64,000 nt of DNA from Pecten maximus (GCF_902652985.1 NC_047018.1:9548001-9612000); one strand, 5' to 3'. Numbered from the stretch's first letter, positions 1 to 64,000 are shown. Numbers and translations: made by a program. The notes: generated from the sequence alone by a model not told the origin.

Positions 1-191
1 CATCGTTAGGAAACTAGAGTATGTGTGCAGAACCAATCATTATATATATGGCATATTAACTAAAACAAGAATCCAAGCTTCAATTGGTATAACAGTAACT
101 ATAACTTTTGACCTTCAGACCTAATAACCAAGCCAGTTTGGATTGTGAGAAAATTTTACTATGGATTAAAAAGTGAAGATTTGAAGCTTGC

Positions 192-3100
192 CTTGTAGTG
201 GAGGTTTGACAGAATGGAGGCAGCAGGGTACGCTGACTATACACTGACTCTTAGGGATTGGGGAGATTCCCTTTTGTTGTAAAAATGTCTCAACATCAAC
301 ATCATCAGTTTTTGTCTCAACTGTTGGTTTCCTACATCTGCCAATAATGAGAACTTCGTAAGGTTTTCTGTGTGGGGAGTCAAAGGCGTAGACCATCTCG
401 CCTTCTTTTGTGACCTTGATAAATGAAATACATATGTATACAATTCTTTATGTAAATGAGAAAATGAGCAAAAGCTCAAATTTATTCCTATGTATTACTA
501 GCTAATTTCGAGTCAAATGGTAAGATTTCCACTGCCAAGACTATCACGAGATGTCATTGTGACATCTTTTTTTTATGTCACTGTAGTATTACTACACATC
601 TAATGATAATGATGTGAATGACATGACAAAACGAGCACATTACTAGTATGTGATAATAAGCGTTCTTATTAATGTAGAATATCCATACTACACATTGAAT
701 AGTGACAGAAAAATTACCTTAACCCAATGCCATTCAGCCACAAACTGAACTGACCATCCAGGGAACAGTGTATCTTTAATGAAATGAATATGCTGCCATC
801 TGTTGGTCACCCATACAACCACAAGAGAGTTATCTGTCCCTAGTCTTGGAATAGGAATGTCTAATAAATCTTCGTTACTAATACTGTTGTATCTGAAGAA
901 TACAAAGAATAAATTTGTTTGCATGATACCAGCTAGACGAAACAGTATATGACAAAATGTGTATATATACTGATCATATTGAGATACATTTTTTCAATGT
1001 CGGCAAGTATCTTAAATTAATCTTTACCCAATAAAATTGGTGTTTATTCATCAGCAATAAAACCTCATCATAGTATATGAAACTCAAACATCCTAAGAAG
1101 TACTTGCATACAAAATAAGGCACTTGTCAGTGATCTAGTGGGAAGACCAAGCCTGTACAGGAAACAAATAGTCGTAACCCTGTAGGTAGTGATGACCTTG
1201 ACAAAGCCTGCACAGGAAACAATAGGCCATAATCCTGTAGGTAGTGATGACCTTGACAATGCCTGCACAGGAAACAATGGGCTATAACCCTGTAGGTAGT
1301 GATGACCTTGACAAAGCCTGTACAGGAAACAATAGGCCATAATCCTGTAGGTAGTGATGACCTTGACAATGCCTGCACAGGAAACAATGGGCTATAACCC
1401 TGTAGGTAGTGATGACCTTGACAATGCCTGCACAGGAAACAATGGGCTATAACCCTGTAGGTAGTGATGACCTTGACAAAGCCTGCACAGGCAACAATAG
1501 GCCATAACCCTGTACGTAGTGATGACCTTGACAAAGCCTGTACAGGAAACAAAGGGCCATAACCCTGTAGGTAGTGATGACCTTGACAAAGCCTGCACAG
1601 GAAACAATAGGCCATAACCCTGTACGTAGTGATGACCTTGACAAAGCCTGTACAGGAAACAAAGGGCCATAACCCTGTATGTGGTGAGGACCGGAACAAA
1701 GCTGACATTAGAAACAAACGGACATATTTCTGTATTAAGTGATGACCTTGACAAATCCTACTTAAGTTTCATGAAGTTATCTTAAATGGTTTTGGAGTAA
1801 TGCTTAAGAAACGGGAGTCCGCAGGACACATAGGCGGACAGACAGAGACCCAATTTATTAGCTCCTGCAAACACATTTCTCAGGGAGTAACAAAAGGAAG
1901 AAACTCTGTAATTTGGTGATGAGAGTTACAGTAGATATCTGAAACTATTTAGGGTGCCAATTCAATAATGGTAAGTAGATTAAAGTATATGTATTCATTG
2001 AAACATGGAAGCTTACATACAGACAATGACACTGAGGCCAATGGATTGATGATTTCTATGTATACATTATGTGACACAAAACATCTCACAGTTTAGAAAC
2101 TGATTTAAATATCATATATTAGTTTCTATCCATCACAGTTATCAAAGTTGTAAAATATCTTGTATTGACTTTTACTCACTTTTTCAGTCTTTTGACAGAT
2201 TTATTTTGCCATGGAGGGTCCATCACAATCATATCAAAACAGGGAAATTCTGAAACAAGCATTGCATATAAATGTTTATAGAGTATATTTGAAGTAAGTA
2301 AATAAGGCCTGGAACCTAAACTTCATACCTACAAACTCACGACTTTATACGACAGATTTACAAATAAAACAATGAATCTAGAAAACTTTCTTTATAAACA
2401 TACAAATTAAGCAAATGATTCACAACAATTATAAACCAGCTCATGTAATACTGTCAATAAATTTTAAAGTAAGCTTCCACTCAGTCTGATTGAAAATGTC
2501 TTTCTGTTCAACAACCAAAATCAAACTTCAATTTAAGGTCAAATTTTTTTCCTCTTGAGTGCATCAATTCGGTGCATTTTAAGTTTTGTTGACAAAACAA
2601 AAATTACTTTACATGTTAGATCATATCTCTAATACCTTTTCAATCCTATCTTGATACCCTGTTACTAGTAATACAATGTACCTTGTAACCTTGGCATTTG
2701 TGAGAATGTCACATCTACAAGTTTATGATACATAAAAAAGTGTCAATGTATTTTCCCTCTTTTAGCTTGAATTATCAGAATCGTATTTCTCAATAACACA
2801 CAAAGTCTTGTAGATAAATCATGGCAGTTAAACAACATTTTACTGTACAGTGGTTACCTGTGTTTGTCTCCAGCAAGCCGAGACAGCTGATGTCTGACAA
2901 GAGGAAGGAACACCTTGGTGGCAGAAGGTAAAGTTCATCGTCCAGGCTGACTACAGCAGGGTCAGCACCATGGTAATGGACAGGTCTGTTGATAATGCTG
3001 CTCACCATAACAGAATCTGGAATTTTTTTTATCACAATTTTTAACAAGGAAAAATTTAATTCACTTCAATTTTACTCTGGCAAAAATATGTGATACATTG

Positions 3101-4072
3101 TACATGTACATATACTTCCATAATTGAAAGAAAATTATGAAATATCTTTGCTTGTATTATTGTAAATTAACTGAATAATGTGTCACAAAATACAGAACTA
3201 TGTACATGTATGTATTATGTAAAGTCAGATAACATGATTGGGCCAGACTATACTCTCATCACAATGTTTATCGACCTCGAAAGTCAAAATTATTTTTCTC
3301 CGTTAAGTTACCATTGTTCTTTAATGCTATCCCCTTGAGGTGAAGGCTGCTGGTAATGTCAGTCTGGTAACAAGATTCTTGTAGATGATCATCAGTCTGT
3401 TCAACTGATTTCATTGCTGACCGCGCCTTCAGATTGTTGTCTAAATCTTGTAAATTCTTTTCAGTAGGGAAATAGCCAGCCTCCTTTCCCAATTCTAGTA
3501 ATGTATTCACGGCTGTTAGAACTTGATCTTTGATTTGATTGTGATAATCGGCAGCTTTCAGTTCACCCCAATTCAACTCAGCTTTCCGTTTCTTCTTCAA
3601 AAATATATTTAGATATTAATGATTACAATACATATTTTTCCATTCTAGGTTTGTTTTTTGTTTTTGTATAAAAAACAGTTTCATTTTTTGGGAAGATGTT
3701 TGATACATAATTTTTTCATTTTCTGTACATTAAAAAAAAGAAATGATGGGAAAGGCATGAAAACATCATGGGTTTTATTCATTTGAAATCTTAATGTTAG
3801 TTACTTATCAAACACTATTTCTATTGTTCAAAACATCTGAATACCTTTCGTTTTCTTTGTACACTTGATTCCCCTTCTTCTGTTGTCCTTTCTTTTGTAG
3901 CTGCAAACTGACTGTCCATCATAAAAGGACTCTTTATATGAAAAAGGTCAGCTTGGAATTGAAATGTCAGGTCTCTGCCAGATGACTGTGCACTCTCCTG
4001 ACTGTAAATCTTATCTAAGTACTGTTTGTGGTCTAAAACCCAACCAAACTCAGATCTGCAGATAACGGCCAT
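192..4072 (-). CDS. METTL4: N6-adenine-specific methyltransferase METTL4 (MT-A70 family), spliced, 3' end outside the window
   Basis: Coding exons (minus): 4072-3845, 3594-3312, 3016-2858, 2249-2180, 892-718, 414-192; phases join correctly. Encodes 'LYLLPPRCSFLLSDI', catalytic 'FDMIVMDPPWQNKSVKR', 'VVVWVTNR', 'AEWHWVKVTKEGE', 'SPHRKPYE' and 'HSVKPPL', all typical of METTL4. The final exon was not found in 1-191. Confidence 0.93.
1105..1892. mobile_element. Non-autonomous Helentron/HINE-like bivalve element carrying a 55-bp tandem array
   Basis: TGACCTTGA-containing 55-bp units (~11 copies, ~1147-1755), then 'aagtttcatgaag', a short GGAC/AGAC microsatellite and a terminal imperfect hairpin (ctcctg...cagggag). 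Layout resembles CvA/pearl-type elements. Confidence 0.5.
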
Positions 4073-4232
4073 ATCCGATCATCTATCCATAATCATGTAC
4101 ATGTGGTTATCTCCTAGGAACAAAGCAAATCACACACATCAAATGTAATATTATGTAATGTGAAGCAAGGGCATTAGAGTAATTTTACAAATTAGACAGT
4201 GCTCTATATAGATGTTGTATATTATTATCAGT

Positions 4233-4363
4233 TACTCCTATCACATAAGAAGCCGCTGGTTGGCTCTTTTTCTATCGGATATTATTTTGCCGACTGCGAC
4301 CGAGGTTACACGGCGCCTGTCAAAAGTATCTCGCCGTGTAAAACCTCTAACATTGTTGGAGTA
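4233..4363. mobile_element. MITE copy 1 (TACTCC...GGAGTA termini, 10-bp TSD)
   Basis: TSD TATTATCAGT at 4223-4232 and 4364-4373; near-identical to the copy at 5337-5458. Confidence 0.85.
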
Positions 4364-5336
4364 TATTATCAGTATGCTGTTTGCATCCTAAAAAGTGCTG
4401 TACCAGTCTCTGTTAACGATGTTTATCTGAGAAAGAGAATACAAAAAAAAAATTGTATGTTCATTAAAAAAAAAATGTCCAATCGAATGACAGACCTACG
4501 CTTGAGAACTTGTAAGAGTCATTTCCCCATCAGTACTCATTACATATTAGATGTAGCCAGGAACCATGTTATAAGTTGGGCTGTGACACCATGATTATTA
4601 TATTTATGCCAATTAGCTATCAATTAATGAGTGGTGTTGATCAGTAATTGGCAAAAAAAATTTTTAATGAAAATTTGAGAATTTTTTTTCTTTCTAAACG
4701 CTTTTATTCAGTATAGTTTATATTACTGATATTATATCTCTACATATAAATCATTTTAAATTAACTTGCAGCACCCAATATTAACTCTTCATCTCGACTC
4801 CAATCTTACTGAAATTAAACTTTAATTGTCTTAAATTTCACATTAACATTTTAGCATACATTTAGTACTCACACTTTATTTAACCAGCACATATTTGAGA
4901 AATTTAACACAAAGTTGACTAGCCAACGAACGTTTGGTCTGAATGGCAACGTTCATGCACAGGCAACTGGGTCGTCTGTGTCAAGACACATCTGGAGCAA
5001 GTCTACATGGGTTAGTCACACACGTACCTATATGTCTGATTAACTTACACAACTTCTTGGTGTGTAATGAAAATCTAAGAATTCAGAGAGGTTTTCTTCT
5101 TTTTTTTCTTTTTTTTTTGGTGAAAGTTACAATATCATTGTATTAGTGTTTATCTACGTATTTCTCAAATCTTACTCGGCACAAGTGTATACTGAAGCAT
5201 CTTAATTACTTTTTGTGAACGTGCTGAACTTATTTATTTTTAGTCCTATCTATTTGACATCATATTTTCTTTCTTTAAAGCAAAAATATCACTGTACAGT
5301 GTACTTATAATATCAGCTGAATATTGCTATTCTGCT

Positions 5337-5458
5337 TACTCCTATAACATAAGAGGCCGCTGGTCGGCTCTTTTTCTATCGGATATGATTTCGCCGACTG
5401 CGACACGGCGCCTGTCAAAAGTATCTCGCCGTGTAAAACCTCTAACATTGTTGGAGTA
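5337..5458. mobile_element. MITE copy 2 (TACTCC...GGAGTA termini, 10-bp TSD)
   Basis: TSD CTATTCTGCT at 5327-5336 and 5459-5468; 9 bp shorter internally than copy 1. Confidence 0.85.
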
Positions 5459-5644
5459 CTATTCTGCTATGGTATATTTCATTATCAATTTGTTCACAAC
5501 ATGATCACGTTTGACATCTATCAATAAGAATATAAATCAATAAACAAATCCCTGTGGTACTGATGTGTGACAGGACCAGTTTGTGATTCAAGTTTTTGTG
5601 GTAACTGTTGACAGTTCTGTCTTCAAAATTGCCTATATACTCAC

Positions 5645-5790
5645 AACAAATCATCGCCATCGAATGCACGTGTACTTTTGGTTTGACCGGTTGTAAACAA
5701 CTCATTCTAATATAACACCGGCTCTCATACATTTCCGGATTACAATATTTGGCCCGGATTCGTTAGTTATTGTAAATATCCGGACATAAA
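5645..5790 (-). promoter_or_regulatory. Putative METTL4 non-coding first exon and promoter
   Basis: GTGAGT donor at 5644-5639 (minus); acceptor TTCCTAG just before 4113, upstream of the ATG; locally CpG-rich with three CCGGA (ETS-like) motifs at ~5735-5785. Inferred from motifs only. Confidence 0.4.
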
Positions 5791-6900
5791 ATGTTTGACG
5801 TTTATCAAAATAATTTGCATTTTATATCTTTATATACATTTGGCTGGCAGAAGATGAATGACACTTGATTTATTATAGTAAAAGAACAATGTACATCTAT
5901 GTACTGTAACATCAATAAATAGTTATTTATTAGTGCTTATTTATCAATATTAATCTTGTTCTCTTCATCGATATAAATAAATGATTATTAATATTAGAAA
6001 ATTATTAATTGCATAAGTAAATGAATAAATGTCTGTTTTTATTCCACAACAGCATAACTTTTGATGTATTTTGCTACTTCTTCAATAAACTCCCTCTATA
6101 TGTATAAAGATATCTTCCCTCACCTCAATCAGGCCAACTCAATACATTTGATGATAGTTGTTAAAAGCAAATTCAATTTTATCTATATTATATTACACAT
6201 CTGAAAGCTGTTACATCAAACAGCTATCAATATTGTATTATAATACAATGTATATAATTTCTTGAACTTTTCTACTTGAAATCATCTTGATCAGCTATAT
6301 TTTTTATGTCCTTTGCAAAATAGTATAGAAGAATGTCATAGAAACATCCATTTTATGAAGGGTTAAATGTCACTTGTAGCGAACGTTGTTTCACATGTAG
6401 CACATGGACTTCCAAAGATATAGCAAAAGAAATCCCGAAAGCTCCTACGTGAAATAGAAACAGCGATATGCTCCAGTAATAATTGTAAAGCTTTTTTTTT
6501 ATTTATGGATGTGAAATGTCAAATATAGGTCATATTGATATATTACGTGACACTGTCATTCCTCAGATTCTGAAGATCCTAAATGAAGTGTTATATAGTA
6601 GATATGATACGGAAGCCATTTTTGCCACCCAAAGGTCAAAAAGACAAAACATAGGCAGTAGAGTTTACTTTTTGTTGTATGCAACAATTTTTTATCTCAA
6701 GATGTACCCCCACATAAACTTTTACAGGTAACAGTACGTGTATAGGAGAATGAATCCTAAGATAATTAATCCATAGACAGATGAATGGCTACAGACATCA
6801 TACATACTATAAAACACCGTCCAATCCTCCACACTTCAATGTGGGATTATAATACATGATAAATTAACAAAACAAACAATGACAATTTCATCTTGAAAGT

Positions 6901-6906
6901 TTTATT
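6901..6906 (-). terminator. Putative IFT74 polyadenylation signal AATAAA
   Basis: AATAAA on the minus strand ~440 nt after the stop codon, followed by a GT/T-rich tract. Confidence 0.45.
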
Positions 6907-7348
6907 ATCACAGGGAAAAGGACGGAATGCATATTCTACAAATATAAATAAATGAATGTATCCATTGATAATCATGAATATTTAACAGTTCAATATCAAT
7001 TTACTATTGATATAGTATCTTATTTTGGTCATTAATCCTTTCACAATAACAATGAGCTCTAACTTATCTGCCAACCACCTTTCAAAGCCAATGTTTATCC
7101 TGAGCCATTCTCTGATCACTAATGCCTGTAGCTTTGTACCACATTTGATCATTTTATGTCTGACATAATCATCTAATTAGCACTCTCGTTTGTTGATATC
7201 AGAGTCCTGATGATTACTGACAAGAAACTCATAAAAGCTCTCCAGTCTTTAACATATTTGTATACATGTACACCAAGTGGCAGTTACATTTCGGGGTTCT
7301 ATTTCCTATCAGGTGGCTGTCTCCTCCAGAGCTTCCAATTCTGAACTA

Positions 7349-10300
7349 TCACATGGTTGGTTTGCCAGCCATTTGATTTTGAAGTAAAGTGTTGTAGTCC
7401 TCAATAGATGTGGACACTTTCCGACTGACCGGACGGAAGTCACACTCCATGGTTTTAGCTGCAATGACTAGTACCACAGTTAAGGAAACAATAATAATAG
7501 AAAACATGCTGATATAATGATGACAATCCCTACAGTTGTATCTTATTCTATTTCTATGATGTATCTTAAGCTGATATGATGATGACAAGCCCTGTAGTTG
7601 TATCTTATTCTATAATGTATCTTAAGCTAATATAATAATGACAAGGCCTACACTTGTATCTTATTCTATGATGTATCTTAAGCTGATATAATAATGACAA
7701 GGCCTACACTTGTATCTTATTCTATGATGTATCTTAAGCTGATATAATAATGACAAGGCCTACACTTGTATCTTATTCTATGATGTATCTTAAGCTGATA
7801 TAATGATGACAAGGCCTACACTTGTGTCTTATTCTATTTCTATGATTTATCTAAGAAAGCACTGCACAGCTATTTGGCTTTACCAACGAAACTAATGTTT
7901 ACATTGCTGCCAACTTTAGACTAGTGTGTAGGAATACATTGTTAACGGTACACAAGGTCAGGCTCCAATTCAGCACACATACGCTTTTTTAATATTGATC
8001 AAAAAAAAATTTATTAGCTATGATGCAAATCAAAAGAATACGTGAATTGAAAATGTGAATTTTAAAATTTCTCAAAGAAATGGAAAAAGATATGATGTTA
8101 TTGTGTAACTATATTCTGTATTGTTCCTGTAGTTGACTGCCTTTCCTATCAAATTAGAATTGGGCTGTTTTGAAATTCCATCAAATGTCAGGCTGTTCCA
8201 CCAGTGTGTATAACTGCATTTTTTTTACACGCGTCGTGTTGAAATATTTGTAAAAGGAAAGAAAAAAGAAAATGCAGTTTACACAAAAATATGTCAAACA
8301 CATATATACACAATTTCTGAAAATTGAATTATATAAGCCATAAAAAATAGTAATTTTCTCAAAATCCCAGGAATGGTATAATTGAAAAGGATACAGTCTT
8401 TCATGACAAAGTTATTCTGTTCGTGATGTTGCCACTTTCGCTCCAGGTTTTCCAGCTTAAATTAAAATAGATATTAATTAAGTGAATTTTTGTCTTGAAA
8501 CCTTAACAGTTGAATTAAAAATGAATCTTTATTTTTTCAGTAAACTCATATACCGGTACATTGTATGCAAATAAACCATTTAACATATACTAATTCCAAA
8601 CAAAGTTATTTACATTATTTTGTGTATCAGTGGGTTGTATTCTTAATCAATTGAACTGAAAAAACATAACTACGTATAGGAAAGATATTTAACAGTGTAG
8701 TATACAGAATCCGGAGATAAACATTTGATACACTCAATTTTACTATTTGGAAAATCCATATTTACCTGGTTGAAGGTCTCATTGTCCTTCAGGTGAGATT
8801 TCAGTCCTTCATACTTTGCTGTTAGATGCTGCATTGTTTTCTTGAAGGTGTCTCTGCGTTTTTGTAAAACTATCCTGTCCTCCATCAGTTTCTGAAAATA
8901 ATCATTCAAAACGATGTTACCTTACAATAACATTCATTTTTACCTAACCGAATACATGTACATGTATACATGTATAAACTTCCTTTTTTACCAGCAATAG
9001 GTGAATAAAGAAATAATCTCCATACAATGTACACTATGTTGAACACCTACAATATTCTCTCTGATACCACTGACAGTATCAATGACTCAAAGAACCTATG
9101 TTTATTGAAGATCCTTGACCATTTCCTAAAAATCAAAACTGTTCATTTTGATAACTTTAATGTGGGTAACAAAAGGGGGTTGGAGAGGACCCTACATCCT
9201 TGCAAGGAATTCAGTTTCATAGCGACTGTCCTGGGTTGGATACCTTAACATGTCAGTACTCCAGACTAAATGTCCCGTACAGCCAATGGATCCCTGTATA
9301 AAGCTACTGGCCAGGTAACATGTCAGTACTCCAGACTAAATGTCCCGTACAGCCGATGGATCCCTGTATAAAGCTACTGGCCAGGTAACATGTCAGTACT
9401 CCAGACTAAATGTCCTATACAGCTGATGGATCCCTGTATAAAGCTACTGGCCAGGTAACATGTCAGTACTCCAGACTAAATGTCCCGTACAGCCGATGGA
9501 TCCCTGTATAAAGCTACTGGCTATGTAACATGTCAGTACTCCAGACTAAATGTCCTGTACAGCCAATGGATCCCTGTATAAAGCTACTGGCTAGGTAACA
9601 TGTCAGTACTCCAGACTAAATGTCCTGTACAGCCGATGGATCCCTGTATAAAGCTACTGGCTATGTAACATGTCAGTACTCCAGACTAAATGTCCTATAC
9701 AGCCGATGGATCCCTGTATAAAGCTACTGGCTATGTAACATGTCAGTACTCCAGACTAAATGTCCTGTACAGCCGATGGATCCCTGTATAAAGCTACTGG
9801 CCAGGTAACATGTCAGTACTCCAGACTAAATGTCCCGTACAGCCGATGGATCCCTGTATAAAGCTACTGGCCAGGTAACATGTCAGTACTCCAGACTAAA
9901 TGTCCGGTACAGCCGATGGATCCCTGTATAAAGCTACTGGCCAGGTAACATGTCAGTACTCCAGACTAAATGTCCCGTACAGCCGATGGATCCCTGTATA
10001 AAGCTACAGGCCAGGTAACATGTCAGTACTCCAGACTAAATGTCCCGTACAGCCGATGGATCCCTGTATAAAGCTACTGGCCAGGTAACATGTCAGTACT
10101 CCAGACTAAATGTCCTATACAGCCGATGGATCCCTGTATAAAGCTACTGGCCAGGTAACATGTCAGTACTCCAGACTAAATGTCCTATACAGCCGATGGA
10201 TCCCTGTATAAAGCTACTGGCCAGGTAACATGTCAGTACTCCAGACTAAATGTCCCGTACAGCCGATGGATCCCTGTATAAAAGCTACTGGCTATGCGTT

Positions 10301-13300
10301 TTCAGTTAATCAGCAGAACTAATTTTGGGTTTAACAAACTTGGTCTGTGACCTTCAATATGAGTCAAAAGTTATTAAATTCTTTTCATATACATTGCAGC
10401 ACTTGGTGCCAACGCTCTACTGTTTACATACCAAATGTCATACATTGTTGAACCTGTTAGGTAAAATAGTTTATGAACATAATGATTGTGGCTGAAAATA
10501 CCTTCTTTTTTTCTTCAGAATTTCTTCGGAGTGTGTCAAGGTCAGAATAAACTTCTAATTCTTTGTCCATGGTGGCAATCTTTTCTGCCAATACAACCAA
10601 CTCTGAGTTGATCTTGTCCTCAAGCTGCTCCACTTTTTGTAGGTCCTGCTGTAGCTTGTCACTCTCTACAATCATTATATAAATAGCAGTGAACCTGTGA
10701 CTTACACAAACATGTATATGGCCGTGAACCTGTGACTTACTCACACACACAAACATGTATATGGCAGTGAACCTGTGACTCACACACACAAACATGTATA
10801 TGGCAGTGAACCTGTGACTTACTCACACACACAAACATGTATATGGCAGTGAACCTGTGACTTACTCACACACAAACATGTATATGGCAGTGAACCTGTG
10901 ACTTACTCACACACAAACATGTATATGACAGTGAACCTGTGACTTACTCACACACACAAACATGTATATGGCAGTGAACCTGTGACTTACTCACACACAA
11001 ACATGTATATGGCAGTGAACCTGTGACTTACTCACACACACAAACATGTATATGGCAGTAAACCTATGACTTACTCACACACAAACATGTATATGGCAGT
11101 GAACCTGTGACTTACTCACACACAAACATGTATATGGCAGTGAACCTGTGACTTACTCACACACAAACATGTATATGGCAGTGAACCTGTGACTTACTCA
11201 CACACAAACATGTATATGGCCGTCAACCTGTGACTTACTCACACACAAACATGTATATGGCCGTCAACCTGTGACTTACTCACACACAAACATGTATATG
11301 GCAGTGAACCTGTGACTTACTCACACACAAACATGTATATGGCAGTGAACCTGTGACTTACTCACACACAAACATGTATATGGCCGTCAACCTGTGACTT
11401 ACTCACACACAAACATGTATATGGCCGTCAACCTGTGACTTACTCACACACAAACATGTATATGGCAGTGAACCTGTGACTTACTCACACACAAACATGT
11501 ATATGGCAGTGAACCTGTGACTTACTCACACACACAAACATGTATATGGCAGTGAACCTGTGACTTACTCACACACAAACATGTATATGGCAGTGAACCT
11601 GTGACTTACTCACACACAAACATGTATATGGCAGTGAACCTGTGACTTACTCACACACAAACATGTATATGGCAGTGAACCTGTGACTTACTCACACACA
11701 AACATGTATATGGCAGTAAACCTGTAACTCACACACAAACATGTATATGGCAGTGAACCTGTGACTTACTCACACACAAACATGTATATGGCAGTGAACC
11801 TGTGACTAACTCACACACAAACATGTATATGGCAGTGAACCTGTGACTTACTCACACACACAAACATGTATATGGCAGTGAACCTGTGACTTACTCACAC
11901 ACACAAACATGTATATGGCAGTGAACCTGTGACTTACTCACACACACAAACATGTATATGGCAGTAAACCTGTGACTTACTCACACACACAAACATGTAT
12001 ATGGCAGTGAACCTGTGACTTACTCACACACACAAACATGTATATGGCAGTAAACCTGTGACTTACTCACACACAAACATGTATATGGCAGTGAACCTGT
12101 GACTTACTCACACACACAAACATGTATATGGCAGTAAACCTGTGACTTACTCACACACACAAACATGTATATGACAGTGAACCTGTGACTTACTCACACA
12201 CAAACATGTATATGGCAGTGAACCTGTGACTTACACACAAACATGTATATGGCAGTGAACCTGTGACTTACTCACACACAAACATGTATATGGCAGTGAA
12301 CCTGTGACTTACTCACACACACAAACATGTATATGGCAGTGAACCTGTGACTTACTCACACACACAAACATGTATATGGCAGTGAACCTGTGACTAACTC
12401 ACACACAAACATGTATATGGCAGTGAACCTGTGACTAACTCACACACAAACATGTATATGGCAGTGAACCTGTGACTTACTCACACACAAACATGTATAT
12501 GGCAGTGAACCTGTGACTCACACACAAACATGTATATGGCAGTGAACCTGTGACTTACTCACACACAAACATGTATATGGCTGTGAACCTGTGACTTACT
12601 CACACACACAAACATGTATATGGCCGTGAAACCTGTGACTTACTCACACAAACATGTATATGGCAGTGAACCTGTGACTCACACACAAACATGTATATGG
12701 CAGTGAACCTGTGACTCACACACAAACATGTATATGGCAGTGAACCTGTGACTTACTCACACACACAAACATGTATATGGCAGTAAACCTGTGACTTACT
12801 CACACACAAACATGTATATAGCAGTCAACCTGTGACTTACTCACACACAAACATGTATATAGCAGTCAACCTGTGACTTACTCACACACAAACATGTATA
12901 TGACAGTGAACCTGTGACCTTTTTACACACAATTAAACAAGAAACCCACCAACAGACAAAACAAGGGTTTAGGGAAATTTAGGTGCACGAACCCATGATG
13001 AGGAATTAAAACTTTTTAAAGTCAATTTTTTTTTATCAAAATATAATTTGTATAATCATTTTTTCTAAATATTATCAGAGCCTTAAAATTATAATGATCT
13101 GTTCATCTAATTTAATATCTCAGGTTTTTAAGCTGATTTTTGAAACAGGAAAACTATATGTCAGATTGCCAGAATTCTTCCAGAAAATCAAAAATATTCC
13201 AGTTCAGAGAAATATTTACATGTACATGAAAATTGTATGCTTTGGATTTTTTCCTTCAGACAACTTAAACATAAATGGACAATGTAGATAGACATAATAA

Positions 13301-16300
13301 AGGACATCACTGTCAACACAATGGTAACAACCAACCTGCTGCTAGACCTAGAGTTGTAGTTTCTGACTTCTTCATTTCTCCTGTCTTAAAGTCCAAGTCT
13401 TGTTTCATTGAAGTAAGTTCTTGTTGACTTGGTAAATGTGAAAATCGACTCATGTTCTGATGGAGCAAAATAATGGGAAAATCAACATAACTCTTCGTTA
13501 GAAGTCAGAAAAGTTTCAGAACTATTTTTCTATTCAATCTCATTCTATAGGATCACTGAACGTACAATACATAGCCAAATATGAAATACTTTTACCACTC
13601 ACTGGACTAAAAGTCTGAATTCTACAAACTACCTAGTATAAACTAAAATACACTTATTGAAATAATATGTTCCATTATACCAAAATGTACTTATCTAATA
13701 TTGATAATCATATCTATCCAAATATAAGATAAAATTTTCCACTTACTCGGCTAATATGTTCCAAGATACTGACGACATTCTGTTCCAGCTGAGTAATTCT
13801 TTGCTGAAAGATATAGATTGTATTTGTTACAGTTTAATTCAAAGTGGAAAGATAGGATAAAATAAGCCAGTGTAGCATTAATATGACAGTGACTAAAAAT
13901 CAATTAAGATAAATTAAAATACAACTATCCAAATACATTTTTATATCATATCTACAATGTACCTTGTATTCTATTTTAATAGATAGAAAAAACAATAAGA
14001 TTCTATGTACTTTTTAATTTAAGTATGTTTTGAAAGACCCTTTATAAGATGTTAATAGTATAAATCTGTACAAAGTACATGTACAGTGGAACTTCGTTAA
14101 CTCGAACTCGATGGGACCACGAGAAAACTTGGAGTTATCCGAGTGTTCGAATTAAGCGAGTTGTCATTTTTGGTGCAAAGTTTGGTCAATATTTGTCAAC
14201 ATTATATAATCATTATAACTCCGCTCTGTCACTCATCAGTTAAGTGTAAAGACTGGTCAATACATGTAAATGTATATGTAATATTTCGTTCTGTCACTCG
14301 TAGTTTGGTGTAGTTTTGCCGATATACAGTCTCGATAAAGTTAAGTTGGCTTAGTCACTTCAATAACGATCTGATGTACATGTCATGTTTGCAAACGGAA
14401 TAACGATAAAATGGAATTCAACCGAAATTGGGACCAAATTTTCACTTCATATTATCCGAGTTTTTCAAGTTTTCCGAATTCGAGTTTTCCGAGTTTTTTT
14501 ACTAGGATAAAGAGAGAATTCGGCCGGGACTGACGAAGTACTTCGAGTTAAGCGGGTTATTCGAGTTTTCCGAGTTCGAGTTAACGAAGTTCCACTGTAG
14601 TTAAAAGAAACACGAGCAGAGCCCTTGTTTTACTCAATATAAACCTACCGCTTCTTGTGTTTTAGATTCTTCAAAAGTATTGAGGAAATCTGAAATCGAA
14701 TAATACTAAAATAAATTTCAGGACTATTTGCCAAAGGAGTAAGTGAGTATTCTCCATTAATATTAAACATAATCAATCAGCATTTAATTATTGTTGCCAG
14801 ATAATCTGAAGAAAACAATACATGTATTTAATTATCATTGTCATCAATGTTTATTTCAGAGACCCCACTAGGTTACAATCAATAGAAATCCATTCCTTGT
14901 GTTCACTTTTGCCACATCTCACTTTCTTGAGAACAGTTTGTATCAATAGTTTCTATTGTTACATTATAAGTTTGTTTATTTTGATTTTAGGGGGTTTAGC
15001 GTCCTTGCAACAGCCAGGGTCATATGAAGACGGTCAGTCGACAAGGAGACACCTACAGCCAGGGTCATATGAAGACGGTCAGTCGACAAGGAGACACCCT
15101 TAGAGGAAAACAAAGCACAGGAAGCCAAAGCAATGAATAAAAGGGCTCTCCAATATCACCTGGACAGAAGACCATGGGGAAACCACCTTAACCTAGGTGG
15201 TCACCTTAAAACATTCAGTGACATACAGCAGGCATATTCTTCCCCCATTCCAGCACAGGTTAATATCATAAGTACAATGATTCACTAAATACATGGATGT
15301 GAAATGAGCAATAAATTTCTATTTCAAAAACTGAACTCAGAATGTGTACAGATTATCCTTCTAGTAAGAACAACATGTGATAAGTCAGAAGACTGAATTA
15401 CATTATCCCAAGTGTTATACAGTAAAGCTCACACTCCAATGGTTTAAGTAAACATATCTTTAAAATTTTACTCAACTTACAGTTTATTACAAAATGAAAT
15501 GGAATGTTTTTTTTAGAATAGTCAGGACTATGAGGTCATACCAGACTTACAATCTTTTAGCCTCCATGCAACACCAAAATATACAACTATTTTTATCGGT
15601 TATACATTGTACTTACCATCCATTGTTTCCTCTCGCTTCTTCAGTTCTTTGTATTTCTGATTTCTTTCACCTACAACAGTGTTCCATTATCGTAAAATTT
15701 GACTAACTATGGGAAACATTGTATGAATCGATATTGTATTTATCCTGTCCATCACGAAAATTATTGAAGGACAATGAACTAGTATTTGTTAGCAATAGAC
15801 ATGGCTGTGTCTATTATCAGACATGGGCTTATTATTTCTCTATTATCAGACATGGGCTTATTGCTTCTCTATTATCAGGCATGGGCTTATTGCTTCTCTA
15901 TTATCAGGCATGGGCTTATTGCTTCTCTATTATCAGACATGGGCTTATTGCTTCTCTATTATCAGGCATGGGCTTATTGCTTCTCTATTATCAGACATGG
16001 GCTTATTACTTCTCTATTATCAGGCATGGGCTTATTACTTCTCTATTATCAGGCATGGGCTTATTGCTTCTCTATTATCAGACATGGGCTTATTACTTCT
16101 CTATTATCAGGCATGGGCTTATTACTTCTATATTATCAGGCATGGGCTTATTGCTTCTCTATCATCAGACATGGACTTATTGCTTCTCTATCATCAGACA
16201 TGGGCTTATTGCTTCTCTATTATCAGACATGAGCTTATTGCTTCTCTATTATCAGACATGGGCTTATTGCCTCTAAATTGACATACCCTGGTTTTCCTCT

Positions 16301-19300
16301 ATATCAATATCAAGCTGTCTACTTTCTTCTTGCATCTGTTCAATCTTCTCTCTGATCTCCTTTGTTCTACAAACAAAATATTATTGACAGTATGATGATT
16401 ATAGCACATAGCCACATGCTCTACTAAATATGTCATTCTCATTATCACTAGACAACAATGCAGCTGTTAAAACTCTTCACCAACAAACAGGCTAAACTTT
16501 GCCATAGTTCAAGAGCACACAGATACTCTGGTAAATCCATACCAGATACCAAAGATAAGATCACAATCGACCCGACAATGTATTTCTTAGACTGAGGAAT
16601 ATTAATGTATACATACTGTCTCTACACTGACTGAGGAATATTAATGTGTACATACTGTCTCTCTACACTGACTGAGGAATATTAATGTATACATACTGTC
16701 TCTACACTGACTGAGGAATATTAATGTATACATACTGTCTCTACACTGACTGAGGAATATTAATGTATACATACTGTCTCTACACTGACTGAGGAATATT
16801 AATGTATACATACTGTCTCTACACTGACTGAGGAATATTAATGTATACATACTGTCTCTCTACACTGGCTATCTCCTGGTTGTCCTCCTTCACCTGTTTC
16901 AGTAGGCGCTCTCGTTCCTCAGCTGGTGACATTGTTGTCTTTGTCTCCTCTATAAGGCTGTCTCTCTTAGACTCCAACTCATTCAGCTGCTCATAAAGTC
17001 TCACTTGAAACAAAATGATATATATAAACCTTTTGTGACATGTGTAAAACATTAAACCAAAAACAACACACAAAACTATATACTTTTCATTGAAGTTAAA
17101 CTGTTACAGTAAACACCTGTCAAAAACTTCTATTTTAGAACATAGACTGGAATCAATAGATGGTCTCTAAAATCTACAATGAAATACAAACATCAAAAGA
17201 ATATTTCTTTCTAAACAGAAAAAAATTTATCTTGTAAAATTTAAAACTCAAACCATGAGGACAAATTTATACCTACCAGCTTCCTGTTTGACTTGTGATA
17301 AAGACAATTCCTGTAAAACCAAATCAATATCCAGTTATATTACAGCCTAACAACACATAACCTTACATTTATATTACAGCCTAACAAATGTAACCTTACA
17401 TTTATATTACAGCCTAACAACACATAACCTTACATTTATATTACAACCTAACAAACACATAATACCTTACATTTATATTACAACCTAACAAAACATAATA
17501 CCTTACATTTATATTACAGCCTAACAAAACATAACCTTACATTTATATTACAACCTAACAAAACATAACCTTACATTTATATTACAACCTAACAAAACAT
17601 AACCTTACATTTATATTACAGCCTAACAAAACATAATACCTTACATTTATATTACAACCTAACAAAACATAATAACTTACATTTATATTACAACCTAACA
17701 AAACATAACCATTACATTTATAATTATCAAACCTACAAAACATAACTTACATTTAATTACAACCAACAAAACATCAACCGTACTTATATTACCACCGAAC
17801 AAAACATAACCGTTACATTTATATTACACCTAACAAAACATAAATACCTTACATTTATATTACAACCTAAAAAACATATACCTTACATTTATTTACAACC
17901 TAACAAAACATAACCTTACATGTATATTACAACCTAACAAAACATAAACTCTTACATTTATATTACAACCTAACAAAAACATAATACTTACATTTATATT
18001 AGACAACCTAACAAAACAATAATAACTTACATTTATATTACAACCTAACAAAACATATCTTACATTTATATTACAACCTAACAAAACATAACCCGTACAT
18101 TTATATTACAACCTAACAAGACAAATAACCATACCTTACATTTATAGACAGAGCCTAACAAAACAGATACCTGACATTAGATTACAAACGCTAACAAAAA
18201 ATAATATATCTTGACATTTATATTACAGCCTAACAAACACTAATAACTTACATTTATATTAACAACGCTAACAAAACATAATACCTTAACAGTTATATTA
18301 CAAACCTAACAAAACATAATACCTTACATTTATATTACAACCTAACAAAACATAATACCTTACATTTATATTACAACCTAACAAAACATAACCTTACATT
18401 TATATTACAACCTAACAAAACATAACCTTACATTTATATTACAACCTAACAAAACATAATACCTTACATTTATATTACAACCTAACAAAACATAATAACT
18501 TACATTTATATTACAACCTAACAAAACATAACCTTACATTTATATTACAACCTAACAAAACATAATACCTTACATTTATATTACAACCTAACAAAACATA
18601 ATAACTTACATTTATATTACAACCTAACAAAACATAATCTTACATTTATATTACAACCTAACAAAACATAACCTTACATTTATATTACAGCCTAACAAAA
18701 CATAATATCTTACATTTATATTACAACCTAACAAAACATAACCTTACATTTATATTACAACCTAACAAAACATAACCTTACATTTATATTACAACCTAAC
18801 AAAACATAATAACTTACATTTATATTACAACCTAACAAAACATAACTTACATTTATATTACAACCTAACAAAACATAACCTTACATTTATATTACAGCCT
18901 AACAAAACATAATACCTTACATTTATATTACAACCTAACAAAACATAATACCTTACATTTATATTACAACCTAACAAAACATAACCTTACATTTATATTA
19001 CAGCCTAACAAAACATAACTTACATTTATATTACAACCTAACAAAACATAACTTACATTTATATTACAACCTAACAAAACATAACTTACATTTATATTAC
19101 AACCTAACAAAACATAACAACTTACATTTATATTACAGCCTAACAAAACATAACTTACATTTATATTACAACCTAACAAAACATAACCTTACATTTATAT
19201 TACACCTAACAAAACATAATACCTTACATTTATATTACAACCTAACAAAACATAATCCTTACATTATATTACAGCCTAACAAAACATAATACTTACATTT

Positions 19301-22300
19301 ATATTACACCTAACAAAACATATACCTTACATTTATATTACACCTAACAAAACATAATACTTACATTTAATATTACAGCCTAACAAAACATAACCTTACA
19401 TTTATATTACAACCTAACAAAACATAATACCTTACATTTATATTACAACCTAACAAAACATAACCTTACATTTATATTACAGCCTAACAAAACATAACCT
19501 TACATTTATATTACAACCTAACAAAACATAACCTTACATTTATATTACAGCCTAACAAAACATAATACCTTACATTTATATTACAACCTAACAAACATAA
19601 CCTTACATTTATATTACAACCTAACAAAACATAACCTTACATTTATATTACAACCTAACAAAACATAATACCTTACATTTATATTACAACCTAACAAAAC
19701 ATAACCTTACATTTATATTACAGCCTAACAAAACATAATAACTTACATTTATATTACAGCCTAACAAAACATAACTTACATTTATATTACAACCTAACAA
19801 AACATAACCTTACATTTATATTACAGCCTAACAAAACATAATACCTTACATTTATATTACAGCCTAACAAAACATAACCTTACATTTATATTACAACCTA
19901 ACAAAACATAATAACTTACATTTATATTACAACCTAACAAAACATAACCTTACATTTATATTACAGCCTAACAAAACATAACCTTACATTTATATTACAA
20001 CCTAACAAAACATAATACCTTACATTTATATTACAGCCTAACAAAACATAATACCTTACATTTATATTACAACCTAACAAAACATAACCTTACATTTATA
20101 TTACAGCCTAACAAAACATAACCTTACATTTATATTACAACCTAACAAAACATAATACCTTACATTTATATTACAACCTAACAAAACATAACCTTACATT
20201 TATATTACAGCCTAACAAAACATAACTTACATTTATATTACAACCTAAAAACATAACACGATTATATAACAGACCGAACAAAACAATAATACCTTACATG
20301 AATAAACCAAAAAACATAACCTACATTTATATACAACCTAACAAAACATAAGACCTTACATTATATACAGCCTACAAAACATAATCCTTACATTTATTTA
20401 CAACCTAACAAAACATAACCTTACATTTATATTTACAACTCTAACAAACCATAATAGCCTGTACATTTATATTACAACCTAACAAAAACATAAACCTTAC
20501 ATTATATTACAACCTAACCAAAACATACTAACCTACATTTATATTACAAACCCTAACAAAACATAACCTTACATTTAATGTACACCTAAAAAACATAATA
20601 TACCTTACATTATATACAAACCTAACAAAACATAATACCTTACATTTATATTACAGCCCCTAACAAAACATAGCACCTTACATTATATTACAACCTAACA
20701 AAACATAATACCTTACATTTATATTACAACCTAACAAAACATAACAACTTACATTTATATTACAACCTAACAAAACATAACCTTACATTTATAGTACAAC
20801 CTAACAAAACATAACAACTTACATTTATAAGGCACTGGCTCAGTAAATAATGATTTGAAATTCCAAATAAAATTATCATCATATCTAAATGATAAAATTC
20901 TAGTTAAAATTGTTTTCACTCACAGAAACAGAAAGTATAAATGTATTCAATTAAAGCTATAACTTTCTGAATAAAAACAGAACAAAAATTTTGTATTTCA
21001 ATGTAATATTGTTCATAATACTGTTAAGATAAAATGCCATGTAAAAGTGAACCATGTAACAAATATCAGAAACATGATATATAATTTGGAAAATTCTGAC
21101 ACAAACCTCTTGTTGTGTGTCGATTTTGGAGTTGAGAACGTCCAGTTCCTGTTGCCCTTTCTCCAGTTGTCGTAACATATGTTCATTCATGTCCTTCAGC
21201 TTCACATACTTCTCCCTCATCTCGGGGTTCTAGGGAACAAATGTTTGTTATTAATGGCACATTCAGGAAAGAACACATTTTGAAATGAAAACTGAAATCT
21301 GCTTTTGCCTGTTTGGAAATCTGATTACCCTCAAACCATATAGAAATTAACATTAATCTTAGCCGGTCATTTGATCTTTAGCCTACCATATGATCGTTAG
21401 CCTACCATATGATCATTAGCCTACCATATGATCGTCATGCCTACCATATCATTAACAAGATTGTCTGCCATCCTCTTTTCCTGGTCCAATTCCTGCTCAA
21501 GCTGCTGAATAGCCTCCTCCTTACTATTAATAGAATAATAAAATGGTATAAATTAGAATACAGACTCCTGTAGTGTGTGTACACAAAATGTCTTCATTGC
21601 TGTCATTTAAATGTGAAGTAAGAATGATCTTGAATTTCTATCTAAAACAGACATAGGATTATTATCCAAGGGCATATTTCTCATTTGTTTACTCTCCTGT
21701 GTACAATTATATTTATAACAGGTCCCTACACTACTGTATACAGATATCTAACAGGTCCCTACATTACTGTATACAGATATATAACAGGTCCCTACACTAC
21801 TGTATACAGATATATAACAGGTCCCTACCCTGTATACAGATATATAACAGGTCCCTACACTACTGTATACAGATATATAACAGGTCCCTACACTACTGCA
21901 TACAGATAAATAACAGGTCCCTACACTACTGTATACAGATATATAACAGGTCCCTACCCTGTATACAGATATATAACAGGTCCCTACACTACTGTGTACA
22001 GATATATAACAGGTCCCTACACTACTGTGTACAGATATCTAACAGGTCCCTACACTACTGTATTCAGATATATAACAGGTCCCTACACTACTGTATACAG
22101 ATATATAACAGGTCCCTACCCTGTATACAGATATATAACAGGTCCCTACCCTGTATACAGATATATAACAGGTCCCTACATTACTGTATACAGATATCTA
22201 ACAGGTCCCTACACTACTGTATACAGATATATAACAGGTCCCTACATTACTGTATACAGATATTTAACATGTCCCTACACTACTGTATACAGATATATAA

Positions 22301-25300
22301 CATGTCCCTACACTACTGTATACAGATCTATAACAGGTCCCTACACTACTGTATACAGATATATAACAGGTCCCTACACTACTGTATACAGATATCTAAC
22401 AGGTCCCTACAACACTGTATACAGATATATAACAGGTCCCTACATTACTGTATACAGATATATAACAGGTCACTACATTACTGTATACAGATATATAACA
22501 GGTCCCTACACTACTGTGTACAGATATATAACAGGTCCCTACACTACTGTATACAGATATATAACAGGTCCCTACACTACTGTATACAGATATATAACAG
22601 GTCCTTACACTACTGTATACAGATATATAACAGGTCCCTACACTACTGTATACAGATATATAACAGGTCCTTACACTACTGTATACAGATATATAACAGG
22701 TCCCTACACTACTGCATACAGATATATAACAGGTCCCTACACTACTGTATACAGATATATAACATGTCCCTACACTACTGTATACAGATATATAACAGGT
22801 CCCTACACTACTGTATACAGATATATAACAGGTCCCTACATTACTGAATACATATATATATAATAGGTCACTACATTACTGTATACAGATATTTAACAGG
22901 TCCATACACTGCTGTATACAGATATATAACAGGTCACTACACTACTGTATACAAATATATAACAGGTCCCTACACTACTGTATGCAAATATATAACAGGT
23001 ACCTACACTACTGTATACAGATGTATATAAGATCACTACACAATTTCATTGGCTAAAATACTAGTGTTGGCTGGGTTTTTTTTATAAATACTCACGCCTT
23101 CTTCACTTCAAATAATTCCTCTATCTTTTTTGTTTCCCTCTCATTACCATTCTTCAGCTGAAAACAATAATAAACATCAGGAAGCATTTTATGTTTTTGT
23201 TATTTAAAGACATATAGGTATTAATAATGTAAAATACATTGTATTGATAGAGAATAAACCATTAGTTTCATAATAACATTGCATCAACAGAAATAAATTA
23301 AATAATCAGAAACAAACGTGAACATGTTATTTATGTTGTATATATTAATCTTATTAAACTTACATCATTAAGGTCAAATTCCACATCCTGTATATCTTCA
23401 TCTGTTGTTAACTTGTCAACCAACTGTAACAAAAAAACGTTAATAGAGTACAGTATATGATGACAGCTATGATTTTGCTTGCAGTAAATGGGGATATTGT
23501 TCCCTCAGAGAGATAGTGTTCACTCAGAGAGACAGTGTTCCCTCATGGAGATAGTGTTCACTAAGAGAGAGAGTGTTCCCTCAGGGAGATAGTGTTCACT
23601 CCGGGAGATAGTGTTCACTCAGGGAGATAGTGTTCCCTCAGAGAGATAGTGTTCCCTCAGTGAGATATTGTTCCCTCAGGGAGATAGTGTTCACTCAGGG
23701 AGATAAGTGTTCCCTCATGGAGATAGTGTTCACTAAGAGAGATAGTGTTCCCTCAGGGAGATAGTGTTCACTCAGAGAGATAGTGTTCCCTCAGGGAGAT
23801 AGTGTTCCTTCAGGGAGATAATGTTCCCTCAGAGAGATAGTGTTCACTCAGGGAGATAGTGTTCCCTCGTGGAAATATTGTTCACTCAGAGAGATAGTAT
23901 TCACTCAAGAGAAAAAGTGTTCCCTTAGGAAGACAGTGTTCACTCAAGAGAGATAATGTTCCCTCAAAGAGATAGTGTTCTCTCAGGGTGATAGTGATCC
24001 CTCAGGGAGATAGTGTTCACTCAGTTAGATAGTGTTCACTCAGTGAGATAGTGTTCACTCAGGGAGATAGTGTTCCTTCAGGGAGATAGTGTTCCCTCAA
24101 GGAGATAGTGTTCCCTCAGGGAGATAGTGTTCACTAAGAGAGATAGTGTTCCCTTAGATAGTGTTCACTCAGGGAGATAGTGTTCACTCAGAGAGATAGT
24201 GTTCACTCAGGGAGATAGTGTTCACTCAGGGAGATAGTGTTCTCTCAGGGAGATAGTGTTCACTCAGAGAGATAGTGTACCCTCAGGGAGATAGTGTTCA
24301 CTCAGAGAGATAGTGTTCCCTCAGGGAGATAGTGTTCACTAAGAGAGATAGTGTTCCCTTAGAGAGATAGTGTTCACTCAGGGAGATAGTGTTCCCTCAG
24401 GGAGATAGTGTTCCTTCAGTGAGATAGTGTTCCCTCAGGGAAATAGTGTTCCCTCAGGGAGATAGTGTTCCCTCAGTGAGATAGTGTTCACTCAGGGAGA
24501 TAGTGTTCTCTCAGGGAGGTAGTGTTCACTCAGAGAGATAGTGTTCACTCAGGGAGATAGTGTTCACTCAGGGAGATAGTGTTCTCTCAGGGAGATAGTG
24601 TTCTCTCAGGGAGATAGTGTACCCTCAGGGAGATAGTGTTCACTCAGAGAGATAGTGTTCCCTCATGGAGATAGTGTTCACTCAGAGAGACAGTGTTCAC
24701 TCAGGGAGATAGTGTTCACTCAGAGAGACAGTGTTCCCTCAGGGAGATAGTGTTCCCTCAGGGAGATAGTGTTCACTCAGAGAGATAGTGTTCCCTCATG
24801 GAGATAGTGTTCACTCAGAGAGACAGTGTTCCCTCAGGGAGATAGTGTTCACTCAGAGAGACAGTGTTCCCTCAGGGAGATAGTGTTCACTCAGAGAGAC
24901 AGTGTTCCCTCATGGAGATAGTGTTCACTCAGAGAGATAGTGTTCCCTCAGGGAGATAGTGTTCACTCAGGGAGATAGTGTTCCTTCAGGGAGATAGTGT
25001 TCCCTCAGGGAGATAGTGTTCCCTCAGGGAGATAGTGTTCCCTCAGAGAGATAGTGTTCCCTCAGGGAGATAGTGTTCCCTCAGGGAGATAGTGTTCCCT
25101 CAGGGAGATAGTGTTCACTCAGGGAGATAGTGTTCACTCAGGGAGATAGTGTTCACTCAGGGAGATAGTGTTCTCTCAGGGAGATAGTGTACCCTCAGGG
25201 AGATAGTGTTCACCTCAGGAGAGATAGTGTTCACTCAGAAGATAGTGTTCATGGAGATAGTGTTCACTCAGAGAGACAGTGTTCACTCAGGGAGATAGTG

Positions 25301-28300
25301 TTCACTCAGAGAGACAGTGTTCCCTCAGGGAGATAGTGTTCCCTCAGGGAGATAGTGTTCACTCAGAGAGATAGTGTTCCCTCATGGAGATAGTGTTCAC
25401 TCAGAGAGACAGTGTTCCCTCAGGGAGATAGTGTTCACTCAGAGAGACAGTGTTCCCTCAGGGAGATAGTGTTCACTCAGAGAGACAGTGTTCCCTCATG
25501 GAGAAAGTGTTCACTCATGGAGATAGTGTTCACTCAGGGAGATAGTGTTCCATCAGAGAGATAGTGTTCCCTCATGGAGATAGTGTTGACTCAGAGAGAT
25601 AGTGTTCACTCAGAGAGATAGTGTTACCTCAGAGAGATAGTGTTCACTCAAAGAGATAGTGTTCCCTCAGAGAGATAGTGTTCACTCAGAGAGATAGTGT
25701 TCCCTCAGAGAGATAGTGTTCACTAAGGGAGATAGTGTTCACTAAGCGAGATAGTGTTCCCTCAGGGAAATATTGTTCACTCAGAGAGATAGTGTTCACT
25801 CAGAGAGATAGTGTTCCCTCAGAGAGATAATGTTCCCTCAGGGAGATAATGTTCCCTGGGGGATATAGTGTTCCCTCAGAGAGATAGTGTTCCCTCAGGG
25901 AGATAGTGTTCCCTCAGAGAGATAGTGTTCCCTCAGAGAGATAGTGTTACCTCAGAGAGATAGTGTTCACTCAGGGAGATAGTGTTCCCTTAGAGAGATG
26001 GTGTTCCCTTAGAGAGATAGTGTTCACTCAGAAGGATAGTGTTCCCTCAGGGAGATAGTGTTCCCTCAGAGAGATAGTGTTCACTCAGGGAGATAGTGTT
26101 CACTCAGTGAGATAGTGTTCACTCAGAGAGATAGTGTTCACTCAGGGAGATAGTGTTCACTCAGGGAGATAGTGTTCCCTCAGGGAAATATTGTTCACTC
26201 AGAGAGATAGTGTTCACTCAGAGAGATAGTGTTCCCTCAGGGAGATAATGTTCCCTCAGGGATATAGTGTTCCCTCAGAGAGATAGTGTTCCCTCAGGGA
26301 GATAGTGTTCCCTCAGAGAGATAGTGTTCCCTCAGAGAGATAGTGTTCACTCAGGGAGATAGTGTTCACTAAGAGAGATAGTGTTCACTCAGAGAGATAG
26401 TGTTCACTCAGAGAGATAGTGTTCCCTCAGAGAGATGGTGTTCCCTCAGAGAGATAGTGTTCACTCAGGGAGATAGTGTTCCCTCAGAGAGATAGTGTTC
26501 CCTCAGGGAGATAATGTTCCCTCGGGGATATAGTGTTCCCTCAGAGAAATAGTGATTCCCTCAGAGAGATAGTGTTCCATAAGGGAGATAGTGTTCCCTC
26601 AGAGAGATAGTGTTCCCTCAGGGAGATTGTGTTCCCTAAGAGAGTTAGCTAACATATGAACTACATACTCTGTGTTAGGTGTTTTTTAGTTTTAGACTTA
26701 CTGTATTGTAATCACCCAATTCTCCTTGTAGATCTCTGATCTCAATGGCAAGCTGCTCAGCTCTGTAAGAAAATGACAACTGATTTTACTTTCTTTTCTG
26801 TTAAATCTATGTTCCAAATCAGCTCAATCAAACTGTATTACATTAACTTGTACTAGATCATATTGTTACTAACAGCAGGTACTTTCCAGCCAATATACAT
26901 TTTTACATTTCACTTGCCTTGGATAACATTAGACATGCTGATTTGACTGTAAACAAGAAGAAAAGTCTGCCCACCTTTTTTCATATGTGAGATATGTAGA
27001 ATTTTCATCCTGCGTACTATCAATCTCCTTGTTCAATCTGGCATTCTCTGCATTTAGTTCATTGATCTTACTCCTGAAAACAATATTTTAACAGATGTTA
27101 GATAGTGAATGAAGCTTACATATCATGTTACATGTAAATATAGATGAGCCAGGAATAAGACATACATACATTGATTCTACAACAGTAACTGTATTATTCA
27201 AAATGTTTGCTCTAATTAACACCATGCTGATGTTGTCTTGTAACACTCTTCGCTGTTGTATAGATCTGTCCTTGCTTTGAGAGGACAATTATCAGGAATA
27301 TCCACATCTGAATTGTCTGATGGGTGGACTGAAGCGGTATGTACAGTGGTACCTGATAAGTCCTAAGAAGTAGGTTCTATCTTGTACTTGTCTCTGTGGC
27401 CCTGAACCTGGAATGACAACCCAACAGTCACATTTAATATACACAAATCTTACATTACAAATGGTTTCATTTTTTCTTGTACAGATCAACACATCACCTA
27501 TATTGATTGATTGAATGCATCCGTTCTGAAACATACATACTGCATTGTAAAAAAATTGTTCTACATTCATTACATTATTACAATTTTTGATCAGATGTCA
27601 AATAAAGTATTTTGTAGAGGTTTTTTCATTAATGTATTGGCTTTGAGATTTAAAATTTCCAATTAAAGATTTATTCTCAAATAGTATCTACTCATTCAAG
27701 TTTGTTTACTCATGGCAATGCGACTCTCGATGAGGACTCTGAATTACCTTTTACGCCAGTCTTCATGCCTCCAAGACCTTGTTGTGTCATAGGTCTGTCC
27801 ACAACCTTTACCTGGGCATTCAAAGCTGTATACAGATAAAACAAAAATACATCATCATTTACAGTAAGGTCATGTCTACCAAGGTAGCTTCCTATTATCA
27901 CACTATTATTTACATTTCATTAAATTAATTCCATACAATTCAAAAATAACTTTTGATTTGTTTATAAAAGAATTGAGGTATCATTTAATGTATAATACCT
28001 TTCAATTTTTTTTAATATTATTTTGTCCATTAATTTTTAAAGAATAACTAATTTTACTTTATTGTTTTCCTTTCCAAAGAATGATTGGATATCCAATGAT
28101 GTAGAAATGATTGGATATCCAATGATGTAGAAATGATTGGATATCCAATGATGTAGAAATGATTGGATATCCAATGATGTAGAAATGATTGGATATCCAA
28201 TGATGTAGAAATGATTGGATATCCAATGATGTAGTAATGATTGAGTAACCAATGATGTAGAAATGATTGGATATCCAATGATGTAGAAATGACTGGGTAT

Positions 28301-29754
28301 CAAATGATTTAGAAATGATTTGGTATCCAATGATGTAGAAATGATTGGGTATCCAATGATGTAGAAATGATTGGGTATCCAATGATGTAGTAATGATTGA
28401 GTAACCAATGATGTAGAAATGATTGGTTATCCAATGATGTAGAAATGATTTGGTATCCAATGATATAGAAATGATTGGGTATCCAATGATGTAGAAATGA
28501 TTGGGTATCCAATGATGTAGAAATGATTGGATATCCAGTGATGTAGAAATGATTGGGTATCCAATGATGTAGAAATGATTGGGTATCCAATGATGTAGAG
28601 ATGATTTTGTATCCAATGATGTAGAAATGATTTGGTATCCAATGATGTAGAAATGATTTGGTATCCAATGATGTAGAAATGATTGGGTATCCAATGATGT
28701 AGAAATGATTTGGTATCCAATGATGTAGAAATGATTGGGTATCTAATGATGTAGAAATGATTGGGTATCCAATGATGTAGAAATGATTTGGTATCCAATG
28801 ATGTAGAAATGATTGCGTATCCAATGATGTTGATACTCACCTACTCCACCTCCCAAAGAACCCCCTCGGGTACCTGGACGTGCAGTGCCAGGATTCTGTG
28901 AAAAAACAAATCAGGTTTTTTCAGAGTGTTTGTGTCTTTAAGATAATTAGGCTGACAAAACTATAAGGATACTAACATACATGTACTTACCATTAAAGTA
29001 CATGAAGGAAGTATTGTAGAATAATAAATTAATGACATATGTGTTATTAATGTTATCAGATTTGCAGTATAAGTTATTTACCATTGCTGTGGTCAGTCTT
29101 GAAGCAGTTCCAGGTTGTATCCCAGCAGCTACATAATAAGATTATTAAATTAATAAAATGATATGATTTATCATAATATGATGTGCATGATAATATTGAT
29201 ATATAGGTAACCCAATTGGCAGTAAAACAACCTCACAAGATATGTCATGCACAGTTGATATGCCAAAACATTTGGATTTTTTTTCATTGATGGATAAAAT
29301 TCAATATCGAAGTTACCCAGTATACATATTTAGACAGATAATTTCTAGGCATAATTCTATGTAGTTTTTAATCCAATACCTGTTCCCATTGCTCCCCTGG
29401 CCCCTGTTTTGGGGCGGCCCCCACTTGCAGTTGGTACTCTGTTCCTGTGAATAAAATTCAAATGTATAAAACTTTGCACATTGGTATGAAATGTACAGCG
29501 ATTTATGTTACACATTTCATTTGTTATGGCAATTATAAACGGCGCGTGGACTTAACATGACAAGTGATGGTCCATAGAGTGATCATATTTTATATATTAA
29601 ATTTTGTCGCTAAGGTAAACGCCCGACCAAGAAATAATTAAAATATTTCATATAGTCCATGGTTTCAAAACTTGTCCACTTATATAAACATATACAGAAT
29701 ATGGAAATATCTAGCAATATTTTGTTTCAAACGAAAGATCATAATTGCTTACAT
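7349..29754 (-). CDS. IFT74: Intraflagellar transport protein 74 homolog, complete, 23 coding exons, 597 aa
   Basis: Exons (minus): 29754-29753, 29444-29380, 29128-29082, 28895-28841, 27825-27748, 27407-27353, 27073-26975, 26762-26702, 23423-23364, 23157-23096, 21523-21445, 21229-21107, 17310-17277, 17003-16853, 16366-16287, 15670-15617, 14689-14649, 13803-13747, 13456-13336, 10665-10502, 8891-8766, 8455-8395, 7467-7349. Total 1794 nt, open frame. Motifs '[10 protein letters not shown]', '[15 protein letters not shown]', '[19 protein letters not shown]', '[22 protein letters not shown]', '[22 protein letters not shown]' match IFT74; basic N-terminus then coiled coil. Confidence 0.96.
7468..8394 (-). 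other. U12-type (minor spliceosome) GT-AG intron, last intron of IFT74
   Basis: 5' site GTATCCTTT at 8394-8386; branch point TTCCTTAAC at 7487-7479, about 10 nt before the TAG acceptor; no polypyrimidine tract in between. Confidence 0.93.
7505..7850. repeat. Tandem repeat, ~56-bp unit, ~6 copies
   Basis: Unit tatcttaagctgatataataatgacaaggcctacacttgtatcttattctatgatg, inside the U12 intron. Confidence 0.85.
9246..10295. repeat. Tandem repeat, 70-bp unit, ~15 copies
   Basis: Unit taacatgtcagtactccagactaaatgtcccgtacagccgatggatccctgtataaagctactggccagg; highly homogeneous. Confidence 0.95.
10685..12920. repeat. Tandem repeat, 41-43-bp unit, ~54 copies
   Basis: Unit gtgaacctgtgacttactca(ca)nacaaacatgtatatggca; abuts the acceptor of IFT74 exon 10665-10502. 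Confidence 0.95.
14084..14597. mobile_element. Tc1/mariner (pogo/Tigger-like) MITE
   Basis: 27-bp TIRs CAGTGGAACTTCGTTAACTCGAACTCG / CGAGTTCGAGTTAACGAAGTTCCACTG flanked by a TA duplication; no transposase ORF. Confidence 0.9.
14985..15260 (-). mobile_element. Probable SINE 3' fragment with an internal 43-bp duplication
   Basis: 'ttagcgtccttgcaacagccagggtcat' resembles the reverse-complemented tail of mollusc SINEs (from recall); acagccagggtcat...gagacacc occurs twice; GC-richer than flanks. Confidence 0.4.
15797..16272. repeat. Tandem repeat, 29-bp unit, ~16 copies
   Basis: Unit (g/a)catgggcttattgcttctctattatcag; starts about 15 nt inside the donor at 16286. Confidence 0.95.
16589..16868. 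repeat. Tandem repeat, 39-bp unit, ~7 copies, containing an IFT74 exon end and donor
   Basis: Minus-strand unit cagtgtagagaca|gtatgtatacattaatattcctcagt; the terminal copy overlaps exon 17003-16853. Confidence 0.92.
17335..20830. repeat. Tandem repeat, 33-36-bp unit, ~100 copies
   Basis: Unit acatttatattacaacctaacaaaacataa(ta)cctt. Confidence 0.95.
21378..21449. repeat. Tandem repeat, 19-20-bp unit, 4 copies, containing an IFT74 donor
   Basis: gcctaccatat (minus ATATG|GTAGGC) occurs four times. Confidence 0.85.
21713..23040. repeat. Tandem repeat, 33-bp unit (30-bp variants), ~40 copies
   Basis: Unit acaggtccctacactactgtatacagatatata. Confidence 0.95.
23490..26645. repeat. Tandem repeat, 19-bp unit, ~165 copies
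   Basis: Unit gagatagtgttc(a/c)ctcag(g/a); fills almost the whole intron 26701-23424. Confidence 0.95.
28077..28830. repeat. Tandem repeat, 26-bp unit, ~29 copies
   Basis: Unit tatccaatgatgtagaaatgattgg(a/g); begins about 10 nt inside the donor at 28840. Confidence 0.95.
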
Positions 29755-31860
29755 TTTCCTTCTATTACACACAACTTTTGTGCAAATTGATGAAAGTGTC
29801 CCTCGTCAAAATATGTGCGCGATGCACTGTGGGATACCGGTAGTATTAGAAGCGAGTAGATAAAAGCATTTAGAGTAACCTCCCTTCAACTAGGCCTAAA
29901 TCAGTGACTACAATGATGGATCTCTTATTAAAAATTAGCCCGATTAATCTTTTTTATTTTGTGTTCTCAGTAAGAGTATAGTGTATCAAAAATGATGGAA
30001 GATTTGAAATGGATACCACTCTGTAAACTCAGACGAGAACAACGTCAAAATTTACTTTTTAAAGTATATAGAGTACTGTCAGACCATCAATTAAAGTACC
30101 CAGTTGCAACACAGATATATATATAAATTCATTCGTACCATCGGCTATAAAAGACAGGAATGTGTTACCACCAAATGTAGTTAACAGCAGGGACAACCGA
30201 ACAATTTAAAGCTGCCCTCGCGGCTAAAAGTATAGGCCTAAATTTCACTTAGAAACGTGTCATTAAAGCCGAGATACCATTTAAAAAATAGTTTGCATAT
30301 GATATGGCATTCGAAAGTATCAAATAACACAATACTTAAGAGAAAAAATTAACTCAAGGGCAAATATCTTATTTTAAATTAACATTGAGTAGTCTAATAT
30401 ATTTTACACTTAAGGTAAAAAAAACACGTTTGCCTTTATGTAGCAATCTTTTAAACTAAGAATTAAGAATGTTTTATCATACCTAACGTTAAGAAATATT
30501 TACATATGGACAAAACGTTTTGCCATTATGTGACTGATTATATTTTCATACTTATGGTCAAATGATATGACTTTAGGGCAATTCTTTTGTCATTATGTAA
30601 AACGGCAGTTTACTGGTCATTTAAACGATTTAACCTTAAAACGTTTTCGCCTTTAAGGTCAAATCTTTTCCATATTTATTGCAGCTAGTCAAAACAACTT
30701 AGAATTACACTAATAAAGAATGAACTTTATATAGGCCTTAAACATACCAGTTTATTAACACTTGTGTTTTGGCAGTTCTTCAGCGATCTAAATATGAGAA
30801 TTTCACTGGTGTCGCCGGCTTTTAACAGTGAGTGTTTTGGGTTTTTTTTTTTTACGAAATAGAGGAAAAGTATTTTTCAAAGTAACAGTACAGAAAAAAC
30901 ATGCAATTCACCAATTGTCCACCTTTGTGATAAAATAATAGAACACGCCTTAAAATTTTAGTTGCAAGATTATTTCACGATTTTACATGAACATGAATTA
31001 TAAATACCGTAAAAATATGAAAATACCACTGGCATAGATCATAACAAAATAAACAATAGACTAGCTTGATCTAGTTGAAACATTAAAAATTATAACCGGA
31101 GATTATATATATGAAAATATAAATTAAGAAACACTTGTTAAAACATATAAGCGCTTAATTTATAGTTCATATATGTACGTCACTGATTATGAGCACATAC
31201 ATGTATGCACACACTAACTCACGCACGCTTACTGCCTGTATATTATTAGTGCATTGTACATTATGTGTTTTAGTTTGACTGAAACAGTAAGAACATTTAG
31301 TAGTACACATCCAGCGAAAGGTACAGTTGAGTGTAGACTAAAGGTTACATAAATTGCACTCCGTTTGGAATCTAGGTAAACTTGTATGAATAACACCATC
31401 AGTATAACAAATAACCAAACAAAATTCCAATTATGCTATACCTATTTTTGTTGTTATGTTATTTTTTATTTTGTTATTTAATTTTTTTAATCGGGTACAG
31501 TAATAAAACGACACCCACCCCATGATCGTTATGTTATTATTTCATATTGTTTTGCTAGAGATCGAGTGGGGATTTGTAATGTTGCAATCTACCACAAATT
31601 CAACTCATTTGCGTACGTGTACGTCCCTGGCCATGGTGCAATATAGAATGTAATTAACATAATTAAATATCTTTTCGATTTGAAGACGCTTAACGTCCCC
31701 TCTTCTTCAAAAGAACGTTCTGGATAATTCATATATAGTTTTTATTATTTTTTGGTTTAATATTTAATCTGGGACATACATAGATATACTGAAAAAAAAT
31801 GTGTTCTAACACTAAACAAGTTGTCACGGAGAAATGTTGTATGGAACGCATATATTCAGT

Positions 31861-32516
31861 TAATTGAACCTATCTTCAATTATTTGAAGATAGGTGCAAT
31901 TCAATTGAAGATAGGTCCAATTATTTGTACCTATCTTTCATTATTTAAAGATAGATAAATTGAATTGAACCTATCTCTAATTGAATTAAACCTATCTCTA
32001 ATTAAATTAAACCTATCTCTAATTGAATTGCACCTATCTCTAATTGAATTGCACCTATCTCTAATTGAATTGAACCTATCTCTAATTGAATTAAACCTAT
32101 CTTCAAATACAACATAATCTTAATTAAATTAAACCTATCTTCAATTCAATTGGACCTATCTTTAAATCAATTGCACCTATCATTAATTCAATTGAACCTA
32201 TCTTTAATTCGTCCCTTTTCCCTATTTGTTCGTAATTGAAGATAGGTTCAACTTAATTAGAGATAGGTTCAATTCAATTAGAGATAGGTACAATTCAATT
32301 AGAGATAGGTTCAATTCAGTTGAAGATATGTTCAATTATTCTTATTTAAACTTATCTTTAATAGAATTGTACCTTTTTGAGCTTCAATTGAATTGAACAT
32401 ATAATATCTTTAATTGAATTGTACCTATCTCTAATTGAATTGAATCTATCTCTGATTGAATTAAACCTATCTTTAATTGAATTGAACCTATCTTCAATTA
32501 TTTGAAGATAGGTTCA
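31861..32516. repeat. Foldback-like composite repeat (21-bp subunits in alternating orientation, hairpin ends)
   Basis: Subunit aattgaattgaacctatctct forward (~31960-32210), reversed (~32232-32340), forward (~32340-32500); 34-bp hairpins TGAACCTATCTTCAA-TTAT-TTGAAGATAGGT(T/G)CA at 31865-31898 and 32483-32516. Confidence 0.85.
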
Positions 32517-32684
32517 GAGCATAAACCTAATAATTAATAATTTATACCTTAAATAATTTAGTTATGTAGTGAATCGATATTGCTCAATGAATAAAGGAAA
32601 CATAAGTATCTTGCCATAATCGCATGAACTTGCTCGACAGTATAGGAGTTACCTCCCATTAAACGTTTAGAAAATTGATAATTC

Positions 32685-32745
32685 ATTAACCAATCAGAAA
32701 TCCGTTTACTTTGGCAGTGTTGCTAGATATAAACAAAAATGGCGG
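32685..32745 (+). promoter_or_regulatory. Putative AHI1 core promoter
   Basis: CCAAT 32690-32694; RFX half-site-like GTTGCTAG 32719-32726; forkhead-like ATAAACA 32729-32735; AAAATGGCG overlapping the start codon. Confidence 0.5.
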
Positions 32746-35700
32746 ATACAGGTGTGTACTTCAAATTTTTAAATTGTGTTTTTCCATATTTTCAAGGATT
32801 TGACTATGCCTATGTAATATCCTTCATAATATTTGTATGCAACATGTTGTTTATTTAGATATGAAAACTAGTTCACGTATATTCAAGGCATAGAGATGCT
32901 GAATAATTTGCACAGAAATTGTGTCGACAAGAATAGACCTGACATTCCATAACGTGATTACTGTAATGAAACCTGAAATATCATCGTTATTAGATGTAGG
33001 ATTAATAATCAAAATTTGATATTCTAAAATAAAATGGCAATAAATTTCAGTGCTGTATACAGAGATATTCTGATAATTTACTCTTTCAAACACGTCTCAC
33101 TGATTGACAAGTATACATTGTATAAAAAGTGGTTACTGTACTTTAGAGGAGACGACAAGTTGTTTACAATGTTCAATGTGTGAATGAAGTCATAATCAAT
33201 TATTTTTGGAATGCTATTTGATTTACAGATATTGCAACACCAACAAAAACTAAAAAGACTAAAAAGGCCAGACCGAAGTCTTCAAAGCCTGTCGGAGATG
33301 AGGAAGCGATTCCTCTTGGTAGGAATTCATGCAAATGCAACATTCATGATCATTTTCGCTTTAGTTCCCGGACCTCAGAACTCTAAACATCTACTAATAA
33401 CTAATTTAGCACCAGACCATCCATTCTACTACCCATGTTCACCCCTAATTGCGAACCTATTTATTTAATTTAACAGGTTTTACGTCCACTATTATGGCCT
33501 TTTAAGCTTGCGGCCTTTCAGCTGACGAGCATTGCCAAATTCAATATCAGTAGTATATATATATAGTCACCCAAATGTAATCAAATTCAGTGGGAATACG
33601 GTAATAATGTAACTGGAGCGAGGCAAACCCAGTTTGTAATATACAAACTGCACCCGGCTTGCCACCTATATCGTCCGCCAATCCAGGATGTTTGGGTTTG
33701 CTTGTTGGTGTATACGTACGTGAAGGAAGACTTGACTCCAAGTAACAATTAACAATTTTATTAACTGTTACAGTAACAATAAGTAGAATACAGAATTACA
33801 AAATTGGCCCAATGTTCATGTAGCACAGTGTTTGTTTGCTATATTATATATTATATAATATATATGCAATCCATTGTGTTAATCCGCTCTCCGCATTGTT
33901 GGTGCTTAGAATCTTAATTAAAAATAATAATTAGTAAATTGAAATTTTCTTATTTTTAGCTGATATGGACACCAAATCCAAGTTTGACCAGCTCCTACAA
34001 CAGGCTGTCGGCCAAGCTACAGAGTAAGTAAACATAAATAACTATCTATGGTTATCATATTAACATGGCAGATATATTTAATTATAATATTAAATATCAC
34101 AAACATCTTTTTCACACTTCTCCATAACTTTTTTTCTATTAAAACTAGAATATAGTAGTCCAAACATTGCTCTATATATACCTTATCATCCTTCAGAATT
34201 GTTAAAAGGTTCATCCTGGACTAGTATTGGAAGTTAATGTTAAAACAGAAATACAATATATTCAATTTGCTTTACATTTTTTAGGGGTGCAAAGACAAAA
34301 AAGAAAAAGAAGACAAAGCAAACTGATGAATCGGTGGTATGTATGATACTATTATGTACATCAATAAAGTTAATAAAACAATGTTATACTCTCCTGAAAC
34401 TGTAGCTATCCACTGAATGTTATACTGTCCTGAAACTGTAGCTGTCCGCTGTTGTTTATACTTTCTATATAATTTCTCTGCTGTTGTTTTGATGTTGTGT
34501 ACCTGTATAAAAGGTTTCGGCCATATAATCCATCAAGAGAGAATTGTTAGACAAATCAGGAGTTTCACCATTGTAAGTCAATATATATCTTGCATCTTCA
34601 AAGTATTGAGTAATTTCAATTAAAAGCATGTATCCCAATTTACTAGAATATTTGAATGTGTAATATCATTTTAATGTCTAATATAAGAATATAAAAAAAG
34701 TATAGAAATTATTTTTGTATGAAAATAAGCATGTCCCTTACTGTATAGGTTGAAGTTATCACCTAAGTAACACAGCACTAGTCAGCAGGTGTTTACAGTA
34801 TTGGTTTAGTATCTCTGAGTGGTTTATAGATATGGATAAATCAGGGATATTTATTGGTTGTTGACAAAGCTTTAGAGGCCAGGAGGTCAAATTACTTGGT
34901 GGTAATATTGTATGTCTGTTTACAATAAATATGCTACACAATAGGGTGATGATATTAAGGCTGTGGTATTAGAGGAAGTGAAAGCATTAGAAATGAGTTA
35001 TGTAAATCCTGTTCAGGTCCTGTAGTATAGAGGGCAGTTACTAATGTCTGTTGTTGGATCATATGGTGGTTAATTCTCACTACTTTTATTACTTCATTTC
35101 ACCAGAGAGTTTTGTTAATTTTTAATGCAGGTTGAAGTATGGGCAACCTTGGATTTATAAGTCTGTAATTCAGGATTCCAAAGGAAAGTCACTATTGGTT
35201 TTATAACAAAATTCAACTGACAGAATGTTTTCACTCTTACTAACAAATCTATTTTATAGCTCTTTTTCAATTTTGACAACAGGTTATACTCATACATGGG
35301 ATGAGTTCCTGTTTCATGACACCAAAGTCAAGGTCAAGGTCACTATTAATGTTTATAGGAATTTGTCAACTGTTTAGATTATAATGAAAATGACTGGATA
35401 CAAAGTGTATTGGGGATATACTGAATGAGTACATACTTAATGATCTGGGACCCAAGTCTATGGCCAGGATACTGTTACTAATCATAGAAAATTGTCAACC
35501 AGCTAAGCATCATTGCACTAGCTACCCCACTTTATCTATCAGGCCTTACCCAAAGGTCAGTTATGAGAAGGTCTTTATCAACTTTGTGTTTACTATTCAT
35601 AGAAATATGACAAGTGACAAAACAACTTTTATGTGGATCTGGGTGTATCCTGTTCATTTTCTTGTTCAGTAAATAGTTTATTTTCTTTAGCTGGAGTCTC

Positions 35701-38700
35701 TAAGGAAAGGGGAAGGTCTACAGAAAGATGAGGATGCTGCTATCAAAGCTAACACCTACGATCCGGAAAATAGTCCGAAGAATGAGAAAAGTAACAAACA
35801 AAAACAGAAATTGAAGGATATGGGTAGGTATATCACCGAGAAACAATAAATCATGGCTGATGGCTTTGAACTGTCAAAATAGATAATGAAAAAATCATTT
35901 CAAACATATTTTTAGACTGATTCTTTTTCTGTTTACAGAGGGGAGAGACAATGAAGGCTTTGAAATCCTGGATGAAACAAAGAAAACTAAGAAGAAGAAA
36001 AAGAAGTATGGAATATTTAAAGTTATTTCTTCAATATTTTGAAGTTTTTGTGATAATTTTTCCCCGTTGCGACAAAGTTGGAATTTTATTTTTCAACAAG
36101 TTTTTATAAACTTCATGCACTTGTTAGATATGAGGGTTTCTGAATATGAGATGACTACATGTGTCATTTTCCAGTAGTAAATTACCTTTTGGTGTATGAC
36201 ATTTATAACATTACCTCCTCAATGCTTCATAATTGTCATCAAGAAAGTAAAGTGTAGTTCAGACAACAAACAGGATATACAGATATTGTAGCAGCAATGT
36301 CCTGTTTACTGTGATGTTGTTTATGTTCCTTTAGGGATGACTCTGGCTTAGCCTCACCTAAAGAAAAGTCAGTGACTATCCTAGAATTGGATCCCTCAGC
36401 ACCTGTAGAGAAAAAGAAAAAGAAGAAAAAGCCTCCAGATACTGAGGAGGATGTTGTAGCTACTGAAGAGGAACCTCCTACACCCACCAAGACAAAGAAA
36501 AAGAAGAAGAAGGCAACTGATGAGGATCGTCCTATGTCACCTGAGTCAGAACCAGCTTCACCAAAGCCTGCTAAACGAAAAAAGAAAAAGAAGACAGATG
36601 GTGGTCAGGATGAAGAAGAACAGCCACTCTCTCCAGCTGAATCTGAACCTACTTCACCAAAAGCTGGAAAGAAGAAGAAAAAGAAAAAAGGACAGGAAAC
36701 AGAAGAAGAAGAAGGTGCTATGTCTCCAGCTGAGACAGGCTCACCTAAACCAGAAAAGAAAAAGAAGAAAAAAGCCAAGAAGGAAACTGAAGAGGAGGAA
36801 GCAATGCTTTCACCTCCAATGAGTGATGAAGAACAAGCATCGCCCAGTAAAGGAAAGAAGAAAAAGAAAAAGAAGAAAAAGGAAGAAGGAGAGGAAGGAG
36901 AGGAAGGAGAAGAAGTTCAGGTAATATAGAACATTTACTATCAATTCAAAAACAAATAAGGCAATGATAAAAAATGTATCACATTGAACACGTTTATATT
37001 TTATCGGAGTAAACGTCCTATTTGAAGCTAAATTGTATTATGGTGAAGTATAGCATAGTAATATAAGGAAAATAAAAGCTTAGACTACTGTAGGATAATG
37101 TCTGAGGTAGAATGAATATTGGCCATTAGGTTGAGTGTATGTACACATTGGGTATCTTATTGAATGTTAAAGGATGCTGAGGGAGAGGATGCAGATGATG
37201 AGGAAACACAGGTGAAGGAAGTCAAGAGAGTGAAGAAGAAGGCACCTGGTAGGTTTTGAATACTAGCACTTTTAAAACTTCATATCGATATAGATTGATG
37301 TTACATTTTTTGTGATAGTTTTTTTCATCGGAGTGTGATGATGTAATGGATAACATATTAACTTGTCAATGACATAATTCTATTCACACTTTTTGTCATC
37401 ACTGTAGCACCTTCTTTTTTAATAGAATTTGATAAAATTTCACACAATATTGAGTATGAGAACACCTTGAATTAATTCATATTTCAGGTGCCATATGGTT
37501 ACTTTTGATTTCTATAGGAAATCTTATCACTAGAATTTTCATTCCTAGACATCTTTTTATTGCAGATTATACAATGCAATTTTCTGTAACTGAATGTTGT
37601 GTTTGTGAGTGGATTTGTATTATTTGGGGTAACCACATTTTTCTTTGGATATTGAAGGAAAATAGTTTACCAGACATAGAATCATTTAAACTGTGATCAG
37701 GGGAGGTTTATCTAGTGAGACAAAATGTTAGTCATAATTATGTATACTATCTAGTGAGACAAATGTTAGTCATAATTATGTATACTATCCATTGTAATGG
37801 GATACAGATGCTGAAATATTGTCTGACATTTTTTACTTATCAAGCTGTGATAGAAGAGACAGAGGAGCAGCGTTTGGGGAGAGAGGCGATAGAGGACGAA
37901 GGTCAGATACTGGCCGTCACAGTTCACCGAACAGACAAGCTTAAAAATGACTTCCACATCTTACATCCCATGGTGCGTGTTCACATTGTTAATGAGGAGA
38001 CTGGGCAGAACCTCACCAAACAAAAGAAGTAAGTCCTCTCTCTTTTCTCATTAGGTTGTGTCTAGTCAAAATGTATCTGTGATTGTGTTAGTGTACATTA
38101 AAGTAGTGTTTTATGATTTTCAATGCAAATACTTAAGTTGTCTCGTGTATCAGCTACACTATTATGATTTCAATGATTTAGTGATTCAATTTTTTTGCAT
38201 GTTTACAGGGACCGAGCAGTGTCTGCTTATTTTGAAACGCAGAACGAAAATATCACCCAAATCGTGCCAATTATGACTCAGCCTTTTGACTTCAAACAAA
38301 AAAAGTAAGATGGATATGCATTGATGAACTCCATATAAGCCGAACTTTCTCATTATAAACTCCATATCAACTGAACACTCTCGTGATAAACTCTATATCA
38401 GTTGAATACTCTCATGATAAAATCCACATCAGCTCAACACTTGTGATAAACTCCATACTAGCTGAAAACTTGTGATAAAGTCAATATCAGCTGAGCACTC
38501 ATGATAAACTCCACATCAGCTGAACACTCTTGTGATAAACTCCAATCAGCCGAACATTTGTGTGATAAGCTCTATTTCATTTGAACACTTTCAATTCGTA
38601 AAACTTTATTTTAATTTTTTACAGATCTGTGCTTCCAGTTTGGGAAGAATTGCTGGTCTTCAATGAAAACTTCAATTATTTTATCCAGGACTACCCCAAA

Positions 38701-41700
38701 GTCATAATATTTTTTGAGGTAGGTAATATTGGAAACCCTCTAAACAAATACTATGATTCTTTACTCTGATGTCATAGTCCATTAATAATTCTGTAGTGCT
38801 CTATCGTATCGTTAGCATTGTTGTTTTTTGTATCACAGCACTTGTTTCAAGGTCATTATAATTTCTTTATATTGTATAATAAGTGTCAAAGTGTTGATAA
38901 CAGAGAAATGAGAGATTACTTGGTTGTAAGCAGGTTCCTTTACAATTGTAGTAGATTATTTCAGTTACCACAGGTTGTGTTTGTAGAATATTGCTTTTGA
39001 CCTTATACAATTGTGTTTCCCTAGCTATTGGACTTTGTGAGCATGAGCACGGCAAGTCGACAGTACGAACAGAGTAAAAGTGAGGGTGGCTGGCATAGAA
39101 TTGCCTGGGCTTTTCTCAAGGTATAAAAATGTCTATCAACAGTTATTGTTGGTGTATCAGCCATCAGTGATATATAACCATTTTGTTTTAATTATTAAAA
39201 TATTAGTAATGAAGACTTTCATATATGGCCAGAATACCATTATGATAATAGTTCAAAATGAAGTTTGACATTAAAATGAAGATTTTCAAAATTGTTTAGT
39301 TGATTAGGACTTATAAATTCTATTTTAAATCTGTTTGGAGATATAAAATGAAAATATCATTTGCTAGTCGTTAATTGCTCACTTGTATAACAGATGTACT
39401 GTAAAATCCTGCTTCACATGACAATAAATGTAGTATGTTGTTTAGACTGCTGACTTTTAAAATGTTTTATACAATCTAACAAATATTCTACTTTATCCTC
39501 CTTCCTGATTAGTTGAAAGGCGTCAACAACAAACTGAATGCAGGCTCCAAGGTTCGCCTCCAATTGTTTGAGCCTGTGTACAAATTCCGGGCTAAGCCTG
39601 GCCAAGTGGAGGTAAATTGTTTAGTTTGTATGTCCCTGTCATTGGAGGCATCATTGAGTATGAGCTTTTCTGATTCGTTCATGTGTCTTTATGTGTGTCT
39701 TTATGTGTGTCTGTACATGTGTCTGTACATGTGTCTATACATGTGCCTGTACATGTGTCTGTACATGTGTCTGTACATGTGTCTATACATGTGTTTGTAC
39801 ATATGTCTGTACGTGTATCTGTACATGTGTCTGTACATGTGTCTGTACATGTGTCTGTACCTGTGTTTGTACATGTGTCTGTACGTGTGTCTTTATGTAT
39901 GTCTGTACATGTGTCTGTACATGTATCTGTACATATGTACATGTGTCTGTACATGTGTCTGTACATATGTACATGTGTCTGTACATGTGTCTATACATGT
40001 GTCTGTACATGTGTCTGTACATGTGTCTGTATGTGTGTCTATACATGTGTCTGTACATGAGTCTATACGTGTGTCTGTACATGTGTACATGTGTCTGTAC
40101 ATGTGTCTGTACGTGTGTCTGTACATGTGTCTGTACATGTGTCTGTACGTGTGTCTGTACATGTGTACATGTGTCTGTACATGTGTACATGTGTCTGTAC
40201 GTGTGTCTGTACGTGTGTCTGTACGTGTGTCTGTACATGTGTCTGTACATGTGTCTGTACGTGTGTCTGTACATGTGTACATGTGTCTGTACATGTGTAC
40301 ATGTGTCTGTACATGTGTACATGTGTCTATACGTGTGTCTGTACGTGTGTCTGTACATGTGTCTGTACATGTGTCTGTACGTGTGTCTGTACATGTATCT
40401 ATACATGTGTCTGTACATGTGTCTATACATGTGTCTGTACATGTGTCTATACATGTGTCTGTACGTGTGTCTGTACGTGTGTCTGTACATGTGTCTGTAC
40501 ATGTGTACATGTGTCTGTACATGTGTCTACGTGTGTACATGTGTCTGTATGTGTGTCTATACATGTGTACATGTTTCTGTACATATGTACATGTGTCTGT
40601 ACATGTGTCTGTACATGTGTCTGTACGTGTGTCTGTACATGTATCTATACATGTGTCTGTACATGTGTCTATACGTGTGTCTGTACATGTGTCTGTACAT
40701 GTGTCTGTACATGTGTCTGTACCTGTGTTTGTACATGTGTTTGTACATGAGTCTATACGTGTGTCTGTACATGTGTACATGTGTCTGTACATGTGTTTGT
40801 ACATGTGTCTGTACATGTGTCTGTACATGTGTCTATACATGTGTCTGTACATGTGTCTGTACATGTGTGCTAACAGAATAAATGTACCTCAACAGATGTA
40901 ACACTAGATATTCCTTACCTAAGTTTGGGAACTTGGAGGTTTCTTGGAGATATATGATTATGGCTCAGTGAACATCAGCTTCCATATCTATGCCATTTTC
41001 GTCATGGCTGCGCTGAAGTCGTGAAGCAAGAGTGTTACTTTTCCAGGCATGATAGTGACATCATTATTGTCAAAAAAATCTTCAAAGTTTTATGTTTATA
41101 TACATTGTTCACTACAGAAAGTTTAAGTCCATCTTTAACCAAACTTGGTGTATAGTTGGTGACATAGTGGAAATCTCAATACACCCTTCATTTACAGCAT
41201 TATATATACTTGTATATATATATCTTCCATAGTCTCTGGAAGTTAAGGCTGCTGCGAGTCCGGACTGTAAAGTTTTGTGTTCAACACAGTTTCTCAAAAA
41301 GCATCTATGTTTTTCCAACCAAACCTGGAATGTTTTGTAGTTTGGACATCTCAACAAACTCTACAGATTACATGAATATTGTTGAATCTTTTACCAAAAA
41401 AAATTAGATTTTGGGAAATGATTTAAAAGTCATAACAGTTTCTCTAATAGAATTGCAAATTTGTTTATAATCAAATTTGAATAAATTGTAGAAGGTATAG
41501 GATGAATTTTCTCCTCTCTTTCCATATTTATGTGAATTTTGAGAATTAGTGATTTTGCAAAATTTTATATTTGTATTGCAATGCAGCATTATTACACCTG
41601 TCTGTAACATGAACAGGTTGCTTCCATACTACCATGTGAAGGTTTATTTGGTTCTTTTAGGGAAAAAACTGTCGTGAATAATGAAGTTAATTTGCTTTAA

Positions 41701-44700
41701 GCTTACTATGCTGAAAAAGTGGGACAGACAAAATAGTTAATTGCCATTAATTCTTGTCTAACTACAGGGTTTTTTTACGGACAGGAATGTATGGATAATC
41801 ATTCTCACTACAATTTGGCCTCTTTGTATAATGTATTTGTTTTCTACTAGTTGTGGCAGTGGTGGCAGACTCAGGGCCGACGTCCATATCCTTCTACTCT
41901 TTATGTGACCCTGAAGGGCATCACACCACCTGATGTCGTGGAACCAGCCATGCGGTCCATGTTCGCCACTCAAAAGGTAACTGATAAAGTAGACTGCCTA
42001 TCCATTCAATGCTGTATTCATCTGTGGTTAATAGTTAACAATAATTGCAAAAAAAAACCACCTGATATTTGTATTATGTGCATACATTCCATACTTTTTG
42101 GAGACCCAACAAGGGAGATCGGTGACTATTTTAAGGGAGTTTTGCCTAAAATTAGGGAGATTTGTGTGTGACATGAATATGAACATTTTTTTCTCAATTT
42201 TAGAGCAAGGAATTCATTTTGAAAGCTTTAAAATAAAGAATATTGATGTTTTTGATGATGTAAATCATAATATTTGAAAAATTGCAATAAGAATACATTC
42301 TAATAATATAAAATTATCATTATTATTATTTTTTAATGTAACACATCACGTCAGGTGGTATGGCATGTATGTATGTGACAGAGGGTTAACTTATCGTTGA
42401 ATTGTGTGACAGATTGTTAAGTGACTGTTACATTGTTTGACAGAGGGTTAACTTATTGTTGAATTGTGTGACATATTGTTAACTGACTGTTATATTATGT
42501 GACGGAGGGTTAACTTATTGTTGAATTGTGTGACAGAGGGTTAACTTATTGTTACATTGTGTGACAGAGGGTTAACTTATTGTTACATTGTGTGACAGAG
42601 GGTTAACTGACTGTTACATTGTGTGACAGAGGGTTAAATGACTGTTATATTATGTGACAGAGGGTTAACTGATTGTTACATTGTGTGACAGAGGGTTAAC
42701 TTATTGTTGAATTGTGTGACGGAGGGTTAACTGACTGTTACATTGTGTGACGGAGGGTTAACTTATTGTTACATTGTGTGACAGGGGGTTAACTTATTGT
42801 TACATTGTGTGACGGAGGGTTAACTGACTGTTAAATTGTGTGACAGAGGGTTAACTTATTGTTACATTGTGTGACGGAGGGTTAACTGACTATTAAATTG
42901 TGTGACAGAGGGTTAACTTATTGTTGAATTGTGTGACGGAGGGTTGACTGACTGCTACATTATGTGACGGAGGGTTAACTTATTGTTGAATTGTGTGACA
43001 GAGGGTTAACTGACTGCTACATTATGTGACAGAGGGTTAACTTATTGTTAAATTGTGTGACAGAGGGTTAACTTATTGTTAAATTGTGTGACAGGGTTAA
43101 CTTATTGTTGAATTGTGTGACAGAGGGTTAACTTATTGTTGAATTGTGTGACAGAGGGTTAACTTATTGTTACATTGTGTGAGAGGGGGTTAACTTATTG
43201 TTACATTGTGTGACGGAGGGTTAACTGACTGTTAAATTGTGTGACAGAGGGTTAACTTATTGTTACATTGTGTGACGGAGGGTTAACTGACTATTAAATT
43301 GTGTGACAGAGGGTTAACTTATTGTTGAATTGTGTGACGGAGGGTTGACTGACTGCTACATTATGTGACGGAGGGTTAACTTATTGTTGAATTGTGTGAC
43401 AGAGGGTTAACTGACTGCTACATTATGTGACAGAGGGTTAACTTATTGTTAAATTGTGTGACAGAGGGTTAACTGACTGTTACATTGTGTGACAGAGGGT
43501 TAACTTATTGTTGAATTGTGTGACAGAGGATTGACTGACTGCTACATTATGTGATGGAGGGTTAACTTATTGTTGAATTGTGTGACAGAGGGTTGACTGA
43601 CTGCTACATTATGTGACGGAGGGTTAACTTATTGTTAAATTGTGTGACAGAGGGTTAACTGTTGTATATTTTTTACTTTGTATAGAAGTGACATAAAACA
43701 TGGCATACTCAAAAATTATTGGCTTTAACTCATGTTCTGCAATCATCTTGTGATGTAGGAAGTGGGAAGCAAGACATACGCAGATCTTAAGAAGAGTACT
43801 AACTGGTCCGATGCTAGGTAAGTCCATGTTTACTTTGTTGTTAGAGACCCGTACAGTGTATATTATATATATATACAGAAATCTATCTTACTGTTATATG
43901 TTCTAGGGGTAGTTATCCAAGAGTTAGTGTTTAACTGTCCATCAGGCAATCTGTCCACACTTTCATTTTCAGAGGTTATTTCAGAATCCAGAGTCTAAAA
44001 TTCCTGAAATTTCACATGATTATACACAATAAGAAGAGTGATTTAATTTAATTTCAATGTCACAGTTATTGTTTTAAAAAACAAATGTGATCAGGATATT
44101 TACTGGGGTATTGGAAAAATATGCACACATACAGCTCTTGCTGACCGGTTATTGTTCTACTCACACAAAAATTTGTCTGATTTTTTTTTTTTTATAATTT
44201 TCAGTGTTATTTTTATGACTTCTGATAGTTACACATGGATTTAGATCTTTTTATTTTGTATTCCATTTTTGTGTGTACCATAAGACAACTGGTTGAGGTA
44301 AAAGCTTGAATTCCATTTTTGTGTGTACCATAAGACAATATGGTCGAGGTAAAAGCTTGAATTCCATTTTTGTGTGTACCATAAGACAATATGGTCGAGG
44401 TAAAAGCTTGAATTCCATTTTTGTGTGTACCATAAGACAATATGGTCAAGGTAAAAGCTTGAATTACAATTTCTCACTATCACTGCACTGTTGATGGTAT
44501 ATGCTGAATGTACTCTGCTTTTTATTTCCTCAGGAGAAAGAGGTAGGTTTTCATCCTACATGTGATTATGACATGTTCCTTTCCCTGCATATATAATCAT
44601 TTCAGACTTTTGTAGTGGAATGTTGCTAGTGCTAGACCTCAGAGAATAGCCATATTATTGATCAGTTTTTCCTGTTGAAGTTAAAAATGATACTGATAGG

Positions 44701-47700
44701 CACCAAAGTGTGAATCCCATTTTGTGTCTCACAGGTAACAAAAACCAATACCAAGTTAACCTTTTTAACGTTTTTTTTCACCAGTGAAGATTTGAAATGT
44801 CACACTTGAGCACATTCCTGACTGCCATCCCTAAATAAACTGTGATATAGTTTACCACCGGTATATACTGTAAATGTCTTTATTGTTGTACTATGTTCAT
44901 CTTAATTTTTACGAGTCATCATACACCATGCATTATATCAGAAGAAATTATAGTCTGACATCAGACTGGTTAAATTACATGTATTACTGCCAAAGAAACA
45001 TTATCCTTTTTGCGGTGGTGTAAAGGATTTCCCTTTTTTCCTGACAGCTGATGCTGCTGAATTATAATTGCACTACTTGCTGTAGGTATTGTCCATGCTC
45101 CAATTCTTCATTGCGCTAATCTATTTAAATTTGGCTGTTTGCTAAAGTTTGATTGAGTATGTTTACAGTATAATGATTTGGATTGAGTAAAACTTTCAGT
45201 ATATTTTAAGTCCAGCATACCATCTTTGTCAGTACCCAGTAAACTATTAATACAACAAACTAGATAGTTTCAGTAAAACAACACAAATTTCATGCTCACA
45301 AAAATAAAGACATTTACAGTAAAACAAATTTAGTGAATTCAACTCCAGAGCTCTTTTCTACTACATGTACTTGCTATTTTTTTATGATAGTGCCTTTCTT
45401 GTCTATCAACCTTTAACGATAATATAACAACTATAATATTGTTCATTTTAATTATCATATGACAGTACGTGTACAGGTTTATCATTTTAATGTCAATTCT
45501 TCTGTTTAGTGTTATATATTATATGACAGTACATGTATATGATTTAATGCCAATTCTTGTGTTTAGAAACTGTAGACTGGTGTTAGAGAATATTGTAGTG
45601 ACAGGTAGTTTGTTACTGAATCATAAAGTACATAGATACAGTGTTGATGCTGTTGTTACTATTGCTGACAGTTTGTTTCTATGTAGAAGTTATATAGACC
45701 TATTACTGTATGGTATTACAAATGATGACACATTTCTATGTAGAAGTTATGTAGACCTATTACTGTATGGTATTACAAATGATGACACATTTCTATGTAG
45801 AAGTTATATAGACCTATTACTGTATGGTATTACAAGTGATGACACATTTCTATGTAGAAGTTATATAGACCTATTACTGTATGGTATTACAAATGATCAC
45901 ACATTTCTATGTAGAAGTTATATAGACCTATTATAATTACTGTATGGTATTACAAATGATGACACATTTCTATGTAGAAGTTATATAGACCTATTACTTT
46001 ATGGTATTACAAATGATCACCCAACAAAACACAGCTGCTATCTTGATATTTTATTACTACTTGCTTTCAGAAAAAAACTATTTATTAAACATTTTTTATA
46101 AATGTTTAGTTTTCAAGCTCATTTTAGTTAGTTTTTTTTAGCAATTCCTAAATAGCTTTCTACTGGAGTGACACCAAAACATAGTAGGCTATAGCTAGGT
46201 ACACTGTTGGAATCTTTAAATCAGATGTTTTAATACTATCTCAACATACACTTTTTCTCTCAAATACAGGTAGCACTGATTAGTAAATCTGTCTGTTTGT
46301 GTCCATCCGTCTGTCCACAAATTCTACTTCTGGCTATAATTTACGCATTTATAGACCGATTTACATGAAACATGGTCAAGATTTTAAATTCACAAAAATG
46401 TACTCTCAAGTAAAACGTCCCAAGTCAAATGTCAAGGTCATCAGGTTTAAAGGCCAAATTTTGCAACTTCTCACTGATGAACATTTTGTTATGACATGAT
46501 GAACCAAAGCTATTCAGAATTAAACAAGAGGTATACTGACCAAAGGTCAAGGTTATTTAGTCAGAGATCACAATCACTGAGCTAAAAGTCAAGGTCAAAT
46601 TTTGTAGATTTTCACTAATGGCTGTGACACTATGTAGAATTGTTGCTTGGATTTTAACAAGGGATCAACTGATCAAATGTCAAGGTCACATGGTCAAAGG
46701 TCTACCTTACAGGGTCAAAGGTCAAGGACATCTTTGTATTGTATTGAACACTTAATATCAAGGTCACTGGGTCAAAGATCAAAGTCATGTTTTATCTTTT
46801 TACTGATGAACATTTTTGTTATGACACTATGAAACCATGTTGGTTGGATTTTAACAGGAGTGAACTGATGACAGGTCAAGGTCACCAGGAGCAAATGTCA
46901 AGGTCAAGTTTTGTATTTTTTCATTGACAAACATTTTGTTATGACATGATGAAGGAAAGATGTTCATAATTAAACAAGAAATCAACTGGCCAAAGGTCAA
47001 GGTCACAGGGACAAGAGTTTCAAGGTCAAGGTCAATCAAAGGTCAAAGTCACTGGGTTAAAAGCCAGATTTGTATCTTTTCCCTGATGAGCTTTTATTAT
47101 GACACTTTTGAAGCAATGTTGGTCAGACTTAAACAAAGAGTCAACTGACCAAATGTTAAGGTCTCTTAATCAAGGGTCATGACAAAGTTTTGCATCCTTT
47201 CATTGATGAACATTAGTCAGAAATAAGAAATGAATCAACTAATTTGATATTAAGGTAATTTAGTCAATGTCTTGGTCAGATTTTGTATCTTTTAGTGATG
47301 GTCAGAAATAAACGAGTAAACTGACCAAAGGTCAAGGTCATGGGTCTGAATGGTCAAGGTCAGTGTCAGGTTTAGTATTTTTCACTAATGAACATTTTAT
47401 TTTGTAATGCCACTTTGAGGCTAAATAGTCTGTGTTAAGGATAAGTCAACTGACCAAAGATCTAGCTTTACGGCAAAGGTCTTCTTTATAACTATGGGGG
47501 ATATAACGATGTCAATTTCTTTTTCTTAAAGGCTTGAAGTCGTGATGTAGAGCTCTGTTTAAGATAGTGACATACTAGTAATATAGATTTTAAGGTATAT
47601 CATGTTGTAAAAAGTGTATACTTTTTGTGTTTTCCAAATTTGAGTTCTCCAACCTTTTTTTACTAGAATAAACAGAGAATTTGGCTGGGACTGACGAAGT

Positions 47701-50700
47701 AAGAGTTAAGCGGGGTATTCAAGTTTTCCCAGTTAGAGTTTAACAAATTCTACTGTATATTGTTTTTGTATGGCTATCATGTTATAAAAAGTGTAGATTT
47801 GTATCTTTGTATGGTATCATGTTATAAAAAGTGTAGATTTGTATCTTTGTATGGTATCATGTTATAAAAAGTGTAGATTTTTGACAGTGTATCATGTTAT
47901 TAAAAGTGTAGATTTTTCTTTGTATGGTATTATGTTATAAAAAGTGTAGATTTTTGACAGTGTATCATGTTATAAAAAGTGTAGATTTTTGACAGTGTAT
48001 CATGTTAAAAAATGTGTAGATTTTTGACAGTGTATCATGTTATAAAAAGTGTAGATTTTTGACAGTGTATCATGTTATAAAAAGTGTAGATTTGTATCTT
48101 TGTATGGTATTATTTTATAAAAAATGTAGATTTTTGACAGTGTATCATGTTATAAAAAGTGTAGATTTTTGACAGTGTATCATGTTAAAAAATGTGTAGA
48201 TTTTTGACAGTGTATCATGTTATAAAAAGTGTAGATTTTTGACAGTGTATCATGTTATAAAAAGTGTAGATTTGTATCTTTGTATGGTATTATTTTATAA
48301 AAAATGTAGATTTTTGACAGTGTATCATGTTATAAAAAGTGTAGATTTGTATCTTTGTATGGTATTATGTTATAAAAAGTGTAGATTTTTGACAGTGTAT
48401 CATGTTATATAAAGTGTAGATTTTTGACAGTGTATCGTGTTATAAAAAGTGTAGATTTTTGACAGTGTATCATGTTATATAAAGTGTAAATTTTTGACAG
48501 TGTATCATGTTATATAAAGTGTAGATTCCTATCTTTGTATGATATCATGAAGAGGTGTTACCTTGAACATGCATGTTGTTCCTATTGTTTATCTGTATGC
48601 ATGAAGCATGATGCTTTATAATTATGGAGCAGTAAAACCTCAATGATCATGTATCATATTCAATATACATCAAATATCTGAGCAAGAACTGTTAGATCAT
48701 GAAAATCATGAAAGTCAGGAATACTACTGCATGAGCTAGTCCTAGGCTATAGATGCGCCCCATAATCTGGCCTTAGGCCATGTGACCTATAAATCTGGCC
48801 TAAGGTGATGTGACCTATAAATTTGGCCTTAGGCCATGTGACCTATAAATATGGCCTTAGGCCATGTGACCTATAAATCTGGCCTTAGGCCATATGACCT
48901 ATAAATCTGGCCTTAGGCCATATGACCTATAAATCTGGCCTTAGGCCATGTGACCTATAAATCTGGCCTAAGGCCATGTGACCTATAAATCTGGCCTTAG
49001 GCCATGTGACCTATAAATATGGCCTTAGGCCATGTGACCTATAAATATGGCCTTAGGCCATGTGACCTATAAATCTGGCCTTAGGCCATATGACCTATAA
49101 ATCTGGCCTAAGGCCATATGACCAATAAATCTGGCCTTAGGCCATGTGACCTATAAATATGGCCTTAGGCCATGTGACCTATAAATATGGCCTTAGGCCA
49201 TGTGACCTATAAATCTGGCCTAAGGCCATATGACCAATAAATCTGGCCTTAGGCCATGTGACCTATAAATCTGGCCTTAGGCCATGTGACCTATAAATCT
49301 GGCCTTAGGCCATGTGACCTATAAATCTGGCCTAAGGTCATGTGACCTATAAATCTGGCCTTAGGCCATGTGACCTATAAATCTGGCCTAAGGCCATGTG
49401 ACCTATAAATCTAAAATTGACATCTTTAGTGTTCCATTTTCTTTACACATATATACGTAATGAGTAACCTTTAAAGAGATTTTGTTCCTAGGGAAGAGTG
49501 TTGCTTAGGTTAAGCCATAAATTCAACAATGTTATCTTTTTTTCAAGTTTGGGCGATATCAATAAAGAAGTCATGCCTATTGAAATGATTTTAATATATA
49601 CAGTTAGTAATACAATCACTACACAATTAAAATTTTAATATTTTGTTGAGAATTAGTGAATTTGTGTAAATATAAGATTTTAATAATGATGTTGTTTTCC
49701 TAGAGACAACCCTTTTAGAATGTACTTTAAAATCATTTGTATTAATAATTAAATGGAATCATGGATTCATGGAGAACATAGGCAAAAATGGCAAGGTACT
49801 TGTAATTGATATGAAAATGTTTTTTTTTAATTATAAACAGAGAAATAGAAAAAAGGACACTTTCATCATGGACAAGGTTGGTTGGACAGATGTGTCGAAT
49901 CCCGAACAGGATGAAGTTAACACTACAGGCTGGTAGGAAGGGATGTTATGTGGTGAAATTCTCACATGATGGAAGGTTAGTATAGAGGTGATTGTACCTT
50001 TATGTCTGTCAGAAATCCTGATATAAAAATGTAATACCAAATTGATTGAATTATAGAGTTGGGTGCTGTTCCCTTTCTGTATTTTGTTTTTGTCTATTCT
50101 GGCTTTTCCCTTCTGGTTTCCCACACTTTCCACTCCCCTAGAAGAACAAATCAACTGTGTGATGAAGGCTGATATTCATGATTTAGGATATTCTGTATCT
50201 GTTACTAAACTCATACATAAAAGGACTGTTCACCTTATATGTTTTGTACACTAATTCAGAGTGGTAAGTACTATATACCGAGGTTTACAGTAGACTGAAC
50301 ACTGTACATGTACTCTAATTCAGTGTGGTAAGTACTATATACCGAGGTTTACAGTAGACTGAACACTGTACATGTACTCTAATTCAGTGTGGTAAGTACT
50401 ATATACCGAGGTTTACAGTCAACTGAACACTGTACATGTACACTAATTCAGTGTGGTAGGTACTATATACCGAGGTTTACAGTAGACTGAACACTGTACG
50501 TGTACTCTAATTCAGTGTGGTAAGTACTATATTCCGAGGTTTACAGTCAACTGAACACTGTACATGGACTCTAATTCAGTGTGGTAAGTACTATTCACCG
50601 AGGTTTAATTCAGTGTGGTAAGTACTATATACCAAGGTTTACAGTAGACTGAACACTGTACGTGTACTCTAATTCAGTGTGGTAAGTACTATATACCGAG

Positions 50701-53700
50701 GTTTACAGTAAACTGAACACTGTATATGTACTCTAATTCAGAGTGGTAGGTACTATATACCGAGGTTTACAGTCAACTGAACACTCTACATGGACTCTAA
50801 TTCAGTGTGGTAAGTACTATTCACCGAGGTTTACAGTCAACTGAACACTGTATATGTACTCTAATTCAGTGTGGTAAGTACTATATACCGAGGTTTACAG
50901 TCAACTGAACACTGTACATGTACTCTAATTCAGTGTGGAAAGTACTATATACCGAGGTTTACAGTCAACTGAACACTGTACATGTACACTAATTCAGTGT
51001 GGTAAGTACTATATACCGAGGTTTACAGTAGACTGAACACTGTATATGGACTCTAATTCAGTGTGGTAAGTACTATATACCGAGGTTTACAGTAAACTGA
51101 ACACTGTACATGTACACTAATTCAGTGTGGTAAGTACTATATACCAAGGTTTACAGTAAACTGAACACTGTACATGTACTCTAATTCAGTGTGGTAAGTA
51201 CTATATACCGAGGTTTACAGTCAACTGAACACTGTACATGTACTCTAATTCAGTGTGGTAAGTACTATATACCGAGGTTTACAGTTAACTCACAAGTACC
51301 TAACAAGTATTTATGTGGTTAGTATATCATAAGATAATACTTCAAGGTTTCTTTCAGGACAAATTCTGAATGTTTACGTCTTTACATTATGATAGACTTT
51401 GTATGTTTTTTTGTATTTCAGAAGTTTAGCATGTGCTTGTCATGACAGGGAGAACTATCCAATTCTAGTCTATGAGGTTTGTATACTTTTACTGGTGATT
51501 AATTTCAATTGGAAAACATCAGAGCATCTATTACCTGGTAGTGACATAAACAAAAAGTAAACCTTAAACTGAATGTTTCTATACTGGGTAGTTAGATGTA
51601 TATGTCTGAAAGCCACAAACATGGTTTAAAACAAATACATGTATTGGATGTTATAGCCCCCATCTTAATTATCATTTCAGATCCCATCTGGTCAGCTACT
51701 CGGCAAGTTTAGGGGTCATTTTGGCATTGTTTATGACCTTTCTTGGTCTAAGAAGGATGACTACATATGTTCGGCATCATCAGATGGTACTGTCAGGTGG
51801 GTAGTGTAATTAGATGATTATTTAAAAGGTGATACACGTCAGGTGACATACAACAGGTTACACAAGGCAGGTGACATACAACAGGTGACACACGACAGGT
51901 GACATACTACAGGTGACACACGACAGGTGACGTACAACAGGTGACACACGACAGGTGACATACTACAGGTGACACACATTAGGTGACATACTACAGGTGA
52001 TACACGACAGGTGACATACAACAGGTGACACACGACAGGTGACATACAACAGGTGACACACGACAGGTGACGTACTACAGGTGACACACGACAGGTGACG
52101 TACAACAGGTGACACGCGTCAGGTGACATACAACAGGTAACACACGACAGGTGACATACAACAGGTGACATACAACAGGTTACACACATCAGGTGACATA
52201 CAACAGGTGACATGTCAGGTGACATACAACAGGTGACACACGACAGGTGACATACAATAGGTGACACACATTAGGTGACATACTACAGGTAACACACATC
52301 AGGTGACGTACAACAGGTGACACGCGTCAGGTGACATACAACAGGTGACACACGACAGGTGACATACAACAGGTGACACACATTAGGTGACATACAACAG
52401 GTGACATACAACAGGTGACACACATCAGGTGACATACAACAGGTGACGCACGTCAGGTGACATACAACAGGTGACACATGGCAGGTGACACATGTCAGGT
52501 GACATAAAACAGGTGACACACGTCAGGTGACATACAACAGGTGACACACGTCAGGTGACACACGTCAGGTGACACACGTCAGGTGACATACAACAGGTGA
52601 CACACGTCAGGTGACATACAACAGGTGACATACAACAGGTGACATACTACCATTTTTGGTTATGATAGCATTAATAGGTCCTTCATTTGTGGACATCAGA
52701 CTGGTGTAGTACTATACTCAAAATATAAGCAACAATAGAATTTTTTAAAAGACGACAGGCGCCATGGATCAAGGAACAAGTGAGAGAAAGAAGGGAGACA
52801 ACTTCTTAATATTTATATGTTTTTAAAGGGGGAGTTATCTCCCTTCAACCAAAATGGTTATTATTCTAACACAAGTGTAGATGTGATTAGCTGACATTAA
52901 CTCCTGTCTTTGTGTAAAATAAGTGTGTCTGTGTGAGCATACTTACAAGGTTGGTACAGTTTCTCTGTATACCTAGCTTTGTATGGACCAAATAAAATTT
53001 CTATCTGTGTTAATTAGGGCTTTGGATCAATTCTAGAACAATTTTTGAAAAAGAAACACATCATCAAAAACATTTTCTCATGCTATTTTTAATCTAGTTT
53101 CAACTGACTTGGAATAAAAGGTCAAAGTTACAGTAATAGCAAATTTTGAAATATTTTTGAGTAAATTTTTTTCCTATGAGCATAAAAAGCACATGATTAT
53201 TTGATGTGACTTTAAACAAACATTGAAGAGATGGTCATAAGGAATAGCATGGATAAAAGTTTTCAGTGTTGATACTGAATTTATTATTTTGGAAATATAT
53301 TCCCACTTATATGTCCATGTAAAATTTTGACAAAAACAGCTTTTTCTGCATTTCAAATATCAAGGGCACTTTCACTTTTAAAAAAGCAGTTTATTTGAAC
53401 TTCTCTCTGTTTTGTCTATCAGGGTGTGGAATCTGGAGAACTTTGATACCTCAGAAAAGTTACTACCTCACCCAGGCTTTGTGTACACAGCACAGTTCCA
53501 TCCTCGTGTGGATAACATCATTACCACAGGTGGCTACGACCAGGTAGTGCGGATCTGGGATGTGGACGTGGACAGTGTCCATGGACAGGTAGGTCTCATT
53601 TTAATTGTGTTTGGCCAATACACATCTTTTGTATCTTAATACAATAAGACTTTTCACTATCGGGTTAAAGGTCAAAACTATCCTGGACTATTTACTTGAT

Positions 53701-56700
53701 ATTGATTTGGAAAGTTGATGAGAAAGTTGATGAGAGCTCTGACTTGTTTCCTGACTATGTAATAGGATTTGGCTTGTTTTCAGTTAAAACAAGAGATTGA
53801 GAACCACAAGGGACATGTTAACTCTATATGTTTTGATGATGACGGTCAGAAACTTTACACAGCTGACAGTGTTGGTGATATCAAAGTCTGGAATGTGTAC
53901 GTGACGGAAAAAGTCAGCCAGAAAGGTTGGTTACTTTTTGTACATTTCAAACTTTGTCATTTTTCATTATGTCTTATTTCATTTTTCTTTATTTCTCATT
54001 TCATTTTTCGTTATGTTTCATGTCATTTTTCTTTATGTCATTTCATTTTTCATCATGTCTTGTTTTTCATTATGATCATATGAATTATTTTTAAAAGATT
54101 ATTCCTCCAAAACCTCTCCATTATATTGTAAGTTCTTGTGTATTCAGATCAATTCTGTTTGATGACATATGACTCCCCTCACTGATATGTATTGTTTGGA
54201 TTTAACAGGTCATTCTGGTAAGCCTCTGACCTCTAAGACTCGATCTTGTGGTCCATGTACTCCAACTTTCTTTGTAGATTAGGAATTAAAATGGAATGCT
54301 ATAGCCTGCAACATCTTATCACCATATATATATCTGGGATAGATTTTCACTACTAACACAGGAAACCTAACATCTTAATGCCACATATTCAATGGTATAC
54401 AAGCTACCAGAATAACTGATATGTACTCCACAGCTTCCTGGTATGTTTGTCTTTGTGTTCAGCGAAAATCGATATGTTAAACGTTGTGACTCTTTTTCTA
54501 TAGTTACTAATGATTAACGGTCTCCTCTTCTACTATATAGACTGACAGTAATTGATTTTTTAACGGATCTGTTTTCTTTTCAGTTGAAGAGAAATCCCAT
54601 TTACAAATCTAAAAATCTCGCATTATATATTTAACAAATTATACCCTACAAAATAGAGGATATAGAATGTTTCCTCTTGAATATCATTATGTTTAACAGA
54701 ATGCATCTAAATGATATTTAACGAGAAACTTTCCATTTTCTTTGATCATAATAAATATATCAAAATACATATATGTCAACACTTTTATAATATATCATTA
54801 TCTTTTTAATGTCAACAACACTGTTGTATGTTTGTAATATTTAAATGTTGACAACACCAAATCATAATGTCAAGAACACTATTGTATGTATGTAATATTC
54901 AAATGTCAACAACACTATAATAATGTCAACACTATATTGTATGTTTGTAATATTCAAATGTCAACAACACTATAATAATGTCAACACTATATTGTATGTT
55001 TGTAATATTCAAATGTCAACAACACCAAATCATAATGTCAACAACACTATATTATAATGTCAACAATACCATATTATAATGTCAACAACACTCTATTATA
55101 ATGTCAACAACACTATATCATAATGTCAACAACACTATATTTTTTAATATATAAATGTTGACAAATTAAACCCCTTTATGTGTCTGTTTCTTATGTCTGT
55201 TCTATATTATTTATTCAAAAGGACAAGTTAATGATGTCATAATCGCATGTCGTCATACTGTAATAAAAACGTGACGTCATAATATACATTATGTTCTCAA
55301 AACTGGCATATACACTCTGTATACCTGACCTGGAGGTGTTACTGTACTGCTTCTGTTTCAGGATTCCTGCGAGACTGGACACATTTCCAGGACCTTTCAG
55401 ATCCTGAAATGAAGGTAGATATGAAAATAAGTTAATCTCTGATATATCATAGCTATTCGTGTCCAGTACTTTTTTGGAAATAAATTTATCTCCGATATAC
55501 CATAGCTATACCGGTATATTTTTTTTATAAATGTAAAGAAAAGTGTGAATGATATATACTGAATTAGTTTAAGCCAATGCTTGTTATACACAGTAACACT
55601 ATTCACAATAGAATGTTTAACTACATGACAACTGACATCCTCTCCATTCCCTGAGATGTATAGCCCCCTGATTGATAAATATCACCAAATATAAAGGGTA
55701 CATTTCTTGGATGTCCCAATTTCATACTTTGGGTTAAATTTCACTGAACATACTGGGCCTTACTTCCCCCCGTATATCCCAGTATTAATCTACGATTTGT
55801 GTTACAGGATGTTCCCATCATACAGGCCTTTATCTCCCCCCATATATCCCAGTATTAATCTACGATTTGTGTTACAGGATGTTCCCATCATACAGGCCTT
55901 TATCTCCCCCCGTATATCCCAGTATTAATCTACGATTTGTGTTACAGGATGTTCCCATCATACAGGCCTTTTACCTCCCCCGTATATCCCAGTATTAATC
56001 TACGATTTGTGTTACAGGATGTTCCCATCATACAGGCCTTTTACCTCCCCCGTATATCCCAGTATTAATCTACGATTTGTGTTACAGGATGTTCCCATCA
56101 TACAGGCCTTTACTTCCCCCGTATATCCCAGTATTAATCTACGATTTGTGTTACAGGATGTTCCCATCATACAGGCCTTTTACCTCCCCCGTATATCCCA
56201 GTATTAATCTACGATTTGTGTTACAGGATGTTCCCATCATACAGGCCTTTTACCTCCCCCGTATATCCCAGTATTAATCTACGATTTGTGTTACAGGATG
56301 TTCCCATCATACAGGTCTTTACCTCCCCCCCGTATATCCCAGTATTAATCTACGATTTGTGTTACAGGATGTTCCCATCATACAGGCCTTTTACCTCCCC
56401 CGTATATCCCAGTATTAATCTACGATTTGTGTTACAGGATGTTCCCATCATACAGGTCTTTACCTCCCCCCGTATATCCCAGTATTAATCTACGATTTGT
56501 GTTACAGGATGTTCCCATCATACAGGCCTTTACCTCCCCCCGTATATCCCAGTATTAATCTACGATTTGTGTTACAGGATGTTCCCATCATACAGGCCTT
56601 TTACCTCCCCCGTATATCCCAGTATTAATCTACGATTTGTGTTACAGGATGTTCCCATCATACAGGTCTTTACCCCCCCCCCGTATATCCCAGTATTAAT

Positions 56701-59700
56701 CTACGATTTGTGTTACAGGATGTTCCCATCATACAGGTCTTTACCTCCCCCCCGTATATCCCAGTATTAATCTACGATTTGTGTTACAGGATGTTCCCAT
56801 CATACAGGCCTTTTACCTCCCCCGTATATCCCAGTATTAATCTACGATTTGTGTTACAGGATGTTCCCATCATACAGGCCTTTACTTCCCCCGTATATCC
56901 CAGTATTAATCTACGATTTGTGTTACAGGATGTTCCCATCATACAGGTCTTTACCTCCCCCCCGTATATCCCAGTATTAATCTACGATTTGTGTTACAGG
57001 ATGTTCCCATCATACAGGCCTTTTACCTCCCCCGTATATCCCAGTATTAATCTACGATTTGTGTTACAGGATGTTCCCATCATACAGGCCTTTTACCTCC
57101 CCCGTATATCCCAGTATTAATCTACGATTTGTGTTACAGGATGTTCCCATCATACAGGTCTTTACCTCCCCCCGTATATCCCAGTATTAATCTACGATTT
57201 GTGTTACAGGATGTTCCCATCATACAGGTCTTTACCTCCCCCCGTATATCCCAGTATTAATCTACGATTTGTGTTACAGGATGTTCCCATCATACAGGTC
57301 TTTACCTCCCCCCGTATATCCCAGTATTAATCTACGATTTGTGTTACAGGATGTTCCCATCATACAGGTCTTTACCTCCCCCCGTATATCCCAGTATTAA
57401 TCTACGATTTGTGTTACAGGATGTTCCCATCATACAGGCCTTTACCTCCCCCCGTATATCCCAGTATTAATCTACGATTTGTGTTACAGGATGTTCCCAT
57501 CATACAGGTCTTTACCTCCCCCGTATATCCCAGTATTAATCTACGATTTGTGTTACAGGATGTTCCCATCATACAGGCCTTTACTTCCCCCGTATATCCC
57601 AGTATTAATCTACGATTTGTGTTACAGGATGTTCCCATCATACAGGCCTTTACTTCCCCCGTATATCCCAGTATTAATCTACGATTTGTGTTACAGGATG
57701 TTCCCATCATACAGGCCTTTACCTCCCCCGTATATCCCAGTATTAATCTACGATTTGTGTTACAGGATGTTCCCATCATACAGGCCTTTACTTCCCCCGT
57801 ATATCCCAGTATTAATCTACGATTTGTGTTACAGGATGTTCCCATCATACAGGCCTTTACTTCCCCCGTATATCCCAGTATTAATCTACGATTTGTGTTA
57901 CAGGATGTTCCCATCATACAGGCCTTTACTTCCCCCGTATATCCCAGTATTAATCTACGATTTGTGTTACAGGATGTTCCCATCATACAGGTCTTTACCT
58001 CCCCCCGTATATCCCAGTATTAATCTACGATTTGTGTTACAGGATGTTCCCATCATACAGGCCTTTACTTCCCCCTGTATATCCCAGTATTAATCTACGA
58101 TTTGTGTTACAGGATGTTCCCATCATACAGGCCTTTACCTCCCCCGTATATCCCAGTATTAATCTACGATTTGTGTTACAGGATGTTCCCATCATACAGG
58201 CCTTTACCTCCCCCGTATATCCCAGTATTAATCTACGATTTGTGTTACAGGATGTTCCCATCATACAGGCCTTTACTCCCCCGTATATCCCAGTATTAAT
58301 CTACGATTTGTGTTACAGGATGTTCCCATCATACAGGTCTTTACCTCCCCCCGTATATCCCAGTATTAATCTACGATTTGTGTTACAGGATGTTCCCATC
58401 ATACAGGCCTTTACTTCCCCCGTATATCCCAGTATTAATCTACGATTTGTGTTACAGGATGTTCCCATCATACAGGCCTTTTACCTCCCCCCGTATATCC
58501 CAGTATTAATCTACGATTTGTGTTACAGGATGTTCCCATCAACTATATCCAGCTCCACCACAGTGGGCGTCGCCTCCTGGTACATTGTCGCGACAACATC
58601 ATCAGGATGATTGACCTACGCATGTATGTATCTTGTTTGTTGTATTTGATAATGAGATACAGATATCACTACAGAATGTCAAACATATTGATATTTTAGC
58701 CCATCATCAGATGGTGGGCTATTCAAATTGACCTGCGTCTGTCGTCTGTCTTCTGCCACCCTATTCCATCTGTTGTTAGTCTGTCAATAAACAATCCTTG
58801 TTACCTCTATTTCTTAAAAAGTACCAAAGGGATTTTTCTCAAACTTCACATGTAGGTTCTACTTGTCCTTTGAAATCAGTTTATTAAGAAAGAAGAAAGA
58901 AGGGAAAAGTAGAGAGAAGATCAGTCTTTCAGAATCAATAAAGATAATTCAATGGTTGGCATCACGTTCACACTGGGAAGTCTTGTACTTTTTTTATTAC
59001 TGTTCTTTGCCAGGGGGGTGTTTTATACCGTGTGTACATATATTTTGATTATTGTGTTGTTACTATTTTGATGATATATTTTGTTTTCACTATCTATTAA
59101 TTTATTGTGACCCGTCATTGTGATGTTGATGACCTGTTTATTTCAAAGACAACGGGTGATGCAGAAGTACATTGGAGCATTGAACTTTCGGGAACAGATT
59201 CGGAGTACTATCACACCGTGTGGATCCTTTGTGTTCTCTGGAAGTGAAGATAACTACGCATATGCTTGGAACACAGACACTGGTTAGTCAGCCATTATCA
59301 ACATGCTGCTAACACATTAACTTACAGTTTTCTTGATAGAACTCATCTTTAAGTAACAAATGATGTAAATCATACCTTTATGTACATCTTCAAAGAAAAA
59401 ACAAACCAATTTAATTATTAAGATTATATAAAGTTTATTCCATTCTATCATTATTTGCTTCCTTTCTCAAACCGATTTCCATAATTTGTGATTCATAATT
59501 TGAATCTTACTTATCATACTGACTTGTGATGTAGCTGCCCAGCCCTCAGAGTAATTAGAGTATTACTTTGTGTTACAGGGGACCAAGTGGCTATGTACTC
59601 TGAGCTGAACTACCGTCACCCTGTGACAGACATCGACTACCATCCCCGTGACCACATGTTCGCCACGTGTTCTCTAGGGGACAACCAGGCCATTATAGTA

Positions 59701-62700
59701 TATGACTATGATCCACATGGTGAGTCACAATCAAGATGACCAGTAATAAGATAATTTATGTTGCGGTGATAGTATCAAGTTTATGTGTAGAATTGCTTTC
59801 ACTCTCTGCTTATTGTGTGGTAGCCAGAATGGTCCTCAGTCCTTTGGAAGTGTAAGTAGATATCACAGTCTATAAAATCTTAACTTAAACAGCAGCATAC
59901 GTCTGAGATGCTGTTTCATTATTCTCCATTCAGGTATGAGAAGTAAACAAAAGAAGTGTGCAAAGGAAATCAAATTTTTCGTATTATTTAGCTGTGCCCT
60001 CTCTAGCTGTCTGATGTTTTAGTGAAAAGCTGTGTTGAACAAGATGTTTAAATCCCTTTTTCTTCCTAATCAAGTTGCCCAGATGGATGCAGGACTAACC
60101 CCGAGACAGATCATACCAGATCCTAAAGAGGAACTAGACACCATGCCAGTCTCTACCATGGCGTAAGTATAGGAGCTGTTGTATATAAACTGTAATTACT
60201 GTTGTCATGACCTACTGATATAATGAAAAGTCGGCCATCGTTATATACTGATATGTGTGTTAGAGAGTCGGCCATCGTTATATACTGATACGTGTGTTGG
60301 AGAGTCGGCCATCGTTATATACTGATACGTGTGTTAGGTTGTTTGATACCTACTTGTATGATAAAGAGACGGCCATCGTTATATACCGATACGTGTGTTG
60401 GAGAGTCGGCCATCGTTATATACTGATACGTGTGTTAGAGAGTCGGCCATCGTTATATACTGATACGTGTGTTAGAGAGTCGGCCATCATTATATACTGA
60501 TACGTGTGTTAGAGAGTCGGCCATCGTTATATACTGATACGTGTGTTAGGTTGTTTGATACCTACTTGTATGATAAAGAGTCGATCATCGTTATATACCG
60601 ATACATGTTTATATACTGATACGTATGTTTATATACTGATACGTGTGTTATTTTGATTGAAACAGCACCACCAGGCAAGATGAAACACTTATGTCTTCCA
60701 ATGTCCTGAATAAAGATCAGTTTGAGGCCCACAGCACGGCCAGGCTACAGAAAGTGATGAAAAAACTCAATGCTGCAACGGTAGTATAATATTGACATCT
60801 CTACTCTGGTTATGTTTTATATATATGCTTCTATATAAAATACTGCAGTCAGGGGTATTAAATTAGACTTTTGTATACAATCCTGGTTAGTTTAGTAAAG
60901 GAGGTATTTAATTAGACTTATGTATACAATCCTGGTTAGTTTAGTATGGGAGGTATTTAATTAGACTTTTGTATACAATCCTGGTTAGTTTAGTAAAGGA
61001 GGTATTAAATTAAACTTATGTATACAATCCTGGTTAGTTTAGTGTGGGGGGTATTTAATTAGACTTTTGTGTACAATCCTAGTTAGTTTCGTGCGGGAGG
61101 TATTAAATTAGACTTTTGTGTACAATCCTGGCTAGTTTCGTGCGGGAGGTATTAAATTAAACTTATGTATACAATCCTGGTTAGTTTAGTATGGGAGGTA
61201 TTAATTTAGACTTTTGTGAACAATCCTGGTTAGTTTGGTGTGGGAGGTATTTAATTAGACTTTAGTGTACAATCCGGGTTAGTTTCGTGTGGGAGGTATT
61301 TAATTAGACTTTAGTGTACAATCCTGGTTAGTTTAGAGTGGGAGGTATTTAATTAGACTTTTGTGTACAATCCGGGTTCGTTTAGAGTGGGAGGTATTTA
61401 ATTAGACTTTTGTGTACAATCCGGGTTCGTTTAGAGTGGGAGGTATTTAATTAGACTTTTGTATACAATCTCGGTTAGTTTAGAGTGGGAGGTATTTAAT
61501 TAGACTTTAGTGTACAATCCTGGTTAGTTTAGAGTGGGAGGTATTTAATTAGACTTTTGTGTACAATCCGGGTTCGTTTAGAGTGGGAGGTATTTAATTA
61601 GACTTTTGTGTACAATCCGGGTTCGTTTAGAGTGGGAGGTATTTAATTAGACTTTTGTATACAATCTCGGTTAGTTTAGAGTGGGAGGTATTTAATTAGA
61701 CTTTTGTGTACAATCCGGGTTCGTTTAGAGTGGGAGGTATTTAATTAGACTTTTGTATACAATCCGGGTTAGTTTAGTATGGGAGGTATTTAATTAGACT
61801 TATGTATACAATCCCGGCTAGTTTAGTATGGGAGGTATAAATTTAGACTTTTGTGAACAATCCTGGTTAGTTTAGTATGGGAGGTATTTAATTAGACTTA
61901 TGTATACAATCCTGGTTAGTTTAGTATGGGAGGTATTTAATTAGACTTTTGTGAACAATCCTGGTTAGTTTCGTGTGGGAGGTATTTAATTAGACTTTAG
62001 TGTACAATCCTGGTTAGTTTAGTATGGGAGGTATTTAATTAGACTTTTGTGAACAATCCTGGTTAGTTTAGTATGGGAGGTATTTAATTAGACTTATGTA
62101 TACAATCCTGGTTAGTTTAGTGTGGGAGGTATTTAATTAGACTTTTGTGTACAATCCCGGTTAGTTTCGTGCGGGAGGTATTTAATTAGACTTTAGTGTA
62201 CAATCCTGGTTAGTTTAGTGTGGGAGGTATTTAATTAGACTTTTGTGTACAATCCCGTTTAGTTTAGTATGGGAGGTATTTAATTAGACTTTTGTGTACA
62301 ATCCCGGTTAGTTTCGTGCGGGAGGTATTTAATTAGACTTTTGTGTACAATCCCGGTTAGTTTCGTGCGGGAGGTATTTAATTAGACTTTTGTGTACAAT
62401 CCCTGTTAGTTTCGTGCGGGAGGTATTTAATTAGACTTTTGTGTACAATCCCTGTTAGTTTCGTACGGGAGGTATTTAATTAGACTTTTGTGTACAATCC
62501 CTGTTAGTTTCGTGCGGGAGGTATTTAATTAGACTTTTGTGTACAATCCCTGTTAGTTTCGTACGGGAGGTATTATTTGTTGTCTCTATTTCAGTCCCAG
62601 ATGATGTCCGGACCCTTGGATCTCCCTGGAGTGCCGGTCTCCTCGCCACGACTAGCACACACAGGATTCCTTTCCCTTGACCAGACTATGACACCTAGGA

Positions 62701-63516
62701 CTCTGGTAGGTTAACTTTTTCAATCTATTCCTTTATCTGAATTACACCTAAAAATATATTACTTAATGATGATCTATTTCTTACCTTTAAATCATTCAAA
62801 CCTGTTCAATATAATTTGAATAAAAACCTGTATCACCCTGTCTATCTTTGGCTAGCCTGCCCCTCCAGTAACAATAATCAGTTTGTTGTAGTATACAATA
62901 TATAACATATAAGTGTACCCTTGATTGTCTATCCCAGACTACTGGTCCCCAGGCATTCAGTCCACATGCACCCCGGACAATGACCAGCGTCATGCAGCAA
63001 CAACAATTTAGCTCGCAGAAAATGTACATGAAATCATCAGATTCAGATTGGCGACCTGGCTTCCATGAAGGTAAAACTTGTCCACATGCTTTTATGTAAT
63101 ACTGTGAACAGTTATAATGTAACAATGAAGAAGACCTGTTTGCAGATTATAAATTACACAGTAATATTACATTAGTACACTGTCACAAAATTTTTCCTTT
63201 TTTTATAATTCTTAATTACTGAAAAAAATAAACTGATTTTGAACATTGAGAAGAAAATTAATTACCATTATAAATTATAACCTTACTTTTGGATGTGATT
63301 GGACACATCAGTATGTATGTGTTTCTTAATGGAAAATTTTACTTTCGAGTTATAATTATAAAGCAATGTCAATACAGTAAAGACATTCATGTATTTCATA
63401 TATGTTTTGTATTGAATTCTTGTAAATATCACCCATACTTTATTTAAGTTGGACGCTCTGGAGCCAGGAGTTCTAGTCCGACATTCATTGGAAGACCTCC
63501 TCAGATAGCTCTAACG
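32739..63516 (+). CDS. AHI1: Jouberin (Abelson helper integration site 1), spliced, 3' end (SH3 region) beyond the window
   Basis: Exons: 32739-32751, 33229-33318, 33960-34023, 34285-34336, 35691-35823, 35939-36005, 36335-36920, 37173-37248, 37845-38028, 38209-38304, 38625-38718, 39025-39120, 39513-39611, 41851-41976, 43759-43817, [44534-44542], 49841-49975, 51422-51476, 51681-51796, 53423-53588, 53784-53925, 55362-55414, 58529-58623, 59149-59282, 59579-59719, 60075-60162, 60666-60780, 62595-62705, 62938-63070, 63449-63516; 1132 codons in frame. AHI1 motifs '[10 protein letters not shown]...HPMVRVHIV', '[10 protein letters not shown]', '[11 protein letters not shown]', 'YPSTLYVT', '[13 protein letters not shown]'; WD40s '[11 protein letters not shown]', '[14 protein letters not shown]', '[13 protein letters not shown]'. 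The first few exons are less certain. Confidence 0.95.
38320..38590. repeat. Degenerate tandem repeat, ~30-bp unit
   Basis: tgataaactccatatcagctgaacactct-like units, ~9 copies. Confidence 0.75.
39680..40870. repeat. Minisatellite, 12-bp unit with 8-bp variants
   Basis: (tgtacatgtgtc)n. Confidence 0.95.
42372..43660. repeat. Tandem repeat, 31-bp unit, ~41 copies
   Basis: Unit gtgtgacagagggttaacttattgttacatt with variants. Confidence 0.95.
44258..44465. repeat. Tandem repeat, ~51-bp unit, ~4 copies
   Basis: attccatttttgtgtgtaccataagacaatatggtcgaggtaaaagcttga repeated. Confidence 0.85.
44534..44542 (+). other. Candidate 9-nt AHI1 microexon
   Basis: ctctgctttttatttcctcag|GAGAAAGAG|gtaggt; frame-neutral in a phase-2 intron. 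Confidence 0.6.
45675..46020. repeat. Tandem repeat, 57-bp unit, ~6 copies
   Basis: Unit tttctatgtagaagttatatagacctattactgtatggtattacaaatgatgacaca. Confidence 0.9.
46265..47520. mobile_element. Degenerate AGGTCA-rich bivalve repeat element (CvA/HINE-like)
   Basis: GTCT/GTCC microsatellite near 46290 followed by diverged internal repeats rich in CAAGGTCAAGGTCA. Confidence 0.55.
47628..47756. mobile_element. Decayed 3' end of the same MITE family as 14084-14597
   Basis: 'agagaatttggctgggactgacgaagta...gagttaagcggggtattcaagtttt...ctactgta' aligns by eye to ~14470-14599. Confidence 0.8.
47765..48545. repeat. Tandem repeat, 35-39-bp unit, ~21 copies
   Basis: tatcatgttataaaaagtgtagattt followed by either ttgacagtg or gtatctttgtatgg. 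Confidence 0.9.
48763..49412. repeat. Tandem repeat, 28-bp unit with an internal palindrome, ~23 copies
   Basis: Unit ataaatctggccttaggccatgtgacct; palindrome TGGCCT(T/A)AGGCCA. Confidence 0.95.
50250..51290. repeat. Tandem repeat, 64-bp unit, ~16 copies
   Basis: Unit aattcagtgtggtaagtactatataccgaggtttacagtagactgaacactgtacatgtactct. Confidence 0.95.
51826..52650. repeat. Minisatellite, 14-bp unit with CAGGTGAC core, ~58 copies
   Basis: caggtgacatacaa and caggtgacacacga variants largely alternating. Confidence 0.95.
54770..55165. repeat. Degenerate tandem repeat, ~22-bp core
   Basis: ataatgtcaacaacactatatt-like units. Confidence 0.75.
55755..58541 (+). repeat. Tandem repeat, 69-71-bp unit, ~40 copies, each containing an AHI1 3' splice site and exon start
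   Basis: Unit cgtatatcccagtattaatctacgatttgtgttacag|gatgttcccatca-tacagg(c/t)ctttacctcccc; only the last copy continues into the exon ([17 protein letters not shown]). Confidence 0.95.
58693..58870. mobile_element. Truncated Helentron/HINE-like element
   Basis: ttttagcccatcatcagatggtgggcta hairpin, then a GTC(T) microsatellite and 'aaacttcacatgtaggtt'. Confidence 0.55.
60225..60650. repeat. Tandem repeat, 37-bp unit with variants
   Basis: Unit gagtcggccatcgttatatactgatacgtgtgttaga; ends just before the acceptor at 60665. Confidence 0.9.
60850..62573. repeat. Tandem repeat, 49-bp unit, ~35 copies
   Basis: Unit ggtatttaattagacttttgtgtacaatcctggttagtttagtatggga; ends about 20 nt before the acceptor at 62594. 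Confidence 0.95.
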
Positions 63517-64000
63517 GTAGGTTCAGTTGTCTCCCTTTAATCCAAAGAAACTGCGCAAAAATTTTACAGCTCTCCACTAAATGTGTAGCCCATGCAATAG
63601 CTAGTACTCAACATCATTTGGCTTCTAATGATTAGTAGGTATCTCATTTAACATTACATATAATATACAATCATAATTATAGCTTATTGGTTTTAAGGAA
63701 TAAATATTAGTTGAGAAACTTCTTTTAAATTCTGGTATGCTTTCCTATGGGGAATTTAAGGCCAAGTAATATTGCTAAAACTGGGTCCCTGGGCATGTTA
63801 GTGTCCTCAACATTCCAGTATTAGGTTCAGAAGCCTAACTACAGAGTTTAATCAGAACAAGAATGATTACAATATTTGAAAATTTCTGATTCTTTGAATT
63901 TAGGCATTTGAAAGTATTTTTATTTCAGTTATTCTGGTCTATGGGTTAATTTCCTATATCATTAATACAGGTAAATGGTCTTTGTAGTTCTTGTTATCAT

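Follow-up and report, generated by a model that had tools for sequence, protein, structure and literature searches.

Forty tandem copies of an AHI1 acceptor in the scallop Pecten maximus form a mirage minisatellite, and similar arrays occur at about 3% of sampled splice sites

The window analysed here, a 64,000-nt stretch of Pecten maximus DNA, contains two cilia genes arranged head to head, AHI1 (32739-64000, plus strand) and, upstream of it, IFT74 (7349-29444, minus strand), whose coding starts lie about 3.3 kb apart and which may share a promoter. Tandem arrays occupy 25.5 of the 56.7 kb spanned by the two genes. Further coding stretches at 169-993 on the minus strand presumably belong to a METTL4-type methyltransferase.

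The identity of the plus-strand gene, assigned to AHI1 in an earlier sequence-only reading, was confirmed: it matches P. maximus jouberin letter for letter, its protein (P0001) is orthologous to named jouberins and carries WD40 and SH3 domains, and jouberin isoform X3 maps exactly as 29 exons over 32739-63518, with 55414 spliced to 58529. The exon 58529-58623 and its donor at 58624 fall exactly on this isoform, the exon at 59149 shows 100% identity with P. maximus jouberin, and all 32 hits of a protein search with the latter exon passed, the named ones being mostly jouberin/AHI1. No insertion at the 55414/58529 junction was found in the three P. maximus isoform models or in the six other scallop proteins examined; as their annotation was probably made on the same assembly, the isoform models are not independent evidence. 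Isoforms X1-X3 are accounted for by 9-nt alternative microexons at 44534-44542 and 54209-54217, and the second microexon insertion is also present in Mizuhopecten and Ylistrum proteins. The features around the array, all on the plus strand, are as follows (a slash marks a splice junction).

55362-55414, plus strand: upstream AHI1 exon of 53 nt with the donor GTAGAT at 55415 (isoform mapping; RNA-type contigs of runs X6, X8 and X14)
55415-55807, plus strand: unique 5' segment of the intron, 393 nt, preceding the first acceptor copy (inferred from collapsing the array)
55749-58541, plus strand: minisatellite of the 'mirage' type, 40 x 68-71 bp (repeat finder and sequence)
55808-58458, plus strand: 39 decoy acceptors (sequence)
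56297-58336, plus strand: 12 units with CAG/GTCTTT, possibly an 18-nt pseudo-exon in frame (DVPIIQ) whose donor is very weak (sequence and scores)
58506-58528, plus strand: functional 3' splice site, pyrimidine/G-T tract and CAG (sequence; acceptor score)
58529-58623, plus strand: true AHI1 exon of 95 nt, in the WD40 propeller region (residues 838-869 of P0001), with the donor GTATGT at 58624 (isoform mapping, domains, contigs)
59149-59282, plus strand: next AHI1 exon (isoform mapping; spliced contigs of runs X6 and X9)

Tandem Repeats Finder delimits the array with a period of 70, 40.0 copies and 96% matches. Each unit consists of the terminal 57 nt of the AHI1 intron followed by the opening 13 nt of the exon, and therefore spans the exon-intron boundary of the host gene. 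The acceptor tgtgttacag/GATGTTCCCATCA occurs 40 times, first at 55808 and last at 58529, as the sequence-only reading had proposed when it described about 40 tandem copies of this 3' splice site. The 13 exon nucleotides and the acceptor signal tgtgttacag/G are invariant in 40/40 copies, and the 36 nt 5' of the junction are the same in 39 of them. A TTAAT about 20 nt 5' of the functional acceptor is presumably a branch-point-like element, and every unit has a second, weaker AG (CATACAG/G). The 39 full units do vary in length, although over 68-71 nt instead of the 69-71 nt given earlier (21 units of 70 nt, 12 of 69, five of 71 and one of 68); they fall into 13 variants, with differences almost confined to the T and C runs. 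From position +19 onward, 27 units read GCCTTT and 12 read GTCTTT.

An assembly artefact, or the insertion of a satellite or transposon, could also account for such an array, and tandem arrays do carry a general risk of misassembly, the copy number of 40 being known from the assembly only. However, the 13 unit variants are arranged in a non-random order, and contigs of the unit were found in two DNA-type runs from other samples (X2 and X5), one of which, X5, includes a unit-to-unit junction. A search of the 918-Mb genome (G000) with the last unit and exon, which passes over very common words, returned 40 matches, all at the AHI1 locus, and the unit derives from the gene's own border. This explanation is largely refuted, and we give it next to no chance. 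Run X5 and the window disagree at many unique sites, and the main unit variant is not the same in X2 and X5, as read from contigs that give no copy number. The array is real and variable in its make-up. A different element, a high-copy dispersed repeat at 58670-58960 in the next AHI1 intron, has hundreds of matching contigs in every run.

The acceptor used by the RNA was read from splice joins in Logan contigs of six of the 24 listed runs, whose RNA status was guessed; the other 18, with small shares and organism B among them, were left out of the comparison. A join from 55414 would continue with CATCAAC at the true copy and with CATCATAC at any decoy. The exon 55362-55414 is joined to ...CATCAACTATATCC, i.e., to the exon at 58529, in one contig each of X6, X8 and X14, representing three of the four RNA-type runs and three studies, and the X6 contig stays spliced onward through 59149 and 59579; the fourth run, X9, has no contig on exon 58529-58623. 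Thus the authentic, exon-adjacent copy is used in the main mRNA. No decoy join was present among the contigs of the four RNA-type runs; since contigs lose rare forms, they display the main splice form only, and some leakage to decoys is possible. The earlier statement that only the last copy opens the exon was borne out, as 58529 alone runs on into coding sequence and both the contigs and isoform X3 join there.

Contigs built of array units (55762-55862) are also found in the RNA-type runs X6, X8 and X9, and may represent pre-mRNA, DNA or mis-spliced RNA. The depth of the core-unit contigs is 32, 378 and 2.3 in X6, X8 and X9, compared with 25.6 and 106.6 for exon contigs in X6 and X8. We gave this apparent excess no weight because contig depth cannot rank the parts of a gene and 40 collapsed copies of low-level pre-mRNA or DNA would suffice to produce it, less easily so in X8. 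The unique intron segment 55420-55761 has no contig in this comparison, a hole that proves nothing, and an estimate of copy number from contig depth was rejected, as contig depth is not copy number.

Splice sites were scored with matrices derived from 50 acceptors and 50 donors found in the window. By this measure the repeated acceptor outscores 36 of the 50 real acceptors, and the true donor at 58624 has a mid-range score. Reading from a decoy acceptor on to this donor leads to a stop in 39/39 cases, and the same applies to the second AG of each unit when used as an acceptor (39/39). The sequence-only reading had expected in-frame insertions or stops from the upstream acceptors; stops are what we found, and in-frame insertions do not arise by use of alternative acceptors. 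The last three decoys would make exons of 166, 235 and 305 nt, within the size range of AHI1 exons, so the choice of the last copy is not accounted for by exon size alone. This copy is likely chosen because it is nearest to the downstream donor and is alone continued by real exon sequence. Based on established splicing knowledge and on precedents, cross-exon pairing with the donor at 58624 would likely select it through proximity and exon sequence beyond +13, and a rare decoy product with a premature stop would be expected to undergo nonsense-mediated decay.

The 12 units with GTCTTT raise another interpretation, in which the GT at +19 ends a new in-frame microexon encoding DVPIIQ or provides a recursive-splicing point for stepwise removal of the intron. 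The variant, described earlier as present in some units, exists in 12 of 39, its 18 nt would preserve the frame, AHI1 already has two 9-nt microexons, and a study of amphioxus mirages proposes a model leading from mirage to new intron (PMC3087553). The pseudo-exon itself, however, is missing from all three annotated isoforms and from the contigs examined, and an insertion would land within the WD40 region. Its donor CAG/GTCTTT scores 2.06, lower than 96% of the 50 real donors of the window, and the AG preceding it scores 3.2-4.5. With an acceptor at 4.48, a donor at 2.06 and no such junction in the contigs, the units do not resemble recursive splice sites or microexons, and this interpretation appears highly unlikely.

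We also considered silencing of the decoys by RNA structure, through pairing of the downstream ATACAGG with the decoy's own pyrimidine tract. Some decoys do take this hairpin as their minimum-energy fold at 37 C, and the mean unpaired probability of the tract is 0.37-0.39 in decoys versus 0.41-0.59 in the true copy. But the folds have weak energies (-5 to -10 kcal/mol per 80 nt) and shift with the window and temperature chosen, and the median unpaired probability over 28 real AHI1 acceptors is 0.40, equal to that of the decoys. In view of this lack of a clear difference from real acceptors, masking of the decoys was rejected, and we regard it as extremely improbable.

The sequence also suggests how the array arose. 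The unit boundary joins exon position +13 to a point 57 nt 5' of the junction, and the dinucleotide CA is common to both ends. A duplication of about 70 bp with 2-nt CA microhomology at its ends may thus have copied the branch point, tract, AG and 13 exon nucleotides in an intron that, judging from the collapsed array, would have been 393 nt long before expansion. Slippage or unequal exchange would then have expanded the array and homogenised neighbouring units. Identical units are adjacent 10 times versus 4.7 expected (P=0.01), which is the pattern that such stepwise events would give. Somatic instability is reportedly known from the Adh3 mirage of amphioxus. Length variation between haplotypes is a further feature of mirages.

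Arrays of this kind are found elsewhere in the window and in the genome. In AHI1 and IFT74 together we counted 25 arrays, and three of 106 splice sites are multiplied, namely the AHI1 acceptor and two IFT74 donors, and the number of arrays straddling exon edges (three) compares with 3.9 expected from random placement. The first IFT74 array, a 39-bp repeat in 6.9 copies at 16590-16859 (minus strand), contains the donor at 16853 seven times; the second, a 19-20-bp repeat at 21368-21449 (minus strand), contains the donor at 21445 four times.

For a wider estimate we examined 10-kb stretches, 80 of them around kinase matches (136 were listed) and 80 around Ras matches (the list gave 150 of 151), picked by coordinates before the DNA was viewed, with most single-exon hits and unplaced contigs skipped. 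Tandem arrays cover 19% of the kinase stretches and 20% of the Ras stretches. In the kinase sample, 18 of 394 exon edges overlap an array, of which four with a single copy of the site were dropped, leaving 14 (five acceptors and nine donors); in the Ras sample, where some stretches are tandem paralogues, there are eight of 348 (three acceptors and five donors), including one weak case (L217). Pooled with the window, 25 of 848 splice sites carry tandem copies (2.9%, CI 1.9-4.3), a rate that some false edges would lower, as the edges were inferred from profile hits and matrices and not from RNA. Acceptors alone give 9 of 443 in the pooled set, and leaving out the window and the two weakest cases gives 20 of 742 splice sites (2.7%). 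Compared with random birth of arrays within each stretch, the kinase sample has 17 straddling arrays versus 7.7 expected (P=0.002), the Ras sample six versus 5.3 (P=0.44), and the pooled set including the window 26 versus 16.9 (P=0.024). There is no sign that arrays are purged from exon edges; an excess there is possible, although the kinase signal was not replicated in the Ras genes or the window.

Across the sampled arrays the exon portion per unit ranges from 1 to 38 nt and the copy number reaches 110. The AHI1 array is not the largest acceptor array of the sample. It is exceeded at locus L168 (4231-7769, plus strand), where a 41-bp array repeats an acceptor plus a following GT about 77 times, 5' of a Ras-family exon (Pfam Ras) that we take to be Rab11-like from its sequence; its AG/GT unit is a candidate for recursive splicing. 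A Ras-family gene at L200 (minus strand) has about 110 donor copies in 45-bp units over 5 kb, and a kinase gene at L102 (minus strand) has at least 60 donor copies in 44-bp units over 3.7 kb. The latter also contains an acceptor array with units of 59 bp; the 36-nt in-frame stretch within these units precedes a GTATGT and makes a putative pseudo-exon, which appears to be a stronger candidate than that of AHI1. At L064 (minus strand), a single kinase exon is flanked by mirages on either side, with 14 acceptor and 14 donor copies.

These data make it very probable that mirages are a genome-wide class in this scallop, affecting about 3% of splice sites, which would mean loci numbering on the order of ten thousand, provided that the sample represents the genome. 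The frequency of such events here is due to the tandem repeats that make up about one-fifth of the gene regions sampled; in other scallops a high tandem-repeat content, 11.3% and 21.7%, is given in two reports (PMC5700196, PMC10225492). We found no genome-wide mirage count in print, in a literature search that most subscription papers lie outside.

We therefore return to the possibility that the AHI1 array is a leaky, copy-number-dependent regulator, whose decoys divert splicing or U2/U2AF, with degradation of the products, so that array length tunes AHI1 output. Every decoy is a complete acceptor of the high score given above, array-unit contigs occur in three of four RNA-type runs, and the difference in main unit variant between X2 and X5 shows that alleles vary; human tandem repeats that change splicing also exist, PMC10078293 defining splicing-regulatory tandem repeats (spl-TRs) by a length associated with splicing change across individuals. 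However, none of the contigs examined has a decoy junction, the presence of comparable arrays at about 3% of sites in unrelated genes, a rate close to chance, speaks against a role particular to AHI1, and aberrant mRNA is reported absent for published mirages (PMC3087553, PMC3902484). The tuning of AHI1 by sequestration of U2/U2AF, put forward in the sequence-only reading, found no support in this analysis, and we consider this regulatory role quite unlikely. Instead, we propose that the array is probably a locally born minisatellite across the AHI1 intron-exon border, of whose 40 acceptors only the last is joined in the assembled transcripts, and a tolerated by-product with no regulatory job. 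Removal of decoy products by decay would leave only weak selection against it. The broader statement that mirages form a genome-wide class of up to 110 copies and that at some loci, including AHI1, copy number sends a measurable share of transcripts to decay is likewise unlikely.

If both the class and the diversion were true, scallops would harbour a great number of hidden splicing variants polymorphic in length, and with them a natural library on how one among many identical splice sites is picked. If about 3% of splice sites in a repeat-rich animal genome can multiply tens-fold without visible loss, the choice of splice site would depend strongly on position and exon context, and thousands of natural competition assays with varied unit length, exon portion and copy number would be available in one species. 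For annotators, such arrays mimic exon starts.

Several known systems resemble the AHI1 array. In the human CBS 844ins68 allele, 68 bp of an intron-exon junction are duplicated, the distal site wins and splicing is normal; unlike the AHI1 array, it consists of two copies in a single insertion allele and is not expanding (PMC2630376). The human F7 intron 7 (IVS7) contains a 37-bp VNTR whose unit spans the splice junction and in which, as in AHI1, the exon-adjacent copy alone is used, out of five to nine identical sites; the pseudo-sites are functional yet silent. In contrast to AHI1, this VNTR sits on the donor side, and its mechanism was tested by minigenes (PMC1557585). The closest counterparts are the mirages of amphioxus (globins BflGb6 and BflGb9, Adh3, troponin C and PGBD5), described in PMC3087553 and PMC3902484 as tandem duplications, minisatellite-like, of intron-exon borders, in which splice signals are kept in the units, regular splicing persists and neighbours homogenise. 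The AHI1 array is a mirage, as it shares the four features of this class that could be tested, i.e., a unit across the boundary, preserved splice signals, use of the authentic copy in the main mRNA and local homogenisation, and like BflGb6 it multiplies the 3' end of the intron together with the start of the exon (PMC3087553). It differs in its host, a mollusc and not a cephalochordate, in having 40 copies versus 3-6 in BflGb6, and in a 70-bp unit with only 13 exon nucleotides; frequency was in addition measured here over a genome sample. To describe the locus as a natural test of exon definition is reasonable, but in the light of the published mirages, CBS 844ins68, F7 IVS7 and the roughly 3% of sampled sites it is not a special one: the locus is ordinary, one more mirage, and it is their genome-wide frequency that is worth following.
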